A stretch of DNA of 64,000 nucleotides from Candidatus Methylacidiphilales bacterium (GTDB lineage Bacteria > Verrucomicrobiota > Verrucomicrobiia > Methylacidiphilales > UBA1321): contig JAMFSY010000017.1 of the NCBI GenBank assembly GCA_026225555.1, positions 3,602-67,601 on the forward strand, in the 5' to 3' direction. Positions within the stretch are counted from its first letter, which is position 1; the number at the start of each line of letters is the position of its first letter. Under the pieces are notes generated by a model. It made no database searches, was not told the DNA's origin, and was given only the letters and a program-made list of their open reading frames with translations. Made by a program: the position numbers and the translations under genes. Of this stretch, positions 1-64,000 are shown one piece after another.

Positions 1-107
1 ACCGCTTCCTAACGCTCCCTTGTGCGTTCTGAGGCTCCCTTTCGTGGTGTCCGACAAGACACCTAAGTCGGTCAGTTTTAAGAGGTAATCCTCTTGGAAA
101 AGAGGAG

Positions 108-179
108 AGCCGCTTATCAGATTTGAACTGATGACCCGCTCATTACGAATGAGCTGCTCTACCACTGAGCTAAAGCGGC
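108..179 (-). tRNA. tRNA-Thr(CGT), CCA not encoded
   Basis: Reverse complement GCCGCTTTAGCTCAGTGGTAGAGCAGCTCATTCGTAATGAGCGGGTCATCAGTTCAAATCTGATAAGCGGCT folds as a cloverleaf: acceptor GCCGCTT/AAGCGGC, anticodon stem GCTCA/TGAGC with loop TT-CGT-AA, T-loop GTTCAAAT. Confidence 0.93.
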
Positions 180-450
180 TTAAGTCTTACCGATAAAACC
201 AATTCCGGACGAGATGTCCAGAAATGATGGATGCCGGCCCGGACCGCTTGGGGCGGAACGGGATGGCATCGGAGGTGCATCTTACGCTTATTTTTGGAGG
301 GACGGCAAGCAGATCGGAAAAAAGGTGGGCAGAGCGATTGAGCGACAGGGTCAGGGCTGGATTAACTTCTGGACCAAAACCAAGCGCGTACTTTTTGGAG
401 GGGACCCTTCCGTTGCCGCATCATGCGGCCAGCAGCGCCCGAGCGAAACC

Positions 451-870
451 TTAGTATTTCGCGAATTTGTAGGCCTCGAACTGCCCATTCGCGGCGGCAG
501 CCTCCGTCCTGGCTAAAAGGGCCGCGACCTGCGCCGGGGTCATGGGTTGGAAATTCCGCGCCACGCCGAGGCCTTGGTTAAGGATGTCCGTCGAGTCGCA
601 TCCCGTAATGCAGACACTCACCGGCAGGTTCATCGCGAAGTTCAGGCATTCCATGGCGGTCACCGTGTTGCTCTTGAGGATGTCTCCGGAACCAACGGGC
701 TTCATGCCGAGAATACCGATAGTCTTTTGCGTCAGCACGGGAAGCACCCGCTGCCCGAAGCTGTTAAAATGGGCGTCCATGACATTGAGCGGCATTTGCA
801 CCGTACCGAAAAAGAAGCCGTGCCGATCCACCACCTCGAGCATGTGGAGATGGGCGCCGGGCGCCCGCCC
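451..870 (-). pseudogene. C-terminal fragment of an aldo/keto reductase (5' half absent)
   Basis: HLHMLEV...TVQMPLNVMDAHF.SF...VLP......IGILGMKP...ECLNFAMNLPVSVCITGCDS resembles the C-terminal part of AKR oxidoreductases. No N-terminal catalytic half is visible upstream. The 5' boundary is approximate. Confidence 0.65.
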
Positions 871-1008
871 GCCAGTTGGCCGCAGCAAATGTAACGTGAG
901 GCCGGTCGAGTCAACCGGCAGGCGGGTTCCTCCCTGACGCATCCACCGGGGTAACGGAGGCAAGCTGCGTCTTTTAAAATCACGAATGACACGCTAAAAA
1001 GGGCCAAA

Positions 1009-4000
1009 ATGAATCTCTCCATCGGCACCAAGATCGCCTGCGGATTTGCCCTGGCTCTCCTCGCTTTACTCGTCGTCGGCACGGTTTCCCGGTCCAACCT
1101 CCAGGAGTTGGACTCCGATGCGGGCTGGGTCACCCATACGATCCTGGTCCAGCAGAAACTGGAGGGCCTGCAGGCCGGCCTGCTGCAGGTCGAAAGCAGT
1201 TCCCGGGGTTATACCCTCGTGCCCGACGTGGAATTCAAGGCGTTGTCGAAGGACGCCGCCGCCCAGGTCAATTCCAACTTCCGTGAGCTCCGGACGCTCA
1301 CGGCGGACAAGCAGATCGAACAAGAACGTCTCGATAAATTGGAACCCTTGCTTTCCGAGCGGCTGAGTGAGCTGCAAAAACTGATGGACCTGCGCGACGC
1401 TGCCTCGCCCGCCCTCGACGCTCAGAGGGTGCCCCTGATCACCAGCGGCAAGGAATCGATGACGGAGATCCGTCAGTTGATTTCCGATATGATGAATGAG
1501 GAGCAAGGTCTCCTGACCGACCGCCAGGCTCGCGCGGTCAGCACAGCCCAGTGGACGGAGTTCAGCATTATTTACGGAACGCTGCTGGCCTTTGTGCTGG
1601 TCGGTCTCGTGGCCTTTCTCATCACCCGCAGCATCGTCTCACCGCTTAAGTTGCTGGGGGAAGGCGCGGCCAGGATCGGCGGCGGCAACTACGGGCATCG
1701 GGTCACGACCAAGTCCAAGGATGAAGTCGGTGATCTCGCCACTCTTTTCAATCGCATGGCCGCCCAAGTGGAAGAGCGCCAGAATGCCCAATCGGAACAG
1801 GATTGGCTGAAGACGGGCCTGACCCGGTTTGCCACGCTTTTCCAGAGCCAGCGGAATCCCGTCGTCGTCTGCCAAACGATCCTGACGGAACTGGCCTCGC
1901 TGCTGGACGCGCGCCACTCAGTGCTCTACGTCCCCGACCGAAAGACGAGCGGTGCCGCGCTCAAGTTACAGGCGAGCTATGCCTCGGATGTCGCGCCTGA
2001 AGCGATCAGGCCGGGCGAAGGCCTGGTCGGGCAGGCTTTCGTGGATAAGGAGCGCATCGTTCTTCAGGACATCCCGGATGATTATATCCAGGTCAACTCC
2101 GCCCTCGGAGAGGCCAAGCCGAAGGCCCTCGTCGTGCAACCCGCGATCTTTCAGGGCGAGGTCAAAGCGGTGCTGGAGTTGGCGGCTCTTCAACCTTTCA
2201 CGCCCATCCAGCTCCTCTTTCTGGCCCAGTTGGCCGAGAGCATTGGCATCGTCCTGCACACCATCGAGGGCAGCCTTCGCACGGAGGAATTGTTAAAACA
2301 GGCGCAGGTCCTCTCGGAAAACCTCCAGGCGCGACAGACCGAACTCAGTCTCAAGAACCTGGAATTGGAAAACCAGACGGAACGGCTCCGCAGCTCGGAG
2401 ATCATGCTGCAGGAGCAGCAGGAGGAGCTCAAGCAGACCAACGAGGAGATCGAACAGGCCAACGAAGAACTCCAGCAGACGAACGAGGAAATGGAGGAAA
2501 AGGTCAACCTCCTCGCGGAGCAGAAGAAGGAGATGGAACACGCCAATCGCGAAATCGAATCGGCCCGCATCGAACTCGAGGAGAAGGCCGAACAAATCGC
2601 GCTCTCCTCCAAGTACAAATCGGACTTCCTGGCCAGCATGTCGCACGAGCTCCGCACGCCGCTCAACAGTCTCCTCATTCTTTCGAAGCTGCTGGCGGAT
2701 AATTCGGAGTCCAACCTCACCGGCAAGCAGGTCCAGTACGCCAGCACCATCTACTCTTCCGGCAACGATCTGCTCGAATTGATCAACGAGATTCTCGATC
2801 TCTCCAAAATCGAATCGGGCGCCGTGGTCATGGAACCGGATGACGCACCGCTCAGCGAACTGCGCGACTTCGTCGAGCACAGCTTCCGCCATGTCGCCGA
2901 AACAAAGAATCTCGAGTTCAGCCTCGACCTCGATGCACAGCTCCCGGCCACGATCCAGACGGATCTCCGGCGCCTCGAACAGATCCTGAAAAATCTTCTA
3001 TCCAACGCGTTCAAATTCACGGAGCGAGGTTCCGTCAAGCTGAGGATCCTGCCCGTCACGGGAGGATGGAATCCGCAATCCGAAACGTTGAATCGCGCGC
3101 AGAAGGTCATCGCCTTTGCCGTGTCGGATACCGGGATCGGCATTCCGGAAAACAAACAGCAATTGATTTTTGAGGCGTTTCAACAGGCCGAAGCCGGCAC
3201 GGCCCGCAGATTCGGCGGAACGGGACTGGGTCTTTCCATCAGCCGTGAACTTGCCGCGCTGCTTGGCGGCTCGCTGCAGGTCAGCAGCACTCCGGGCCAC
3301 GGCAGCACCTTTACGCTTTACCTGCCGACCCTCTTCGCGGCAGACCATGCGAAGGCATCGGGGAGTCCGTCTCCCTCCGCCCAGAAACCCCCTCAACCGC
3401 GACGGTCCGCCGCGGCGCGCACCGAAGAGCCCGTCATTCCAGTCGAAGCGGTCTCAGCCGATAGCGACGGCATGGACGATGATCGCGGCAAGCTCAGCCC
3501 CGGCGACGTCGTGCTTCTCATCATCGAGGATGACCGCAACTTCGCGCGCATCATGATGGATTTTGCGCGGGAAAAACGGTTCAAGGTCCTCGTGGCCCGC
3601 AATGCCGCGCAAGGCATCGCCTGGGCGCGCCAGGTTATTCCTTCAGCCATCACACTGGATCTCCATCTGCCCGATAACGACGGCTGGGTCGTGCTCGATC
3701 AGCTCAAGCACGATCAGCGGACGCGGCACATTCCCATTCACGTCATCTCCGTCGATGAGGAACGCGAACGGAGCCTGCGCCTGGGGGCGGTCTCCTATTT
3801 CCAGAAGCCGGTGAGCAAGGAAAGCGTCGATGCCGCGCTCAACCAGACGATCGAGTTCATCAATCGTCCGCTCAAGAATCTGCTCATCATCGAGGACGAT
3901 CCGGTGCAGCGGCAGAGCCTGGTCGAACTTATCGGCAACGGCGATGTCCACACCTCGGCCGTCGGCAACGCCGCCGACGCCTTTGCCGCGATGGACGAGA

Positions 4001-4677
4001 CCCACTTCGATTGCGTCGTGCTCGATCTCGGCCTGCCCGATCAGAATGGGCTCGAATTGATCCGCGAAATCCATCGCAAGTATGGCGCCCATTCCCCGCC
4101 CATCATTGTCTACACGGGCAAGGAATTGACCCGCCAGGAGGAGACCGAACTGCGCCTGATCTCCGATTCGATCGTGATCAAGAATGTCCGCTCCCCCGAA
4201 CGGCTGCTCGACGAGACAGCCCTCTTCCTTCATCGCGTGCAGACGAAACTTCCCGAAGGCAAACGCCGCATGATCGAGCAGGGCCAGAAGAACGAATCGA
4301 TCCTCTCCGGCCGCCACGTGCTGGTGGTCGATGACGACGTGCGCAACATCTTCGCCGTGACCTCCGCGCTGGAAGCCTCGCAGATGCGCGTCTCCTACGC
4401 CGAGAGCGGCCAGGACGGCATCGATCTTCTGCAAAGGCAACCGGACATCGAAGTCGTTCTCATGGACGTGATGATGCCGGAGATGGATGGCTTCGAGGCC
4501 ATCCGACGCATCCGACGCATCGAGCGTTTCAAAAAGCTGCCCATCATCTCCGTCACCGCGAAGGCGATGAAGGGCGATCGCGAAAAATGTCTCGAGGCGG
4601 GCGCTTCTGATTACATCACCAAGCCGGTCGACATGGATCAGCTTCGATCCCTCCTGCGCGTCTGGCTCTACAAATGA
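1009..4677 (+). CDS. Hybrid sensor histidine kinase (CHASE3-HAMP-GAF-coiled coil-HisKA-HATPase_c-3x REC)
   Basis: Two TM helices flank a CHASE3-like periplasmic region. H-box FLASMSHELRTPLN, N-box NLLSNAFKFT, G-boxes DTGIGI/GGTGLGL, three receiver domains. Confidence 0.95.
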   Translation: MNLSIGTKIACGFALALLALLVVGTVSRSNLQELDSDAGWVTHTILVQQKLEGLQAGLLQVESSSRGYTLVPDVEFKALSKDAAAQVNSNFRELRTLTADKQIEQERLDKLEPLLSERLSELQKLMDLRDAASPALDAQRVPLITSGKESMTEIRQLISDMMNEEQGLLTDRQARAVSTAQWTEFSIIYGTLLAFVLVGLVAFLITRSIVSPLKLLGEGAARIGGGNYGHRVTTKSKDEVGDLATLFNRMAAQVEERQNAQSEQDWLKTGLTRFATLFQSQRNPVVVCQTILTELASLLDARHSVLYVPDRKTSGAALKLQASYASDVAPEAIRPGEGLVGQAFVDKERIVLQDIPDDYIQVNSALGEAKPKALVVQPAIFQGEVKAVLELAALQPFTPIQLLFLAQLAESIGIVLHTIEGSLRTEELLKQAQVLSENLQARQTELSLKNLELENQTERLRSSEIMLQEQQEELKQTNEEIEQANEELQQTNEEMEEKVNLLAEQKKEMEHANREIESARIELEEKAEQIALSSKYKSDFLASMSHELRTPLNSLLILSKLLADNSESNLTGKQVQYASTIYSSGNDLLELINEILDLSKIESGAVVMEPDDAPLSELRDFVEHSFRHVAETKNLEFSLDLDAQLPATIQTDLRRLEQILKNLLSNAFKFTERGSVKLRILPVTGGWNPQSETLNRAQKVIAFAVSDTGIGIPENKQQLIFEAFQQAEAGTARRFGGTGLGLSISRELAALLGGSLQVSSTPGHGSTFTLYLPTLFAADHAKASGSPSPSAQKPPQPRRSAAARTEEPVIPVEAVSADSDGMDDDRGKLSPGDVVLLIIEDDRNFARIMMDFAREKRFKVLVARNAAQGIAWARQVIPSAITLDLHLPDNDGWVVLDQLKHDQRTRHIPIHVISVDEERERSLRLGAVSYFQKPVSKESVDAALNQTIEFINRPLKNLLIIEDDPVQRQSLVELIGNGDVHTSAVGNAADAFAAMDETHFDCVVLDLGLPDQNGLELIREIHRKYGAHSPPIIVYTGKELTRQEETELRLISDSIVIKNVRSPERLLDETALFLHRVQTKLPEGKRRMIEQGQKNESILSGRHVLVVDDDVRNIFAVTSALEASQMRVSYAESGQDGIDLLQRQPDIEVVLMDVMMPEMDGFEAIRRIRRIERFKKLPIISVTAKAMKGDREKCLEAGASDYITKPVDMDQLRSLLRVWLYK

Positions 4678-4708
4678 GGATTCGAAGCGAAGACCCCGAA
4701 GGGCGGGT

Positions 4709-5563
4709 ATGGTAGAAGATGTGAAGCTTCCTCTCCGCCAAGCCAAACCCGACCCCGAGGCGGTCGAGCTTCGCGACTTGCTGGAATCCGTCTTTGATCG
4801 TTACGGCGTCGATTTTCGGGACTACGCCTATTCCTCGGTCAAGCGGCGGGTCATGCGCCGCGTCCTGGACGAGAAGACCGGAACCATCTCCGCGCTGAAG
4901 GAAAAGGTGCTCGCCGATCCCCTCGCCATGGATCGCCTGCAGGTGGAACTCACCATTCACGTGACCGCGATGTTTCGCGATCCGGGTTTCTTCAGGGCCT
5001 TTCGCGAAAAGGTCGTCCCGGCCTTGAAGACGTACCCCTTTCTGCGCCTGTGGGTCGCGGGGTGCTCGACCGGCGAGGAGGTCTACTCCCTCGCCATTCT
5101 CCTGCGCGAAGAGGGACTACACGACCGCTGCCGGATTTACGCGACCGATGTCAGCGACCGCGTCCTGAGCAAGGCCAAGGCGGGAATTTATCCGCTCTCC
5201 GCCATGCAGGAGTACACGCGCAATTATCAACAAGCCGGTGGCCAGCACGCGTTCGCGGAGTATTATACAGCTGACAGTGACTTCGCCATTTTTCGCCCCT
5301 TTTTACGGGATAACGTTCTCTTTGCCGCTCACAATCTCGCGGGTGACGCCTCGTTCAACGAATTCAACGCCATCTTCTGCCGTAACGTCATGATTTACTT
5401 CAACCGGTCACTGCAGGACCGTGTGCATGGGCTTTTTCATGAAAGCCTGCTCATGTATGGTTACCTGGGCTTGGGACGAAGCGAAACCATGCGATTTTCC
5501 TCTCACGAAAACTATTACGAACCCATCGCCGTCAAAGAGCGGCTGTATCGGAAAATCAAATGA
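4709..5563 (+). CDS. cheR: CheR-family protein-glutamate O-methyltransferase
   Basis: YGVDFRDYAYSSVKRR, VTAMFRDP, RLWVAGCSTGEEVYSLAI, IYATD, IFCRNVMIYF. Confidence 0.93.
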   Translation: MVEDVKLPLRQAKPDPEAVELRDLLESVFDRYGVDFRDYAYSSVKRRVMRRVLDEKTGTISALKEKVLADPLAMDRLQVELTIHVTAMFRDPGFFRAFREKVVPALKTYPFLRLWVAGCSTGEEVYSLAILLREEGLHDRCRIYATDVSDRVLSKAKAGIYPLSAMQEYTRNYQQAGGQHAFAEYYTADSDFAIFRPFLRDNVLFAAHNLAGDASFNEFNAIFCRNVMIYFNRSLQDRVHGLFHESLLMYGYLGLGRSETMRFSSHENYYEPIAVKERLYRKIK

Positions 5564-6129
5564 TCGTCATCGGCGGATCCTTGGGCGGCATGAAGGCGCT
5601 TCGCGTTATCTTAAAGGAGCTACCCGCCACCTTTCCCCTCCCCATCGCGTGCGCCCTGCATCGCCGGCGCGAGCCGGATGATCTTCTCAGCCACATTCTC
5701 CAGCAGGACAGCGCAATTCCGGTCAGCGAAGCGCTGGACAAGGAACCGATTTGTGGAAGCCACGTTTACATCGCCCCGCCCGATTATCATCTCCAGGTCG
5801 ATCCGCTCAATTTCAGCCTCTCCATCGATGATCCGGTGCAATATGCCCGGCCCTCCATCGATGTCCTTTTTGAATCAGCCGCGGATGCGTTCGGCCCGGC
5901 GGTCATCGCCATCGTGCTTACCGGTGCAAACCACGACGGTCAACGGGGGGCGGCGCGGATTCAGTCCCGCGGAGGCCTCATCATCGTGCAGGATCCCGAG
6001 ACGTCGGAAAGCCCGGTCATGCCGCAGGCCACGCTGGATGCGACTGGAACCCGGCACGTTTATTCACCGGAAAAAATTGGTGCTTTCCTGCTGAAACTGG
6101 TTGTTCCTGATACTTCTAAAAATCGATGA
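5560..6129 (+). CDS. cheB: Stand-alone CheB-type methylesterase (no receiver domain)
   Basis: IVIGGSLGG, LH, APPDYHL, RPSIDVLFESAA, VLTGANHDG, QDP...PVMP. Overlaps cheR by 4 nt. Confidence 0.9.
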   Translation: MIVIGGSLGGMKALRVILKELPATFPLPIACALHRRREPDDLLSHILQQDSAIPVSEALDKEPICGSHVYIAPPDYHLQVDPLNFSLSIDDPVQYARPSIDVLFESAADAFGPAVIAIVLTGANHDGQRGAARIQSRGGLIIVQDPETSESPVMPQATLDATGTRHVYSPEKIGAFLLKLVVPDTSKNR

Positions 6130-7322
6130 AATCGGCCCCCAAGGTAAACATCCTGATCGTCGATGACGAGCCGTCCAATCTCCTCGCGCTCGAGGCGACG
6201 CTCGATAATTTGCAGCAGAATCTCGTCAAGGCCTCCTCGGGCAAGGAAGCGCTCCGCCAAGTGCTGGACAAGGATTTCGCCGTCATCCTGCTCGACGTGC
6301 AGATGCCCGGCATGAACGGCTTCGAGACCGCCGCCGCCATCCGCGAGCGGGAACGGTCCCGCCACATTCCGATCATCTTCCTTACCGGCGTGGTCAAGAC
6401 CGATGAGATGATGTTCAAGGGCTACTCTGCCGGGGCGGTCGATTACCTGATGAAGCCGATCATGCCCGAGGTCCTCCAGGCGAAGGTCGATGTCTTCGTG
6501 GAACTCGCCATCTCGCGGTTCAAATTGCAGGAGGAAATCCTGGAGCGCACCCGCAACGCCGCCGAAATATCCAGCCTCAATCTCGAGCTCGAGCAGAAGA
6601 ACAAGGCACTGGAGGAACGCACCGCCGTCCTCCAGGAAACGATTTCCGAATTGGACAGTTATTCCTACAGCATCTCCCACGATATGCGCGCGCCGCTGCG
6701 CTCGATGAAGGGCTACTCCGACATTCTTATCGAGGAATGCTTTTCCGAGCTTTCGACGGAGCATCAAGCCTACCTGCGCAAGATATCCTCCGCCGCGAAC
6801 CGCCTGGATCATCTCATCCAGGATGTGCTGAGCTACAGCTGGCTTTCGCGCTCCAAGTTCAAATTGCAGGAGATCGACATCGATCGGCTCACCCGCGAAA
6901 TCATCGAACAGTATCCCGGCATGCAGTTCCCGCAGGCGGACGTCCAGGTCGAAGGCATTCTCCCCCGTGTCTGGGCCAACGAGGCGACGCTTACCCAATG
7001 CATCTCAAATCTCCTGGGCAACGCCATCAAATTCATTGCCCCCGGAATCACGCCCCGCGTTCGCATCCGGGCGGATCGCAACGGCCCCAACGCCCGATTC
7101 TGGTTTGAGGATAACGGCATCGGAATCGCCCCGCGCGATCAGGAACGCATCTTCGGCATCTTCGTCAAAGTCCATCCCACGCAGGAATATACCGGCACCG
7201 GCATCGGCCTCAGCATCGTCCGGCGCGCAGCGGAAAAGATGGGTGGCAAAGTCGGCTTGGAATCGGTTCTTGGGGAAGGCACCCGGTTCTGGTTAGAATT
7301 ACGGGCAGTCGAGACCTTATGA
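6126..7322 (+). CDS. REC-HisKA-HATPase hybrid kinase
   Basis: N-terminal receiver (ILIVDD, LLDVQMPGMNG), SISHDMRAPLR H-box, NLLGNAIKF, GTGIGLSIV. Confidence 0.93.
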   Translation: MKSAPKVNILIVDDEPSNLLALEATLDNLQQNLVKASSGKEALRQVLDKDFAVILLDVQMPGMNGFETAAAIRERERSRHIPIIFLTGVVKTDEMMFKGYSAGAVDYLMKPIMPEVLQAKVDVFVELAISRFKLQEEILERTRNAAEISSLNLELEQKNKALEERTAVLQETISELDSYSYSISHDMRAPLRSMKGYSDILIEECFSELSTEHQAYLRKISSAANRLDHLIQDVLSYSWLSRSKFKLQEIDIDRLTREIIEQYPGMQFPQADVQVEGILPRVWANEATLTQCISNLLGNAIKFIAPGITPRVRIRADRNGPNARFWFEDNGIGIAPRDQERIFGIFVKVHPTQEYTGTGIGLSIVRRAAEKMGGKVGLESVLGEGTRFWLELRAVETL

Positions 7323-7753
7323 AGACAATTTTGCTGGTGGAGGATACGGAGGATGACGTGTTCTTTCTCAAGCGCGCGCTCCGCGATTCCGGCATAAAAA
7401 ATCCACTGCAGGTGGTGGTCGATGGCCAACAGGCCCTCGACTATCTCGACGGCAAAAAGCACTACGCCGACCGGGAGAAGTATCCTTTGCCCTTCCTCAT
7501 CCTGCTCGATTTGAAGCTGCCCTATGTCATGGGCCTCGACGTCCTGAAATGGATTCGCGAGCGCCCGGCGTTCGAGACCGTGCTCGTCGTCGTCCTGACT
7601 TCCTCGCAGGAGGACAGCGACATCACCGCGACCTACCGGCTTGGCGGCAATTCTTATCTGATCAAACCGCCCAACCGGGAAAAGCTCCTCGAGTTGGTGA
7701 AAAGTCTGGGCGAATACTGGATTCGCCACAATGAGATCCCGGTCATCGAATAG
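7319..7753 (+). CDS. Single-domain response regulator
   Basis: ILLVEDTEDD, LLDLKLP, VLTSS, YLIKP. Confidence 0.92.
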   Translation: MKTILLVEDTEDDVFFLKRALRDSGIKNPLQVVVDGQQALDYLDGKKHYADREKYPLPFLILLDLKLPYVMGLDVLKWIRERPAFETVLVVVLTSSQEDSDITATYRLGGNSYLIKPPNREKLLELVKSLGEYWIRHNEIPVIE

Positions 7754-7783
7754 ACCGAAGACGCCAAGACATCCTTCCGCCGA

Positions 7784-10700
7784 TCAGGCCTTCCGGGAGA
7801 CGGTTCGCAACATGTTTTGCAGGTTTTCCGGCCCCAGGGGCTTGCTTAGATAACCGTCGAAGCCGAGCCCCATGAATCTCTCCCTGTCTCCTTCCAGCGC
7901 TTCCGCGGTCAGCGCGACGATGAAGGGACATTGATCCTCCATCTTCTCCCGCAGTCGCCGCGTGGTTTCCATCCCATCCATCTCAGGCATCTGGATGTCC
8001 ATGAAAATGAGGTCGTAAGTGGCTTTCTCCAGCGCTTCGAGGACCTGCTTGCCGTTGTTGGCCAGGTCGGCGTGATAACCAAGTTTACCGAGCATGAGCA
8101 GGCCCACTTTCTGATTCACGGCATTGTCCTCGGCGAGGAGAATCCGAAGTGGCTTGAGCTGCGCCATGCCCCCGTCAAACCGATCGGCGGGACGGTTCTT
8201 GCGCGAGGTCTTCACGCTCATACCGGTGAGATTCTGCAAAGCGCGGAGCAGGTGTGATTGCTTGATGGGCTTCGGAATCTGCGCCGCAAAAAGTTCGGCG
8301 TCCCCGCCCGTCTCGATGTCCCCGCTCGAGGAAAGAAGGATGAGCGGGACTGGAGAAACCTTGTGAATTTCCCGACCGAGGCAGATTCCACTCATCCCCG
8401 GCATCTGCTTGTCGAGCAGCACGACATCGAAGTTCTGTTTCCCAAGTTTCTCCAGGGCTTCCGCTCCCGAGGAAACGAGAGTCGGGGTCATGCCCCAGGT
8501 AATCAATTGTGTGCCCAGGATTTTCCGGTTCGCATCGTTGTCATCCACCACCAGCACCGCGCATGACTTCAGGAGATTCTGCTCCCCGAGCGAGTCGAGG
8601 CCGCCCTGCACGGACCGTCCCTCCAGCACGATGTTGAAGAAGAAGGTCGATCCCACGCCCGGTTCGCTCTCCACCCACATCGTGCCACGCATTAATTCCG
8701 TCAACCGTTTGCTGATGGCCAGGCCCAGCCCTGTTCCGCCGTAACGGCGCGTGGTTGAAGTATCGACCTGCTGAAAGGACTGGAAAAGTTTCGCCACGCT
8801 CTCCTTGGGAATACCGATACCCGTATCGGTGACCGAGAAGAGGAGATGGAAACCCTTCTCGTCCCGCTTCTGGCATTGGACATGAACGATGACTTCCCCA
8901 CGCTCGGTGAACTTGACCGCGTTGCCGATGAGATTCATCAGGATCTGCCGCAGGCGGATCGCGTCGCCCACCAGATTCATGGGAACTTCCGGCGCGATCA
9001 GATAGGCGGCTTCGAGCTTCTTTTCCCGGATCCGCGCCGCGAAAAGATCGATCGCATCCTCGATACATTGCCGCAGATCGAAGGAGCGCTGCTCGAGATC
9101 CATCTTACCCGATTCGATCTTCGAGAAATCGAGCACGTCGTTGATCACCGACATCAAAGCCTCGCCGCTGGTCTGGATGGTGTGGACGCATTCCCGCTGG
9201 GCCTGGGTCAGACTGGTGTCGGCGAGGATGCTGGTCATCCCAATCACGCCGTTCATGGGCGTCCGAATTTCGTGACTCATGATGGCGAGAAATTCGCTCT
9301 TCGCCTTTTCCGCCGCCTTGGCCACACGGGCCAATTCCTGCTCTTGGGCGAGGGAGGCGAGAAGAAGTTCCTGGCTTTTATGCAGGGCGAGCAGGGCATT
9401 TTTCGACGCGGTGATATCCTGGAAAGTCCCCAGGACCCGTTGCAGCACCCCACCGTAGAACTCGGCCTCGCCCATCGTCCGTATCCAGATCTGGCGCCCC
9501 TTGGCCGTGACGAACTTGACCTCGAGGTCGAACGGCGTGCCGTCCTTGGCGCATGCCCTGACTGCATCCTTCACGATTTCCTGCGATTCCGGGGCATAGA
9601 AACTTAGCGCCTCCTCCACGGTCGGACGATAATCGAGCGGCTTCTCGTGGATGTGATAGACCTCCTCTGTCCAACGGATGGTGCGACTCGGGTATTCGAT
9701 CGTCCACCCGCCCACCTTCGACATTCTTCCCGCCAGACTGAGCAGGAGCTCGTTCTGGCGAAGTTGCTCCTCCGCCAGGCGGCGCTTGGTCACGTCGGTG
9801 AAATTGACGATCACCCCATCGCCGAGCTTGGCCACCCGCGCAAAGAACCACTTGGCACTGGCAATGTGACTGTAGAGAAATTCAAAGGATGTCCCCTCCC
9901 CGCTCTCAGTCACCTTCTTGTAACGTTGGAAGCGTCCATCGGTGAGCGCGGTGGAATCGTGTTCCATCAGGGTCAGGACCCGGCGCTTGCTCAAATCTCC
10001 CTGCGTGAGATCTTCCGCGGCCCGGTTGCAGAAGGTCATCTGGAAATCGACGATTTGTTTCGTCGAATCGCGAATGGCCTGCATAACGAAAAGACCGTTT
10101 GGCGAGCCGTTAATGACATTGCCGAGCAAGGCGCGCGCCTCCAGGACTTCATCCAGCGCGCGGGCGCGCCGCTCCACGGAAGAAAAGCCGAACCAGACCA
10201 GCGGCCCGAGTGTAAGCAGGCTGCCGGCCCCAGCCAGCCAAACCCCGAGGCTGATCTCCCGCACGCCCTGCCAGACGAGCACATCCGGCAGCTTGCTCAG
10301 GAGCTTCCAACGCAACTGGTCCCCGCCTTGAATGGGCATGCGGAGCGGAGGATAATCAATCGCCGGGTTCGCCGAGTCGAGACTTTGGAAGCAATATAGA
10401 TTTCCCTGGTATTCGAAATAACCAGCCGCTTGCGACGCGATCTTGTTCCATAAAGCGGGATCGTCCCGGCGGAGGTTGACCCCTTTCCGATCGGGATAGC
10501 GAAAACCCAATTCCGCATCCGGGGTGTGGCCGTGCAGCCAGAAGCCGTCCGCACTTAAGAGCAGACTTTCCGCCGAGCCCGCACGGTCGGGAATCGTTTG
10601 GCGCCATAGTTGATCGCTTCGATAATTGAGGATGAGCACGGCCCGCGGTTTGCCATCCAGGCCGACAATTTGCCCACTGATGCAAATCACCGGCCTACCG

Positions 10701-11251
10701 GATGCGCCTGCCTTCTCCGCGTTTCCCTGGATGGGTGAGAAGACTACGGCATTCGATGGCGCAGCCAGTGTTTCCCTGAAGTTGGGGTGGAGCGATTCGT
10801 CCCGGAGGCCTTCAGGGCCGATTTCCTCGGGCGGATGTTTATCGTCCTTCCAGGCGTAACGAAAGAGCTCGCGTCCGGAAAGATCCAGCAACTGGACGTG
10901 GTCGTATTGTCCCCGGGCCAGCATCAGTGTGGTCACGGCATTACGCAGGGCGTCGCTCGCCAGAGGCGCATGGGGATTATGCGCCAATTCCTCCTCCGCC
11001 TCACGCTTCAGGGAAAACACGTCATTGACGCGGGCACGCACCCGGACCTCGATAAAGAAGGCATCGCGACTCAGGTCCATCATCTGGTCGCGCGACTGCT
11101 CCTGCACGGCATAGTTCCAAAGGAACCGTTGCGCCGCGTACGTCAGGGCAATTACGAATCCGCAGGTCAAGAGCGCCGCAACGGCCGCCTTGGATGAAGA
11201 TCGCGCCCTTTTTTCCGAGAGAGCCGTCTCCTTCAAGAGCAGGGTCTTCAT
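7784..11251 (-). CDS. Hybrid sensor histidine kinase (periplasmic Cache-like, PAS, HisKA, HATPase_c, 2x REC)
   Basis: TM-periplasmic-TM, PAS-like segments, FLAIMSHEIRTPMNGVIG, NLIGNAVKFT, GGTGLGLAIS, two receivers. Confidence 0.93.
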   Translation of the reverse strand: MKTLLLKETALSEKRARSSSKAAVAALLTCGFVIALTYAAQRFLWNYAVQEQSRDQMMDLSRDAFFIEVRVRARVNDVFSLKREAEEELAHNPHAPLASDALRNAVTTLMLARGQYDHVQLLDLSGRELFRYAWKDDKHPPEEIGPEGLRDESLHPNFRETLAAPSNAVVFSPIQGNAEKAGASGRPVICISGQIVGLDGKPRAVLILNYRSDQLWRQTIPDRAGSAESLLLSADGFWLHGHTPDAELGFRYPDRKGVNLRRDDPALWNKIASQAAGYFEYQGNLYCFQSLDSANPAIDYPPLRMPIQGGDQLRWKLLSKLPDVLVWQGVREISLGVWLAGAGSLLTLGPLVWFGFSSVERRARALDEVLEARALLGNVINGSPNGLFVMQAIRDSTKQIVDFQMTFCNRAAEDLTQGDLSKRRVLTLMEHDSTALTDGRFQRYKKVTESGEGTSFEFLYSHIASAKWFFARVAKLGDGVIVNFTDVTKRRLAEEQLRQNELLLSLAGRMSKVGGWTIEYPSRTIRWTEEVYHIHEKPLDYRPTVEEALSFYAPESQEIVKDAVRACAKDGTPFDLEVKFVTAKGRQIWIRTMGEAEFYGGVLQRVLGTFQDITASKNALLALHKSQELLLASLAQEQELARVAKAAEKAKSEFLAIMSHEIRTPMNGVIGMTSILADTSLTQAQRECVHTIQTSGEALMSVINDVLDFSKIESGKMDLEQRSFDLRQCIEDAIDLFAARIREKKLEAAYLIAPEVPMNLVGDAIRLRQILMNLIGNAVKFTERGEVIVHVQCQKRDEKGFHLLFSVTDTGIGIPKESVAKLFQSFQQVDTSTTRRYGGTGLGLAISKRLTELMRGTMWVESEPGVGSTFFFNIVLEGRSVQGGLDSLGEQNLLKSCAVLVVDDNDANRKILGTQLITWGMTPTLVSSGAEALEKLGKQNFDVVLLDKQMPGMSGICLGREIHKVSPVPLILLSSSGDIETGGDAELFAAQIPKPIKQSHLLRALQNLTGMSVKTSRKNRPADRFDGGMAQLKPLRILLAEDNAVNQKVGLLMLGKLGYHADLANNGKQVLEALEKATYDLIFMDIQMPEMDGMETTRRLREKMEDQCPFIVALTAEALEGDRERFMGLGFDGYLSKPLGPENLQNMLRTVSRKA

Positions 11252-11460
11252 TCTGGAAGGTTCTCGGCCACAAGCCGCGCCGATCGATCAAGGCCGCATT
11301 TTTCCAACGAACAGAACGGGCGAGCGGTGGAAATACCCATGAAAACGGACAGCGTAATATTGCTAATTACGCCTGAACGTTAGGCAGACTAAACAGAAAC
11401 CATGCTTTTTTCAACCCCAAGGATGCCCCGGAAAATGCCGGGTGCTCCCCCGGCACCACC

Positions 11461-11931
11461 CTAGTCTGGAATCGAGTCAAAATCAGGCCGCGCGTGATCG
11501 AAAAGCGCCTCGTGGATCGCCGCCGGATTGGTCTGACGCGCATCAAAATAGACGCTCACCCTCTCAGACTTTGCATGGGTTTCCACCCGCTCGATTCCCT
11601 TCAGATGCTTGAGTGCTTGCTGCAATGACTTTTTATCCTGAAGGTCTTTCCGATGATCGAGCGCCAGATCGACCCGCTGGTGAAAGGCATCCTTTCCACT
11701 ATGGGGATCGGACGGCAGATCCGCGTCCAGGATCTTGGCTTTCTCATCCAAACTCCGGGTGATCTCCGGTTCCGATGGAACGGCCAGGACGTTTTTATCG
11801 GAATAATTTTCGGGATGGCTTAGAAATTCTTCCGCACGCGCCCAATGGTCCTCCGCGGAACCGACGGGCTTGCCATCTTCGATATAGAACTGATATGCCA
11901 GTCTCGCGACTTCTTCGGGCTGTGGCTTCAT
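11461..11931 (-). CDS. DUF2934-like protein with C-terminal HMA-like fold
   Basis: Start moved to ATG 11931 (MKPQPEEVARLAYQFYIEDGKPVGSAEDHWARAE, DUF2934 pattern). C-terminus LKGIERVE...VSVYFD...AAIHEAL. Confidence 0.65.
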   Translation of the reverse strand: MKPQPEEVARLAYQFYIEDGKPVGSAEDHWARAEEFLSHPENYSDKNVLAVPSEPEITRSLDEKAKILDADLPSDPHSGKDAFHQRVDLALDHRKDLQDKKSLQQALKHLKGIERVETHAKSERVSVYFDARQTNPAAIHEALFDHARPDFDSIPD

Positions 11932-12005
11932 GAGGTTAACATGCTCCCTTGTGGATTCGCCACAATCGGAATTCGCCCCCATCCCCTTATCGGGCGGAAT
12001 CTGAA

Positions 12006-12971
12006 TTACCGCGGCGGAGGCATCGTCCCGAGAAGGGCTACCAGGCAGAGCACGGCAACCGCCAATCCAAATTCCAGGAAGACAAAGCCGCGCAGGCGTT
12101 GGAGTAACAGAGAGAAAACCAGTGGTTCTTCCGCGTGGAAAAGCAGGGGAAGCAACCGATATCGATTCCATGAGGCGATGCCCAGCATGACAACGAACAG
12201 AATCAGTTTTAGGTCAAGAACCTGTCCATATTCCGTTGTCACCATCGCGGGAAAGCTGCCGACGATATAACAGGCATTGATGGTCCCCGTGCCGGCCAAA
12301 ACGAAGACCGCGATCAAACTGACTACGGAAAATCTTTCCACGACGGAAATTACGATGGAAGAAGCGACCGGCTCCTTCTCGCGGTGGACCGCGCCTAAAA
12401 ACATCGCGAGGAAAAGTAAGCCGGTGGGCCAGATAGCCGCCGTAAACAAATGCACCGCGTCCGCCCCGATCCGCCAGACAATCGCCGAACCGCCCGCCGA
12501 AGCATGGCCCGTCCACGAAAGAGAAACCAACAAGGCCGTCACCAGAGCCGAGACAATCCCGTCGAGCCATGCCGCCCAAGCTCGGGCCTGCCAAGGTCGC
12601 CGACAAAGCGGCCAGAGCAGGAGGAGAAGTCCCCCCGCCATTCCCGCCCTCCAAAGAAACACCATCCCGAATCTTGTCTGCCCCAGGACGGTGCCCCACA
12701 TTCCCCCGTCGAGAGCTTCCCGCAATGAACTGCCGCTCATCCCGGCGGTCACGGCCCAAAGCAGGGCCATACCCGACAGGATGAGAACGACAAACGCTCC
12801 GGCGAAAAGCGTCTGCAAACGACGGCAAAAGGAGCTTAACTCGCCTCGATCGCCGTCGTTTCCCCGCGTCATCCCGGGCCGCAAAACCAGCCACCGAAAC
12901 GCCATGATGCCCACCAGCATCAAGCCACTGCCGAAATGGAAGGCCCTCGCCCAGATGAGAAGAGCGGTCAT
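12006..12971 (-). CDS. copD: CopD-family copper transport membrane protein
   Basis: Multi-TM; QTRFG, SLSWTGHA, ADAVHL..AAIWPTG, RFS, TEYGQVL.LKL; adjacent to copC. Confidence 0.88.
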   Translation of the reverse strand: MTALLIWARAFHFGSGLMLVGIMAFRWLVLRPGMTRGNDGDRGELSSFCRRLQTLFAGAFVVLILSGMALLWAVTAGMSGSSLREALDGGMWGTVLGQTRFGMVFLWRAGMAGGLLLLLWPLCRRPWQARAWAAWLDGIVSALVTALLVSLSWTGHASAGGSAIVWRIGADAVHLFTAAIWPTGLLFLAMFLGAVHREKEPVASSIVISVVERFSVVSLIAVFVLAGTGTINACYIVGSFPAMVTTEYGQVLDLKLILFVVMLGIASWNRYRLLPLLFHAEEPLVFSLLLQRLRGFVFLEFGLAVAVLCLVALLGTMPPPR

Positions 12972-12983
12972 CGCATTCTCCTT

Positions 12984-13352
12984 TTAGGGCCCGCTCACCT
13001 CGAAGGTAAAGGTGCCCTTCGTATGATGCGAGTCGGTTGCGACCGCGCTCCAGGAGACCTTGTAGATTCCCGGAGCAAGCTTCGGCACCGAGACCGACAT
13101 CAAGGTTGGATGGGCCGGATCGACCTTGACGTCCTGCCGGTCAACCTCCTGCTGCGTGGCATCGAAGATGCGGACCTTGCTGAAGGCCGGTTCCAGTTCC
13201 TCGGTGAACCAGAGCTTCACTACCACCGGCGAAATCTTCACCGTGCTGCCCACGCGAGGATCGGCGTGATCAAGAAAGGCATGGGCCCGGGCGAGCGAAT
13301 TTCCAGCGAGAAACAGGCCCAACGCGATGAGATAGAGAAATGACTTTTTCAT
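12984..13352 (-). CDS. copC: CopC periplasmic copper-binding protein
   Basis: Signal peptide then AHAFL...P, LWFTEELEP, YKVSWSAVATDSHHTKG. Confidence 0.92.
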   Translation of the reverse strand: MKKSFLYLIALGLFLAGNSLARAHAFLDHADPRVGSTVKISPVVVKLWFTEELEPAFSKVRIFDATQQEVDRQDVKVDPAHPTLMSVSVPKLAPGIYKVSWSAVATDSHHTKGTFTFEVSGP

Positions 13353-14293
13353 TAGTTGTTGTCCTTTCCAACCAGGGGATGACCAAAGATTTTAGGGAAG
13401 ATATCGTCGATATAGATTTGCACCTGCACGACAGCGCCGATGTTCGGGCCGGTATGGGAGTTAATCGGGATTTCCGCCTCCACGCCAATCTGAAAGTCGG
13501 GCTGCTCCCACATGAAGCCGGGATTGATCGTCCCGGTTGTGGTTCCGCCCGAGCGATCGACCGGTGTTGTCGACGTGAATTCGACCACCGGGATGAGATC
13601 GCTCAGCGGCTTCGGCAGGCCGATGTCCTCCACGTGTTGCTGAAGATAAGGCAGACTGTACTCCAGGGCAAAACCCAGTTGCAGTGCATCCGAATTGAAT
13701 GAGCCATCGGCATTGGCCTCCTGACCGGGAATCGACATGCCGACCGTGCCGGTCAACGCAAACGGTTTCAGGTACTTCAACTGCTCCGGCAAATCGCCGA
13801 ATCCCTTGCCGAAATAAAGGGTCGGCGTGTAGGTCGTGAACGCATCGACGCCCAACGCCTTGCTGCCGGTATCCCCCAGGTCGGCCTCGCCGCCCAGCGA
13901 CAGGATCCACTCGTGCGAAGCATTCTCCCACAGCTGATACTTGGCGCTGATGGAGACGTTATCGAAACCGTCCTGCGCCGGAGCTCCCGCGCCGCGAGGA
14001 TCGAGATTGATGTAGGTACCGGAAACCCCCAAGGCAAACTTGGGGAAGATTTCCTTGTCGAACTCGCTGCTGACATCGATCTCGCGCGTCTTCGGCGTTC
14101 CATCCCCCGGGCTGGCGGGATTGTTAAATGACGAGATTCCCACTGAAAATTCATCGGTGGCAAAGGGGTCGTCGGTGGTCACGGTGGGCGGGAAGAACCG
14201 GTCTCCCTCGAAGCCATGCGCGGACACGGAATGGGTTGGGGTCAAAGTCGAAAGAATGCAGGCCACTGCACTCCCTATGAATAGAGATTTCAT
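13352..14293 (-). CDS. Secreted, probable outer-membrane beta-barrel protein associated with copCD
   Basis: Signal peptide ending SVSA-HGF, RFFPPTVTTDDPF motif, alternating hydrophobic beta-strands; stop abuts the copC start. Confidence 0.7.
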   Translation of the reverse strand: MKSLFIGSAVACILSTLTPTHSVSAHGFEGDRFFPPTVTTDDPFATDEFSVGISSFNNPASPGDGTPKTREIDVSSEFDKEIFPKFALGVSGTYINLDPRGAGAPAQDGFDNVSISAKYQLWENASHEWILSLGGEADLGDTGSKALGVDAFTTYTPTLYFGKGFGDLPEQLKYLKPFALTGTVGMSIPGQEANADGSFNSDALQLGFALEYSLPYLQQHVEDIGLPKPLSDLIPVVEFTSTTPVDRSGGTTTGTINPGFMWEQPDFQIGVEAEIPINSHTGPNIGAVVQVQIYIDDIFPKIFGHPLVGKDNN

Positions 14294-14404
14294 CTGATAA
14301 ATTCCTCATCTGAAAGGGAAGACACGGCGCAACGGCACGCGCCTTCCCAGGTTTGAAGTAGAGACATCACCGCACGCGGAGGCGCGGCGAAACAGACTGC
14401 GCTT

Positions 14405-14779
14405 TTAGCTCAGCGCGGGACGAGGGGGAGGCGTCGGCGGGGTCTCGGTGCGCTCCGAAAGGGAACGCGAAAACTCGGGATATTCCAGCGGCGAAGACGC
14501 AATCATCTCCACGGTCAGGCCTAGTGGAGGGAAAAATTTTTCGCTCTTTTCCGGCGCGGCCAGCCGGTCATTTTCGTTCTGCTGTTTTTCCGCCAGGGCA
14601 TGGCAGAGGGCGCACGGGTACTTGCCGCTGAGGGTCATGCTCACCGCTTCCGACAGGGGCACGAATTGCGAGTAATCGCGAATCATGTTCACCCACGCCA
14701 CGGCCTGAAGAATGTACCAATGGCCACCACAGGAAAAAACGAAGGCGCCCAATACGATGAGCTGGATCAGGCGCCGCAT
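14405..14779 (-). CDS. DUF2946-like protein (CxxC plus Pro-rich C-terminus)
   Basis: Hydrophobic N-terminus, GGHW..LQ.VAW..M, KYPCALCH, C-terminal ETPPTPPPRPALS; upstream of the copper genes. Confidence 0.7.
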   Translation of the reverse strand: MRRLIQLIVLGAFVFSCGGHWYILQAVAWVNMIRDYSQFVPLSEAVSMTLSGKYPCALCHALAEKQQNENDRLAAPEKSEKFFPPLGLTVEMIASSPLEYPEFSRSLSERTETPPTPPPRPALS

Positions 14780-14897
14780 GGAAGGGATATCGCAAAGCCG
14801 CGCGCAAAAAACAAGAAAACGCGCCGTTCCGCCTAACTTAGAAGAAAGCGAGTTATCACGATGGATTTGCTAATTCCTCCTCGCTCGTCGCCGCGCC

Positions 14898-16010
14898 TTA
14901 TCCGCTCCCCTGCCCCACTGCCGTCGCCACCTTCTCCAAGGCATGCTTTTGTTGCGCAACTGTCCAGGTGTGGCCGATCACGCGGGAGATCAGCGCGATC
15001 CCGCTGCCCAGCGCGGTGTCGAGCAATCGATGCACCGTGACCACCGCCTCGGGCAGCCCCGCAATGGCCACGAGGAACACGATGAACGATGTGATCCAAC
15101 CGGTGAAAAGCGCGTAATTCACTTTTTGAAACGCATAGGCCAGCCATGAGAAGAGCAGCACCAGCGCGATGAGAACGAGCGGCTGCGGACGCAGCAGCAG
15201 CGTCAACAGCGTGGCCACAGTCACCCCGGCCAGCGTCCCCAGCACGCGCGTCAAGCCGCCCACATAAGTCCGATAAAAATCGGGCTTTAACACGAGCAGT
15301 GTCGTCAGCGGCAGCCAGTAGCCGTTCTGCAAATGCAGCAAGCGATACGTCAGCACCGCCAACGCCAAGGTCGCCGCCACGCGCAACGCGTATTGGGCCG
15401 CCGTCGAGTTGAGCTTCGTCAGCGGATCACGCAAATTCAGCTCGCCACGGATGGCCTGTAGCGCCTTGTGGGGATCGACCTGCGCCACGTCCTCGCGAAG
15501 TGGGGCTCCGCTGAACAGATGCCAGAGCATCGCGAAAAGCCCGACCTGGACCACGCCGCCCGCCAAGACCAATCCACCGCGAATTACCCCATTCTCCAGC
15601 GAACCGGGAAAGGCTCCCGCGACCAGCAGCGCGATTCCGCATTGCAGACCGATCCAAGAAATATCGTCGCCGAAAACCACCAGCAAGCCGTAGACGAATC
15701 CCCAGAGGCAAGCCGCAATCGCCTCGCTGGTATCCGAGTAGCCGAGGACCGTTCCCGCGAAGGCGGAGAAGCTGGTGCCCACCACCGCCAGCAGCATGGC
15801 CGCCAAACGGGACCCCTGAATTTTCCGGAATGAGCCAAAGCCGATATTGAGCGCCGCGCCCGCCATGATCATACCGGCGGCGGGCTCGCCCAGCATGACA
15901 CCGCTGAACAGCACAGCGGCAATTGCGGGAATGCAATAGAGCCCCTCGCGCGGCTGGAAGTGCGACCAGTCCAGATGCGCCGTCTCCCGGGCCAGGCTCA
16001 ATTTTTCCAC
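14898..16010 (-). CDS. FUSC-family membrane protein
   Basis: Multi-TM; YALRVAA, GYWLPLTTLLVLKPDF, RVLGTLAG, RLLDTALG; GTG start. Confidence 0.85.
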   Translation of the reverse strand: MEKLSLARETAHLDWSHFQPREGLYCIPAIAAVLFSGVMLGEPAAGMIMAGAALNIGFGSFRKIQGSRLAAMLLAVVGTSFSAFAGTVLGYSDTSEAIAACLWGFVYGLLVVFGDDISWIGLQCGIALLVAGAFPGSLENGVIRGGLVLAGGVVQVGLFAMLWHLFSGAPLREDVAQVDPHKALQAIRGELNLRDPLTKLNSTAAQYALRVAATLALAVLTYRLLHLQNGYWLPLTTLLVLKPDFYRTYVGGLTRVLGTLAGVTVATLLTLLLRPQPLVLIALVLLFSWLAYAFQKVNYALFTGWITSFIVFLVAIAGLPEAVVTVHRLLDTALGSGIALISRVIGHTWTVAQQKHALEKVATAVGQGSG

Positions 16011-16014
16011 GGTC

Positions 16015-17274
16015 TTACCTTACCTCTTCGACTTCCAGCGACAACAGACTCTCCTGCCGGCGCGACGCTCTTTCGGCGCGACGTTCCACCGGGCGGACCA
16101 ATCCGAAATAAACCAGCAGCGAAGCGAGGGAAAAAAGGCTCATCATCGCCCCCATCGCGCGGGCGGTGTGGCCGTCGTAAAACAGGGCGATGAGCAGGCT
16201 CGCAAACGCTCCGGTCAGCATTCGGGTCGATCCCAGAACGGCCGATGCGACTCCCGCAATATCTGGCACCGGGTGGAGCGCCCCCTGGTTGGAATTGGGC
16301 CCGATCAAACCGGCGCAAAAAGTATTCAGCACGAGCAAGGGCAGAATCGTTCCCAAATGTACCCAACGGCTGTTCGCCACCGCGATCAAGGCGAGCGCCG
16401 TGAGCGCCGAGGTGATCAGGCCGATTGAAAGCAACGTCGAGGCCGGGACGGCGCGGGCGCTCAGCTTCCCGTTCACGAACGCCCCCGCCATGATGCCGAG
16501 GGCCGTCGCGGCGAAGGTCCACCCGTAAAAAGCCGTCGAAACGCCCAGCACGCCCATCATCACCAGCGGTGAACTGGAAATGTAGGAGAAGATGCAACCG
16601 AAGCTCAACGAACCCACCAGCGCATAGCCGAGGCAGATGGGATTGCGAAAGAATCGTCCATAGTTCGATGCCAGACGCCGGGGATGAATCGCCATGGGAT
16701 CCACTTGGGCCAGCGATTCCGCGAAGGCGAAGGCCACTACGATCATCAACACGAATCCGGTCACGGCCAGCGTCGCATAGATCGCCCGCCATCCGGCGAA
16801 GCTGAGAATAATCGTGCCCAGCGTGGGCGCGATCATCGGGGCAATCGTTCCCACCGTGCTCACATAGGAAAGCTTGATCCGCGCATTGATGCCATCGAAC
16901 AGATCCCGCACGATCGCCAGGGAAAGCGTCGACCCCGCCCCGGCCCCGATACCCGCCAGGAGACGGCAGAAGAGCAGCATCGGCAGAGAGTGCGCCAATG
17001 CGCAACCCGTTCCAGCGAAAGCAAATAAGAGCGTGCCGCCCAGCAACACGGGCCGCCGTCCATAGCGATCGGAGAGCGGACCGAGCGCGACCGGTCCCAA
17101 GGCGAAGCCCGCGAGAAAGAAACTCAGGGTAAGGCCTGCCGCTGCGGGCGAAATATGCAGGGAATTTCCGATCGAGACCAGCGCGGGCAGGCCCATGTCG
17201 ATGGAGAGTGGAGTCAGGCCGCCCAAGGCGCTCAGGAAGAGCGTGAAGGCAAAGGAATCGGAACGAATACGCAT
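16015..17274 (-). CDS. Bcr/CflA-family MFS multidrug efflux transporter
   Basis: PLSIDMGLPAL, GPLSDRYGRRPVLL, IVRDLF, GWRAIY; start placed at ATG 17274. Confidence 0.9.
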   Translation of the reverse strand: MRIRSDSFAFTLFLSALGGLTPLSIDMGLPALVSIGNSLHISPAAAGLTLSFFLAGFALGPVALGPLSDRYGRRPVLLGGTLLFAFAGTGCALAHSLPMLLFCRLLAGIGAGAGSTLSLAIVRDLFDGINARIKLSYVSTVGTIAPMIAPTLGTIILSFAGWRAIYATLAVTGFVLMIVVAFAFAESLAQVDPMAIHPRRLASNYGRFFRNPICLGYALVGSLSFGCIFSYISSSPLVMMGVLGVSTAFYGWTFAATALGIMAGAFVNGKLSARAVPASTLLSIGLITSALTALALIAVANSRWVHLGTILPLLVLNTFCAGLIGPNSNQGALHPVPDIAGVASAVLGSTRMLTGAFASLLIALFYDGHTARAMGAMMSLFSLASLLVYFGLVRPVERRAERASRRQESLLSLEVEEVR

Positions 17275-17371
17275 GAAAAGGGGTAAAACGAACAGACTAG
17301 CGCGGCTTGGCAGCTGCCACAAGTAAGCCCGGGCCCTTTTGGGCTCACATGCTTTACGTCATTTACCTATT

Positions 17372-17411
17372 TTGTCACCGAACGGTAACAATTCGGACAT
17401 TGGATCGTCAC
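17372..17411 (+). promoter_or_regulatory. Pho-box-like array (four 7-mers at 11-bp period) upstream of the phosphate transporter
   Basis: TTGTCAC-cgaa-CGGTAAC-aatt-CGGACAT-tgga-TCGTCAC resembles CTGTCAY repeats with 4-nt spacers. Confidence 0.5.
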
Positions 17412-17499
17412 GCGGCCCTGTCTGACTACGCCCCGCTCCAGGCAGGGTCGAGACCGACCTAGCTTCGAGGAGCAATCAGTCAATTTCAGGAGATATTAT

Positions 17500-19029
17500 A
17501 TGGAACTTTGGGGAGAGACACTCACGTTTGCCGCCGGATTCTTTTTACTTTTGGCCCTGGCCCTCGCCCTGGCTTTCGAATTCGTTAACGGTTTTCACGA
17601 TACCGCCAACGCCGTCGCGACGGTCATTTATACCAACACGCTGAAGCCCATCATCGCGGTGGTCTGGTCGGGCCTCTGGAATCTTCTTGGCGCGCTCGGC
17701 ATCGTGGGCTGGGTCCTGGGATTTTTCGGCGTCGCCATGGCCGGTAGCGCGGTGGCTTACGGCATCGTAGCCCTGCTGCCCGTGGAACTGGTGCTCAACT
17801 CCGGTTCCGGTGCGGGCTTCGCGATGATCTTCGCCCTTCTCGTTTCCGCGATCCTCTGGAACGTGGGTACCTGGTATCTCGGTCTTCCGGCCTCCAGCTC
17901 CCACACGCTGATCGGCGCCATCATGGGTGTCGGCGTGGCCGATTCCATCATCGCCGGTCACGGCATCGCGGGCGGCATCAATTGGGAACAGGCTTATAAG
18001 ATCGGCATGGCGCTGCTCTTCTCGCCCCTGGTCGGGTTTATCGGCGCGGGCCTGCTCCTGCTGATCATGAAGGCGCTCATCCACCGCGAAGACCTTTATA
18101 AGGCACCCGAAGGCAAGAATCCGCCTCCGCTTTGGATCCGCTGCCTGCTCGTGCTGACCTGCACGTTGGTCAGCGTGTTCCACGGTTCCAATGATGCCCA
18201 GAAGGGCATGGGCCTGGTCATGTTGATCCTCGTCGGCATTGTCCCCGGCGCCTTCGCCCTGAACATGGGTACGCCCACCCCGACGGTGCAAAAAGCCGTG
18301 ACGGAACTCCGTCAGGTCGTCGGCGTGGTCACCCCGCTGGCGCAGGGAACAACGGTCACCAAGGAGGAAGCGGTCGGCGAGCTCTCCGGCTTTATCAAGC
18401 CCACGGGCGGAGCCGCTTCGCCCAAGACCTTCGCCGCCGTCGCCCTGGAAAGCCAGTCGGTGGCCGATGCCCTCGGCAATGTGAGCGATTTCAACACCAT
18501 CCCGCATGACACCCGCGTTGGCCTTCGCACCGATATTTATCTGGTGGATAACGCATTGGCCAAGTTCGGCAAGAAGAAACTGATCACCGATCCTGCCGGC
18601 GCTTCCGTGGCCAAGAAAACCACGGGCGACCTGGACAGCATCATCAAGTATATCCCCCTCTGGGTGAAGTTTGCGGTCGCGGTGGCCCTCGGCTGCGGAA
18701 CGATGATCGGCTGGAAGCGCATCGTCGTCACGGTGGGTGAAAAAATCGGAAAGTCCCACCTGACCTACGCGCAGGGCGCCTCGGCTGAGTTGATGGCCGC
18801 CGCCACCATCGGACTGGCCGATGGCCTCGGCCTGCCGGTCAGCACGACCCATGTGCTCTCCTCGGGTATCGCGGGCACGATGGCCGCGAACCGGTCGGGA
18901 CTCCAAAAGGACACCTTGATCAGCATCCTGCTCGCCTGGGTGCTGACGCTCCCCGTCTGCATTTTCCTCGGGGCGACGCTCTTCTCCGCAGGGCTGTACG
19001 TGACCTTCCACGTCTTCGGCATTCGATAA
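17500..19029 (+). CDS. pit: PiT-family inorganic phosphate transporter
   Basis: FEFVNGFHDTANAVAT, GLPASSSHTLIG, HGSNDAQKGMG, GLPVSTTHVLSSGIAG; AGGAGA Shine-Dalgarno. Confidence 0.95.
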   Translation: MELWGETLTFAAGFFLLLALALALAFEFVNGFHDTANAVATVIYTNTLKPIIAVVWSGLWNLLGALGIVGWVLGFFGVAMAGSAVAYGIVALLPVELVLNSGSGAGFAMIFALLVSAILWNVGTWYLGLPASSSHTLIGAIMGVGVADSIIAGHGIAGGINWEQAYKIGMALLFSPLVGFIGAGLLLLIMKALIHREDLYKAPEGKNPPPLWIRCLLVLTCTLVSVFHGSNDAQKGMGLVMLILVGIVPGAFALNMGTPTPTVQKAVTELRQVVGVVTPLAQGTTVTKEEAVGELSGFIKPTGGAASPKTFAAVALESQSVADALGNVSDFNTIPHDTRVGLRTDIYLVDNALAKFGKKKLITDPAGASVAKKTTGDLDSIIKYIPLWVKFAVAVALGCGTMIGWKRIVVTVGEKIGKSHLTYAQGASAELMAAATIGLADGLGLPVSTTHVLSSGIAGTMAANRSGLQKDTLISILLAWVLTLPVCIFLGATLFSAGLYVTFHVFGIR

Positions 19030-19089
19030 CGAAGCTTGCATCGGACCACCGCGCGGCGCGCGGCGGCTACCACTGCAAGTAGTAGATTT

Positions 19090-19123
19090 AAAAAGGCGAC
19101 GTGAATTTCACGTCGCCTTTTTT
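19090..19123. terminator. Probable bidirectional intrinsic terminator
   Basis: AAAAAGGCGACGTGAA-T-TTCACGTCGCCTTTTTT between convergent genes. Confidence 0.85.
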
Positions 19124-19159
19124 CTGGATCTCATCCCGGGAGAGTGGCTGAAAAAGTCA

Positions 19160-19259
19160 GTCATCCTGAGCTTGTCGAAGGATCAGGTCGGTTGCCTCCC
19201 GCTTTTACTGAAGGCAGAACTGATCCTGCCACACGTGTGTGCGACAAGCTCAGGATGAC
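19160..19259. repeat. REP-like palindromic element (GTCATCCTGAGC type)
   Basis: 18-bp terminal inverted repeats GTCATCCTGAGCTTGTCG / CGACAAGCTCAGGATGAC, with inner GGATCAG/CTGATCC pairing. Confidence 0.75.
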
Positions 19260-19302
19260 AGGAATTTTGAGAAGGTCGCCTTTCCCCAGCAAGCTCCCAG
19301 CT

Positions 19303-20088
19303 CTAAGTCAGCCGGTCTTCTTCCAGATCGATCAGCTCGAAGTAGGTCTCAACCTTCTTCTTGGTCGGCGCGCAGACCGCTCGGCGCTGCTCGAAAGCGG
19401 CCAGCTTTTCCGGGGAATCGGGACGGCGATTGCAGAACTTATTATTGAAATCGGTGATGGCGTGATCGCTCGGCCACGCCGGGCCCAACCGTTCCTTGAG
19501 CGCGCTGAGCACGCCTTCGTCGGTCGGATTCTTCGCCACGAGCTGCTCGAAGACCGCGCCTTCCAGGCAAAGAAAATCGAGCAACGTTTTGTCGAAGCCA
19601 AAAGTGAGATAATTATAGCCGGGCAATTTACCCGCCGGGAAAAGCCGCGCCTTGTCGACCATGCGGGGCAGATGATAAAGATCGCCCAGCTTTTCGAACG
19701 GCGACCGCGGCGGAACTTCGGGCGCGGTGGAAATCGGCAGCCCCTGCTCACGCCAGCCGCGAAAACCGCCATCGACGGAAAGAACATTCGTGTAGCCCAT
19801 CTTCTGCAGGGTGTCAACCGCCAGCGCGGAACGGTAACCGCCGCCGCAATAGCAAAGAACGCGCGCATGGGGATTCGGAATCCGCTGTTCGATATCGCGC
19901 TCGATCACGCCCTTGCCGAGATGCACCGCGCCGGGCGCGTGGCCGGCGTGCCATTCGCTCTCCTCGCGGACATCGACGAGGTAGACCCCCGGCTTCTTCG
20001 CCTCGATATAGGCTTCGTGAACGGTGACTTCTTTGATGCGCCTTTTGGCGTCTTCGACCAGTTTGAGGAATTGCGGGCTATGGAGCAT
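19303..20088 (-). CDS. Rhodanese domain fused to a DUF5069-like domain
   Basis: LVDVREESEW..GHAPGA.HL, active-site CYCGGGYRS; C-terminal PRSPFEKLGDLYHLPRMVDKAR. Confidence 0.8.
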   Translation of the reverse strand: MLHSPQFLKLVEDAKRRIKEVTVHEAYIEAKKPGVYLVDVREESEWHAGHAPGAVHLGKGVIERDIEQRIPNPHARVLCYCGGGYRSALAVDTLQKMGYTNVLSVDGGFRGWREQGLPISTAPEVPPRSPFEKLGDLYHLPRMVDKARLFPAGKLPGYNYLTFGFDKTLLDFLCLEGAVFEQLVAKNPTDEGVLSALKERLGPAWPSDHAITDFNNKFCNRRPDSPEKLAAFEQRRAVCAPTKKKVETYFELIDLEEDRLT

Positions 20089-20223
20089 GGGGAAAGGAAC
20101 TTTGGCTCACTTTCGCCGGGGTTCAAGTTTTCCCTTAAATTGAAGTTCGGGCCCGCCCGGTCCCGGTCGTCCTTTTTCGGACAACCTCTAGCCAACCGGC
20201 GCGGGTGATGGCAGGTTAAAGCC

Positions 20224-21072
20224 ATGCAGGCTCATGCGTGGAAACTGAAGACGCGAACGCTGGAATGGCAGGGCCGCCCGCTCGTCATGGGCATCCTCAA
20301 CGTCACGCCCGACTCCTTCTCGGACGGCGGCCAATACCTCGATCCCGACCGGGCGCTCGATCGCGCGCTGGAACTGGAAGCGGAGGGCGCAGACCTCCTT
20401 GATATCGGCGGCGAATCGACCCGGCCCGGCGCCACGCTCATCAGCGCCGAGGTCGAGCTGGCGCGAATCCTTCCCGTCCTGCGCAAGCTGCAGGGCCGCC
20501 TGGCGATTCCGCTTTCCGTCGATACCTGGAAGGCACCCGTGGCCGATGCCGCCTTGCAGGAAGGCGCGGAGGTCATCAACGATGTGAGCGCGGGCCGATG
20601 GGATCCGCTGCTCTGGTCCCGGGTGGTGGAACATCGCGCGGGCTACATCCTGATGCATGCCCTCACCCAACCCGGCACGATGCAGGAAGCGCCCTCCTAT
20701 GACGATGTCACCGGCGAGATCATCGATTTCCTGGGCAAATTCCTCGCCCGCGCGGAGGAAAACGGGCTGGAACTGGAATCCATGGTCTGCGATCCCGGCT
20801 TCGGTTTCGGCAAGACTCTCTGCCACAATCTCGCCCTATTGCGGGACCTGGCAGCCTTCCGCGTTTTGCGCCGGCCGCTCCTGGTGGGACTCTCCCGGAA
20901 ATCTTTTCTAAAATTAATTGGCGGTTCGGAGCCTTTGGCGATAACAAACGAACTGGCCTTGATGTGGGCGACGGCGCATGGCGCGGCGATTTGGCGGGTG
21001 CATGATGTTCCCTCCGCCTTGCAGGCCGCGCGTGTGGCGGGTGCCCTGGCGCGCGGGGCCGGTACCGCATGA
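20224..21072 (+). CDS. folP: Dihydropteroate synthase
   Basis: MGILNVTPDSFSDGG, DIGGESTRPGA, SVDT, INDVS, DPGFGFGK, SRKSF, RVHDV. Confidence 0.95.
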   Translation: MQAHAWKLKTRTLEWQGRPLVMGILNVTPDSFSDGGQYLDPDRALDRALELEAEGADLLDIGGESTRPGATLISAEVELARILPVLRKLQGRLAIPLSVDTWKAPVADAALQEGAEVINDVSAGRWDPLLWSRVVEHRAGYILMHALTQPGTMQEAPSYDDVTGEIIDFLGKFLARAEENGLELESMVCDPGFGFGKTLCHNLALLRDLAAFRVLRRPLLVGLSRKSFLKLIGGSEPLAITNELALMWATAHGAAIWRVHDVPSALQAARVAGALARGAGTA

Positions 21073-21872
21073 TCTCCTATCTCCACGACCATTTTGGGCT
21101 TTTCCTGGAAGCCTCGCGATCTTTCATCGAGGTGCTGATCCTGGCCATGGGGATCTATTACCTGTGGAAGCTTTTTCGCGGAACGCGCGGCGCACGCGTG
21201 CTCGCCGGATTCGGCTTCGTCCTCGCCACGCTTTCGCTGCTCGCCAAGATCCTGGCGCTGACCGTCATCATCAAGCTGCTCGGAGTTTCCTCGACCTTCC
21301 TGGTCATCGCGGTGGTCGTCATTTTCCAGCCGGAGCTGCGCCGGATTTTTGCCGAGGTCGGCAGCCGCCCGCTCATGGGTTTGCATCGCCAGCAGACCGA
21401 AGTCATCGAGGTGGTCATCAGCGCGCTCGAGCAATTGCAACAGGATGGCCACGGCGCCCTCATCGCCTTCGAGCGTGAAATCACCTACGGCCCCGCCCGC
21501 GAAAACGGCACGCTGCTTGACGCGAAAGTCAGCGAGGATTTACTGACCACCATCTTCTATCCCAAGACTTCGCTCCATGACGGCGGCACGATCATCGTGC
21601 AGGACCGCATCGCGGTCTCCGCCGCCATCTTTCCGCTGACCCAGGCGGAAGGTCTCCAGCGCACACTCGGCCTGCGCCACCGCGCGGCCCTCGGCCTGAG
21701 CGATGAGACCGACGCGGTTGTCGTCGTGCTTTCGGAAGAAACTGGCATCATCTCGCTCGCCGTCGGCGGGGAATTGCGCCGCCCCCTCACCACCGACGAG
21801 CTCCGCTCCCAGCTCGTCGCCATCCTGCAAAATAACGATGCAAAATCCCTTGTCCCACAACTGGCAAGCTAA
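21069..21872 (+). CDS. cdaA: Membrane-bound diadenylate cyclase
   Basis: Three N-terminal TM helices, VIFQPELRR, GALI, LHDGG, GLRHRAALGLSDETDA, VLSEETG. Confidence 0.92.
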   Translation: MISYLHDHFGLFLEASRSFIEVLILAMGIYYLWKLFRGTRGARVLAGFGFVLATLSLLAKILALTVIIKLLGVSSTFLVIAVVVIFQPELRRIFAEVGSRPLMGLHRQQTEVIEVVISALEQLQQDGHGALIAFEREITYGPARENGTLLDAKVSEDLLTTIFYPKTSLHDGGTIIVQDRIAVSAAIFPLTQAEGLQRTLGLRHRAALGLSDETDAVVVVLSEETGIISLAVGGELRRPLTTDELRSQLVAILQNNDAKSLVPQLAS

Positions 21873-21981
21873 GCTGGTTTCCTTCCTCATCGCTCTCGCC
21901 ATCTGGGCCTACGTGAAGAACCTCATCCAGCCCGGTTTTCTCGACCAGCTGATGACGGGGACTTTCACGCCGGGGAGATAG
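21838..21981 (+). CDS. 47-aa membrane peptide resembling the CdaR N-terminal anchor
   Basis: MQNPLSHNWQAKLVSFLIALAIWAYV..., the N..K..S...A..LW pattern of CdaR/YbbR N-termini; overlaps the 3' end of cdaA. Confidence 0.65.
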   Translation: MQNPLSHNWQAKLVSFLIALAIWAYVKNLIQPGFLDQLMTGTFTPGR

Positions 21982-22023
21982 CGGTCATTGCGGCCCCGCC
22001 GGATTGTGCGAGGCTGGTAAAGA

Positions 22024-22482
22024 ATGAGCACGTCAACTGAATCGCCCGGCCAGGAGTCGTTGACTTCAATCAAGCACCCGCTCGTGCTTTTCTACGATGG
22101 TGAATGCGCCTTCTGCAATCGCTGGATAGCCAAGGTGATGAAGGCCGACAAGCTGCGCCGGATCCGCGTGGGCACCAAGCAGGGCCCCACCTTCCAGCGC
22201 GTGGCGCAGGCCCATCCCCAAGTCGCGAACGTCGATTCTGTCATCCTCATCGCGCGGAATGTCGAGGGCCGCGAGGATTTCCTGGTGAGAAGTTCCGCCA
22301 TTCGCGTGCTCATCGACGGCTTGCCCGGTTTCCGCATTTTCGCCCTCATTCTGCACCTGGTGCCGACACCGATCAGCGATCTCGGCTACGCGATTTTCTC
22401 CAAGCTGCGGACGCCGCTCTTCGGCAAGTGGCATCATTGCCGCGTGCCGCTTGAAGAGGATAAAGAGCTGTATCTCGATTAA
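22024..22482 (+). CDS. DCC1-like (DUF393) thiol-disulfide oxidoreductase family protein
   Basis: LVLFYDGECAFCNRW, DSVIL, RSSA, DLGY...SKLR..LFG. Confidence 0.88.
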   Translation: MSTSTESPGQESLTSIKHPLVLFYDGECAFCNRWIAKVMKADKLRRIRVGTKQGPTFQRVAQAHPQVANVDSVILIARNVEGREDFLVRSSAIRVLIDGLPGFRIFALILHLVPTPISDLGYAIFSKLRTPLFGKWHHCRVPLEEDKELYLD

Positions 22483-22518
22483 GGAATAGAAGCCGCGCTC
22501 TGAATCGGGCCGATCTCG

Positions 22519-23058
22519 ATGAACTACTCCAAGCTCATATTATCGCTCGTCATTGTATCTGTCGGAGCAACGCTGGGAGTTATTTTTCAATACGAGTTAT
22601 TTGCCGATTATGTGGACACACTGGAAGGTCTTGCGATCTTTGTGCCACTCTCACTGGTAATCGGGGTTATCGCTTTAACCTTCTTGTTAGCCAAGCGCCG
22701 CATTGGGAAGATTCTTAGCTACAGTTTGGTAGTCAGTACCTCATGCGTGCTCTCTTTGGTCGTCTTTGAAATGACCGGCGATTTGATCAACAAATGGAAG
22801 TTGGACGCGGTCACGAGCTATGTCGCGCGTGCCGTTCCTGTTTTGGACCGGATAAAACAGAAGGAAGGATCTTATCCTTCAAAGCTTCCCCTCGACCTTC
22901 TGGGTAAACCGCCTGAACTTTTGCGCGAGTATGGAGATTACAGCGCAACCGGCTCTACGTTTTGTTTTGAATACACCGACGAACCCGCCGGATGGGCCGG
23001 CGGCGAAGGATTCATCAAATTCGATAGCGTAGGGCGAAAGTGGATGGATGATCGCTGA
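22519..23058 (+). CDS. Hypothetical membrane protein, lower GC
   Basis: 179-aa ORF with three hydrophobic segments; fills the gap between convergent genes. Confidence 0.6.
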   Translation: MNYSKLILSLVIVSVGATLGVIFQYELFADYVDTLEGLAIFVPLSLVIGVIALTFLLAKRRIGKILSYSLVVSTSCVLSLVVFEMTGDLINKWKLDAVTSYVARAVPVLDRIKQKEGSYPSKLPLDLLGKPPELLREYGDYSATGSTFCFEYTDEPAGWAGGEGFIKFDSVGRKWMDDR

Positions 23059-23073
23059 TCGTTAGATTACCCT

Positions 23074-24009
23074 TTAGTAATTCTCCGTCTCTTCGCCGAG
23101 GAACCGCTCCGCTTCGATCGCCGCGGCACAACCGGTCCCGGCCGCCGTAATCGCCTGCCGATAGACCGAGTCCGCCACATCCCCCGCGGCGAAAACGCCG
23201 GGGATATTGGTCCGCGTGCCGCCCTGCAGCTTGAGGTAGCCATTGGGCTCAACTTCCAGCGCGCCGCCAAAAACGGCCGTGTTCGGCACATGCCCAACCG
23301 CGACGAAAACTCCGGCGCAGGCCAGCGTGCTCGTCTCACCGGTGGTGATATTCTTGAGCTTCACGCCGGTGACTTTCTTCTGCGCGACGTCGAGCACTTC
23401 GGTGACGACGCTGTTCCAGATCGGCTTGATCTTCGGATTCTTCAGCGCGCGTTCCTGCATGATCACGCTGGCGCGGAAGGAATCCCGGCGATGCACGAGA
23501 TACACTTCGGAAGCAAAGCGGGTCAGGTAGGTGGCCTCCTCCAGCGCTGAATCCCCTCCCCCGACAACGACGAGAGGTTGGTTCCGGAACTGCGGCAACG
23601 CGCCGTCGCAAGTCGCGCAATAAGTGACGCCCACTTTTTCCAGCAGCGCCTCCGAATCGAGCCCAAGCCGGCGCGGACTGGAACCGGTGGCGACGATGAC
23701 CGTCTTCGTCAGAATCGGATCACCATCGACGACCAACTTCAAGGGATGGCCGGAAAAATCGACGCTGTCCAAATTGCCGAAGCTGATGCGCGCGCCGAAG
23801 CGTTGCGCCTGTTTTTGCAGGTTCTGCATCAGTTCGAAGCCATCGATGCCCTCGGGGAAGCCGGGAAAGTTCTCCACGATGCTGGTCGTGGTCAGCAATC
23901 CGCCGGGCTGCGTGCCGGTGAGGACGAGCGGGGCGAGATTGGCCCGCGCCGTGTAAATCGCCGCCGTGAGTCCAGCGCAACCGGTACCGATAATGACAAC
24001 TTGTTCCAT
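23074..24009 (-). CDS. trxB: Thioredoxin-disulfide reductase
   Basis: IIGTGCAGLTAAIYTARA, GVTYCATCDG, VGGGDSALEEA, VFAAGDVAD..YRQAITAAGTG; start at ATG 24009. Confidence 0.95.
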   Translation of the reverse strand: MEQVVIIGTGCAGLTAAIYTARANLAPLVLTGTQPGGLLTTTSIVENFPGFPEGIDGFELMQNLQKQAQRFGARISFGNLDSVDFSGHPLKLVVDGDPILTKTVIVATGSSPRRLGLDSEALLEKVGVTYCATCDGALPQFRNQPLVVVGGGDSALEEATYLTRFASEVYLVHRRDSFRASVIMQERALKNPKIKPIWNSVVTEVLDVAQKKVTGVKLKNITTGETSTLACAGVFVAVGHVPNTAVFGGALEVEPNGYLKLQGGTRTNIPGVFAAGDVADSVYRQAITAAGTGCAAAIEAERFLGEETENY

Positions 24010-24141
24010 AGAGGGGATCAACATGCCATGCTTGGGGAGTTTGGAAAATGTTTTCGGTGGAAGGGTAATTGCGATCGACCGTCCCTTGCACCGAAATGGG
24101 TTGTTTCAAGAATAAGGACAAGCTTAAATCCAGGCTCGTAG

Positions 24142-24780
24142 ATGAAGACTTCCTTCTTCGCTCTTTTCCTGCTCCTGCTCTCGATCGGAAACGGATGCTG
24201 CCAGATTATCGACCAGGAATACCTGGTAAATTTTTCGGCCGAAAGCGACGCGACGAACATCAATTTTGCCTCACCCATCGGCCAGTCCTTTACGCCGATA
24301 TTGACGAGCCTGAATTTCGTTAACCTAAGGCTAATTGATAGCAACTCCGCCACGACCGGGGCCACTTACGAGGTCAATATCTATTCCGGCGTGGGCATGA
24401 ATGGTCTTTTGCTGGGCACAAGTTCCGCAGTCTTCCTGCCCAATGATTTTGGAACCACCGAGATGACGCCCAATGGCACCCCCGAAGGCGGTGTGGTGGA
24501 CTTCAGTTTTTCCACTCCCATTTCCCTGACACCCTTCGGCACCTATACTTTGCAAATCCAACCCTTATCCGGAGAGAACTTTTTCCTGATAGGCGACCAT
24601 TCGAGTGGCTCCACCTATGCCGGAGGCCAGGCCATCCTGGGAGGGAGTACCGCCCTTGGGGACGTGTGGTTCCAAGAGGGCATAGCGATTCCGGAGCCTT
24701 CCGCGACGGCGATTCTCCTAGGCGGGCTGGGACTTCTCGCCGGACAACTACTATTCCGCGCCAGGAAGATCATTTTTTAG
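24142..24780 (+). CDS. PEP-CTERM sorting-domain surface protein
   Basis: Signal peptide, Ser/Thr/Gly-rich body, C-terminal IPEPS + TM helix + basic RARK. Confidence 0.88.
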   Translation: MKTSFFALFLLLLSIGNGCCQIIDQEYLVNFSAESDATNINFASPIGQSFTPILTSLNFVNLRLIDSNSATTGATYEVNIYSGVGMNGLLLGTSSAVFLPNDFGTTEMTPNGTPEGGVVDFSFSTPISLTPFGTYTLQIQPLSGENFFLIGDHSSGSTYAGGQAILGGSTALGDVWFQEGIAIPEPSATAILLGGLGLLAGQLLFRARKIIF

Positions 24781-24846
24781 TCGTATCCTTCCCGCCCCCG
24801 GCAGGTTTTCCTGTCAAAAAAATCACGGGCGGGAATAATCTCCACC

Positions 24847-25233
24847 ATGAGTGAATCGCCCCAGGACAAGTTTGCGGAGTTATTTCGGATGCAGCAGTCG
24901 TTGAATGAACGCATCGGCGTCCATACCCAGGGCATGTCCGAGGAGGAGCAAACGAAATGGGTGCTGAACTACACCCGCGCCATGTCCCAGGAAATGGCCG
25001 AGCTGACCGACTCGGTGCCCTGGAAATGGTGGGCGAAGTACCAAAAATTCGACGCGCAGAATGCGAAGGTGGAAGTGGTCGATCTTTTCCATTTCGTCAT
25101 CTCCCTCGCGCAGGTGCTGGGCATGTCCTCCGACGATGTCTTCGCCGCTTATGTGAAAAAAAACGAGGTCAATTTCAAGCGCCAGGACGCCGGTTACATC
25201 GTCAAGGACGAGGCCGATTCCCGGCACATCTAG
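24847..25233 (+). CDS. Dimeric all-alpha dUTPase family protein
   Basis: MQQSLN.RI, EMAEL.DSVPWKWW, KVEVVDLFHF, YVKKNEVNFKRQ. Confidence 0.85.
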   Translation: MSESPQDKFAELFRMQQSLNERIGVHTQGMSEEEQTKWVLNYTRAMSQEMAELTDSVPWKWWAKYQKFDAQNAKVEVVDLFHFVISLAQVLGMSSDDVFAAYVKKNEVNFKRQDAGYIVKDEADSRHI

Positions 25234-25291
25234 GACAAAGACGGCGATCGATGAGACCGCCGCCTTTTCCAGGCTGGCCCGCGATCACTCC

Positions 25292-25533
25292 CTAAAAGTA
25301 GTGATCGCGAAGCGAGCCGTCGAAACCACCTTTACGCAGGCAACAAGCTTTGAAATTTGCGAGTCGAACCACAAGGGCAGAGATCGTTCCGGCCCAGCTT
25401 CTCGACCAACTCCTTGTCGCCGCCGACGATGCGGTTTCCGCGCTTCACGCGCGTTTCGGATGGGAAGCCCTTTCGGCGCTTACTGGTGCGCTCGAAAAAA
25501 GGGGGCTTCTTGATGTGAATGGATTTTTGCCAT
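25292..25533 (-). CDS. Small SEC-C zinc-finger protein split over three frames (needs two +1 shifts)
   Basis: AGGAGG Shine-Dalgarno 5 nt before ATG 25533. Frame 0 [13 protein letters not shown]; +1 frame [47 protein letters not shown]; +2 frame [19 protein letters not shown]-stop. Not in the ORF track. Confidence 0.72.
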
Positions 25534-25561
25534 ACGTGCCTCCTGTTTAGGTTAAGGACGC

Positions 25562-25590
25562 AGAATGAGAGCCAGCCGGACTGAAGTCAA
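25562..25590 (-). promoter_or_regulatory. Sigma70-like promoter of the SEC-C gene
   Basis: Minus strand TTGACT-17 nt-CATTCT, with the -10 about 28 nt upstream of the ATG. Confidence 0.6.
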
Positions 25591-25673
25591 TGTCTTCGAA
25601 AAAACGCAACCCACCGTCAGAAAATAGCAACCGAGCGTTAGCGCCCTCCCCAACTTCGGGGCATGCTAGTGCG

Positions 25674-26699
25674 ATGCAAATGTCTTCAACCGCGCAGGAT
25701 GCCTCTCTCTCCACGGGCACCTCGCCCTGGCGGCGCCTCATTTATTTCATCGTCGCGCTGAGCCTCCTCCCGATCCTGGCGATCCTGATCTGGCAGGGAA
25801 TCACCTCTCATGGCAGCCCCGACCCGACCGCGCCGCAGACCAGCCATCTCTCGGCCATCCTCGATATCTCCGTCCTCGTCTTTCGCGAAGGGCTGGAAAG
25901 CATCCTCGTCCTCGCTGCCATCACCGCCGGTCTAAGCCGCAAGCAGGAAGGGCGCTCCTTCCCGATTTTCGTGGGAGCCAGCACCGGGTTCATCGCCACG
26001 CTGATCACCTGGTACATCGTCCGCGGCATCGTGACCGATATCAGCGAGCAGGTCTCCTACCTCGCGCTCCAGGCCATCACCGGCCTGCTGGCGGTTGTCG
26101 TCCTGCTCGTGGTTATGAATTGGTTCTTCCACAAGGTTTACTGGGGCGGCTGGATCACGGTGCATAATCGCCGCAAAAAGGAGTTGCTGGAATCGGCGGG
26201 AACCACTTCGCCCGGCGTCGTTTTCTGGGGCCTCGTTTTGCTCGGCCTCACCTCGGTCTACCGCGAGGGCTTCGAAGTCGTGCTCTTCCTGCAAAGTTAC
26301 TTCCTCAAGCTGGGCGGCTGGACCGTGCTTTACGGATCGCTGCTCGGTCTGGGGCTGACCCTGATCGTGGCCTTCGTTACGTTCTGGGCGCATCAGCGGA
26401 TGCCTTACCGCAAAATGCTCATTATCACCGGCGTGCTGCTCGGTTTTGTGCTCCTGGTCATGGTCGGCGAGGAGGCCAACGAGATGCAACTGGCCAAATG
26501 GATTTCCACCACGCCGATTCACGCATTGGATAAGTTCATGCCCGATTGGACCGGCGTCTGGTTCTCCCTCTTCCCCAACGTGGAAACCATCGTGGCGCAG
26601 GCCGTGGCGGCCCTCTTGGTCATTGGCTCGTACTTCATCTCCGGTCGCGTGATGCACTCCAACACGCCCGGCGGAGAGGATGTCGAGCCGATCAGCTAG
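25674..26699 (+). CDS. FTR1/EfeU-family iron permease
   Basis: Two REGLE/REGFE motifs, multi-TM. Start uncertain (25590, 25674 or 25680). Confidence 0.88.
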   Translation: MQMSSTAQDASLSTGTSPWRRLIYFIVALSLLPILAILIWQGITSHGSPDPTAPQTSHLSAILDISVLVFREGLESILVLAAITAGLSRKQEGRSFPIFVGASTGFIATLITWYIVRGIVTDISEQVSYLALQAITGLLAVVVLLVVMNWFFHKVYWGGWITVHNRRKKELLESAGTTSPGVVFWGLVLLGLTSVYREGFEVVLFLQSYFLKLGGWTVLYGSLLGLGLTLIVAFVTFWAHQRMPYRKMLIITGVLLGFVLLVMVGEEANEMQLAKWISTTPIHALDKFMPDWTGVWFSLFPNVETIVAQAVAALLVIGSYFISGRVMHSNTPGGEDVEPIS

Positions 26700-26989
26700 G
26701 CTTTCCGAGACGCCTGCACTCGCTCTTTGGCTGCGGCGATGAAGGTGTCGAGATCGTCGCCGTGCAGGAGGTAGCGACCATCCTTGGTCTCGATCATCAT
26801 GACGTGAAGCGGATCGCCCTCCACGCCCATGTAATTCTCCGACAGCCCCGGCTTGAGCAGGTTCCAGCCGGTCAACACGCTCTCGGCCAGGTTGATTTTC
26901 TTGATCTCCAAAATTTCTCCGTAGGGAATCAGCTTGGTCAGGCCGAAGTCGCCCGCAATCCAGATGCCCGTGGGCTCCAAAGTATACAT
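26696..26989 (-). CDS. Small hypothetical protein, possibly bacterial PH-like fold
   Basis: 97 aa; IPYGEILEIKK and IETKDGRYLL beta-rich pattern; overlaps the FTR1 stop convergently. Confidence 0.5.
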   Translation of the reverse strand: MYTLEPTGIWIAGDFGLTKLIPYGEILEIKKINLAESVLTGWNLLKPGLSENYMGVEGDPLHVMMIETKDGRYLLHGDDLDTFIAAAKERVQASRKA

Positions 26990-27061
26990 GAGGATGGTTT
27001 ATACCTTTTCGCCCGATCAGTCATCAGGATCTTCCACTCCGCGGGACAGGCCTGGAAAACC

Positions 27062-27094
27062 AAAACGGCGATCCCCTTGCGAGGATCGCCGTTT
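27062..27094 (-). terminator. Intrinsic terminator of the alpha operon
   Basis: AAACGGCGATCC-loop-GGATCGCCGTTTT just downstream of rplQ. Confidence 0.8.
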
Positions 27095-27113
27095 GTAGGA
27101 AGTAACTTCTTAC

Positions 27114-27617
27114 TTACGCTTCGGAATCGGGCTTCTCGGCTTTTGCCTTGGGAGCCTTTTCCTTTTTAGGAGCCTTCTCGGCCTTGACCTTCGGCTCGGC
27201 TTTTTCGGCCTTCTCGGCCTTTTCAGCCTTGGCCGCAGCGATGGTTTCCTGGGTTTCCAGGACGTAATCGACCCATTCCAAAAAGGCGATAGGCGCGGAA
27301 TCCGACTGGCGCGGCCCGAGCTTCACGATCCGGGTGTAACCACCCTGGCGATCCTTGAAACCAGGGGCGATTTCCTTGAAGAGCTTGGAGACAACGTCCC
27401 TCTGGCCAATCTTGGCGACGGCGAGCCGGTGCGCATGCAGCGTTCCGGTCTTGCCAAGCGTGACGAGCTTCTCGGCCAGCGGGCGAGCCGCTTTGGCTTT
27501 GGCGAGGGTGGTTTTGACGCGTTTGTGAATGATCAGACTCGCGACGAGATTCGCGAGCATGGCGTCGCGATGTTGCGACGTGCGTCCGAGTTTACGGGTA
27601 TTTTTCTGGTGGCGCAT
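27114..27617 (-). CDS. rplQ: 50S ribosomal protein L17 with Ala/Glu/Lys-rich tail
   Basis: MRHQKNTRKLGRTSQHR..ML.NL, TTLAKAK, GGYTRIVK.G.RQSDSA. Confidence 0.97.
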   Translation of the reverse strand: MRHQKNTRKLGRTSQHRDAMLANLVASLIIHKRVKTTLAKAKAARPLAEKLVTLGKTGTLHAHRLAVAKIGQRDVVSKLFKEIAPGFKDRQGGYTRIVKLGPRQSDSAPIAFLEWVDYVLETQETIAAAKAEKAEKAEKAEPKVKAEKAPKKEKAPKAKAEKPDSEA

Positions 27618-27623
27618 GGCAGG

Positions 27624-28643
27624 TTAATCGGCTTTGCCGTTAGCGTCGCTGGCTGGCAGTTCGACGAGTCCGGGCTCGAGCTTCATGCCCAGGCCGAGGC
27701 CGAGGTGCTGAAGCTTGTCCTTGATTTCATTGAGGGATTTCTTGCCGAAGTTCCGATACTTGAGCATTTCGGCTTCGGACTTCATGGCGAGCTGGCCCAC
27801 GGTGGTGATATTGGCGTTGTTGAGGCAGTTCGCGGCGCGGACCGACAGCTCGATCTCGTTGACGCTCATGTTGAGCAGCTTCTTGAGCTTGCTGTTTTCC
27901 TGGCTGACCTGCGGCTGGCTTTCCTCGAATTCAATCGTCTCCTTGTCGAAGTCGGCGAAGAGATCGAGGTGATGGCGCAGAATGGCGGAGGACTGCAACA
28001 GGGCTTCATCGGGGGTCAGGCGGCCGTCCGTCCAGACTTCGAGGATGAGCTTGTCGTAATCGGTGCGCTGGCCGACGCGCGTGTTCTCAACGTTGTACTT
28101 GACCTTGCGGACAGGTGAGAAGAGCGAATCAATGGCGATGACGCCAATCGATTGTTCGGCGTGCTTATTGTGTTCGGCGCTGGCGTAGCCGCGGCCGACT
28201 TTCACTTCCAACTCGGCTTCGAAGCGCTGCTTCTTGTCGAGGGTCGCGATAACCTGGTCGGGGTTGAGCACTTCGACCCCGGCATCGAGCTTAATGTCGC
28301 CAGCGGTGACAGGGCCTTCCTTGGTCACGTTGAGGAAAAGAACGCGGGGTTCGCGGTTGGGGAGCTTGAAGAGGACCTTCTTCAGGTTGAGCACGATGTC
28401 GGTGACGTCTTCGACCACGCCCGGGAGCGTGCCGAATTCATGGACGGCGCCTTCGAGCTTCACGGCGGCGATGGCAGCACCTTCCAAAGAGGAAAGAAGC
28501 ACGCGGCGCAGGGAATTGCCGAGGGTGTGACCATAGCCGGCCTCGAAAGGTTCGGCGATGAACTTGGCGTAATTGCCTTTGGAAACAGATTCGTCTTTAG
28601 CCAGACGATTGGGCATTTCGAAACGACCGAGGCGGATGGGCAT
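27624..28643 (-). CDS. rpoA: RNA polymerase alpha subunit
   Basis: [54 protein letters not shown]. Confidence 0.98.
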
Positions 28644-28801
28644 GTTATTTTCTCCTTGGCTGGGTTACCCGAAAGCGCGATATGCCATCGCCACTCCGGA
28701 CCAACAACCAGATGACGGTGATCATTGACAACCGCCCTTTTCCGCACCGTCGGTCGGAAGAGGGACAGGCGGCCCGCAAAGAGCGGACCGCGTAAATGGA
28801 A

Positions 28802-29410
28802 TTAGCGGGAGTAGAGCTCGATGATCAACTGCTCGTTGACGATCGGGGCGATTTCCTCACGGGAGGGAATGCGCTTCACTTCACCCTTGAAATTGTCCTT
28901 ATCGATCAGAAGCCATTCCGGCACCGTGACGATCTGCGTGGCGTTCAAACCGCGCGTGCCGAGCTGGCGCGAGACGGCGTTGTTCCGCACTTCCACCACA
29001 TCACCGACCTTGGTGTTGTAGCTGGCGATGCTGACGCGGCGACCATTGACGTTGATGTGGCCGTGATTGACCATCTGGCGCGCGGCGCGACGGGAATTGG
29101 CGAGGCCAAGGCGGAAAACGATATTATCGAGACGCGTCTCCAGCAACTGGAGAAGCGTTTCGCCCGTGACGCCGCGGCGGCGGAGGGCGGTCTCGAAGTA
29201 GCGGCGGAACTGGCGTTCCAGCAGACCGTACATGAGACGGAGCTTCTGTTTTTCACCGAGAGCGGTGGCGTATTCGGACTGCTTGCGGCGGCCTTTGTCG
29301 CCATGCATGCCGGGCGGATAGTTGCGGCGTTCGAGGGCCTTGTGAGGGCCGAAGAGGGGTACGCCGTAGCGGCGGCTTTTCTTGGTGCGGGGTCCGGTAT
29401 AACGAGCCAT
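28802..29410 (-). CDS. rpsD: 30S ribosomal protein S4
   Basis: MARYTGP..K.SRR, SEY...L.EKQKLR, LETRLDNIVFRLG, LIIELYSR. Confidence 0.98.
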   Translation of the reverse strand: MARYTGPRTKKSRRYGVPLFGPHKALERRNYPPGMHGDKGRRKQSEYATALGEKQKLRLMYGLLERQFRRYFETALRRRGVTGETLLQLLETRLDNIVFRLGLANSRRAARQMVNHGHINVNGRRVSIASYNTKVGDVVEVRNNAVSRQLGTRGLNATQIVTVPEWLLIDKDNFKGEVKRIPSREEIAPIVNEQLIIELYSR

Positions 29411-29435
29411 AAGAGTAAATTAAAAGGTGGAGAAC

Positions 29436-30017
29436 TTAGACGCGGCGCTGCTTGCGGGGGCGGCAACCGTTATGCGGGACGGGGGTAACGTCGGTGATGG
29501 AGGTGACTTCCAAGCCGATGGCCTGGAGGGCGCGAATGGCCGATTCGCGGCCGGTGCCGGGTCCCTTGACGCGGACGGAAACTTCCTTCAACCCATGGCC
29601 CATGGCCTGACGGGAGGCGTCCTGTGCGACGACCTGGGCGACATACGCAGTCGACTTCTTCGAGCCGCGGAAGCCGCACTTGCCGGCGGAGGACCAACCG
29701 ATGACGTTGCCCGCCATGTCGGTGATGGAGACGATGGTGTTGTTGAACGTCGCCGAGATGTGAGCGATGCCAGTGAAGATGTTCTTGCTGCCCTTGGCCT
29801 TGACGATCTTGGGCTTTTCCATGTCGTTCGGATCGAGCGACAGGCTGGTCGAGATCTGATCGGCCGGCTTGACGGCGGCGGCCGTTGCGGCAGCACCTTT
29901 GGCGGCCTTCTTTTCGGCGGTGGATTTCTTTTCGCCAGCCGGCTTTTTCTCGGCGGCGGGTTTGGGAGCGGCCGCTTCAGGAGCGGCGGCGGGAGTTTTC
30001 GGAGTTTCGTCAGCCAT
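29436..30017 (-). CDS. rpsK: 30S ribosomal protein S11 with N-terminal extension
   Basis: [51 protein letters not shown]. Confidence 0.97.
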
Positions 30018-30035
30018 GTTCGTAAAAATTAAAGA

Positions 30036-30431
30036 TTAGACCTTGCCGGCCTTCGCGTCCTTGTTGCGCTGCACGCCGACCGTCTTGCGAGGTCCTTTGC
30101 GGGTGCGGGCGTTGGTGCCGGTGCGCTGACCGCGCACAGGGAGACCACGGCGATGACGAATACCGCGGTAGCAATTGATCGCCTGGAGGCGCTTGAGATT
30201 CTGTTGCAATTCCCGGCGGAGATCACCCTCGATGACGTACTTGTTTTCCTGGATGATCTGGATGATGCGGTTGAGCTGCTGATCGCTCAGGCTCTTGGCG
30301 CGCACATCGGGGCTGATTTCAGCCTGTTCCAGGATGAGCTTGGCGCGGGTTGGGCCGATGCCGTAAATGTAAGGAAGAGCGGCTTCAATGCGCTTTTCAC
30401 CGGGGATATCGATACCGAGAAGACGAGGCAT
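30036..30431 (-). CDS. rpsM: 30S ribosomal protein S13
   Basis: [42 protein letters not shown]; start at ATG 30431. Confidence 0.97.
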
Positions 30432-30447
30432 AAAGAATGGGAAGGGT

Positions 30448-30564
30448 TTAGCCCTGGCGCTGTTTGAGGCGCGGGTTTTTCTTGTTGATGATGTAGACAC
30501 GGCCCTTCCGGCGGACGACTTGACAGTCCGAGGTACGGCGTTTGACGGAGGCGCGAACTTTCAT
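30448..30564 (-). CDS. rpmJ: 50S ribosomal protein L36, zinc-free type
   Basis: Read directly (too short for the track): [38 protein letters not shown]. Confidence 0.95.
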
Positions 30565-30645
30565 ATATTTAGCTCTTAAAAGGATGGGCTGTTCCCCGAC
30601 GCGGATAAGGCAATAGCCTCGTGCGCGACAAGTCGCAGGGGTAAA

Positions 30646-30673
30646 AGACTATCAAAACACCGGTGCGTGGCAA
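30646..30673 (-). promoter_or_regulatory. Possible sigma70 promoter for rpmJ and the alpha operon
   Basis: Minus strand TTGCCA-16 nt-TAGTCT. Confidence 0.4.
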
Positions 30674-30723
30674 GTGCGTTGTTGAAGTTTTTTCGCCGAT
30701 TGGTATTGACCTCGCTTTCCCTC

Positions 30724-31488
30724 TCAATGGCGAGGGGAATCCGCCCCTACGATCCCCTTTCCCCGAGGAGAAATCAGCTCGGGCAGTTCGGCAAAGTAGA
30801 GGCGCGCGCACCCGAAGAACAGGGGGCGGACGGTTACCTTGAGCCCCGCTTCCTTCAAATAATCGGCAAAGCAATCGCGTTGAGCGAAATCCTCAGTGTA
30901 CCGGGCCAGATAGCGATAGCAGTCCGGATTGCCCAGGCATAACCGGCCAATAGAAGGAATCACGTGGCGAATATAAAAGAGATAGAGGTCCCGAAAGAGA
31001 CGCTGTTCTGGCACATGAATCTCCACAAAAGCAGCTTTTCCTGCGGGCCTGAGGAGGGTCCTAATCAGACTCGCGAATTGGGCCAATTGCCCCTCATCGA
31101 GAGTTTTTAGTCCGAACGAGCAGCAGATTCGGTCATAAACCGCAACCCGAGGGAGATCAAAGATATTCCGGGTGTGAACAGAGATGTTTCCCGCCTTCAG
31201 GCGAGAGACCGTCTTCCGGCATCGTTTTGTCATCTCGGGAGAGAAATCGACCGCATCGACATTTAGTGACGGTCCACCCGCCTTAAGCATCAAGACGCTC
31301 GCCTCCCCCATCCCACACATCAGATCGGCACACCTGTGGTTCATCATCGGATCAAGACTTAAAACCGAGGCCTTGCGCCAAAGGTGACTGAAACCAAAAG
31401 ATGAGATCAGATTTACGGCACCGTAGGTTTTAGGCATCTCGTCAAACAGACTGACAATCCGTTCGGGCGAATAAGGAAGGGAAGGCAT
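30724..31488 (-). CDS. Class I SAM-dependent methyltransferase (UbiE/MenG-like), lower GC
   Basis: F......YG.VN.ISSFG....WR, DLMCGMG, VDFSPEM, CSFGL, YLFY...VIP.IG, YRYLA; ends ..V.PLFFG.A. Confidence 0.8.
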   Translation of the reverse strand: MPSLPYSPERIVSLFDEMPKTYGAVNLISSFGFSHLWRKASVLSLDPMMNHRCADLMCGMGEASVLMLKAGGPSLNVDAVDFSPEMTKRCRKTVSRLKAGNISVHTRNIFDLPRVAVYDRICCSFGLKTLDEGQLAQFASLIRTLLRPAGKAAFVEIHVPEQRLFRDLYLFYIRHVIPSIGRLCLGNPDCYRYLARYTEDFAQRDCFADYLKEAGLKVTVRPLFFGCARLYFAELPELISPRGKGIVGADSPRH

Positions 31489-31646
31489 GCGGCGCGGATG
31501 GTGGACGGAATGGAGCCTCGAAAATCAATTCATTTCGAGCAAGCGAAAAGCAGTATCTTCCATCTGACCGCGTCGAAATATATCTCAATGAGTCGAAGTC
31601 AAAGCTCTTTTTATTCTCTGCCCATTTAGAATAAAAAGAACGCCGG

Positions 31647-31856
31647 TTACTTCGCTGGACTCAAAATCCGCGCGCGGGAGAGATCGGCGGGGTGAAAGGA
31701 GAGTAGGACGATGTCACCGGGCGCGTAGGGTTGATTCTGACCTTTGAGCGGACGGGCGATGCAAGCATGGCCGTTGGCGAGTTCGGCGCGATAGGCGCCG
31801 TGGTCGAGAACTTCGGCGATGGTCGCGCGGGACTCGATTTGATCGGCGTGGGTCAT
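31647..31856 (-). CDS. Divergent IF-1-like (OB fold) small protein
   Basis: IE..ATIAEVL....YRAELANGH..IA, PGDIV.L...P.DLSRARI; lies after map, the usual infA position. Confidence 0.7.
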   Translation of the reverse strand: MTHADQIESRATIAEVLDHGAYRAELANGHACIARPLKGQNQPYAPGDIVLLSFHPADLSRARILSPAK

Positions 31857-31916
31857 GGATATCGAATGCGATTCCGGAGTCAAAGACAAGAAAACCGGGC
31901 GCGTGGAGCAGTTCGG

Positions 31917-32684
31917 CTACCGGCGCACGGCCGTCGCCGGCAGGCAGGTCAGGATCTCGGGATCATCTTCGGTGATGAGAACGGTGTGCTCGAAATGGGC
32001 GGAAGGTTTGCCGTCGGCAGTGACGACGGTCCAACCGTCGGCAAGTTGACGGACCTGAGCGCGACCCAGATTGACCATCGGCTCGATGGCGATGGTCATG
32101 CCGGGTTTGAGCTTGGCTTTGACCTCGCGACCGTAGTTGGGGACATGCGGCTCTTCATGGAGCGCGCGGCCCACGCCGTGGCCGACAAATTCGCGGACGA
32201 CGCTATAGCCGTTGCTGACAACAAATTTTTCGATCGCCTCGGAGATATGATGGACGCGGTTGCCGGCCCGGGCCTGCTCGATGCCAATGGCGAGCGCTTC
32301 CTGGGTTTTATCCAAGAGACGGGTGGTGGCGGCCGGAATTTCGCCGACGGGTAAAGTGGTGGCCGTGTCGCCGACCCAGCCGTCGAGGACGATGCCGATG
32401 TCGAGCTTGACGATGTCGGCGTATTGGATGCGGCGGGCACCGCCGATCCCGTGCACGATTTCATCATTCACCGAAATGCAGATGTGGCCGGGGAATCCCC
32501 GGTAATGGAGAAAAGGACTGCGGCCCCCGCGATCATTGATCAGGCGGGCGGCGAGTTTATCGATCTCGCCCGTGGAAACGCCGGGAACGACGGCGAGGGA
32601 AACTTCCTCGAGGACTTCACGGGCCGCGCGGCAGCTGCGCCGCATGCCTTCGATTTCTTCGGCTGTTTTAATGGGGATGCTCAC
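31917..32684 (-). CDS. map: Type I methionine aminopeptidase
   Basis: CISVNDEIVHGIG, DIVKLDIG..LDGWVGD, GHGVGRALHEEP, AIEPM, SAHFEHT. Confidence 0.97.
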   Translation of the reverse strand: MSIPIKTAEEIEGMRRSCRAAREVLEEVSLAVVPGVSTGEIDKLAARLINDRGGRSPFLHYRGFPGHICISVNDEIVHGIGGARRIQYADIVKLDIGIVLDGWVGDTATTLPVGEIPAATTRLLDKTQEALAIGIEQARAGNRVHHISEAIEKFVVSNGYSVVREFVGHGVGRALHEEPHVPNYGREVKAKLKPGMTIAIEPMVNLGRAQVRQLADGWTVVTADGKPSAHFEHTVLITEDDPEILTCLPATAVRR

Positions 32685-32745
32685 GACGAAAAGGGACTAT
32701 CTTACGAGGCAGAGTTCGACACAAGCCCCGCAGGGCATTTTAAAA

Positions 32746-34338
32746 CTATTTTCTCCGGGCGACCAGCACACCGGCCACCGCGATCACCGCAACGATCAGG
32801 AGGTAAATCCATGCCGTGGTGGTGGAGGAGGAGGTGAGCGAAAGGACGGATCCGATCACAAGCAGCGCCGCGACTACGGCGTAAAGCCAGACATAATTCG
32901 TCGGGCTAATGGCATGCCCCTGCCCGAGCACCGGCGGGGCTCCGGCGGAACGGCCCCGGATGCGGCCCTTCTTGAGGAAACCATCATAGTGGCGCTGCAG
33001 CAAATAGGTTTCCATCTGGCGCATGGTATCGAGCATGACACCGATCATGATCAGCAAGCTGGTGCCGCCGAAAAATTGGCTGGTGAGAACCGGCACGCCG
33101 AGCCAGTGCTGCGCAAGCTGCGGCAGGATGGCGAGGACGGCGAGGAAGATCGCGCCCGCGAGCGTGAGACGGGTCATGGTGTACTCGAGAAAATCAGCCG
33201 TCGGCGCGCCGGGACGGACGCCGGGAATGAAGCCGCCGTTGCGCTTAACGTCTTCGGCAATCTGAATCGGATTGAACATGAAGGAGACCCAGAAGTAGGA
33301 GAAGAAGAAGATCATGCTCACGTAGAACAGATAGTAGAGCGTACCGCCCGCCGTGAGCGAGCTGACGAGATCGCGGGCCCAGACGGCGCCGCTGACGCTC
33401 GGAGGCAGAATCTGGATCATGAACGCAGGGACAATAAGAATCGACTGAGCGAAGATGATCGGCATGACGCCCGAGTAATTGACCTTCAAAGGAAGGAACG
33501 AGCTCTGGCCGCCGTAGACCTTATTGCCACGGACCTGCTTGGCATATTGGATCGTGACTTTGCGCATCGCCTGGGTGATGGCGATCGTGCCGGCGATGAC
33601 GCCGAAAAGGAAAAGGAGGAGCGGGACCACCAGAATCGGACTCGCCGATTCCTTGCCGCCACCGGTGCCGGTGAGCATCTGCCAACCCTGTAGTAACGCA
33701 GCGGGAAGGCGCGAGACGATGTTCACGGTGATGACCATCGAGATACCGTTGCCGATGCCCTTGTCGGTGATCTGTTCGCCGAGCCACATGAGCAAAAGCG
33801 TGCCGGTGAGCAAGCTGATGACGGTGGTAAATTCAAACATCGCGCCGGGATTGGGCACGAGCGGTCCATAACGGGAAGTAACGGCCGAGATGCCGGATAG
33901 CAGCTGGCTATGTTCGGGATTCTCGAACTGCCGCGCGTAGAAAAAACCCTGCACGACGCAAATAACGATCGTAGCGTAGCGGGTGTACTGGGTGATTTTC
34001 TGACGTCCGCCTTCTTCGCGAGCGAGCTTGCCAAGGCTGGGCACGACCGCGGTCATCAACTGGAGCATGATGCTCGCGCTGATGTAAGGGATGATACCGA
34101 GCGTGAAGACCGCGCAGTTTTCCAGCGCGCCGCCGCTGAAGAGATTGAACATACCGATGACGGTATTGTTCGGATCACGCTCGACGACGTAGTGGAAGTA
34201 CTGGGCGAGGACGTTGGTATCGATCCCCGGACAAGGAATGGCCGCGCCGATGCGGATGATCACGACCAAGGCAAGCGTGAACAGAATGCGCTGGCGAAGC
34301 TCGGGAATCTTAAAGCAGTTGGCGAAGGCGGAAAGCAT
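32746..34338 (-). CDS. secY: Preprotein translocase SecY with extended C-terminus
   Basis: LGIIPYISASI, WLGEQITDKGIGNGIS, LPLKVNYSGVMPIIFA, IPGVRPG, GGTSLLI. Confidence 0.97.
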   Translation of the reverse strand: MLSAFANCFKIPELRQRILFTLALVVIIRIGAAIPCPGIDTNVLAQYFHYVVERDPNNTVIGMFNLFSGGALENCAVFTLGIIPYISASIMLQLMTAVVPSLGKLAREEGGRQKITQYTRYATIVICVVQGFFYARQFENPEHSQLLSGISAVTSRYGPLVPNPGAMFEFTTVISLLTGTLLLMWLGEQITDKGIGNGISMVITVNIVSRLPAALLQGWQMLTGTGGGKESASPILVVPLLLFLFGVIAGTIAITQAMRKVTIQYAKQVRGNKVYGGQSSFLPLKVNYSGVMPIIFAQSILIVPAFMIQILPPSVSGAVWARDLVSSLTAGGTLYYLFYVSMIFFFSYFWVSFMFNPIQIAEDVKRNGGFIPGVRPGAPTADFLEYTMTRLTLAGAIFLAVLAILPQLAQHWLGVPVLTSQFFGGTSLLIMIGVMLDTMRQMETYLLQRHYDGFLKKGRIRGRSAGAPPVLGQGHAISPTNYVWLYAVVAALLVIGSVLSLTSSSTTTAWIYLLIVAVIAVAGVLVARRK

Positions 34339-34453
34339 GGCGGGTGCGTGGAAACTAAGAACTATGATCTAAGAACGAAGAACGGACACTGAAGCGAAAC
34401 TTTCGTTTCAAATCCAGTTCTTAGTTCCAGTTCTGAGCTCTTAGTTTGATTTC

Positions 34454-34993
34454 TTAGTTCTTTGACGCCTTTTTCTTCGGCGGCAGGGACGTCTTGGCGA
34501 TCTTCTTGGCGCTGTTGCGCGCGGGATAGACCTTGAGTGCGACGATCTCGATGGAGCCGCCCGCCTTTTCGATCTTCTCGCGAGCCGAAGCGCTGATCGC
34601 GTCAACCTTGAGCGAGAGCTTCTTGCTGAAGGTGCCATCACCGAGAATCTTCACGCCGTCCCAAGTGCCGTTGACCAGGCCCGCATCGCGCAGGACCTTC
34701 TGGTCAATCACGCCGGAGACTTCGAGCTTCTCGAGTTCGCCGAGATTGACCGGGGCGTAGCTGATCTTGAAATTCGCGTTGTTGAAACCACGCTTGGGCA
34801 ACCGGCGGATCAGCGGCATCTGGCCGCCTTCGAAACCGAGACGGATGCTGCCGCCCGAACGGGCTTTTTGACCCTTGTGGCCTTTGCCGCTGGTTTTGCC
34901 GTGGCCGGAGCTTTCGCCGCAGCCGAGGCGCTTGACGCGATGGCGGGAGCCGGGACGGGGTTTGGAATTATGAAGTCGGATCGAGGAGGGCAT
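34454..34993 (-). CDS. rplO: 50S ribosomal protein L15
   Basis: RLGCGESSGHGKTSGKGHKGQKAR, FEGGQMPLIRRLPKRGF. Confidence 0.97.
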   Translation of the reverse strand: MPSSIRLHNSKPRPGSRHRVKRLGCGESSGHGKTSGKGHKGQKARSGGSIRLGFEGGQMPLIRRLPKRGFNNANFKISYAPVNLGELEKLEVSGVIDQKVLRDAGLVNGTWDGVKILGDGTFSKKLSLKVDAISASAREKIEKAGGSIEIVALKVYPARNSAKKIAKTSLPPKKKASKN

Positions 34994-35008
34994 GATGATT
35001 ACTTTCGG

Positions 35009-35908
35009 TTAGGAGGCGAGCGCGGGATCGCTGTCGGTCGTGCTGGCCTTGGGCGCTTTGTCAGCCTTGGCTTTACCCTTGCCCTTGGAGGCGCGGGCGG
35101 TTTCGGCGGCGGCTTCCTTGGATTCAACGGCGGCACCTTCCGCACCGGTGGTTACGGCGGGCGCGTGCGTCTTGATCGTCTTGCCACGAAGCTGGAAAAT
35201 AGTCTCTTTCGGACGAAGCTGCTTGAGGGCATCGAGCGTGGCCTTGACCACGTTCGCGGGATTGCCCGAGCCGAGCGACTTGGCGAGCAGATCCTTGATG
35301 CCGGCTGCTTCCACCACGGCGCGGACGCCGCCACCGGCGATCAGGCCGGTACCGGGAGAGGCGGGACGAAGGAACACGCGTCCGCCGCCGAACTGGCCGA
35401 GGACTTCGTGAGGAATCGTCGTGCCCTTGAGCGAGACGGGTTCGAGATGTTTGCGCGCGGCGTCAGTGGCCTTGCGGATGGCTTCGGTGACCTCATTGGC
35501 CTTGCCGAATCCCACGCCGACCTTGCCCTTGCGATCCCCGACAACGAGGAGCGCGCTGAAGCTGAAACGGCGACCGCCTTTGACGACCTTGGCGCATCGA
35601 TTGATGAAAACAACTTTTTCGAGCAGATCAGACTTTTGCTCATCGCGTCCGCGAGGGCCGCGATTGCCACCGGGTCCGCGGCCACGGCCGCGTCCACCAC
35701 CTCCGCCGCCGCCGCGAGGGCCGCCGCGATGATCACCGCCACGCGAATCGGCCGGACGAGCCGGAGCCGTCACCGCAGGAGCGGCGGGCGCAGTGGGGGC
35801 ATCGGCCTGGGCGGGCGCGGGCGCATCGACGGGGGCCTTCTCGACAATCGAGTTGGGCACCACGGTTTCGTCGACAATTTTCTGATCGGTAGCTTCGTTC
35901 GGGGGCAT
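35009..35908 (-). CDS. rpsE: 30S ribosomal protein S5 with long N- and C-terminal extensions
   Basis: [50 protein letters not shown]. Confidence 0.96.
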
Positions 35909-35926
35909 AGGGGATTGAGGGTAAAA

Positions 35927-36289
35927 TTAAAACTGCAGGCCGGTCTGGCGAGCAGCGTCGGCCAGGGCTTTGACTTTTCCGTGATAGGTGAAACCGCCGC
36001 GATCGAAAACAACTTTGCTGATGTTCTTGGCCTTGGCGCGCTCGCCGACGAGCTTGCCGATTTCCTCGGCACCCTTGACGTTCGGGCGAAGTTTCGATTC
36101 GAGAAGCGATTTCTCGGTGGTGAAGGCGCTGACGAGAGTCTTGCCGGTGACGTCGTCGATCACCTGGGCGCGAATGTGGTTGCCGGAAAAATTCACGGCG
36201 AGACGGGGACGCTCGGAAGTGCCCTTGACCTTGATGCGCACGCGCACGTGGGTGCGGATACGGGAGGCTTTGGAAGTTATTTTGGCCAT
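35927..36289 (-). CDS. rplR: 50S ribosomal protein L18
   Basis: GTSERPRLAV, VVFDRGGFTYHGKVKALADAAR..GL.F. Confidence 0.97.
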   Translation of the reverse strand: MAKITSKASRIRTHVRVRIKVKGTSERPRLAVNFSGNHIRAQVIDDVTGKTLVSAFTTEKSLLESKLRPNVKGAEEIGKLVGERAKAKNISKVVFDRGGFTYHGKVKALADAARQTGLQF

Positions 36290-36298
36290 ACGATTCCT

Positions 36299-36841
36299 TT
36301 ACTTGCTTTGGGCAGTCTTGCCTTCCTTGCGGATGATTTGTTCGCCGGCGTAGCGCACGCCCTTGCCCTTGTAGGGTTCCGGCGGGTAATAAGCGCGAAT
36401 ATCAGCGGCGACGGCGCCGACTTTTTGTTTATCGGCTCCTTCCACGAGGATGTTGGTGTTGTCCGTGACGGTGACCTTGATGTCATCGGGCACGGTGTAA
36501 ACGACGGGGTGCGAAAAACCGAGATTGAGGTTGAGCGCCTTGCCGGTGAGCGCGGCCTTGAAACCGACGCCCTGGATCTCAAGCTTCTTCTGGAAGCCTT
36601 CATGCGCGCCCTGGACGAAATTCGCGAGGAGCGAGCGGGAGAGGCCATGGAGCGCCTTGTGCTGGCGGGTCTCGCCGGTCTTCTTGACCAGGAGTTCCTT
36701 GCCTTCAAGAGCGGCTTCAATGCCGGTAGGCAGCGTGTGGTGCAGCTTGCCGCGCGGCCCTTCGATGTTCACGAGAGGACCCTGCACGGTGACTTTCACC
36801 TTGTCGGGAACGAGAATGGGTTTTTGGCCGATACGGGACAT
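36299..36841 (-). CDS. rplF: 50S ribosomal protein L6
   Basis: MSRIGQKPI, LNLGFSHPV, PPEPYKGKGVRY. Confidence 0.97.
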   Translation of the reverse strand: MSRIGQKPILVPDKVKVTVQGPLVNIEGPRGKLHHTLPTGIEAALEGKELLVKKTGETRQHKALHGLSRSLLANFVQGAHEGFQKKLEIQGVGFKAALTGKALNLNLGFSHPVVYTVPDDIKVTVTDNTNILVEGADKQKVGAVAADIRAYYPPEPYKGKGVRYAGEQIIRKEGKTAQSK

Positions 36842-36870
36842 ATATTTTTCCTGATTGCGAGTCGAGACTC

Positions 36871-37275
36871 TTAGTAAACGGTCAGCAGCAGTTCGCCGCC
36901 GAGGTTCTGTTTCTTGGCCTGATGGCCAGCCATGACGCCGCGGGGGGTCGAGAGCACCGAGATGCCCATGCCGCCGAGGACGCGGGGGATTTCACCGGCA
37001 CCGACATACTGACGGCGGCCCGGCTTGCTGATGCGGGTGATCTGGGTGATGGAACGGGTCTTGCCGGTGCCGCGCAGCTTGAGGCGCAGTTCGGGGCGGC
37101 CCGCCTTCGTTTCCTTGTCAGACACTTTTTCGACTTCGAGGACGTAGCCTTCGTTCTTCAGAACGTGGGCGACGTCGCTGCGCATGCGGGACCAGGAGAC
37201 ACGGATTTCGGTCTTGGCGGTACGCGACGCGTTACGGATGGTCGTGAGAAAATCGGCGAGAGGATCGGTTTGCAT
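36871..37275 (-). CDS. rpsH: 30S ribosomal protein S8
   Basis: DPLADFLTTIRNA, ISKPGRRQY, GMGISVLSTPRG, GGELL. Confidence 0.97.
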   Translation of the reverse strand: MQTDPLADFLTTIRNASRTAKTEIRVSWSRMRSDVAHVLKNEGYVLEVEKVSDKETKAGRPELRLKLRGTGKTRSITQITRISKPGRRQYVGAGEIPRVLGGMGISVLSTPRGVMAGHQAKKQNLGGELLLTVY

Positions 37276-37280
37276 AGGGA

Positions 37281-37466
37281 TTACCAGCTGGCTTTCGTCA
37301 CGCCGGGGATTTCGCCACGCAGGGCGAGCTCGCGGAAGGCGATGCGGCTCAGGCCGAACTTGCGCATATAGGCGCGGCGGCGGCCGGAGAGGCTGCAGCG
37401 GTTATAGGCGCGCGAGGAAAACTTCGGCTTGCGCTTTTGCTTAACGATCCAGGTTGTCTTGGCCAT
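37281..37466 (-). CDS. rpsN: 30S ribosomal protein S14, short form with one Cys
   Basis: [41 protein letters not shown]. Confidence 0.96.
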
Positions 37467-37473
37467 AGGGGGA

Positions 37474-38055
37474 TTACGATGTTGCTATTTTACGGTCGGA
37501 GAAAGGCATGCCGAAGAGGGCGAGAAGCTCCTTGGCTTCCTCATTCTTCTTGGCGGTGGTGACGATGGTGATATCCATGCCGAGATTGCGCTTCACCTTG
37601 TCGAGCTCGACTTCGGGGAAGATGGTCTGGTCCTTGACGCCGAGCGTGTAGTTGCCGCGGCCATCAAAGGCGCGGGGAGATACACCACGGAAATCGCGGA
37701 TGCGGGGCAAGGCGGTACGGATGAGGCGCTCGAGAAACTCGTACATGATCGCGCCGCGAAGCGTGACCTTGACGCCGATTTCCTGGCCTTCGCGCAACTT
37801 GAAATTCGCGATGCTCTTGGTGGACTTCGTCTTGGCGGGCTGCTGGCCGGTGACCATGCGCACTTCGTTGAAGGCGTCTTCCAGGGCGACCTTGGTGTCG
37901 ACGGCGGAGCCGATACAGCAGTTGACCACGACCTTTTGGATCTTGGGCACTTCCATCACGTTCTTGTAGCCGCGGCTCTCGATGAGCGCGGGAATAATCT
38001 TTTCCTTGTACTCGCGGGCGAGTGTGACGGGTTCTTTAGTGGGGACGGCGGGCAT
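37474..38055 (-). CDS. rplE: 50S ribosomal protein L5
   Basis: [38 protein letters not shown]. Confidence 0.97.
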
Positions 38056-38058
38056 GGC

Positions 38059-38412
38059 TTACTTCTTTCCTTTGGCGGAGGTCTTTTTGGCGGGCTTGGT
38101 CGCCGAGGCCTCTTCCGGTTTGGGGGCCGAGCTCTTCCGGCTATCGTAGTCGGAGGCCAGCATGACTTTGGAGATGTGAAGGGCGCCTTCGCGTTCCACG
38201 ATGCCGCCCTGGGGCTGCTCTTGGGATTTGCGGGCGGATTTCTTGATGAAGTTCACGCCTTCGATGATCACGCGGTTACGATCGCGCAGGACTTCGAGGA
38301 TCTTGCCGCGTTTGCCCTGCTGCGTGCCGGAGAGGACGACGACTTCGTCGTTCTTCTTGACGTGGAAATTCGCCTGCGGGTTGCGCGGCTTGTTGGTGCG
38401 GTAGAGAGCCAT
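38059..38412 (-). CDS. rplX: 50S ribosomal protein L24
   Basis: HVKKNDEVVVLSG, IIEGVN, GGIVEREGALHISKV. Confidence 0.96.
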   Translation of the reverse strand: MALYRTNKPRNPQANFHVKKNDEVVVLSGTQQGKRGKILEVLRDRNRVIIEGVNFIKKSARKSQEQPQGGIVEREGALHISKVMLASDYDSRKSSAPKPEEASATKPAKKTSAKGKK

Positions 38413-38414
38413 GG

Positions 38415-38780
38415 CTAGACGACCTCCGGGGCGAGTGAAATGATCTTCATGAAATTCTTTTCGCGCAGTTCGCGGGCGACCGGTCCAAAGATGCGAGTGC
38501 CGCGGGGATTCGAATCCTTGTCGATGATGACGACGGCGTTGTTGTCGAAGCGGAGGTAGGAACCGTCACCGCGGCGGATGGCCTGGCGGGTGCGGACGAC
38601 CACGGCGCGGACGACTTCGCTTTTCTTCACGGTGCCATCATGGGCGGCTTCCTTGACGTTGGCGGTGATGATGTCGCCGATGCCGGCTTCGAGGGATTTC
38701 TTGCCGATCACACCGATCATGGTCGCGCGGCGCGCGCCCGTGTTATCGGCGATATCGACCCAGGAACGAATTTGTATCAT
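38415..38780 (-). CDS. rplN: 50S ribosomal protein L14
   Basis: [37 protein letters not shown]. Confidence 0.98.
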
Positions 38781-38786
38781 GGCAGT

Positions 38787-39077
38787 TTAGTGTTTGATGA
38801 CGGAGACGAGCTCCCAGCGCTTGAGTTTGCTCATCGGGCGAGTCTCCCGGATGAGAACGCGGTCGCCGGGCTTGGCTTCGCTCTTTTCGTCATGGGCGTA
38901 GAACTTCTTGTGCACGCGAACAATCTTCTTGAACTTGGGATGAGGCACGCGGCGCTCGACACGGACGACGATGGTCTTCTGCATCTTGTTGGCGAGGACT
39001 TCCCCGGTGCGTTCCTTACGCGCGGGTTTTGTCTCGGCGGGGGCCGGGCTGGTAGTTTCGTTGCTCATGGCGGTCAT
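38787..39077 (-). CDS. rpsQ: 30S ribosomal protein S17
   Basis: KMQKTIVV.V, HPKF.K, AHDE, ETRPMSKLKRW. Confidence 0.96.
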   Translation of the reverse strand: MTAMSNETTSPAPAETKPARKERTGEVLANKMQKTIVVRVERRVPHPKFKKIVRVHKKFYAHDEKSEAKPGDRVLIRETRPMSKLKRWELVSVIKH

Positions 39078-39087
39078 TTCTTAAAAT

Positions 39088-39339
39088 CTATTTCTTCTTC
39101 TTGTCCACCGTGGTGGCGGACTTCTTCGCGGTGCGACTCTGGACCTTGAGGCCCAGACGGCGTTCGCTCAGAACGGTCTCCAACTTGGCCACATCCTTGC
39201 GCAGTTCATTCAGGCGGCTCGGCTTTTCGAGCGCGCCGGTCTGCTGCTGGAGGCGAAGGTTGAAGTACTCCTGGCGGGCGTCCTTCTTTTTCGCGACCAA
39301 TTCCGAGTCGGTCAGATTACGGGCATCAACAATTTTCAT
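39088..39339 (-). CDS. rpmC: 50S ribosomal protein L29
   Basis: Start at ATG 39339: MKIVDARNLTDSEL...FNLRLQQQTGALEKPSRL..LRKDVAK. Confidence 0.93.
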   Translation of the reverse strand: MKIVDARNLTDSELVAKKKDARQEYFNLRLQQQTGALEKPSRLNELRKDVAKLETVLSERRLGLKVQSRTAKKSATTVDKKKK

Positions 39340-39344
39340 AAAGC

Positions 39345-39764
39345 TTAAAATCTTCCGGCACGGGTGATAAAGCGGGTGCGGATCGCCAACTTGGTGGCGG
39401 CGAGGCGCAGGGACTCGCGCGCAACCGTCTCGGAGAGACCGTCGAGCTCGAACAAAATGTTGCCGGGTTTGACTACGGCAACCCAATATTCGGGCGCGCC
39501 TTTACCTTTACCCATTCGGGTTTCCGGCGGGCGGGACGTGACCGATTTGTCGGGGAAAATACGGATCCAGAGCTTGCCCTTGCGCTTCATGTTGCGGGTG
39601 AGCGCGACACGGGCGGCTTCGATCTGGATGTTGGTGATCCAGGCGCGTTCCAGAGTCTGGAGCGCGTAGGAACCAAAATCGATCGAGATGTTGCGGGAGG
39701 CAGTGCCCTTGCGGCTGCCGCGCTGGGACTTGCGGTATTTAACGCGTTTGGGGAGAAGAGGCAT
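39345..39764 (-). CDS. rplP: 50S ribosomal protein L16
   Basis: [36 protein letters not shown]. Confidence 0.98.
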
Positions 39765-39769
39765 AACGT

Positions 39770-40426
39770 CTAGGAATTAGGGGTGGCGGGGACGGTTTCG
39801 TCCTTGCGGCAGATCCAGCATTTGATGCCGATCTTGCCGGCAACGGTCATCGCTTCGGCGAAGCCGTAATCGATATTGGCGCGCAGCGTGTGCAGCGGCA
39901 CCTTGCCCTCGCGGTATTCTTCCGTGCGGGCGATTTCCGCGCCGCCGAGACGGCCGGAGCAACGGACGCGGATGCCTTCGGCACCGGCCATGTCCATCGT
40001 GGTCTGCACGGCCTTTTTCATGGCGCGGCGGGAAGTGATGCGGCGTTCGATCTGAAGCGCGATATTTTCGGCGACGAGCTGGGCGTCGAGTTCCGGATTC
40101 TTGATTTCCTTCACATCGACGAGGATCTCGCGATCCTTCTGGGTGATGGCGCGAATCTCGTCCTTGAGCTTGTCGAGTTCCGCAGCCTTGCGGCCGATGA
40201 CAACGCCAGGGCGCGCGGTATGAATATTGACGCGGACGCGGTTGGCGGCGCGCTCAATGGTGACCTTGGAAACGGCGGCGCCTTCCAGCTTCTTCTTGAT
40301 GAATTTGCGGATGATGGCGTCCTCGTAAAGATAGACGGGGAAATCTTTCTTCGAGGCGTACCACATGGAGCGCCACGCGCGGTTGAAGCCGACGCGAAAG
40401 CCGATTGGATTAACTTTTTGTCCCAT
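39770..40426 (-). CDS. rpsC: 30S ribosomal protein S3
   Basis: [45 protein letters not shown]. Confidence 0.98.
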
Positions 40427-40439
40427 AGGATTGGATAGT

Positions 40440-40985
40440 TTAGAGGGTCTCGGAGGACGTCACCTTTTCGGGGTGTTCGCCGGCGGAGAGCGAGTGACTG
40501 GTGGCATCCGCGCTTTCGGCGCGAAGCTGGCTGATGTCGGGTTCGGGGGCCGTGAGCGCCGGGGCGGCGGTTTCCTTCGTCGCCTTGGGGGCGGCGGAAG
40601 GCTTGGGCTTGTTCTTCTTGATTCCCTTGGGCTTGACCGTCTTTTCGACCGGTTCGGCTTCGGTGAGAGTGATCTTGATATGGGCCGTGCGCTTGTTGAT
40701 GCGGGCACCACCGCCGCGGGCGCGGGTATGCATGCGCTTCATCGTCGGGCCTTCGCCGGCGACGGCTTCTTTCACGACGAGATTCACGGCGCGAAGGTTA
40801 TTATTGTTCTCCGCGTTCGCGATGGCCGAGGCCAAGACCTTGCCGATGAGGCGGGAGGCCTTCTTGGGAATGAGGCGCACGATCTCGAGGGCGGCCTCGG
40901 CGGGCAGTCCTTGGATCTCGCGCGTGACTTCCCGCACCTTGAAGGCGGAAATCTTCGCGTATCTATGTTCAGCTTTAACGTCCAT
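40440..40985 (-). CDS. rplV: 50S ribosomal protein L22 with C-terminal extension
   Basis: [35 protein letters not shown]. Confidence 0.96.
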
Positions 40986-41056
40986 ATCGTTCGTTTCTAT
41001 TATTTTCTGTCGCTAATCTTAAATCTGTTTTCTATCAAAAATCTTTTTGAGGCTTC

Positions 41057-41929
41057 CTACTGCCGTGCATCCACGGTCGCTCGGTCGCCCACTCTCAAAA
41101 CGGCCTTTGGTTTCAGGCTCTCCACCAGCGCCGCACTAATCAGGTCCCGCGCCAGCACCACTTTCACTGTGCCGATCTCCGTGTTGTCCTGATAAATGAC
41201 GAAGGGCATTCCCTCCTTCACTCCCTGGCTCTTGCCGAGGTTCAGGATCACGGCGTTCAACCCCGGATTGAGGTCGGTGATCTTGCCATCATCCAGCGTT
41301 TCACCAAGAGGAATCGCTGCCCCGTTGCGGCCCGCCAGGTAATCCTTGGCGGCGCGAGAGGCAACCTCGTAATCGGCCCGGGTCTTGGGGTCTTCCTTTG
41401 GAGCCGTCTGGATGAGTTGCTGGGTCGAGGTCAGGAGTTTGTCGAGGAGTTGCAGGGCCTCGCGGCGCTTCATCTCACTCTGGTACAATTCCTTCACCGA
41501 CTGGACCAGCTTGTCTTCCAGCTTTTGGTCATCGACCGTCAGGGCATCGACGCCGAGGGCTTCATCCCGCAGCTTGAGGTCCTGCCATTGCTCACGGAAT
41601 GATTCCGATTCGGCGGTGGCCGTGGCGAGTTCATCCGTGAGGGTCTTGACCCGCGCTTCGAGTTGTTCGCGCGTCAGGCCGGAAAGGTCGGAGGTGGAGT
41701 TGGTACTCCCTGTTCCGGTTTTCAAGTCCTGGGCGGCGAAGTTCGGTCCGACGTCCGGCGCGGCATTCGTGGTCGCAGTGGGGGCGTCGGAGGCGGGCTC
41801 CGTTACCGTTTTATCTGCATTCAAAGAGCGATCCGAGTCCGGCTGAGCGGACAAGGTTCCCGACGGGTTTAGAGTCAGGAAAGCAGCGAGCAGGACCGAG
41901 GCCCCGACCCGCTGCGGTAAAATGTGCAA
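41057..41929 (-). CDS. Hypothetical exported coiled-coil protein with C-terminal beta domain, inside the S10 operon
   Basis: Signal-like N-terminus, Thr/Ser linker, heptad region, C-terminal VILNLGKSQGVKEGMPF...VGDRATV. Start uncertain. Confidence 0.75.
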   Translation of the reverse strand: MHILPQRVGASVLLAAFLTLNPSGTLSAQPDSDRSLNADKTVTEPASDAPTATTNAAPDVGPNFAAQDLKTGTGSTNSTSDLSGLTREQLEARVKTLTDELATATAESESFREQWQDLKLRDEALGVDALTVDDQKLEDKLVQSVKELYQSEMKRREALQLLDKLLTSTQQLIQTAPKEDPKTRADYEVASRAAKDYLAGRNGAAIPLGETLDDGKITDLNPGLNAVILNLGKSQGVKEGMPFVIYQDNTEIGTVKVVLARDLISAALVESLKPKAVLRVGDRATVDARQ

Positions 41930-41951
41930 AAAGCGTTCCGTGCGTTCTCCG

Positions 41952-42233
41952 TTACTTGGCGGCAGCCTTCTCGGTGTGGGCGCCGTGTTTCTTGAAGGTG
42001 CGCGTGGGGGAAAACTCGCCGAGCTTGTGCCCGACCATGTTTTCCGTCACGAACACGGAATTAAAAATCTTGCCGTTGTGGACCAGGAAGGTGTGGCCAA
42101 CGAAATCGGGCGTGATCAGCGAGCGGCGTGACCAGGTCTTGATCGGCTTCTTCGTGTTCGCGCTGTTCATTTTATCGACCTTCACCAGGAGGTGATCGTC
42201 GACGAACGGACCTTTTTTGAGACTACGGGACAT
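41952..42233 (-). CDS. rpsS: 30S ribosomal protein S19
   Basis: [32 protein letters not shown]. Confidence 0.98.
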
Positions 42234-42238
42234 AAGCG

Positions 42239-43087
42239 TTAGTGTTTCTTGTTCTTCCGGCGTTCCACGATGAATTTATTCGAGGGCTTGTACTTCGGCC
42301 GGGTCTTGAGACCCTTGGCCGCCTGGCCCCAGGGCGAGACAGGATGTTGGCGTCCGCCGCCACCCTTGCTCTTACCCTGGCCGCCACCCATGGGGTGATC
42401 GACCGGGTTCATAACCATGCCGCGCACATGCGGGCGACGTCCGAGCCAGCGGGAACGACCGGCTTTGCCGAGGGAGATATTCTCGTGCTCGATGTTGCCG
42501 ACCTGGCCGATGGTGGCGTAGCACTTCGCGTGGATCTTGCGGATTTCACCGGAAGGCAGGCGGACCTGCGCATAACCGGCATCGACCGACATGATGGTCG
42601 CGCTGCTGCCGGCGGTGCGGCCGATCTGGGCGCCGCGGCCGGGGATGATTTCGATATTGTGAATGGCCGCGCCGAGCGGGATGTTCTCGAGCGGGAGCGC
42701 GTTGCCGACAATCGGCTCGGCGGCAGGACCGCTAGAGAGCGTCGAGCCAACCGTCAGGCCGACGGGCGCGATGATGTAGCGCTGTTCGCCGTCCGTGTAC
42801 TTGAGGAGGGCGATGTTGGCAGTGCGATTCGGGTCGTATTCGACCGCTTCAACCACGGCCTTGATGCCGATCTTGTTGCGCTTGAAATCGATGAAACGGT
42901 AGCGCTGCTTGTGACCGCCGCCGATGTGACGGGAAGTGACGCGACCGCGATTATTGCGGCCACCCGACTTCTTGATCGCTTCGGTGAGATGCTTGACCGG
43001 CTTGTTGCCGCGCGTGAGTTCCTCGAAGCCGCTCAGCTCGGTGAAGCGGAGGGAAGGCGTGAGGGGACGAAAAGTTTTTAGTGCCAT
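42239..43087 (-). CDS. rplB: 50S ribosomal protein L2
   Basis: [50 protein letters not shown]. Confidence 0.98.
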
Positions 43088-43099
43088 GGTGGTATTCGG

Positions 43100-43387
43100 T
43101 TAGACGAGTTCGATCTTCTCGCCCTCTTTCAGGGTGACGATGGCTTTTTTCCAGTCAGGACGCTGGCCCATATCCTGGCCGCCGTGACGGCGCTTGAGCT
43201 TGCCGGCGACCTGCATGGTGTTGACGCGGATGGCAGTCTTCTGGAAGAGCGCTTTCACCGCGTGCTTGATTTCCTGCTTGGTGGCGCTGGGCGCGACCTT
43301 GAGCACATACTGATTGTGCTTTTCGGCGAGCGTGGTGCCTTTTTCGGTGACGCGCACCGATTTGACGATAAGAAGTGGATCGCGCAT
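43100..43387 (-). CDS. rplW: 50S ribosomal protein L23
   Basis: VTEKGT, ATKQEIK.AV, DWKKAIVTL. Confidence 0.96.
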   Translation of the reverse strand: MRDPLLIVKSVRVTEKGTTLAEKHNQYVLKVAPSATKQEIKHAVKALFQKTAIRVNTMQVAGKLKRRHGGQDMGQRPDWKKAIVTLKEGEKIELV

Positions 43388-43392
43388 GGGAA

Positions 43393-44013
43393 TTATTTCT
43401 GGAGACGGGCGGAGAGCTTTCCGAGCGCGCCGTCGGTGATGAAGATGCGGTCGTAACGAAGGATCTGCTCGGCATTGACGAGATCACCCGTGACGGTGTC
43501 GAGTTTCGGATGGTTCCGGGACGCGAGGTAAAGATTCTGGTCGGGCGTCTCGATGACAAAGAGCGCGCTGGCCTTGGCGTCGTGTCCACCCTCGGTGAGC
43601 TTGGAAACGAGGTCCTTGGTCTTCGGCTTGTCGAGCGTGATCGGGTCGATGAGGTAAACCTCGCCGGCGTTGATCCGCGAGCTGAGCGCCTTGCGGAGCG
43701 CGAGCTGCTTGACAGCCTTGTTCGTCTTCTTGGAGTAATCGCGGGGATGAGGTCCGAAGACCACGCCGCCGCCGCTCCAGACGGGGGAGGATTTGTAACC
43801 GGAACGGGCGTTACCGGTGCCCTTCTGGCGCCAGGGCTTCTTGCCGGAACCGGCAACCGTCGCCTTGGTCTTGGTGGAGTGAGTGCCCGCGCGGCGATTG
43901 GCCTGATAGGCGACAACCGTTTCGTGCAGCGCCTGCGTGCCGATGCCGTTCTCGATGAGATCGACCTTCAGCTTGGAGGAGGCGTCCTTGGTGGAAAGAG
44001 GGGAAAAGCTCAT
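43393..44013 (-). CDS. rplD: 50S ribosomal protein L4
   Basis: RAGTHSTKT, GSGKKPWRQKGTGNARSG, GGGVVFGPHPRDY. Confidence 0.97.
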   Translation of the reverse strand: MSFSPLSTKDASSKLKVDLIENGIGTQALHETVVAYQANRRAGTHSTKTKATVAGSGKKPWRQKGTGNARSGYKSSPVWSGGGVVFGPHPRDYSKKTNKAVKQLALRKALSSRINAGEVYLIDPITLDKPKTKDLVSKLTEGGHDAKASALFVIETPDQNLYLASRNHPKLDTVTGDLVNAEQILRYDRIFITDGALGKLSARLQK

Positions 44014-44019
44014 GGTCGT

Positions 44020-44715
44020 TTATTTATTGGCTTTGGAGGCCTTCATCGGGTTGACGGCCTTGGCGGCGACGACGGCCTTCGCCTTGGGCTGGCCCTTGAT
44101 CGCCGTGCGGACGACGACGTAGCTGCCGCTCGGTCCGGGGACCGCGCCGCTGATGAGCAGAACGTGATCGGCTTCGCGGACTTGGACGATGCGGAGATTC
44201 TGGACCGTGACCTTCTCGTCACCCATGTGACCGGCCATGCCATGATTCTTGTAAATGCGGCCCGGGGTGGAGCGCATACCGATCGCGCCGTTGCGACGGT
44301 GGGTCTTCGAACCGTGGGCGGCGCCCTGGCCGTGGAAGTTGTGCTTCTTCATCGGGCCTTGGAAGCCTTTGCCCTTGGAGATGCCGATGACATCGACCAA
44401 TTGGCCGGGCTTGAAGCGGGTGACCGTGAGCGCTTCCGTGGGAAGCTCCTCGCCGATGGCGGGGCGGAACTCCTGGACGAAACGCTTCGGCGCGGAGCCG
44501 GCCTTCTTGAAGTGGCCGAGCTCGGGCTTGGTGACGCGATGTTCCTTCTGGTCGAAAACGCCGACCTGGATGGAGGAATAGCCATCGTTGTCGATGGTCT
44601 TCGTCTGCAGGATCGCGTTGGGTTCGGCGAGAATGACGGTGACGGGCGTGATGGTCCCGGCGTCGTCATAGACGCGGGTCATTCCTACCTTTTGTCCTAA
44701 AATTCCAATGCTCAT
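44020..44715 (-). CDS. rplC: 50S ribosomal protein L3
   Basis: GQKVGMTRV, DGYSSIQVG, SKGKGFQG, HGSKTHR, MAGHMG. Confidence 0.97.
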   Translation of the reverse strand: MSIGILGQKVGMTRVYDDAGTITPVTVILAEPNAILQTKTIDNDGYSSIQVGVFDQKEHRVTKPELGHFKKAGSAPKRFVQEFRPAIGEELPTEALTVTRFKPGQLVDVIGISKGKGFQGPMKKHNFHGQGAAHGSKTHRRNGAIGMRSTPGRIYKNHGMAGHMGDEKVTVQNLRIVQVREADHVLLISGAVPGPSGSYVVVRTAIKGQPKAKAVVAAKAVNPMKASKANK

Positions 44716-44729
44716 GAGAGGTGCTTAAA

Positions 44730-45038
44730 TTAGACTTTGATCTTGATGTCGACACCGGCGGGAAGGTTGAGCTTTTTGAGCTCATCGACGGTTTTGGCGG
44801 TCGGCTGGATGATGTCGAGCAGGCGCTTGTGAGTGCGCATTTCGAACTGGTCCATGCTTTTCTTATCGACGTGGGGGGAACGATTCACCGTGTAACGCTC
44901 GATCTTGGTCGGGAGCGGAATGGGACCGGCGACGACCGACCCGGTACGGGAAGCGGTCTCGGCGATCTCAGTCGCGGCGCGATCGAGGAGTCGATAGTCA
45001 AATGCCTTGAGGCGAATGCGGATGCGGGTTTCGGCCAT
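44730..45038 (-). CDS. rpsJ: 30S ribosomal protein S10
   Basis: Start at ATG 45038: [40 protein letters not shown]. Confidence 0.97.
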
Positions 45039-45042
45039 AAAT

Positions 45043-47223
45043 TTATTTACCCTTCTTTTGCTCGGTGATCTGGGCGACGATTTGCGCCGGAACCTGTTCG
45101 AAGTGCGAAGGCTCCATGGTGTAGGCCGCGCGGCCCTTGGACATGGAACGGATGTTGTTGACGTAGCCGAACATTTCGGAGAGCGGCACTTCGGCATGCA
45201 CGTTCGTCGTCTTGTTCTTGCTTTCGGTGTTCATGATCTTGCCGCGGCGGCGGCTCAGATCGCCAATGATGTCGCCCTGGAACTCGTCGGGGGTGGAGAC
45301 TTCCACCTTCATCATCGGTTCGAGAAGAATCGGGCCGGCTTTCTTCATCGCGTCCTGCACGGCAAAGATCGCCGCGAGCTTGAACGCCAATTCATTGGAA
45401 TCGACTTCGTGATAAGAACCATCGGTAATGTGGATCGCGACGTCGATGACGGGCGAGCCGTTGATGACGCCGTTGAGGAGCGCCTCTTCGATGCCCTTTT
45501 TACAGGCCGGAATGTATTCCTTGGGGATGTTGCCGCCGACGACCTTGTTTTCGATCTCGATGCCTTTGCCGCGTTCCTGCGGTTTCATTTCGAGAACGAC
45601 GTGGCCGTATTGTCCGCGACCGCCCGACTGCTTGACGAGCTTGCCTTCGCCCTCGTGTTCCTTGGTGATGGTCTCGCGATAAGCGATCTGCGGCGCGCCC
45701 GCATTGGTCTCGACGTTGAACTCGCGGCGCATGCGGTCCATGATGATATCGAGGTGAAGTTCGCCCATGCCGGCGATGATCGTCTGGCTGGTTTCCTCGT
45801 TGGTCTTGACCGTGAGAGTCGGATCTTCCTCGACCAGGCGGCCGAGGGCCTCGCCCATCTTTTCGCGGTCGGCCTTGGTCTTCGGCTCGATGGCCATGGA
45901 GATAACGGGCTCGGGGAAGGAAGGCGGCTCGAGCTGAATATCGAAATCTTCGATACAAAGCGTGTCGCCCGTCTTGACGTCCTTGATGCCGACGATGGCG
46001 GCGATGTCACCGGCGTAGACGACATCGAGTTCGTCGCGCTTGTCGGCCTGAATCTGGACGAGGCGGCTGATGCGCTCGCGCTTGTTGGTGCGGGGATTGT
46101 AAACCGTGGTGCCCTTGTTGAGCGTGCCGGAATAGACACGGAAGAAGACGAGCTTGCCGACGAAAGGATCAGTCCAGAGCTTGAACGCGAGCGAACAGAA
46201 CTTGGCGTTGTCGTCCGGGGGAGTCGGGACTTTTTCTTCGCGGTTGTGAGGATTAATGCCCACGGCGGGAGGAATGTCGAGCGGACCGGGGAGATAATCG
46301 ATGACCGCGTCGATCAGGAACTGGACGCCCTTGTTCTTGAAGGCGGAGCCACCGACGACGGGCACAAACTGGTTGTCAATGGTGAGGCGACGAATGCCCG
46401 CCTTGAGCTGCTGGGCGGTCGGCGTCTTTTCCTCGAGGAACATCGTGCCGATTTCCTCGTCCTTGTCCGCGACGGCTTCGATCAATTCCTTGAGCGCCTT
46501 CTCGGCCTTGGCCTTGAGTTCGGCAGGAATTTCGACGAGTTCATAAACAGAACCGATCTTGTCGTTGTCCTGGTAACGGACGGCCTTCTGGTTGACGATA
46601 TCGATCTGGCCATGGAGCTGGTCTTCCGCGCCCCAAGGCATGATGACGGGCCAGGCATTCGCGCCGAGCTTGTCGCGCATCTCATGAATAGCGTTGTCGA
46701 AATTGGCGCCGACGCGATCCATCTTGTTGACGAAAGCGATACGGGGAACGCCATACTTGTTGGCCTGGCGCCAGACGGTTTCGGACTGGGGCTGGACACC
46801 GGCGACGCCGCAGAACACGGCGATGGCGCCGTCGAGCACGCGGAGCGAGCGCTCCACTTCGGCGGTGAAGTCCACGTGACCGGGAGTGTCGATGATATTG
46901 ACGCGGAACTTCTGTCCCTCGTACAGCTTGAAAATCCCGTCCTCCTTGCGCGCCGGCCAGAAACAGGTGGTGGCGGCGGAGGTGATCGTGATACCACGCT
47001 CGCGTTCCTGCTCCATCCAGTCGGTGACGGCCGTGCCTTCATGCACTTCGCCGATCTTGTGGATCGCGCCGGTGTAGAAAAGAATACGCTCGGTCAGCGT
47101 TGTCTTGCCCGCATCGATGTGCGCGGCAATACCAATATTGCGCGTGCGCTCCATTGGATAGGGGCGCTTGGGCGAATTGGGATTCTTGGCCTGGGTAGCA
47201 GGTGTAGCGGTTGCAGTGGCCAT
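45043..47223 (-). CDS. fusA: Elongation factor G
   Basis: [49 protein letters not shown]. Confidence 0.98.
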
Positions 47224-47261
47224 AGGAGTTTCGGTGGGAGAGGTTGGTTACTTAAAAAAAA

Positions 47262-47735
47262 TTAGAAGCGGAAATGGGCGAACGCGCGATTGGCCTGCGC
47301 CATCTTATGCACGTCATCACGTTTCTTGACGGAATTGCCCTGGCCGTTGGAGGCTTCCTTGATCTCGGAAGCAAGGGCCTTCTGAAGAGGAACACCCTTG
47401 CGCTTGGAAGCATTGCCGACCATCCAGCGCATGGCGAGAGCCAGTTGACGCTCCGGGGGAACTTCCATCGGAACCTGGTAGGTGGCGCCACCGACACGGC
47501 GGGACTTGACTTCGAGGCGGGGCTTCACGTTCTCGAGCGCCTTGGTCAGGATGTCGAGCGGATCGCCGTCCTTGTTGTTCTCGTTCACGGAATCAATCGC
47601 CCCGTAGACGATGCGCTGAGCGAGGGACTTCTTGCCCCGCTGCATGATCGCGGAAATGAGGCGGCCCACGACTTGGGATTCGTAGCGGCTATCGGGAATG
47701 ATTTGGCGCTTTTCGGCGCGGCGACGTCTGGCCAT
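47262..47735 (-). CDS. rpsG: 30S ribosomal protein S7
   Basis: GKKSLAQRIVY, EVKSRRVGGATYQVP, HKMAQANRAFAHFR. Confidence 0.98.
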   Translation of the reverse strand: MARRRRAEKRQIIPDSRYESQVVGRLISAIMQRGKKSLAQRIVYGAIDSVNENNKDGDPLDILTKALENVKPRLEVKSRRVGGATYQVPMEVPPERQLALAMRWMVGNASKRKGVPLQKALASEIKEASNGQGNSVKKRDDVHKMAQANRAFAHFRF

Positions 47736-47769
47736 ATAGGTAGGAGTTTAGGGGCTTAACGAAAGGGGG

Positions 47770-48198
47770 TTATTTCTTCTTCGCGTCGGCGGGAGCCGCG
47801 CCCTTCTTGGGCTTCTTCACACCGTACTTGGAACGAGAAACGTTACGGGTGAGCTTGTTCGTGTTGCTGGGGCCGGCGGCGCCGAGGGCGTCGAGCGTAC
47901 CGCGAACGATATGGTAACGAACACCGGGCAAATCCTTCACGCGGCCGCCGCGCACCAGGACGATGGAGTGTTCCTGCAGGTTGTGCCCCTCGCCGGGAAT
48001 ATAAGCGATGACTTCCTGGCCGTTGGTCAAGCGCACCTTGGCGACTTTGCGCAACGCGGAATTAGGCTTCTTGGGCGTGCGGGTCATGACCTGCACACAG
48101 ACGCCGCGGCGTTGCGGCGCGCCTTTAAGCGCGGGGGACTTCGTCTTGACGACGACTTTGCGGCGTCCCTTGCGGACGAGCTGGTTGATCGTGGGCAT
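47770..48198 (-). CDS. rpsL: 30S ribosomal protein S12
   Basis: [34 protein letters not shown]. Confidence 0.98.
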
Positions 48199-48524
48199 TC
48201 CTGGTTTTCTTTGGGGTTATCTAAGTCTTAAAATCCAATTTTCGGGTGGTGCGGAGAACGTGGGCCCACCGGGCTTCAAAACAAAAACACGCCATTTAGG
48301 TGGCGTGCTAAGCTTTTGAAGCTCGCATGGAGGACAATGGGCCATCGGCCAACCGTCACACGCTTCCTCATCACTCAGGCCCGGTTAAGCGCATTTAGCG
48401 GATTAAACAGCCTCCCTCGTTTTGCGAGGGACAAGGATCATCTCATAAAGTAAAAAGCGTGCAAGAGAATTTTTAAGAGAATTACTCAAATATCCTGGAT
48501 GCCCACAGTTTTTCTGAGCGGGAG

Positions 48525-49118
48525 TCAAAAACCGGCGATGGCCAGCCCGGCCAGCCGCACCGGCTGCAGCCTCGGCGCGGGGTGCGGAAAATGGCGCAAG
48601 ACGACAATATAATCCGGATTCGAGGCCCGGCTCCCCTCCCCAGTCCAGCGCCACGGCGTGGGTCCGGAAAAGACGGTGACCTCGTAAACCCCGGAGGGAA
48701 CGAGTAGCAGGCGCGGGCTGAGTTCGTCGGCGCGGCGGCGATGCCGGAGCAGGTCACGATGACGATGCCCCGCACAATCGAGCAGGCTTTCATGGCTGGC
48801 CAGGCAAAGCTGACCGAAGGAACGTACCGCCCCTCCCGCCACCACGCGATGTCCCGAAGCGGCCAGATCTTCCACGGCATGCGGGTCTTGCGACAGAATA
48901 AGCTGGAGATTCAGCAGCATGTCGGGGACCTCCCACATCATGGCAGTGAGCGCCTCCGTCTGACGGCAAAGATGTTGCATCAGGTCAAAGCGATCGAAGC
49001 CCTCCGCGACAAACGCCGGATAGGAGCCGAGATCGACAATAGCCACGCCGGAGCCAGAACGATGGGAGACGATCTGTTCCCGTTCCGCCTGGAGATCATG
49101 CGTCAAATGGGACCGCAT
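48525..49118 (-). CDS. Hypothetical protein
   Basis: Probable start ATG 49118 (MRSHLTHDL...), directly after the helicase; no family recognised. Confidence 0.55.
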   Translation of the reverse strand: MRSHLTHDLQAEREQIVSHRSGSGVAIVDLGSYPAFVAEGFDRFDLMQHLCRQTEALTAMMWEVPDMLLNLQLILSQDPHAVEDLAASGHRVVAGGAVRSFGQLCLASHESLLDCAGHRHRDLLRHRRRADELSPRLLLVPSGVYEVTVFSGPTPWRWTGEGSRASNPDYIVVLRHFPHPAPRLQPVRLAGLAIAGF

Positions 49119-49173
49119 GGGGAAACCTAGCCCGGGATGGGTGCCTGGGCAAATGCGGATGAAGCGGGGGAAG

Positions 49174-51162
49174 TTAACCCCACGCCGGCGCGGCGGGCTT
49201 GATCTTCCACTCATTGACCATTCCGCGTGGGAAATTGCTGACGAACCGCGACGGTTCCTGCCAGCGCTCATCGAAGGAGGCCGAGGCCCGCATGGTTGGA
49301 TAGGTCAGGTAAAGCTCATCGCAGGCGCGGGTGACGGCGACATAAAAGAGGCGGCGTTCCTCCTCCTCGCCCTCGAGTGTTTCCGTCGAGCGCGCCGCCG
49401 GGAACATTCCGTCGCAGAGCATGATGACGAAGACGATTTTCCACTCGAGCCCCTTGGCCTGGTGGATCGTGCTGAGGCGAATGCAGGGCTGGCCGCGCAG
49501 GTGGTTCTCCTTGCGCGGGCCGCCATCGACATTCGTCATCAGGGCAAGCTGGGCGAGGAATTCCTCTGTCCGCTCGAAGTTCTGCGCGAAGGCCCGCAGT
49601 TGGCTCAAGTCCTCGAGCCGCGACTGGAAGTTCGGGAACTTCGTCTTCATGTAATCCTCGTAGATCGCGTCGATCACGATCTGGATCTGTTCCGAGGCGC
49701 GGCCGCGTAATTCCGGCGCGGTGATTTGCGCGTGCGTTTCCACCCACTGCTTCCACGGCTCGGCGGCTTTCACGGGCGGCTCCAACGTGGCGAACATATC
49801 GCCCTTCGCGAGCTTCTCCCACAGCTTGTCCGAGGTGCGCTGGCCCACACCTGGCATTAATCCGGCGATCCGTTTGAAGGCAAGTTCGTCCTTGGGATTC
49901 AGCGCGAATTTCAGGAAGGAGGCCACGTCCTTCACATGCGCCTGCTCAAAGAAGCGGAGTCCGCTCAGGAGCTCGAACGGCATCTGGCGCCGGGTCATTT
50001 CCATCTGCAATTCCATCGAGTGGAAATGCGCGCGGTAAAGCACCGCGATCTCGTTCAGGTCGGTCCCCTCCTCCTGCAATTCCTCGATGCGCTGGCAGAT
50101 GAAGGCTGCCTGCTGGTTGCCATCCTGGAGGCAGATCAGCGCAGGCTTGGAGAATTTTTCAGCGGGACGCACCGCGTGCAGATTCTTCGGAAATTGCTTC
50201 GTATTCGCCGAGATGGCGTAATTGGCCAGCGTCAGGATTTCCGGGGTGCTCCGGTAATTCGTCTCAATGCGGATCTCCCGGGTGCCGGGATAACGTTGTG
50301 GGAAATTCAGCACGTTCTCGAAATTCGCCCCGCGCCATGAGTAGATGCTCTGGGCGTCGTCACCCACCGCCATGACCTGATGATGGAAGGCCGCGATCGT
50401 ATCGATGAAATCGGCCTGGATCTTGTTCGTATCCTGGTACTCGTCGACCAGCACGTGCTGAAATTGTTCCTGGTAGAATTTTCGCAGGTCCTCATTATCG
50501 CGGAGCAGGTGCAGCGCGTAGACGAGCAGATCGTCGTAATCCATCACGTTGTCGACCTTCTTGCGGTCGCGGAAGACGCGATGGACCGCCTCGAGCTGGC
50601 TGACGATGGGGCTGAAGTAGGGGTAGTTGCTCTCGATCACGCTCGCGATCGACTTTTCGGTATTCGCGGCCAGCCCAAAAATATCGAGCAGCACCGCGCC
50701 TTTCGGTAGCGTCTTGTCCTTGGGATCGAGCCCCGTCGCCTTCAATGCCGCCACGGCGAGATCAGCCGCGTCGTCACGATCAAGGATGGTGAAATCGCTG
50801 CTGAACCCGAGCGCGTTCGCGTGCCGCCGCAGGAGCCGGTTCGCCACGGAGTGAAACGTCCCGCCCCAGATGCGCGAGATATCGAGCGGCAACAGGCTGC
50901 CCACGCGGTCGAGCATTTCACGCGACGCCTTGTTCGTGAAGGTCAGCAGCAGGATGTTCTCCGGCTCGACGCCGTTTTCGATCAGGTAGGCCACGCGATA
51001 GGTCAACGTTCGCGTCTTGCCGCTACCCGCGCCCGCGATGACGAGGATCGGCCCCGGCTTTGCCGTCACGGCGGCATACTGTTCATCGTTGAGCCCCCCG
51101 CGATAATCGATCTGCGCCGTGGGCGCGGCGGTGGATTTCTTCAGGACATACTCAACGGACAT
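49174..51162 (-). CDS. uvrD: UvrD/PcrA-family ATP-dependent DNA helicase
   Basis: Real start MSVEYVLKK at 51162; motif I AGAGSGKT, LVDEYQD, VGDDAQSIY, NYRS, TIHQAKGLEW, EERRLFYVAVTRA. Confidence 0.95.
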   Translation of the reverse strand: MSVEYVLKKSTAAPTAQIDYRGGLNDEQYAAVTAKPGPILVIAGAGSGKTRTLTYRVAYLIENGVEPENILLLTFTNKASREMLDRVGSLLPLDISRIWGGTFHSVANRLLRRHANALGFSSDFTILDRDDAADLAVAALKATGLDPKDKTLPKGAVLLDIFGLAANTEKSIASVIESNYPYFSPIVSQLEAVHRVFRDRKKVDNVMDYDDLLVYALHLLRDNEDLRKFYQEQFQHVLVDEYQDTNKIQADFIDTIAAFHHQVMAVGDDAQSIYSWRGANFENVLNFPQRYPGTREIRIETNYRSTPEILTLANYAISANTKQFPKNLHAVRPAEKFSKPALICLQDGNQQAAFICQRIEELQEEGTDLNEIAVLYRAHFHSMELQMEMTRRQMPFELLSGLRFFEQAHVKDVASFLKFALNPKDELAFKRIAGLMPGVGQRTSDKLWEKLAKGDMFATLEPPVKAAEPWKQWVETHAQITAPELRGRASEQIQIVIDAIYEDYMKTKFPNFQSRLEDLSQLRAFAQNFERTEEFLAQLALMTNVDGGPRKENHLRGQPCIRLSTIHQAKGLEWKIVFVIMLCDGMFPAARSTETLEGEEEERRLFYVAVTRACDELYLTYPTMRASASFDERWQEPSRFVSNFPRGMVNEWKIKPAAPAWG

Positions 51163-51312
51163 CCGGTTACTTTCGCGTGTCGCGGCCCGCACGCAATGCG
51201 GATTTTTCGGAACTTCCCCAATAAATAATTGTAACCACTTTTTCCGAGGCGGGGTCATCTCCCATAAGGGCAGATAATGCCCCACAACCTTTAACCCCAC
51301 TCCCCCCGATTT

Positions 51313-52101
51313 ATGAACGAAAATCCCACTCCCCCCGTGACGACGGAAAAGACCGTGATCGTGACCCACAACCATCTGCGCGGACTTTGGACCCTGACCA
51401 TCGCCAGCATTGCCCTTAATGGCCTCATCCTGTTGCTGATCCTGATTTGTTTTATCGCGCATCATCGTCACCACAAACGGCACGGCCATGGCGGCGAACA
51501 GAATCGGGGCGGCGCCCAGATGGAAGGATTCCGCGGTGGTTTCCATCATCACCATCATTTCGGTCGTTTCGGTGGTGAAGGAAGGGGTGGTCCCGGCGGC
51601 GGGGATCGCGGACGCGGCTTTGGCGGAGATCGCCATGAAGGCATGGGCATGGATCGGCCCGGATTCCGCGGCGAAGGCCGGGATGGCGGCCCCGGTCGCG
51701 AGGGCGGCAAAGAGGGAGGCCGAAGCTTCGGTGAGCATCGCGGTGGCGACGGCCGGGGCGGCATGGGTATGGGCATGATGGGCGGCCGAGATCGCACACC
51801 CCCTGATCCCGCCAAGATGACCGATGGCATCGTGGATCATCTCACCAAGCAACTGACCCTGACCGACGATGAGAAGGGCAAGATCAAGCCGATCATCGAG
51901 GCCCAGGTGGCCCAAATGCAGAAGGATATGGAAGCCCAGCGCCAAGCCCGCGAAAAAGCCTTTACGGATCTCAAGGCCAAGCTCAAGCCGATCCTGGATG
52001 CCGACCAGCAGAAGCAGCTCGATGCCCTGCCCGGCCCCGGCCAAAAACCGGCAGACAAGGCCCCGGAGAAGCCGACCGACGCGGATAAAGCGAATACCTA
52101 A
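51313..52101 (+). CDS. Membrane-anchored His/Gly-rich protein with Spy/CpxP-like helical C-terminus
   Basis: One TM helix, His clusters, RGG-rich linker, LTLTDDEK.KI and LDADQQKQL repeats. Confidence 0.7.
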   Translation: MNENPTPPVTTEKTVIVTHNHLRGLWTLTIASIALNGLILLLILICFIAHHRHHKRHGHGGEQNRGGAQMEGFRGGFHHHHHFGRFGGEGRGGPGGGDRGRGFGGDRHEGMGMDRPGFRGEGRDGGPGREGGKEGGRSFGEHRGGDGRGGMGMGMMGGRDRTPPDPAKMTDGIVDHLTKQLTLTDDEKGKIKPIIEAQVAQMQKDMEAQRQAREKAFTDLKAKLKPILDADQQKQLDALPGPGQKPADKAPEKPTDADKANT

Positions 52102-52113
52102 AACCGGTTTCCT

Positions 52114-52157
52114 AAAATAAAACCGCCGCTCTTAACCGGGCGGCGGTTTTTTTATTT
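52114..52157. terminator. Bidirectional intrinsic terminator
   Basis: AAAACCGCCGC-loop-GCGGCGGTTTTTTT between convergent genes. Confidence 0.85.
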
Positions 52158-52189
52158 GGCGAGACCCATGGGGAACGACGCCCACGCCT

Positions 52190-53293
52190 TTATTCTCTTC
52201 TCAGCCTTCTTTTCATCCAGCTACCCACGGGTCTTTCAAAATAAAAGTGGGATAGATGCGAGATGCCCAGGACCAATCCAATTGTTAAAATAATAAAGAA
52301 AAACCGCCCCGGGTAAGAGGGAAGGCCAAGAGATGCCGTGGTACCTATTTTCCGCAATCCCATGATGACCGTCATGGCCTTGAGAACGGGCCAATGCCAG
52401 ACGTAAATGGAATAGGAAATATCTCCCAGCCAATGAAGGGATGGCCTGGAGAGGACATTCGACAGGATCGACTCCTTCTGAGCGGACAAATAGACCAGGG
52501 CCGGGAAAAATAGGATCGCCAGGCTTCGATTGAAGGGAAATTGGAAGCACAGAAGAGAAGCGACAACTATCAGAAGCAAAATCTCCCCGGTTTTCGAGAG
52601 AAGCTCCTTGAATCCGCTTTTGAGTCCGAAAACACAAACAAAAAAGCCCGAGGTAAAACAGAGGATGCCCCGGGAGGGGCTGAACGGCCCGACCGTCAGC
52701 ACCCAGGAAGGTTGATCTCGCAAGTGGTAAAGCATCGCCGCGTTGATTATTACCGGGAGAACCGCCAGTACGATTTTCGTTCGAATCGAGCAGCGCGTCC
52801 CCAACAGACAGAGCGCGGGAAGGACGAACAGATATAAAAATATCTCAATGGAAATCGACCATGTCGGCGGATTGATCACATCGAAGTGGGGAAGCAGCGG
52901 CCAATCCTGGACGAGGAATAAATTGGTGAGAATAACGATCGGATTCAGATCGGGCGACGCGGATCCGGTCTTTAGAAAAGCCAATAGGTTCATGACCAAC
53001 ATGGCGGCCATGCCGATGAGATAAAGGGGATAAATGCGCGCCGCCCTGGCGGCAAAATAATCGCGCCAGGCAAACTTACGGTCGAAATAGACGTAGCAGA
53101 GAATGAATCCGCTCAACTCAAAAAAGAGGTCCACCGCCTCGTTGTTCCACAGGAAAACGCCGTAAATTTTCCGAAGCAACGGCCATTCCGGGAAAAGCCC
53201 AAAAAACTCCGCATGCGCAATAAAGACTGTCAGCGCCGCCAGCCCCCGAAGACATGTTTGCCCCTTAAGTTCCGATCGACCTTTCGTGGGCAT
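52190..53293 (-). CDS. Acyltransferase-3 (OafA-like) membrane O-acyltransferase, lower GC
   Basis: LRGLAAL.V, AVDLFF.LSGF, RAARIYP, WSISIE, LGDISYSIYVWHWP, YFERP. Confidence 0.9.
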   Translation of the reverse strand: MPTKGRSELKGQTCLRGLAALTVFIAHAEFFGLFPEWPLLRKIYGVFLWNNEAVDLFFELSGFILCYVYFDRKFAWRDYFAARAARIYPLYLIGMAAMLVMNLLAFLKTGSASPDLNPIVILTNLFLVQDWPLLPHFDVINPPTWSISIEIFLYLFVLPALCLLGTRCSIRTKIVLAVLPVIINAAMLYHLRDQPSWVLTVGPFSPSRGILCFTSGFFVCVFGLKSGFKELLSKTGEILLLIVVASLLCFQFPFNRSLAILFFPALVYLSAQKESILSNVLSRPSLHWLGDISYSIYVWHWPVLKAMTVIMGLRKIGTTASLGLPSYPGRFFFIILTIGLVLGISHLSHFYFERPVGSWMKRRLRRE

Positions 53294-53382
53294 CAGTCAG
53301 TCTCACGTTCGCCCTCCGATCAGGCAAGCAAAAGTACCGATCTTCCTTGAATGGAAAGTCGGGCGGGACTGCCATTCCTACC

Positions 53383-54513
53383 CTAGGATACCAACTGTGC
53401 CGCCGGTTCCGGCGCAGCCGCCAGTTCTGTCCGCTCGATCCAGCCGCCGCCGATCACCCGGTCGCCGACGAAACAAACGGCGGCCTGGCCCGGACTGACC
53501 GAGCGCTGCGGCTCGATGAATTCCAGGCGCGCGCGACGATCCGGCAACGGATGCAGCATGGCGCGGACCGCGGGAAAATTATAACGGATCTTCGTCGTCA
53601 CCTCGACCGGCCCGGCGAGTTCCCCCTCGCCCCAGTTGGTCTGCGCGAGGTAACAATCGCGGCGCAAAAGGTCGTCGTAATCGCCGACCACGATGCGCTG
53701 CCGCGCCGCGTCGATATCGATGACATAGACGGGACGGCCATGTCCACCGCCGAGGCCCTTGCGCTGGCCGACCGTATAAAATTCGATGCCCTCGTGATCG
53801 CCCATCTTCGTGCCGTCCTTAAAATAGATGCCGCCGGGATGGAACTCCTTTTCGCCCAGATGCGATTTCAAAAACGCCGTGTAGTCGTTGCCCGGCACGA
53901 AGCAGATTTCCTGGCTGTCTTCCTTGTCGTAAGTCTTCAGCCCCATCTTTTTCGCCAGCGCGCGCACTTCCGGCTTGGTCAGGCCGCCGAGCGGCAGGAT
54001 GGCCGAGGCGAGCTGCTCCTGGCGCAGGCTGAAAAGAAAGTAAGACTGGTCCTTGTGGGCATCAACCGCGCGAAAGAGCGTCGCGCGGCCATCCGAGCCG
54101 TGCTCGATCCGCGCATAATGGCCGGTGGCGACATGGCTCGCGCCGAGCGCCTTGGCCTTGGTCAGGAGATTGCCGAACTTGAGCTTCTCGTTGCACATCA
54201 CGCACGGGTTCGGCGTCCGACCCGCCTTGTATTCGCTGGTGAAATAATCGATGACCATCTTCTCGAACTCGTTCGCCTCATCGACGACGTAGTGAGGAAT
54301 GTCCAGCGCATGGGCCACGCCGCGCGCGTCGGCAACCGCCTGCGGCCCGCAACATTTGTCCTCCGCCCGCGACACGCAATCTTGCGGCCACACCTTCATG
54401 GTTACGCCGACGACGTCGTAGCCCTGCTCCTTAAGCAGGTAGGCCGCGACCGACGAATCGACACCACCGCTCATGCCGAGCAGGACGCGAGGTTTGGCGG
54501 GGGAAGGATTCAT
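53383..54513 (-). CDS. mnmA: tRNA 2-thiouridine(34) synthase
   Basis: GMSGGVDSS, GRTPNPCVMCN, ATGHYAR, KDQSYFL, DSQEICF, PGQAAV. Confidence 0.97.
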   Translation of the reverse strand: MNPSPAKPRVLLGMSGGVDSSVAAYLLKEQGYDVVGVTMKVWPQDCVSRAEDKCCGPQAVADARGVAHALDIPHYVVDEANEFEKMVIDYFTSEYKAGRTPNPCVMCNEKLKFGNLLTKAKALGASHVATGHYARIEHGSDGRATLFRAVDAHKDQSYFLFSLRQEQLASAILPLGGLTKPEVRALAKKMGLKTYDKEDSQEICFVPGNDYTAFLKSHLGEKEFHPGGIYFKDGTKMGDHEGIEFYTVGQRKGLGGGHGRPVYVIDIDAARQRIVVGDYDDLLRRDCYLAQTNWGEGELAGPVEVTTKIRYNFPAVRAMLHPLPDRRARLEFIEPQRSVSPGQAAVCFVGDRVIGGGWIERTELAAAPEPAAQLVS

Positions 54514-54583
54514 GGGAGGAGTGAGTATGCCCTAACTGGCCAGGAACTCAAACCGTTGATTTACGGGAGATCATGCCGTCCCC

Positions 54584-55258
54584 TTACCTTCCCCGCTTCT
54601 CCCGCAATTTCATGAACTTGGGATAACTCGGACAAAGGTCTTTTAGCGCGCAATTCGGGCAATCGGGATTGAGCGCCTTGCAGCAACGCCGTCCGTGAAA
54701 GATCAGCCAGTGGGAAAAGAGGGTCCAATCCTCCTGCGGCACCAACTTCATCAAAGCCGGTTCAATTTTCTTCGGATCCGTTTCGCGAGTGAGCCCGAGC
54801 CGCATCGAAAGCCGCGCGACATGCGTATCGACCACCACGCCGACATTGATTTCGAAGGCGTTGCCCAAAACGACATTCGCCGTCTTGCGCCCCACGCCGG
54901 GCAGGCTCACCAGTTCCTCCATCGTGGGCGGGACTTCGCCACCATGTTTCTCCACGAGAATGGCGCAGGCGGCTCGGATGTTTTTCGCCTTCGCGCGATA
55001 AAGCCCGATGGCGCGGAGATCCTGCTCCAATTCCGGCAAATCCGACTCCGCGTAGGCCTTCGCGGTGCGGTATCTTTTAAAGACCGCGGGCGTGACTTTG
55101 TTGACCTGCACGTCCGTGCATTGCGCGGAGAGCATCGTCGCGACAAGCAACTCGAGCGGATTGGAGAACGTCAGCTCGCAATGCGCGTCGGGATAGACCC
55201 GCGCCAGGATTTCACAGATGGCTTTCGCGCGTTCCGGGCGCGGCAGGGCGGTTGGCAC
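54584..55258 (-). CDS. nth: Endonuclease III
   Basis: LSAQCTD..VN, LPGVGRKTANVVL, VDTHV, C-x6-C-xx-C-x5-C iron-sulfur motif; GTG start. Confidence 0.96.
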   Translation of the reverse strand: MPTALPRPERAKAICEILARVYPDAHCELTFSNPLELLVATMLSAQCTDVQVNKVTPAVFKRYRTAKAYAESDLPELEQDLRAIGLYRAKAKNIRAACAILVEKHGGEVPPTMEELVSLPGVGRKTANVVLGNAFEINVGVVVDTHVARLSMRLGLTRETDPKKIEPALMKLVPQEDWTLFSHWLIFHGRRCCKALNPDCPNCALKDLCPSYPKFMKLREKRGR

Positions 55259-55269
55259 AGGCTTGCTCC

Positions 55270-58200
55270 TCAGCTACCGCCGGCCGCCTGTGCCTTGGCC
55301 GCCCAATCGGGCGCGGAGGTCGAGTAATTCTTCAGGATGGTGTCGTACTGCTTTTTCGCGTTGGCCTTGTCGCCCGCCTTGTCATAGACCTGACCGGCGT
55401 CGTAAAGCCCCTCCGCGCTCAGCTCAGGAACCGCCGCGCCGAAGATCGTATCCACTTGCTGGAAATAGTGGACCGCGTATTCGATGGTGCCAGGCACCAC
55501 GGGCGCCGTGGTCGCGCCTTCCTTTTGGAGAATGCGACCATACCCGAGCATCGCCTTCGCCTGAAGCTCCACCCCCGCCTGGGAGGCCTGCATCAGGCCC
55601 GCGTAGGTCGCCTTCGCCGCCGCAAGATCGTTCGGCTGGCCCGATTGCTCGCCCGCCAGCGCGAGGCCGAAATTGGCCTGGAGAATATGAGGATGCCAGG
55701 CCGCGCCGCCGGGCAGCTTTTTCATCGCGGCGAAATAGGTCGCGGCCTTGGCCACGTCACCCTGCGCGAGGTAGGTCGCGCCCAGGCCGTAATCGCCGTC
55801 GGCCTGCGTTTCCTGGTCCTTGGGATCGCCTTCCAGCAACGCGGTATAGACCTGCTCGGCCGTCGTGTAGTCCTTCGCGGCGAGAAGCAGTTGGCCGTAT
55901 TGGCTCGCCTCGACCCGGGTCAGGTGCAGGTTCGGGCTCGCCGTGATTGCCGCGCGAAAGCGGGCCAGCGCTGCGGGATATTGTTTCTCCCCCTGCTTGA
56001 TAATGAAGACCAAGCCGGCCTTGGCTAGTTCCACGCGGGCCTTCATGTCGGGATCGGTCAAATCAGCGGTGACCTTGTCGAGATAGGCGTCAAAATCAGG
56101 CTCCTTCAACAGGCCCCAGGAGCGTCGTTGCGCGAGGACATCGTCCAAGCCCTGGAACGCATTATCAACTGCCTTCAATTGATCGGGCGAACTTTTCAAC
56201 ACGCCAACGAAGGCTTGCTCCGCGGAACCGAGCCGCTTCTGTGCCTCGGCGCGTTGCGCGTCTTCCTGCATGGACTGATAAGGGCCGAGCGCCTTCGCGG
56301 CCTTGAGCCAGATGCCGCCGATCTTGGTGCGCGCAACGGCGGAAACTTCGGGATCGGTGCCATCCGCCAACGGCTGGTACTCGGCGATGGCGAGATCGAA
56401 CTTCTTCTCTTTCACATCGACAGCACTGACCGCGTCGGCCGCCTGCAGCAGCAACTTATACTGCGCCGGGAAAGCCTTCTTCAGGTCGTTTGCCGCCTGA
56501 ATCATCGCCGGGATATTGTTGGCGCGCTGGTAAATATTGACGACGTAGAAGAGGGCAAAGGGCGCGGGGGAATTGGCGTCGTCCTGAGGGAACTTCTTCG
56601 CCACATCCTGCAACGCGGCCACCGCGCCGGGATCGTGCTTCTGGTCCATCGCGACGCCCTGCATGACGAGCACGCTGCGCAGGTCCGGGTTGTTGGGATA
56701 CTTCGCCGTGAAGGCCTTGCTCTCCGCAATGACATCATCGATCCGTCCGAGCGATTGCAGCGTTTGTATATAGCCGATATCACCGGCGGCCTGAATCTCC
56801 GGCGTGGCGCTGGTGTTGTCCTTGACCTTGGCATAGTCGGCCAGGGCACCGTTCAGGTCGCCATGGGCCGTTGCCACCTGGGCATCGCTGATAAACAAGC
56901 CGATGGCCACCGGGCTTCTCGGATTTGCCTGCAGATAATCGTCGGCCACCTTCTTGGCTTCATCGAAACGACCGAGACTTTTCAGGGCCTGGGCTTTCAT
57001 CTCGATCGCTTCGCCCACATATTTTCCATTCGGGAAATCCTTCAGGCTACGATTCGCCTGGGAAAGCCCGCCCGCGTAATCCTTGCGGTCCATCAGGCTC
57101 TTCGCCATCTGCACGCTGAGTCCCTCGGCCTGCGGATCGCCAGGATGCTTCGCCAGATAATCGGTCAACGCCTTGTCGGCCTTGTCGGTCTGGCCGCCGA
57201 GCACGTACGAATAAATGAGCGCGAAATCGACTTCCTGCTGCTGCTCTTTTGTCAATGTGGCGTGGGCCAGCCGATGGATCACCGTGCGGGCCTCGTCGCC
57301 CTGCTTCATCGTATTATAACATTCGGCGATGCGGATCAGGGCCTGGATGATCGGATCGGGCCCACTCTTCAAGTCCTGCAAGCGGCCGTTTTCCCGATCG
57401 ATCAATCGGCTGTTTTCCGTCGCCAAAGTGGCGCCCTGTGAGCCTTGCAGTTGGGATTGGCTCTGAGCCTTGAGCTGATCCAGCCGCGTCTGTTGCAATT
57501 GAACGAGGTCGTCCTTGCGGATGATTTTCCGGTAAGCGTCGAGCGCTTTTTGATAGCCGCTGGTATCGGGCAAGTCGAGGGAAGCAGCGAGATAAAGGAT
57601 ATCAGCCTCCGCCGCATTGGCGTCGTTGGCCTGGACGAGGGCGTTGGGATCGTTCGCCACATGATCAAAGGCCTCAATCGCCTTGGCGACCAGCGGCTTC
57701 ACTTCATCGGCGGACTTCTTGGCGGTCATGGCCTCGCTGGCTTCCCGCGCATAAAGGTTGCCCAAAAGCAGGTAATAATCGTTGCGGCGTAGATTGGCCT
57801 GGAAGCTCGGCCCGACCAGGACCTGCACATCGGCTTCGGCAGCGTGAAGATCTTCCTTATAGAACTCGGCCAGGGCGCGATTGTAATAGGCCTCCGCGAG
57901 GTAACCGTTGTTATCGGGCGAGGGGTTGGCCTTGATGAAGCTGAGCAGCTGGGTCATCGTGTTTGCCGCTTGGGCGAACATCGCGTTACGTTGGGAATCC
58001 CCGGTCAGCTTTCCTCCCTGTAAAAGCTGCGCGTACCCCAGGTAAAAAAGCGCGGTGGCCTTGTTGTCCATGGGCGCGCTCGGCGTGGTCTCCTTCGACA
58101 GGCGATCAATCGCCTTGGGGTAGTCGCCCAATTGCAAATAGGCGAAACCGGCCCTCATCCGCACCGCATCGATGTTCGGCGTGGTGGGGTAACCGGTGAT

Positions 58201-58356
58201 GATCTGGTCCAGGGCCTGGGCCGCCGTAGCGTAATCACCCTGCGAAAGCGCGTTGGTGCCCTTGGTATAGAGATCCCCTGCCTGATCGGCATGGGCCAGC
58301 AGAACAGAACAGGCTAAATACGTCAGCCCTCTTAAAAACCATTTCACTAGCGTCAC
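55270..58356 (-). CDS. Large exported tetratricopeptide-repeat protein
   Basis: Signal peptide and many TPR-like helical repeats (A..A...YP motifs). Confidence 0.85.
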   Translation of the reverse strand: MTLVKWFLRGLTYLACSVLLAHADQAGDLYTKGTNALSQGDYATAAQALDQIITGYPTTPNIDAVRMRAGFAYLQLGDYPKAIDRLSKETTPSAPMDNKATALFYLGYAQLLQGGKLTGDSQRNAMFAQAANTMTQLLSFIKANPSPDNNGYLAEAYYNRALAEFYKEDLHAAEADVQVLVGPSFQANLRRNDYYLLLGNLYAREASEAMTAKKSADEVKPLVAKAIEAFDHVANDPNALVQANDANAAEADILYLAASLDLPDTSGYQKALDAYRKIIRKDDLVQLQQTRLDQLKAQSQSQLQGSQGATLATENSRLIDRENGRLQDLKSGPDPIIQALIRIAECYNTMKQGDEARTVIHRLAHATLTKEQQQEVDFALIYSYVLGGQTDKADKALTDYLAKHPGDPQAEGLSVQMAKSLMDRKDYAGGLSQANRSLKDFPNGKYVGEAIEMKAQALKSLGRFDEAKKVADDYLQANPRSPVAIGLFISDAQVATAHGDLNGALADYAKVKDNTSATPEIQAAGDIGYIQTLQSLGRIDDVIAESKAFTAKYPNNPDLRSVLVMQGVAMDQKHDPGAVAALQDVAKKFPQDDANSPAPFALFYVVNIYQRANNIPAMIQAANDLKKAFPAQYKLLLQAADAVSAVDVKEKKFDLAIAEYQPLADGTDPEVSAVARTKIGGIWLKAAKALGPYQSMQEDAQRAEAQKRLGSAEQAFVGVLKSSPDQLKAVDNAFQGLDDVLAQRRSWGLLKEPDFDAYLDKVTADLTDPDMKARVELAKAGLVFIIKQGEKQYPAALARFRAAITASPNLHLTRVEASQYGQLLLAAKDYTTAEQVYTALLEGDPKDQETQADGDYGLGATYLAQGDVAKAATYFAAMKKLPGGAAWHPHILQANFGLALAGEQSGQPNDLAAAKATYAGLMQASQAGVELQAKAMLGYGRILQKEGATTAPVVPGTIEYAVHYFQQVDTIFGAAVPELSAEGLYDAGQVYDKAGDKANAKKQYDTILKNYSTSAPDWAAKAQAAGGS

Positions 58357-58426
58357 TTTGTAAGCAATTCAGGCGGGGTCAAAGAAAAATGTGTCCGTAG
58401 GCGCAACTTTTTCCTTATTTCAAGGT

Positions 58427-58639
58427 TTACCGCCGCAGAATCCAGGCAATCGCGCTCAGAGTAATACTGACGAGAATGCAAGTCGTGACGGGAAAGTAAA
58501 ACCGGGTATCCCCGCTTTGATACGAGATATCGCCGGGCAACCGTCCCAGCCAGCCGAGCCCTTTTCCCGACCAGAGCCACGCGCCCACCAGCGCGGCCAG
58601 GAGCCCAACGACGACGAGAAGTTTACCGAGATCCTGCAT
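58427..58639 (-). CDS. DUF2905-family small membrane protein
   Basis: MQDLGKLLVVVG...LGRLPGDI...FYFPVTTCIL.S; start at ATG 58639. Confidence 0.85.
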   Translation of the reverse strand: MQDLGKLLVVVGLLAALVGAWLWSGKGLGWLGRLPGDISYQSGDTRFYFPVTTCILVSITLSAIAWILRR

Positions 58640-58713
58640 GGCCACCAATCTATAACCTTTCCCGGCTACTGTCATCCCGTGGCCCCAATAGCCGCCCGGT
58701 GGGGGAGGAAATC

Positions 58714-59418
58714 TTAATTCTCCACTTCAGTCTTGGGTTCCGGCGCGGGTTGGCCCCAGCGTTCCTGCGCGCTTTGCGGAAGCTCTTCAGGACGGATGTT
58801 ATAATCCCGCTTCATGCCTTCGAAAAGCTCGCGCCAGGCGATGACAATCCGATCACGCAATTCCTCGCGGGAGGCGTTTTTATCCGGCGGCAGAGGTTTT
58901 CCGATCCGGACGAAAACCCGTGAGGAAGGAAAGTAATTCTTCAGAGCGTAAAGCTGGTCGGTGCCAATAATGACCATCGGGATGACCGGCACATTCGCCA
59001 TCTTCCAGAGGGACGCAGTGCCGATCGGCAACTCCGCCCCGCCGAGGACCGACGTCGCGCCCTGGCGAATTCCCTTTTCGGGGAAGATGCCCACCATGTT
59101 ACCCGCTTCAAGCCGAGCCAGCGTCGTTTTGAGTGCGCCGCGGTCGTTCTTCGTCCGGTCGATCGGAAAGACATGCCCCCATTTGAGCATGGGGCCCAAG
59201 ATCGGAATCTCGAGCAGTGGCTTGTCGGCCATGAAGTGGACCACGCGCGGGAACTTGATCATCATGCATGGCGGATCGAAATGGGAGACATGATTGGAAA
59301 TGACCAGCCCGGGCCCGGTTCTAGGCACGTTTTCCACGCCATCGCAATGAACCCGGGAGCCCAACCTCGGGATGAGAAAGGTCAGTTCGCGGCAGAAGTA
59401 ATAAAAGAAATTGCTCAT
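58714..59418 (-). CDS. Lysophospholipid acyltransferase (PlsC family)
   Basis: SNHVSHFDP (HxxxxD), IDR, IFPEKG, VPVIP. Confidence 0.9.
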   Translation of the reverse strand: MSNFFYYFCRELTFLIPRLGSRVHCDGVENVPRTGPGLVISNHVSHFDPPCMMIKFPRVVHFMADKPLLEIPILGPMLKWGHVFPIDRTKNDRGALKTTLARLEAGNMVGIFPEKGIRQGATSVLGGAELPIGTASLWKMANVPVIPMVIIGTDQLYALKNYFPSSRVFVRIGKPLPPDKNASREELRDRIVIAWRELFEGMKRDYNIRPEELPQSAQERWGQPAPEPKTEVEN

Positions 59419-59442
59419 GGCAAAAGGTTGAGGAGGCGAACC

Positions 59443-60024
59443 CTAGAGCAATCCACGACTTTGCAAAAGCCCGGTCAGCTTTTCCATAGGCAAGCCGATG
59501 ATGTTCGTCCGCGAACCCTCGACGGAGGCTACGATCCACTCGCCCCGCTCCTGCAAGGCGTAGCCACCCGCCTTGTCGAGGACATGCACTTCGGCGAGGT
59601 AGCGCGCGATGATCTCCTCCGTCAAGGAGAAGAAAATCACCGAGGAAATTTCGTGAAAAGAGTCCTCCTTCCCGGCGGGACTTTTCAGCACGCAACCGGT
59701 GATGACTTGATGCGTGCGCCCGCTAAGAACGCGAAGAAATTCCCGGGCCTCGATAAGCGAAGTCGGTTTGCCGAAGACGCGCCCATCGAGAGTCACCACC
59801 GTATCGGCACCCAACACCCAGCGATCCGGATGCAAGGCCGCGACGGCGGCGGCCTTGCGCCGGGCGTTCTCGAGTGCCAGTTCGGCGGGCGCAAGCTTCG
59901 GCGCGGAAAGGCAATCGAGTTCCTCGACATCGGCGGTGACGACGACAAAGGGAAAACCGAGTTCACCGAGCAACTCCCGCCGCCGCGGCGAACCGCTGGC
60001 GAGAATGAGCGATGAGGAGGACAT
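59443..60024 (-). CDS. maf: Maf-family nucleoside triphosphate pyrophosphatase
   Basis: LILASGSPRRRELL, GADTVV, FGKP, LSGRTHQV.TG, DKAGGY, NIIGLP. Confidence 0.93.
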   Translation of the reverse strand: MSSSSLILASGSPRRRELLGELGFPFVVVTADVEELDCLSAPKLAPAELALENARRKAAAVAALHPDRWVLGADTVVTLDGRVFGKPTSLIEAREFLRVLSGRTHQVITGCVLKSPAGKEDSFHEISSVIFFSLTEEIIARYLAEVHVLDKAGGYALQERGEWIVASVEGSRTNIIGLPMEKLTGLLQSRGLL

Positions 60025-60139
60025 GCAGATGATTATCGAGACTTGCCCTCCATCTGTCAGCTTCGAGTTTTTTGGATCTCCAATCGACGGAGAATTTTCG
60101 CACGCGCCGACAAGAGTTTATGCTACGATCTTTCGATCT

Positions 60140-60808
60140 ATGCCTTCCGCCCGCCGAGAATCCCTTCGCTTTTTGATTCCGCTCTATCTGGTGGAGGCGC
60201 TTCTTTTTATCGTCCTTTGGTTCGTCTCCGGCTGGCTTTGGCTGGTGGTCATTTTCTTGTTCGTGATCATCGGCTTGCTGGGTCTTTTCATCACCTATTT
60301 CTTCCGTGATCCCGTCCGTGAAGTTCCCGCCGATCCCGACATCATCGTCTCCGCCGCCGATGGCCTCGTCGTCACCGTTGAGGAAGTGGAGGAGCCCGAT
60401 TTTCATCTTGGGCCGATGCGCCGCGTTGCAGTCTTCCTTTCCGTCTTCGACGTTCACGTCAATCGCATCCCCTTCGATGGCGTGGTGAAGAGCACCATCT
60501 ATAAAGCGGGCAAGTTTCTTGACGTCCGCCACGTCGATGCCAGCACACGCAACGAATGTCGCTCTTGGTGGATCGAGACACCGCGCGGCCCGATTGCCGT
60601 CCGGCAGATCGCCGGTCTGATTGCCCGGCGCATCGTGGCTTGGGCGGAAGACGGCTCCCAACTGGTTCGGGGACGTCACCTGGGCCTGATCCGATTCGGC
60701 TCCCGCACGGAAGTCTTTGTCCCCATCGAATGCACCGTGCTGGTCAAACCCGGCGACCGCGTTTGCGGAGCAAGCACCCCCATCGCCCGCTGGCCCGCCC
60801 AGCCATGA
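60140..60808 (+). CDS. psd: Phosphatidylserine decarboxylase proenzyme (short type)
   Basis: Start MPSARRES at 60140; FFRDP, SAADG, FLSVFDVHVNR, IAGLIARRI, IRFGSRT cleavage motif. Confidence 0.93.
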   Translation: MPSARRESLRFLIPLYLVEALLFIVLWFVSGWLWLVVIFLFVIIGLLGLFITYFFRDPVREVPADPDIIVSAADGLVVTVEEVEEPDFHLGPMRRVAVFLSVFDVHVNRIPFDGVVKSTIYKAGKFLDVRHVDASTRNECRSWWIETPRGPIAVRQIAGLIARRIVAWAEDGSQLVRGRHLGLIRFGSRTEVFVPIECTVLVKPGDRVCGASTPIARWPAQP

Positions 60809-60829
60809 TGCGCTAATCTTTTTTTCCCC

Positions 60830-61672
60830 ATGAGCGAACCCGTCAAAGTCAACGATCCCGGAAAGATCTTTCTCCTGCCGAACCTGATGACGGCGGGGAA
60901 TCTGATCTTCGGCTTCCTGGCGGTGTTGAAAATCTTCGAGGGCTCCATCGATCACGCCACGGGCGGCGCGGACTGGATGCACCCCTATGTGACCAGTCTC
61001 CAGTGCATCCTGGCGGCCTGCCTCTTCGATCTGCTCGACGGACGGTTGGCGCGGATGGGCGGGAAGGAAAGCGCCTTTGGCCGGGAATTCGATTCGCTCG
61101 CCGATGTCGTCAGCTTCGGCGTGGCCCCGGCGTTGCTCGCTTTCAAGATCGTTCTCTACGCGCTGCCCGACCGGATCGGCTGGCTGGTCGCGGTCGTTTA
61201 CCTGCTTTGCGGCGCGTTGCGGCTCGCGCGATTCAACATCGCGTCGACCTATAATCTCGGCACGGGCACGCGTAATTTCACCGGCTTTCCCATTCCCGCC
61301 GCCGCCGGGCTCATCTCCTCCATCACACTACTGGTTCTTTCCCAATATCAACATGAGCAGGACCTCATCTTCGGTTACGCGAAATACGCGCTCGTCGTCC
61401 TGATGCTCTTTCTCTCGTTCATGATGTTCAGCAAGTTTGAGTATCCGAGTTTCAAGGGCTTCAATTGGCGTACCCAATTCTCGTTGCCGAAGTTCGTGGG
61501 CGCCGTGGTCCTGCTCGGCCTGAACATCATCTATTTCCAGTGGATGCCGGCGGTGATGTTTGTCTCCTACCTGCTCTACGGTTTCCTGCGTCCCTTCCTT
61601 TCCCGCGCCTGGCGGCGTGAGATCGAGGAGGAGGAAGAGGATGAAACTTCGGAAGCCTCCCGCCTGCCGTAA
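60830..61672 (+). CDS. pssA: CDP-diacylglycerol--serine O-phosphatidyltransferase
   Basis: LPNLMT, DLLDGRLAR, FGREFDSLADVVSFGVAPA, RLARFN, FTGFPIPAAA. Confidence 0.93.
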   Translation: MSEPVKVNDPGKIFLLPNLMTAGNLIFGFLAVLKIFEGSIDHATGGADWMHPYVTSLQCILAACLFDLLDGRLARMGGKESAFGREFDSLADVVSFGVAPALLAFKIVLYALPDRIGWLVAVVYLLCGALRLARFNIASTYNLGTGTRNFTGFPIPAAAGLISSITLLVLSQYQHEQDLIFGYAKYALVVLMLFLSFMMFSKFEYPSFKGFNWRTQFSLPKFVGAVVLLGLNIIYFQWMPAVMFVSYLLYGFLRPFLSRAWRREIEEEEEDETSEASRLP

Positions 61673-61674
61673 GG

Positions 61675-62655
61675 TCAGACGGCGACCGGCGCTGCTTCCA
61701 AAAAGGGAAGAAGCAGACTCCGCACTTTTTGCGGCTCGATCAGGCTCATGCATTCCACCGGCGTGTCGCGCCAGCAGGTGCGCTTGAGACAGGGGGAGCA
61801 GAACAGGCCGCGCGTGTGAATCAGGACATGCGCGCCGGAAGGTTTCGTCTTGCGCCAATCGGTCGCGCCGAAAAGGACGAGCGTCGGACGCCCGAGCGCC
61901 CCGGCGATATGCGCCGGACCCGAGTCGGTGCTGAGCACGGCGGTCGCGCGATCAAGCACCGTGAGGAGCGAGCTGATGCTCAGTTGTCCGCGCAGATCAA
62001 TCAGCCGCCCCGCCGCCTCCAGCGGAAACCAGGGCCCCTCCCCCACGACGACAAACCGTTGTTCGGGCATGGCATCGACCAGCTCCTGAAAATAGCGCCA
62101 CGGCCAGAGTTTCGTCCGCCAGCGCGAGTAGGGATGCAGCGCGATGTAGGGGCCGAAGTTGGCCAGCGCCTCCGGCAAGGGCGCGCGGGCCTTCAATTGG
62201 AAATCGAGCGGCTGCACGGGGATGCCCAGGTACTCGAGGCAGGTGAGGTAACGTTCCGCCGCCGAGATGGCGGTATCGGCGACGATTTCCGTGTAGGCCG
62301 AGCTCGAGCCTTCGCGGGCCGATTGCAGGCCGATGCGGCGCGGGCTGCCAGCCGCCCAAGTCATGAGGCCGGTCCGCATCAAACCTTGGAGATCGAGCGT
62401 GATGTCGTAGCGTTCCTCGCGCAAGGCGCGGCCCCAGCGCCACATCTCCGGCAGGCGCGCGGGCGAATTCCAACGGCGACGCGGATAGAGCACCGTCTTG
62501 TTTAGGCAGGGATGACCGTCGAGAATTTCCCGCAGAGAATCGTTCACCACCCAGTCGATCTTCGCCGCAGGCCAGCGCCGTCGCATGCCGGTGAGCACCG
62601 GCAGAGCCTGGACGATATCGCCCAGGGCGCTCGGCTTGATGATGAGAATTTTCAC
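61675..62655 (-). CDS. Glycosyltransferase family 9 (LPS heptosyltransferase-like)
   Basis: IIKPSALGDIV, DLQG, KLWPW, DSGPAHIAGALGRPTLVLFG. Confidence 0.92.
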   Translation of the reverse strand: MKILIIKPSALGDIVQALPVLTGMRRRWPAAKIDWVVNDSLREILDGHPCLNKTVLYPRRRWNSPARLPEMWRWGRALREERYDITLDLQGLMRTGLMTWAAGSPRRIGLQSAREGSSSAYTEIVADTAISAAERYLTCLEYLGIPVQPLDFQLKARAPLPEALANFGPYIALHPYSRWRTKLWPWRYFQELVDAMPEQRFVVVGEGPWFPLEAAGRLIDLRGQLSISSLLTVLDRATAVLSTDSGPAHIAGALGRPTLVLFGATDWRKTKPSGAHVLIHTRGLFCSPCLKRTCWRDTPVECMSLIEPQKVRSLLLPFLEAAPVAV

Positions 62656-62685
62656 GGCGATCTAAAAAAGGGAGAAAGGCTGAGA

Positions 62686-63162
62686 CTAGAGACAGGGCTG
62701 CTCTTCCAGCAACTCCCGCGTGCGGCGATGACGCCAGGCAAACATGAAATGGAGCTGGCCATAAATCAGGGGCAGCAAGAGCCAGCCGAGAGGACCGAAG
62801 GGAGGCAGGAACGTGACGCGATCGGTCAGCCGCGCGCCCTCGCCTTCCTGCACAAAAAGATGTTCCTGGGCGAAGGCGGGGAACGGCCCTTCCAATAGGG
62901 TATCGATGAGGTAACCGCGCAGGGGAGTTCCCTGCGGCGGGCTGACTTCGGCCCACTGGACGAGCCACTTTTGCCGCACGAGACCAAGCACGCGAACGGT
63001 CAGTCGGATCTCCGAGCCAGCTTCGATTGTCGCGGGCATTTCCACTTTTTCGACCGCAAAGCCGGGAGGTTGCACGAGCCGGACATTGTTCGTATCGAGA
63101 TGAAAATCGTAGAGCGCCTGGACCGATGCGCGAATCACCGTCGATCGGATGAAGGTCGGCAC
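62686..63162 (-). CDS. SRPBCC-family protein
   Basis: LYDFH, GPF..FAQEHLF, LTDRVTF.PPFG.LG, MFAWRH; GTG start overlaps the bioB stop. Confidence 0.85.
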   Translation of the reverse strand: MPTFIRSTVIRASVQALYDFHLDTNNVRLVQPPGFAVEKVEMPATIEAGSEIRLTVRVLGLVRQKWLVQWAEVSPPQGTPLRGYLIDTLLEGPFPAFAQEHLFVQEGEGARLTDRVTFLPPFGPLGWLLLPLIYGQLHFMFAWRHRRTRELLEEQPCL

Positions 63163-64000
63163 TACGCGGGCACGAGCGGTTCCGGTTTCGTGATGCCGAG
63201 ACCGAGTTCATGCAGGAGCGCGTGATCGGCATCGATGCCGGGATTCGCGGCGGTCAGCAGCTTGTCACCGTAAAAAATTGAGTTGGCGCCGGCGAAGAAG
63301 CAGAGCGCCTGCCCCTCGCGCGAAAGTCGCGTACGGCCGGCGGAAAGGCGGACGCGCGCCTTGGGCAAAGCGATGCGGGTCGTGGCAATCAGGCGCACGA
63401 GCTGGAAGATATCGACCGGCGGCTGGCCATCCAGCGGCGTGCCTTCCATCGGCATGAGGCAGTTGATCGGCACGCTTTCCGGCGCGGGATCGAAACCACA
63501 AAGCACTTCCAGCAACTTGAGCCGGTCGGTCTCCGTTTCGCCCATGCCGATGATGCCGCCGCAACAGACCGACATGCCCGCGGCCTGGACGGAGCGAATC
63601 GTATCCAATCGGTCGTCGAAAGTGTGGGTCGTGACGATCTGCGGATAATATTCCGGGCTGGTATCGAGATTATGATTATAGGCGGTGACGCCCGCGGCGC
63701 GAAGCTGGCGCGCGGCCTCCGGCGTCAGCATGCCAAGTGTGACGCAGACCTCCATACCCAGCTTGCTCACGGCGCGCACGGTCTCCAGCACCGACTTGAA
63801 TTTGGCGTCATGCTCCGTCACGCCGCGCCAGGCCGCGCCCATGCAAAAGCGAGTGCTGCCATTGGCCCGCGCACGCTCGGCGGTTTCCAGGATGCGGGGC
63901 AAGGGAAGAAGCGTTTCTTTCTCCAGACCGGTGTCGTAATGCGCACTCTGGGAACAGTAGGAACAGTCCTCGCTGCACCCGCCCGTCTTGATGCTGAGAA
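63162..64000 (-). CDS. bioB: Biotin synthase (5' end beyond the window)
   Basis: LSIKTGGCSEDCSYCSQSAHY (radical SAM CxxxCxxC), FCMGAAW, YNHNLDTS, CCGGIIGMGE, VRLSAGR, ANSIFYGDKLLT. Confidence 0.96.
   Translation of the reverse strand, partial: LSIKTGGCSEDCSYCSQSAHYDTGLEKETLLPLPRILETAERARANGSTRFCMGAAWRGVTEHDAKFKSVLETVRAVSKLGMEVCVTLGMLTPEAARQLRAAGVTAYNHNLDTSPEYYPQIVTTHTFDDRLDTIRSVQAAGMSVCCGGIIGMGETETDRLKLLEVLCGFDPAPESVPINCLMPMEGTPLDGQPPVDIFQLVRLIATTRIALPKARVRLSAGRTRLSREGQALCFFAGANSIFYGDKLLTAANPGIDADHALLHELGLGITKPEPLVPA

Follow-up and report, generated by a model that had tools for sequence, protein, structure and literature searches.

A small gene ahead of a copper operon in a Methylacidiphilales bacterium belongs to a large unannotated family and is a candidate copper-sensing arrest-peptide leader

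RESULTS

The leader gene and its copper operon

The window, which is the whole stretch of 64,000 nucleotides of Candidatus Methylacidiphilales DNA analysed here, was found in two DNA runs only, from a root-nodule metagenome. On its minus strand, a small gene, referred to below as the leader, is followed by genes for an outer-membrane-like protein, CopC and CopD. The genes and features of the locus are as follows.

14898-16010, minus: gene for a FUSC_2-type membrane protein, the upstream neighbour, with a 118-nt gap to the leader ORF
14832..14843, minus: TTCTAAGTTAGG, a possible -10-like element of the operon promoter, picked out by eye, ~55 nt before the leader ATG
14405..14779, minus: leader gene, 124 aa, of an unnamed family (ORF list, homologues, profile clusters)
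14681..14770, minus: hydrophobic N-terminal helix of the leader, residues ~4-33 after MRR (AlphaFold2, conservation)
14603..14614, minus: CALC, residues 56-59 (Cys56, Cys59), within an invariant P-C-x-x-C
14441..14554, minus: linker, residues 76-113, free in sequence and fixed in length
14420..14440, minus: PPTPPPR, residues 114-120, candidate ribosome-arrest motif, four codons before the TAA stop
14294..14404, minus: spacer of 111 nt, from the leader stop to the next start codon (ATG at 14293)
14367..14390, minus: hairpin 1 (predicted), 9-bp GC stem with a 6-nt loop, starting 15 nt past the stop
14316..14348, minus: hairpin 2 (predicted), 14 pairs with one bulge, then UUUC
14303..14307, minus: GAGGA, ribosome-binding site of the outer-membrane protein gene, 9 nt before its ATG
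13352..14293, minus: gene for an outer-membrane-like protein, 313 aa, with a weak Phenol_MetA_deg match; next gene after the leader
12984..13352, minus: copC (Pfam CopC, E 1.5e-20), its start overlapping the preceding stop by one base
12006..12971, minus: copD (Pfam CopD, E 4.5e-21)

The leader product begins MRRLIQLIVLGAFVFSCGG, has the full translation MRRLIQLIVLGAFVFSCGGHWYILQAVAWVNMIRDYSQFVPLSEAVSMTLSGKYPCALCHALAEKQQNENDRLAAPEKSEKFFPPLGLTVEMIASSPLEYPEFSRSLSERTETPPTPPPRPALS and ends in TPPPRPALS. A previous sequence-only reading of this DNA had pointed to a 124-aa ORF with a hydrophobic N-terminus, CALC and PPTPPPR, and all of these were found. The outer-membrane protein, copC and copD genes that it described downstream are also present as a row on the same strand, the last two being identified by both Pfam and NCBIfam. 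The NCBIfam match of the copC product to copper_CopC (E 6.6e-23) is under the model's own cut-off, and that of the copD product to copper_CopD (E 5.6e-53) reaches 180.5 bits where the cut-off is 195.

The N-terminal helix contains the nearly invariant pattern GG-x-W-x-x-LQ-x-x-AW-x-x-M, and PCxxC, which starts the predicted helix of residues 57-74, is a candidate Cu(I) site. The codons of PPTPPPR sit in a C-rich, G-poor stretch, the last 75 nt of the ORF being 45% C and 24% G. The leader ATG is without a Shine-Dalgarno sequence in 10 of 10 orthologues, and a (C)TACTAA/CTAAGT-like motif recurs upstream of it; these two features would fit a weakly translated first cistron. The first position of the leader in its operon was judged from the upstream sequence in ten loci only. 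The source genome holds two Rho-type genes and one EF-P gene.

A large Verrucomicrobial family

The leader ORF is a genuine gene, and the Verrucomicrobial family to which it belongs is large and unannotated. A word-indexed search returned 92 close homologues with lengths of 112-173 aa, mostly 123-127 aa; every one that was named by its source was called 'hypothetical protein', and a precomputed Pfam domain was found in none of them. Ten more diverse representatives were checked for names, with only 'hypothetical protein' as the result, and searches of Pfam (E ≤ 1) and NCBIfam matched the leader ORF to no family. When a profile was run against 1.84 billion representative proteins, it reached 2,818 clusters (defined at 50% identity) at E ≤ 0.001 and 1,734 at E ≤ 1e-10. 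The family was present in 44 of 201 Verrucomicrobiota genomes and 34 of 104 genera. These genomes have one to three copies each, and the source genome of the window has a single copy.

Conservation was assessed in an alignment of 88 diverse members, which are 25-68% identical to the window's ORF. W29, M32, G52, C56, C59, P114 and P119 were invariant, and G18, W21, L24, Q25, A28, A45, T49, P55, P117 and P118 were conserved in at least 90% of the members. The cysteine motif often read H-P-C-x-L-C across the family, and a check of 241 family sequences showed CxxC in every one. The mean frequency of the top residue was 0.68 for residues 18-36, 0.59 for residues 37-63 and 0.74 for residues 112-120 (PPxPPPR), and the linker (residues 76-111) had a value of 0.23 without any gaps. 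The distance from the second cysteine to PPP was 58 residues in most members (interquartile range 58-60, taken from cluster representatives at ≤50% identity) and 57 in the window's ORF, and about 45 residues separated the end of the conserved module, near residue 75, from PPP. PPP[RKQL] lay inside the last 16 aa in 90 of the 92 close members and 129 of 149 distant ones. The residue after PPP was R, rarely K, Q or L, and 1-10 residues, with modes of 2 and 4, stood between the proline motif and the stop. Distant members, from the Chthoniobacterales and others, had PPTPVPI or PxPPPN variants, likewise adjoining the stop.

An AlphaFold2 model built from the 88-sequence alignment (mean pLDDT 87, pTM 0.48) predicted helices at residues 2-36, 42-51 and 57-74 and no secondary structure in the last 50 residues. 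The first helix had a pLDDT above 90, residues 111-120 had a pLDDT of 92, and CxxC was placed at the N-terminus of helix 57-74. A Foldseek comparison of the model with the PDB gave no match below E = 3.6. The VFSC of the window's ORF was considered as a lipoprotein signal and rejected, as the lipobox-like cysteine is not kept in distant members. Conservation over the first 75 residues is far higher than in typical leader peptides, which counts against a leader reading, and this conservation, together with the confident model (pLDDT 87), also fits a stable functional protein.

Relation to DUF2946

CruR (Bp2923) of Bordetella pertussis is a DUF2946 protein of the cruR-bfrG-bp2921 operon, with a CXXC motif followed by 45 aa and RAPP (PMC9426467). 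Its gene is the first of the operon, ahead of genes for a TonB-dependent receptor and a PepSY_TM protein, with a GC-rich intergenic region of 162 nt; copper relieves the arrest, whereupon Rho terminates transcription, and the rut region was mapped as a 'C>G bubble' at the C-rich, G-poor end of the ORF (PMC9426467). More than 95% of DUF2946 members have an export signal (PMC9426467). CutF of Rhodobacter capsulatus, encoded in cutFOG, is likewise a DUF2946 protein, with a Sec signal, a CxxxC motif and the C-terminus P109-EPEGPPPRL-118, in which a change of PPP to PAP abolishes regulation; stalling on CutF opens a stem-loop in which the cutO ribosome-binding site is hidden, with the involvement of EF-P (PMC9973294, PMC8456105, bioRxiv 10.1101/2025.02.05.636593).

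The sequence-only reading had taken the leader for a DUF2946 protein, an assignment that failed in the HMM search: PF11162, whose gathering score is 23.7 bits, matched neither the ORF (E ≤ 1) nor 25 relatives (E ≤ 10). A six-frame search of the whole genome with PF11162 at E ≤ 10 also left the leader ORF untouched. With hhalign, the close-family alignment against 8 DUF2946 sequences gave a probability of 0.7%, and the 88-sequence alignment against 28 DUF2946 sequences gave 3.6%, with 13 columns around C-x-L-C alone aligned; the DUF2946 set used in these comparisons is narrow (Pontiella-type), and very remote homology would escape it. True DUF2946 genes were found in 2-3 of the 121 genomes of the phylum sample, all of the Pontiella type with CxxC, 45 residues and RAPP. 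The portion consulted of the table of Roy et al., which covers more than 2,000 DUF2946 proteins, lists no Verrucomicrobia, one Kiritimatiella and two Planctomycetia, and there are no Verrucomicrobial entries in the portion consulted of the supplements to the key papers on CruR and CutF.

Because membership in DUF2946 fails on sequence, we treat the leader family as an analogue, either convergent or diverged beyond detection, and with no detectable homology the mechanism of CruR and CutF transfers to it by analogy alone. What was right in calling the leader CruR/CutF-like is the analogy, which anatomy and context support well; its filing under DUF2946 was wrong by every test run.

A structured spacer with two hairpins

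The spacer has the length of 111 nt reported in the sequence-only reading, and the GC stem described there is the dominant predicted hairpin of the spacer, hairpin 2, which is followed by UUUC (the short U run of that reading) and ends 8 nt before GAGGA, leaving it uncovered, as had been judged by eye. Hairpin 1 is an addition to that description. The window's spacer folds better than its dinucleotide shuffles (z = -2.9), and z ranged from -1.5 to -4.3 over the ten spacers tested. The median length of 42 unique orthologous spacers was 108 nt, and nearly all had the two-hairpin layout: stop, ~15-20 nt, hairpin 1, a pyrimidine-rich linker, hairpin 2, 4-25 nt and GAGGA. In the first set of ten orthologues, every spacer carried a pyrimidine-rich CUUC-type stretch after hairpin 1, and GAGGA was conserved in eight.

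Stem sequences differ among lineages, and the apex of hairpin 2 falls into two unrelated classes, GYGCCGUUGYGCCGCG and CCGGAAUnnCCGG. For 20 sequences of the first apex class, RNAalifold gave 9 consensus pairs, of which 3 show compensatory changes. It gave no consensus when MAFFT alignments of all hairpin-2 sequences, or of the spacers in full, were used. Consensus folding across the classes fails because their hairpin-2 sequences do not align, and formal covariation support is modest for this reason. Identity was 0.6-0.8 in the spacer versus 0.3-0.55 at four-fold sites, a comparison to which we give little weight because global alignment inflates spacer identity. Three metagenomic loci contain structured insertions of 170-270 nt just past the stop, one of them with clear terminal inverted repeats. 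In all three, the hairpin module stays beside the downstream start, indicating that a tight coupling of the stop-to-hairpin distance is not required.

Several roles considered for the spacer were rejected. Hairpin 2 was not called as an intrinsic terminator by a pattern scan, and the U tract is missing in most orthologues. A CutF-style hairpin over the ribosome-binding site was seen in none of the ten first-set orthologues. An anti-Shine-Dalgarno switch with the proline codons showed weak predicted pairing in the window, and its register is not conserved across orthologues, three of which are predicted to have such pairing. An Rfam search of 13900-15000 found no family at E ≤ 1, and a scan for sigma-70-like promoters gave no match within the spacer. 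Neither hairpin hides the ribosome-binding site, and masking of the proline codons leaves the predicted accessibility of the site unchanged at the window's locus; both results count against the leader reading, as do the lack of a conserved U tract at hairpin 2 and the insertions past the stop.

Gene neighbourhoods and transcription across the family

The order of leader, outer-membrane protein, CopC and CopD was found in 60 of the 104 leader loci with classified downstream genes, a set biased to close relatives by its pattern-based retrieval. In a survey of the phylum with less bias, covering 21 leaders in 20 loci, a TonB-dependent receptor was the commonest first downstream gene. The receptor was confirmed by Pfam in L065, L070 and L079, and in L007 and L019 in the genome-contig set; one locus had the receptor and then PepSY_TM (E 7e-64), reproducing the cruR operon. 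The operon had been described as TonB-receptor-free, which holds for the window's operon only, as the family commonly precedes TonB-dependent receptors. The other partners included CusF-like proteins, SCO1/SenC with cytochrome c, a protein with a TonB C-terminal domain, a CusB-like adaptor that carries a heavy-metal-binding domain and lies behind a Phenol_MetA_deg-type outer-membrane protein, a YtkA-like protein, proteins with an FGE-sulfatase domain, an ECF sigma factor and a pilin-like N_methyl and PEP-CTERM module. The neighbourhood survey that the sequence-only reading had proposed yielded mostly copper or TonB genes, as reported for DUF2946. The gap between the leader and the next gene was usually tens to ~200 nt, with a few shorter or longer, and the later genes overlap or nearly abut.

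A family member also stands ahead of a tonB gene in a cultured-type relative from the same order. Contigs from RNA-seq of this relative (four runs from four studies) run unbroken through the downstream tonB, the spacer and the leader, and end between the 5' end of the leader and ~170 nt upstream of it. They show co-transcription only; contig depth is uninformative on attenuation.

DISCUSSION

Likenesses to and differences from known leaders

Like cutF, the leader gene is the small first gene of a copper operon, and its product has a putative N-terminal export or membrane segment, a pair of cysteines and a polyproline run near the stop that shares the identical tetrapeptide PPPR (GPPPRL in CutF, TPPPRPALS in the window's ORF). 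The phrase 'PPPRP instead of RAPP' in the sequence-only reading was correct in that the motif is not RAPP, and it understated the likeness, as the C-terminus of CutF is GPPPRL. Pausing at PPP is strong and EF-P-dependent, and the EF-P gene of the source genome adds to the parallel with CutF. However, there is no detectable sequence homology between the two, the cysteine motif is CxxC here and CxxxC in CutF, and the N-terminal helix is long and highly conserved, without a conserved cleavage or lipobox site. [quoted passage not shown] The cargo is uptake (CopCD) here and detoxification (CutO) for CutF, and because of this difference the sign of the response is probably opposite to that of CutF.

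With CruR, the leader shares its place as an upstream ORF ahead of copper-uptake genes, the CXXC motif and a C-terminal proline motif at a distance conserved within each family, as well as a long, GC-rich and structured intergenic region (162 nt for CruR, 111 nt here). Relatives of the leader head operons of a TonB-dependent receptor and PepSY_TM with the same composition as that of cruR, and the C-rich, G-poor end of the ORF resembles the mapped rut region. This composition of the last 75 nt was found in nine of the ten first-set loci (C 0.36-0.49, G 0.17-0.24), the exception being L011 (C 0.37, G 0.32); the proline codons produce the C-richness, and with it much of the C>G bubble, automatically. 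Unlike CruR, the leader lies outside PF11162, and its motif is PPxPPPR rather than RAPP, at a cysteine-to-proline spacing of 58 residues in the family versus 45 in CruR/DUF2946. Its N-terminal half is also far more conserved and predicted to be structured, whereas CruR is predicted to be poorly structured.

SecM, ApdA, ApdP, MifM and VemP are nascent-chain sensors with arrest peptides of the RAPP/RGPP and SecM types. Their arrest motif adjoins the stop and controls the downstream gene in cis; what they monitor is the export or insertion of proteins, and they act on Sec or YidC components. The leader resembles them in a putative N-terminal targeting segment, a spacer of about tunnel length and an arrest-like motif by the stop. 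It differs from the SecM-type peptides in its metal-homeostasis context and in its polyproline run, a candidate arrest motif.

A proposed mechanism

On balance, we lean towards a reading in which the leader senses copper and acts in cis as an arrest peptide, in analogy with CruR and CutF. In this proposal, the translation of the leader itself would set how far the genes for the outer-membrane protein, CopC and CopD are expressed. The ribosome would pause on the PPP of PPPR, the tetrapeptide whose PPP is needed for stalling in CutF, and during the pause the linker would fill the exit tunnel while the cysteine module had freshly emerged. Copper binding to this module, or its folding, could then alter the pull on the nascent chain and with it the length of the pause. 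When Pro119 sits at the peptidyl-transferase centre, the 36-residue linker and the motif should roughly fill the tunnel, and the module (to about residue 75) should be just out, which is the arrangement expected if folding of the module or metal binding to it modulates arrest.

For the present uptake operon, we prefer the logic of CruR, that is, an arrest relieved by copper and coupled to Rho-type polarity, albeit with low confidence. Without copper, a paused ribosome would sit over the end of the ORF, which is rich in C and poor in G, and transcription would proceed across the 111-nt spacer with its two hairpins. With copper, the pause would be relieved, and Rho would stop transcription ahead of the next gene. 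Of all parts of the proposal, the sign of the response and the involvement of Rho are the least certain.

Other explanations of the locus

The main rival, which we regard as improbable though deserving of weight, is a stable single-pass membrane protein that binds copper or acts in thiol redox and works in trans with the neighbouring copper/TonB system, for example as a chaperone or sensor partner; the PPxPPPR tail would then be a structural or protein-interaction element and no arrest signal. It is sustained by the N-terminal module, whose 75 residues are strongly conserved, with W29, M32, G52, C56 and C59 invariant in 88 members, and which forms part of a confident three-helix AlphaFold2 model (pLDDT 87, and 92 over residues 111-120). 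The hairpin module, which upon insertion keeps to the downstream gene and away from the leader stop, also suits such a protein. Its downstream partners, however, are too varied for one fixed protein partner, and a folded domain would not usually contain a linker whose length is fixed and whose sequence is unconstrained. In members with the proline motif, this lies at most 10 residues from the stop, and the surveyed leaders always have a spacer and never overlap the next gene, unlike other genes of the operon. The pTM of the model is just 0.48, and no known fold matches it.

The sensing might also be the same as in the preferred arrest-leader reading and the output translational, as in CutF, so that a ribosome paused on the proline codons frees GAGGA; we consider this rather unlikely. 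In predicted folds, the PPPR codons are the partner of GAGGA in two orthologues, L002 (p 0.85) and L008 (p 1.0), and the first PP codons take this place in L004 (p 0.91). GAGGA is mostly paired in seven of the ten orthologues, and the CUUC-type pyrimidine-rich stretch follows hairpin 1 in all ten. Against this, the position of the partner is not conserved: relative to the stop, it ranges from -12 to -84 nt, and in the orthologues other than these three it lies 55-84 nt upstream of the stop. Moreover, long-range pairing with a C-rich region is expected from composition. For the window, the pairing probability of GAGGA with the proline codons is just 0.17, and its unpaired probability is 0.43-0.49 with or without a ribosome masking these codons. 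The spacer of ~110 nt also exceeds the reach of the helicase of a paused ribosome. Very unlikely, in our estimate, is a leader, whether simple or of the arrest type, that is blind to copper and serves as a monitor of insertion or secretion in the style of SecM or MifM, or as a CxxC redox or other-metal sensor. Members that head N_methyl and PEP-CTERM, FGE-sulfatase-domain or ECF sigma factor operons, with no obvious link to copper, would be accommodated by such a leader, and nickel or cobalt sensing has been proposed in the literature for some DUF2946-type clusters. The window's operon and most classified loci, however, carry CopC/CopD, CusF, SCO1, CusB with a heavy-metal-binding domain, or TonB-dependent receptors with PepSY_TM, the last as in the cruR operon, which copper regulates. 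The P-C-x-x-C that is invariant in the family, and that often reads H-P-C-x-L-C, is also typical of Cu(I)-type motifs.

Significance

To our knowledge, copper-sensing nascent-chain switches have been represented by just two studied proteins, both of Pfam DUF2946 and both from Proteobacteria. If the arrest-leader reading is true, the design arose, or diverged past recognition, in a second lineage. It is possible, in our view a little short of even, that the leaders are a second, independently evolved family of metal-sensing ribosome-arrest leaders, a Verrucomicrobial counterpart of DUF2946 that converged on the same design of a membrane helix, CxxC, a ruler of tunnel length and PPPR next to the stop. 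Control by this family would reach CopCD and TonB-dependent receptors and also TonB itself and an ECF sigma factor, and the conservation of its sensing module, probably a structured one, would be unusually high. The same mechanism in a second lineage, if borne out, would mark CxxC, a fixed ruler and PPPR near the stop as the functional core of the switch rather than as family history.

With its conserved and confidently modelled sensor module, the family would offer a test case for metal binding outside the ribosome versus pausing inside it, and ~2,800 clusters of 'hypothetical protein' would gain a name. In Methylacidiphilum-type methanotrophs, the same leader type stands ahead of tonB and an ECF sigma factor gene. 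The finding would bear on copper regulation in Verrucomicrobia, including these copper-dependent methanotrophs.

DUF2946 genes and leader paralogues

Genomes of the Pontiella type were found to hold bona fide DUF2946 genes (surveyed loci L028 and L030), in which a CxxC motif is followed, after 45 residues, by RAPP. The gene at L028 (G104:C10:377212-377493, genome:contig:positions) is followed by a gene for a 455-aa His-rich outer-membrane-like protein. The wider PVC group thus contains both leader designs, the DUF2946 design as well as that of the unnamed family to which the window leader belongs.

Members of the unnamed family can also be repeated within one genome. At L063 (G123:C6, about 72968-74336), two leader paralogues stood in tandem with ~500 nt between them, and genes for a cytochrome c, an SCO1/SenC protein, and a TonB-dependent receptor lay 3' of the pair. 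A third leader copy was located on the same contig, 27 kb off (G123:C6:45484-45876).

Leader stop codon and downstream end of the window operon

The features at the leader stop and beyond copD were as follows.
14399-14416, minus strand: 5-bp hairpin, GCGCUGAGCUAAAAGCGC, with the TAA stop of the leader in the loop
11461-12171, minus strand: ORF overlapping the end of copD, DUF2934 match (E 1.6e-7)
7784-11251, minus strand: large hybrid histidine kinase gene, next after the preceding ORF

The hairpin is followed by a U-rich stretch, and a pattern scan of the window classed it as terminator-like. The ORF that overlaps copD may be the final gene of the operon. By eye, its C-terminal stretch resembled a heavy-metal-associated fold; Pfam made no call of this fold in the ORF.

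At three other loci, highly structured insertions of 170-270 nt were observed immediately 3' of the leader stop codon, giving spacers of 372 nt (L120), 280 nt (L130), and 302 nt (L134). With its terminal inverted repeats (AGGCTGTCCGAGAAATAGGCG ... CGCCTATTTCTCGGACAGCCT), the L120 insertion resembles a miniature mobile element. A different element is common to L130 and L134.

Other genes downstream of family members

Distant members with PPTPVPI-type tails headed a recurring module (L012, L014, L015, L016, L018, L025, L146, L154, L155, and L160) composed of a pilin-like N_methyl/DUF1559 protein and two or three PEP-CTERM proteins, the latter with AGHVYGGI or HQH motifs close to the N-terminus; the L012 module additionally included a spermidine-synthase-like membrane protein of 803 aa. 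At L020-L023, the family members have PxPPPN or PEPPPK tails and lie 160-400 nt upstream of genes for ~600-626-aa proteins. The L021 protein has an FGE-sulfatase domain (Pfam, E 4.5e-30), and the downstream proteins of the other three loci matched it by BLAST.

Small genomes (2.3-2.5 Mb) of the window's order had two family members each. At L039, L052, and L078, a member with a PPPK tail was located ~200 nt upstream of an ECF sigma-70 gene, and at L044, L067, and L071, a second member was located ~90 nt upstream of a gene for a TonB C-terminal-domain protein. Such a leader ahead of a sigma factor or of TonB itself would widen the range of genes under this type of switch.

Follow-up and report, generated by a model that had tools for sequence, protein, structure and literature searches.

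A small SEC-C zinc-knuckle gene family with recurrent UUU_N frame breaks and a predicted need for serial +1 ribosomal frameshifts

How is a conserved protein made when its coding sequence is spread over three reading frames? This question is raised by a gene for a small SEC-C zinc-knuckle protein on the minus strand at 25544-25285 of the window, i.e., the whole stretch of 64,000 nt from a Candidatus Methylacidiphilales bacterium that was analysed here; the division over three frames is evident from direct reading of the sequence. The sequence-only reading of this DNA had proposed a real gene that is fully read only through +1 shifts in succession at UUU_C, with tRNA-Phe re-pairing. Recurrent breaks in relatives, selection in the shifted frames, and in-frame junctions in some species support this central claim. 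Altogether, we consider it probable (roughly 0.8), on the strength of sequence comparisons, that the window copy is an intact and functional member of a widespread family, the decoding of which is programmed to need +1 ribosomal frameshifts via slippage of tRNA-Phe.

Three frames and three break sites in the window copy

The locus comprises the following features, numbered as in the window.

25539..25544, minus strand: Shine-Dalgarno AGGAGG, 5 nt before the ATG, from the sequence
25533-25531, minus strand: start codon ATG, led by the Shine-Dalgarno sequence
25495..25533, minus strand: leader, frame A (ATG...TTT TTT); unshifted, it continues R-A-H-Q to the stop TAA 25482-25480
25491..25497, minus strand: shift site 1, UUU_CGA_G, with UUU 25497-25495 in the P-site and CGA 25494-25492 in the 0-frame A-site
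25353..25493, minus strand: core, frame B (+1), basic, predicted to be disordered, with the first Cys pair of the knuckle
25349..25355, minus strand: shift site 2, UUU_CAA_A, with UUU 25355-25353 and CAA 25352-25350 in the 0-frame
25295..25351, minus strand: C-terminal segment, frame C (+2), with the second Cys pair and the conserved (F/Y)DGxxRDHYF tail
25285..25297, minus strand: shift site 4, UUU_UAG_G, with UUU 25297-25295 and UAG 25294-25292; overlooked at first
25280..25309, minus strand: hairpin CGCGAUCACU...AGUGAUCGCG, with the UUUUAG of site 4 in the loop
25233..25270, minus strand: terminator-like GC-rich hairpin, then UCUUUGUCC, between the gene and the convergent dUTPase_2-family gene (MFE structure)

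Both start signals, AGGAGG at 25544-25539 and ATG 25533, are in place as first read, as are the 17-codon frame 0 (frame A, to TAA 25482-25480) and the frame breaks at the two UUU_C sites. Almost every homologous locus keeps an SD-led ATG, at -46 to -58 nt relative to the KRRKG core. The leaders of homologues read MAKSHAHPDEPFF (L007), MANNPHQYDGPFF (L012), and MATHSDQDVPFF (C. flavus, L031), and in L038 the leader, MAKHMTEDEQPNFEITSKRRKG, is in frame with the core. In the window copy, frame B lacks ATG, GTG, and TTG from its upstream stop down to GTG 25448; therefore, the invariant core segment is unreachable by ordinary initiation.

Site 1 has the context CCC_TTT_TTT_CGA_G within a C5T6 run; the post-shift codon is GAG (25493-25491), giving an F|E junction. 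Site 2 has the context AAA_TTT_CAA_A, and the post-shift codon AAA (25351-25349) gives an F|K junction between the Cys pairs. Without the shift at site 2, the core would continue with QSLLPA to the end of frame B at TAA 25334-25332, while frame C ends at TAG 25294-25292. The two +1 shifts claimed initially are both real; however, a third UUU_N site (25297-25292), our site 4, had been missed. In its +1 frame, AGG GAG TGA (25293-25285) encodes R-E-stop; with this third +1 shift, the net shift is +3 and reading is back in the frame of the ATG. The earlier product lengths of 17, 66, or 79 residues hold as the predicted termination points of ribosomes that fail to slip, whereas the fullest product, made by shifting at sites 1, 2, and 4, has 81 aa. 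The copy retains the Shine-Dalgarno sequence, the ATG, the last-frame stop, and every invariant residue of the family alignment, including K18, R19, G22, S25, E26, V29, K30, and G32.

The T runs at sites 1, 2, and 4 are T6, T3, and T4. CGA accounts for 10% of Arg codons and CAA for 27% of Gln codons in this organism, i.e., both are minor, moderately rare codons. Among 30 other long ORFs in the window, in-frame TTT_CGA and TTT_CAA are not avoided and occur at the expected rates, which argues that the tetranucleotide alone cannot be a strong shifter. A stop codon occupies the 0-frame A site at site 4 of the window copy (UAG) and at sites 1-3 in relatives (UGA or UAA), and the A-site codons are dictated by the F-E, F-K, and F-D dipeptides. 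No SD-like stimulator was found at the window sites among tetramers up to 15 nt upstream of the slip codon. By the same measure across the family, SD-like tetramers are present at site 2 in 18/67 shifted vs 8/88 in-frame loci and at site 3 in 20/76 shifted vs 16/68 in-frame loci; being upstream of only about one-quarter of shifted sites, they do not amount to a general SD-like element. In 146 spliced genes, the third codon positions are unconstrained and no general RNA stimulator was found.

Folding confirmed the previously noted hairpin over the final stop, at 25309-25280 with the UAG in the loop. Comparable small hairpins lie near the stop in some relatives (L004, L012, L049, and L058) and are not general in the family; we rejected the stop-codon hairpin as a family feature for its lack of conservation across relatives. 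For the 121-nt 3' end, the predicted folding energy is -58 kcal/mol (z = -4.8). The promoter TTGACT-17-CATTCT of the earlier reading fails a consensus scan, and its -10 hexamer CATTCT matches at 3/6 positions.

Compared with the Pfam SEC-C model (PF02810; 19 positions, gathering cut-off 20.4 bits), the frame-corrected 79- and 81-aa products scored 36.3 and 36.2 bits, respectively, over positions 1-19 of 19, while the product left unshifted at site 2 matched positions 1-14 only (24.9 bits), without the CC pair. This difference between full and truncated match bears out that only the doubly shifted product has a complete SEC-C motif: the four metal ligands, C52, C54, C63, and C64 (CxC ... C[CH]), come together only after the +1 shift at site 2. 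The related suggestion of a metal site switched by translation applies to the subgroup of relatives shifted at site 2, but not to the others, since about equally many relatives shift after the CC pair, at site 3. A profile search of the PDB matched only SecA and YchJ knuckle peptides. The conserved, basic N-terminal 45 residues and the (F/Y)DGxxRDHYFR[DE] tail matched no Pfam or NCBIfam family, and the NCBIfam search returned sub-threshold matches only, all to the C-terminal motif. In an AlphaFold2 model of the fully in-frame homologue P0001, built with 45 sequences, the mean pLDDT was 57 and the knuckle alone was confident; the N-terminal half looks disordered. Judged by their sequences, the family proteins are small (~80 aa) and basic, with a predicted SEC-C zinc knuckle.

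The same four break positions in relatives

A database search retrieved 1,966 proteins at E<=1e-3, and the core has 65-85% aa identity to ~2,000 proteins. Pattern matches encoded relatives in 593/599 cases in GTDB species genomes and in 569/600 cases in metagenomes, and the more than 590 genome loci span about ten phyla. Five cultured isolates have the design, i.e., Chthoniobacter flavus Ellin428, Brevifollis gellanilyticus, Acidobacteriaceae KBS 96, Massilia pinisoli, and Desulfatibacillum alkenivorans. The closest relative that we found of the window copy has ~71% nt identity. Phage collections gave no match to the gene, and plasmid collections gave two degenerate copies only, both from Ca. 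Manganitrophus.

Frame layouts were determined with one script in two independent sets of loci, from genomes (n=81) and metagenomes (n=76), 157 loci in total. Four break positions are shared, and all are Phe codons: UUU_[C/U]GA (F|E, site 1), UUU_[C/U]AA (F|K, site 2), UUU_[U/C]GA (F|D, site 3), and UUU_UAG/CAG/CCG (F|R-[D/E]-stop, site 4). The breaks always consist of one extra T, never a missing one, and always lie at these four codons. In the genome set, 3 loci require no +1 shift, 8 require one, 29 two, 40 three, and 1 four; in the metagenome set, 5 require one, 30 two, and 41 three. Altogether, at least two +1 shifts are required in 141/157 loci. Uniformly single-frame homologues would, by the terms of the sequence-only reading, have counted against it; instead, the homologues are not uniformly single-frame, and the same breaks, codons, and motifs recur.

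The commonest layout, TTT_CGA / TTT_CAA / TTT_TAG, is that of the window copy, and L012 is identical in this respect. At site 1, TTT_CGA is found in 37 genome and 32 metagenome loci and TTT_TGA in 16 and 10, respectively, with the calls depending on a heuristic pick of the SD-led ATG and most loci being from MAGs. At site 2, the slip codon is TTT in 67/67 shifted loci, followed by CAA, TAA, CAG, or CCG, while loci in frame at this site carry AAR after TTC or TTT. In a DNA alignment of 11 loci with 64-71% identity, into which the window copy fits without gaps, TTTCAA is invariant. With few exceptions, shifts at sites 1, 3, and 4 also use TTT as the slip codon, and the site 4 pattern, TTT_(TAG/CAG/CCG) with R-[D/E]-stop in the +1 frame, is present in 63/81 and 57/76 loci.

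Each junction is in frame in some species: site 1 in 7 loci, site 2 in 90, site 3 in ~69, and site 4 in ~20, where the in-frame form is F/Y/W-R-[D/E]-stop. At site 3, the in-frame residue is mostly Tyr (TAC/TAT 49 vs TTC/TTT 16). Sites 2 and 3 are nearly exclusive, with both present in 5 loci and one of them in 129. In L011, L032, and L042, the incoming frame is resumed after site 2 and the CC pair is lost.

Selection and alternative explanations

In one alternative, no trans-frame protein is made; the leader would be a regulatory upstream ORF, and the rest would be translated by reinitiation, coupling, or from internal starts. This is how a subgroup of Planctomycetes (22 loci) could be read, in which the leader is in the other frame and its TGA overlaps the ATG of the core (ATGA), an arrangement typical of classical coupling, and an ATG immediately precedes SKRR in many Planctomycete loci. 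However, no ATG, GTG, or TTG lies ahead of the conserved core in the window and in most Verrucomicrobial, Acidobacterial, and Gemmatimonadal loci, and the KxCC... and RE segments are without start codons. Moreover, the seven loci with leader and core fused in frame, and the many more in which other junctions are in frame, speak for a continuous protein, and we regard separate ORFs as unlikely.

Alternatively, RNA polymerase might slip on the T runs and yield U-lacking transcripts that are translated normally. Bacteria are known to recode by transcriptional slippage (PMC5009743), and site 1 is a run of six T's in the window, with as many as seven reached in some Planctomycetes. By contrast, sites 2 and 4 are runs of three or four T's, vs roughly 8-9 or more for slippage-prone runs, and a deletion rather than an insertion would be required at three places in each transcript. 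Metatranscriptome contigs of relatives also lie without gaps on C. flavus DNA over sites 1 and 2 and keep the extra T, although these are assembled contigs, which hide minor variants, so that minor RNA species would escape, and which may include DNA. On this evidence, transcriptional slippage is quite unlikely.

The window copy could also be a pseudogene, formerly single-frame and decaying after two single-T insertions. Both breaks consist of a single extra T beside T's, the commonest kind of indel, and most of the gene (25321-25568) is deleted in a related strain (run X2), which argues that it is dispensable, at least there. Databases further hold intact-looking single-frame proteins, and a degenerate copy exists in Ca. 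Manganitrophus. However, that truly decayed copy has an in-frame TGA and has lost Cys residues, whereas the window copy keeps all invariant residues and signals and aligns gap-free at 64-71% nt identity. Many of the "single-frame" database proteins are gene-caller truncations or have odd starts such as ATC, and the same breaks, codons, and motifs are present in most of the 157 loci, in about ten phyla, and in the five isolates. Selection argues in the same direction. pN/pS is 0.28-0.43 in the shifted frames at near-saturated synonymous divergence (pS 0.64-0.75), as opposed to 0.89-1.42 in the other two frames, and single-frame loci have the same values as the shifted frames (0.32-0.33). In the class shifted at site 2, the KxCC segment has a pN/pS of 0.43 and the tail one of 0.38, compared with 0.9-1.25 for the same bases in the other frames, and codon periodicity is clean in the 146 spliced genes. 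Coding-type conservation past the breaks, proposed at the outset as a check, is therefore found as purifying selection (pN/pS 0.3-0.4 vs ~1 in other frames), and these substitution patterns indicate that the shifted segments evolve as coding sequence. A pseudogene is thus a very unlikely explanation.

Homopolymer errors in sequencing or assembly are the least plausible source of the breaks and extremely unlikely: site 1 sits in a C5T6 run and some related MAGs come from long-read assemblies, but an independent short-read (Logan) assembly from a root-nodule metagenome (run X1; 9,170-nt contig, ~55x) is identical over 25100-25900, site 2 has only three T's, and the extra T recurs at the same four codons in hundreds of independent assemblies and across platforms. 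Sequencing error and early pseudogenisation had been kept as fallbacks in the sequence-only reading; the independent assembly, the selection, the alignment, and the Manganitrophus contrast exclude both for the family and make them very unlikely for the window copy.

In the preferred reading, programmed +1 ribosomal frameshifting, translation would begin at the SD-led ATG 25533, and the ribosome would slip three times by +1, as the P-site tRNA-Phe leaves UUU and pairs with the overlapping UUC or UUU. The slips would occur at UUU_CGA_G (site 1), UUU_CAA_A (site 2), and UUU_UAG_G (site 4, which adds R-E), on the ribosome and while its A site faces a stop codon or one that is decoded slowly. Because each slip would happen during such a wait, the full-length yield would equal the product of the site efficiencies and be a steep report of A-site emptiness. 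Three serial shifts could mean a very low yield.

The neighbourhoods of relatives suggest where such a report might be used. RNA-repair genes (AAA_33 kinase, Thg1-like, Hen1, and HD-Pnk type) adjoin the gene in 14/82 loci, in 13/14 on the same strand and directly downstream. Same-strand tRNA genes flank it in at least 17/120 loci, including arrays of 28-29 tRNAs, and translational stress is reported to induce long tRNA arrays, as well as Anabaena all4315, a gene linked to such arrays (PMC8421152). From the repeated placement of relatives in long tRNA arrays and at the head of tRNA/RNA-repair operons, we infer a role in responding to translational stress or to a tRNA pool that is damaged or insufficient, an assignment for the family that is tentative, as the neighbourhood evidence comes from a minority of loci. 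The window copy itself is stand-alone. Its neighbours, encoding FTR1, a dUTPase_2 family protein, a PEP-CTERM protein, and bPH_5, adjoin the gene in none of the 81 other loci; the link to an iron permease drawn earlier is thus incidental, with the neighbourhood conserved in 0/81 other loci.

We speculate, as a possibility that we hold with some doubt, that the UUU_N sites in series form an AND gate that senses translational distress. Full-length protein would appear only after prolonged A-site emptiness, as when the tRNA pool is cleaved or depleted, release factors are scarce, or tRNA-Phe is undermodified. Its target would then be the ribosome or tRNA, and it would work by itself or with the neighbouring tRNA arrays and the Hen1, Thg1-like, and polynucleotide-kinase repair enzymes. 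The sites would be the sensor and a ribosome- or RNA-binding zinc-knuckle protein, tentatively, the effector. The SecA-type metal-binding domain binds zinc or iron, SecB, and ribosomes (bioRxiv 10.1101/613315).

For gene annotation, this family is a case in which gene callers truncate genes, pick odd starts, or overlook them. Regulation of the tRNA-damage response is poorly understood, and the placement in tRNA arrays and before tRNA-repair enzymes suggests a testable tie between frame maintenance and that response. If the preferred reading is true, then the family also offers a natural setting, with in-frame variants at every site, in which to study UUU_N slippage and how it depends on the supply of tRNA and release factors.

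Comparison with known systems

The multi-shift design of this gene family appears to be previously undescribed. We found no published description of the family or its recoding in full-text literature including the GeneTack clusters (PMC3711429), the Atkins 2016 review (PMC5009743), a 2025 frameshift survey preprint, the papers on tRNA L-arrays (PMC8421152, PMC10272220), and papers on RNA repair, of which those on RNA-repair operons were covered in part. The GeneTack "SecA" cluster (PMC3711429) corresponds to the true secA 3' end.

At the protein level, the family shares the knuckle GRND-x-CPCGS-xx-K[FY]K-x-CC, with the full PF02810 model, with the C-terminal domain of SecA, YecA, and YchJ, but has only these ~20 residues in common with them. 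To our knowledge, no SEC-C protein has been reported to need recoding.

Bacterial +1 shifts at UUU_Y that fuse two ORFs have been described for the Mesorhizobium ICE activator (msi172-msi171) and Yersinia YopN-TyeA (PMC5009743). As in the family, these are ribosomal +1 shifts at UUU followed by a pyrimidine; they differ in having a single site, narrow taxa, a mobile-element or virulence-plasmid setting, and unrelated proteins. The AAA_UAA/UAG sites of Euplotes also have a homopolymeric P-site codon followed by a stop, and several can be present in one gene. However, frameshifting in Euplotes is genome-wide, in a eukaryote, and tied to altered termination, while the present design is found in one gene family, as far as seen, in many bacterial phyla with ordinary termination.

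The core motif of site 1 (UUU_CGA) is shared with influenza A PA-X (UCC_UUU_CGU) and with the UUU_CGN of amalgaviruses, and L013 reads UCC_UUU_CGA, close to PA-X. In these viruses, tRNA-Phe re-pairs from UUU to UUC with a poorly read CGN codon in the A site. Unlike the family, they are viral systems on eukaryotic ribosomes with a single low-efficiency site and a minor accessory product; here, the gene is cellular and bacterial, and the main conserved product depends on the shifts.

Among programmed +1 frameshifts of bacterial chromosomes, prfB is the classic case with wide conservation, and we know of no other of comparable breadth. A second one, spread over about ten phyla and with two to four serial shifts, would notably enlarge the set of known recoding cases. 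Its site (RF2; CUU_UGA_C) resembles the family sites in being conserved, chromosomal, and bacterial, with P-site re-pairing beside an in-frame stop, in that species without the shift carry an in-frame junction, and in the logic of sensing A-site occupancy; site 3 of L079, CUU_UGA_A, even resembles that of prfB. prfB has one site with a CUU slip codon and an SD-like stimulator 3 nt upstream, and its product reads the stop. By contrast, the family has two to four sites in ~80 codons, a UUU slip, mixed A-site codons (UGA, UAA, UAG, CGA, CAA, CAG, and CCG) with no general SD-like element found, and an unrelated protein. If the distress-sensor reading is true, the family would stand beside prfB as a second ancient and widely conserved circuit of bacterial +1 recoding, and the first in which a single short gene has as many as four obligatory shifts.

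The window gene and its product

The SEC-C gene (minus strand, 25544-25285) encodes a basic zinc-knuckle protein of about 80 aa, whose leader, core and C-terminal segment lie in three successive +1-shifted frames (A, B and C).

Features of the window gene and its neighbors
25544-25539, minus: Shine-Dalgarno (SD) sequence AGGAGG, 5 nt spacing to the ATG at 25533
ATG 25533 onward, minus: frame A, leader ORF, 17 letters, then a stop
25497-25495 (TTT), minus: site 1, CCC_TTT_TTT_CGA_G, frame A to frame B
+1 relative to frame A, minus: frame B, core ORF, 53 letters, then a stop
25355-25353 (TTT), minus: site 2, AAA_TTT_CAA_A, frame B to frame C
+1 relative to frame B, minus: frame C, C-terminal ORF, 19 letters, then a stop
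25297-25292, minus: site 4, TTT_TAG_G, with AGG GAG TGA in the +1 frame, to 25285
25309-25280, minus: hairpin 1, UUUUAG within the loop
25270-25233, minus: hairpin 2, terminator-like in appearance
24847-25233, plus: dUTPase_2-family (MazG-like) gene, convergent with the SEC-C gene
25590-26699, plus: FTR1-family permease gene, divergent from the SEC-C gene

Translation of the minus strand places two changes of frame exactly where the sequence-only reading had put them (sites 1 and 2); that reading overlooked a third, site 4. The fullest product has 81 aa, and the three +1 shifts in sum restore the frame of the ATG. Upstream of GTG 25448, frame B contains no ATG, GTG or TTG. As had been proposed, only the frame-corrected product carries a complete SEC-C motif: it matches the full Pfam SEC-C model (36.3 bits), whereas the 66-aa product unshifted at site 2 reaches 14 of the 19 SEC-C positions, the second Cys pair being absent. 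Folding yields two strong hairpins at the 3' end (z = -4.8), of which hairpin 1 is not a general feature of the relatives across the family.

The frame breaks are not an assembly artefact because an independent Logan assembly of the root-nodule metagenome run X1 contains a 9,170-nt contig (∼55x) with complete identity over 25100-25900. In run X2 of the same study, a related-strain contig with flanks ∼93% identical has a 248-nt deletion (25321-25568), which spans the -10 region and the gene as far as codon 70; only the final ∼29 nt of the tail remain. At least one close relative can, therefore, do without the gene.

Frame breaks among relatives

The frame-corrected product matched 1,966 proteins at E ≤ 1e-3, mostly of 60-90 aa and with 65-85% identity. 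Single-frame homologues, which the sequence-only reading had held to speak against recoding, thus seemed to abound in protein databases; at the DNA level, however, breaks proved to be the norm. Because protein databases contain gene-caller output only, we searched DNA with core-derived patterns; GTDB species genomes yielded 593 relatives and metagenome contigs 569, and 80 loci from each set were retrieved. The KRRKGFPSE core, the F-K-x-C-C motif, the (F/Y)DGxxRxxYF tail, an SD-led start and a terminal R-[D/E]-stop were sought in three frames, and layouts were counted in 81 genome and 76 metagenome loci. Four +1 sites recurred, each at a conserved Phe.

Recurrent +1 sites (counts are genome set + metagenome set; shifted loci are of 81 + 76)
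Site 1: junction of F and E, leader to core; shifted loci 58 + 56; TTT_CGA 37 + 32, TTT_TGA 16 + 10, a few TTT_CAY
Site 2: junction of F and K, ahead of x-C-C; shifted loci 23 + 44; TTT_CAA 19 + 34, TTT_TAA 2 + 5, TTT_CAG 0 + 5, TTT_CCG 2 + 0
Site 3: junction of F and D, past the CC pair; shifted loci 46 + 31; TTT_TGA 32 + 22, TTT_CGA 10 + 4, one CTT_TGA_A
Site 4: junction of F and R-[D/E]-stop; shifted loci 63 + 57; TTT_TAG 32 + 27, TTT_CAG 18 + 16, TTT_CCG 10 + 12

Most relatives have frame breaks: zero, one, two, three and four shifts are required in 3, 8, 29, 40 and 1 loci of the genome set, and one, two and three in 5, 30 and 41 loci of the metagenome set. Sites 2 and 3 are nearly mutually exclusive as shift sites (both in 5 loci, a single one in 129, none in 15), and the window layout (sites 1, 2 and 4) is the most frequent. 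Five cultured isolates carry the frameshifted design. How annotation handles the family is illustrated by Desulfatibacillum alkenivorans (L081:6001-6228, protein P0011), in which the annotated start is an ATC codon, suggesting that annotators lacked a proper in-frame start; the ATG preceded by an SD is in the -1 frame, 21 nt farther upstream, and reading from it leads to TTT_TGA_A.

Several loci depart from these layouts. Four from Acidobacteriaceae (L018, L048, L080 and L092) have no UUU at the frame change between the CC pair and the tail; here, CUU_CGG_C directly after the CC pair (between CCL and GAGLYDG) is likely the slip site, with a different codon at a slightly different place. In a Planctomycete subgroup (L015, L016, L022, L026, L028, L033, L036, L037, L050, L059, L063, L077 and L079), the site-1 T run has one additional T, the leader (...PFFS[SR]R-stop) is in the other frame, and the ATG that opens M-SKRR shares bases with the leader's TGA (ATGA), which suggests that termination-reinitiation coupling, or a -1/+2 event, replaces the +1 shift. 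In L011, L032 and L042, the incoming frame continues past site 2 as F-Q-x-L-L, and the tail frame is then regained by what looks like a compensating deletion; the unshifted reading lacks the CC pair and, in L011, also the first Cys. At L067 (∼850-2343), without the site-4 shift (TTT_CAG), the tail frame is open for 510 codons into the Hen1 coding sequence.

Selection and the mechanism of shifting

Across the family, the frame breaks reflect selection rather than decay or sequencing error. The slip codon is TTT in 67 of 67 site-2-shifted loci and at nearly all other shifted sites, and site 3 has Phe in shifted loci versus mostly Tyr (TAC/TAT) in in-frame loci. Out-of-frame segments have a pN/pS of 0.28-0.43 at a pS of 0.64-0.75 (mean over all pairs), truly single-frame loci 0.32-0.33, and the other two frames of the same out-of-frame bases 0.89-1.42. 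In 146 spliced genes, conservation falls on the first two codon positions, four-fold third positions holding only 0.03-0.4 bits. Eleven window-layout loci give a gap-free alignment between core and tail (64-71% nucleotide identity; TTTCAA invariant), and every predicted junction is present in a single frame in some species, e.g. L038, MAKHMTEDEQPNFEITSKRRKG. By contrast, an unannotated, truly degenerate copy in Ca. Manganitrophus (L082:4950-5230, CP114562.1; also CP114554.1) exemplifies real decay: a TGA interrupts the knuckle in frame, CPC has become CLC and CC has become CF, and site 1 lacks UUU. This copy adjoins an integrase gene and SIR2/ATPase genes, and the replicon that carries it is circular and 238 kb in size.

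The likely mechanism, +1 slippage of the ribosome, fits established knowledge; alternatively, the frame could be restored by transcriptional slippage. The T runs in the window are 6 (site 1), 3 (site 2) and 4 (site 4) nt long, of which the latter two are below the lengths of known transcriptional slippage; moreover, soil and wood metatranscriptome contigs of relatives are gap-free on C. flavus DNA across sites 1 and 2. These contigs conceal minor variants and may include DNA, and a small fraction of slipped transcripts is compatible with them. They also show that the family is expressed, and those spanning site 1 carry their own SD and ATG.

Several observations count against a strong intrinsic signal for shifting. 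The rarity of CGA and CAA in the window organism is only moderate, TTT_CGA and TTT_CAA are as frequent as expected in other window genes, synonymous sites in the 146 spliced genes show no conservation indicating RNA structure, and SD-like motifs precede only about one-fourth of the shifted sites. Shift efficiency may, therefore, be modest or determined by the state of the cell.

Gene context and possible function

Outside the knuckle, the protein has no match in Pfam, NCBIfam or PDB, and its basic N-terminal half is predicted to be disordered. The proposed link to an iron permease was dropped because the window neighbors, including the dUTPase_2-family and FTR1 genes, adjoin the gene in no other locus examined. 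RNA-repair genes adjoin the SEC-C gene in 14 of 82 loci (from Planctomycetota, Acidobacteriota and Verrucomicrobiota), 13 of which have it at the head of a same-strand row of such genes (L024:4001-6500, L017, L027, L029, L050, L020, L040, L047, L067, L044 and L053 among them). Depending on the locus, the rows encode an AAA_33 polynucleotide-kinase-like protein, a Thg1-like tRNA 5'-end repair polymerase, Hen1 or an HD+kinase (HD+AAA_33) fusion; a NIF phosphatase also occurs.

Same-strand tRNA genes flank the SEC-C gene in at least 17 of 120 loci, some of them within long arrays of up to 28-29 tRNAs (L030:11-4333 and L033:641-4327; also L019, L001, L063, L094, L120, L123 and L138), with the recurring order ...tRNA-Arg(tcg), tRNA-Arg(gcg), SEC-C gene, tRNA-Cys(gca). 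Long tRNA arrays (L-arrays) are operons that stay silent until translational stress induces them, and genes for HNH endonucleases and RNA processing lie close by (PMC8421152); HNH genes adjoin the SEC-C gene at L019, L030, L070 and L073. The window copy stands alone, the closest tRNA gene being 25 kb away. Ribosome binding has been shown for SecA-type metal-binding domains (10.1101/613315). One reading, which we hold to be less likely than not, is that the serial UUU_N sites would respond to the time for which A sites remain unoccupied and, when tRNA is damaged or scarce, would thereby control the production of an effector binding ribosomes or tRNA.

The full-text literature searched, which did not cover one likely source, Burroughs & Aravind 2016, contains no mention of the family or its recoding. 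As far as can be told, what is new is the family itself, how broadly it is distributed, the requirement for several shifts per gene and the association with tRNA genes; the proposed ribosomal mechanism belongs to a class already known.
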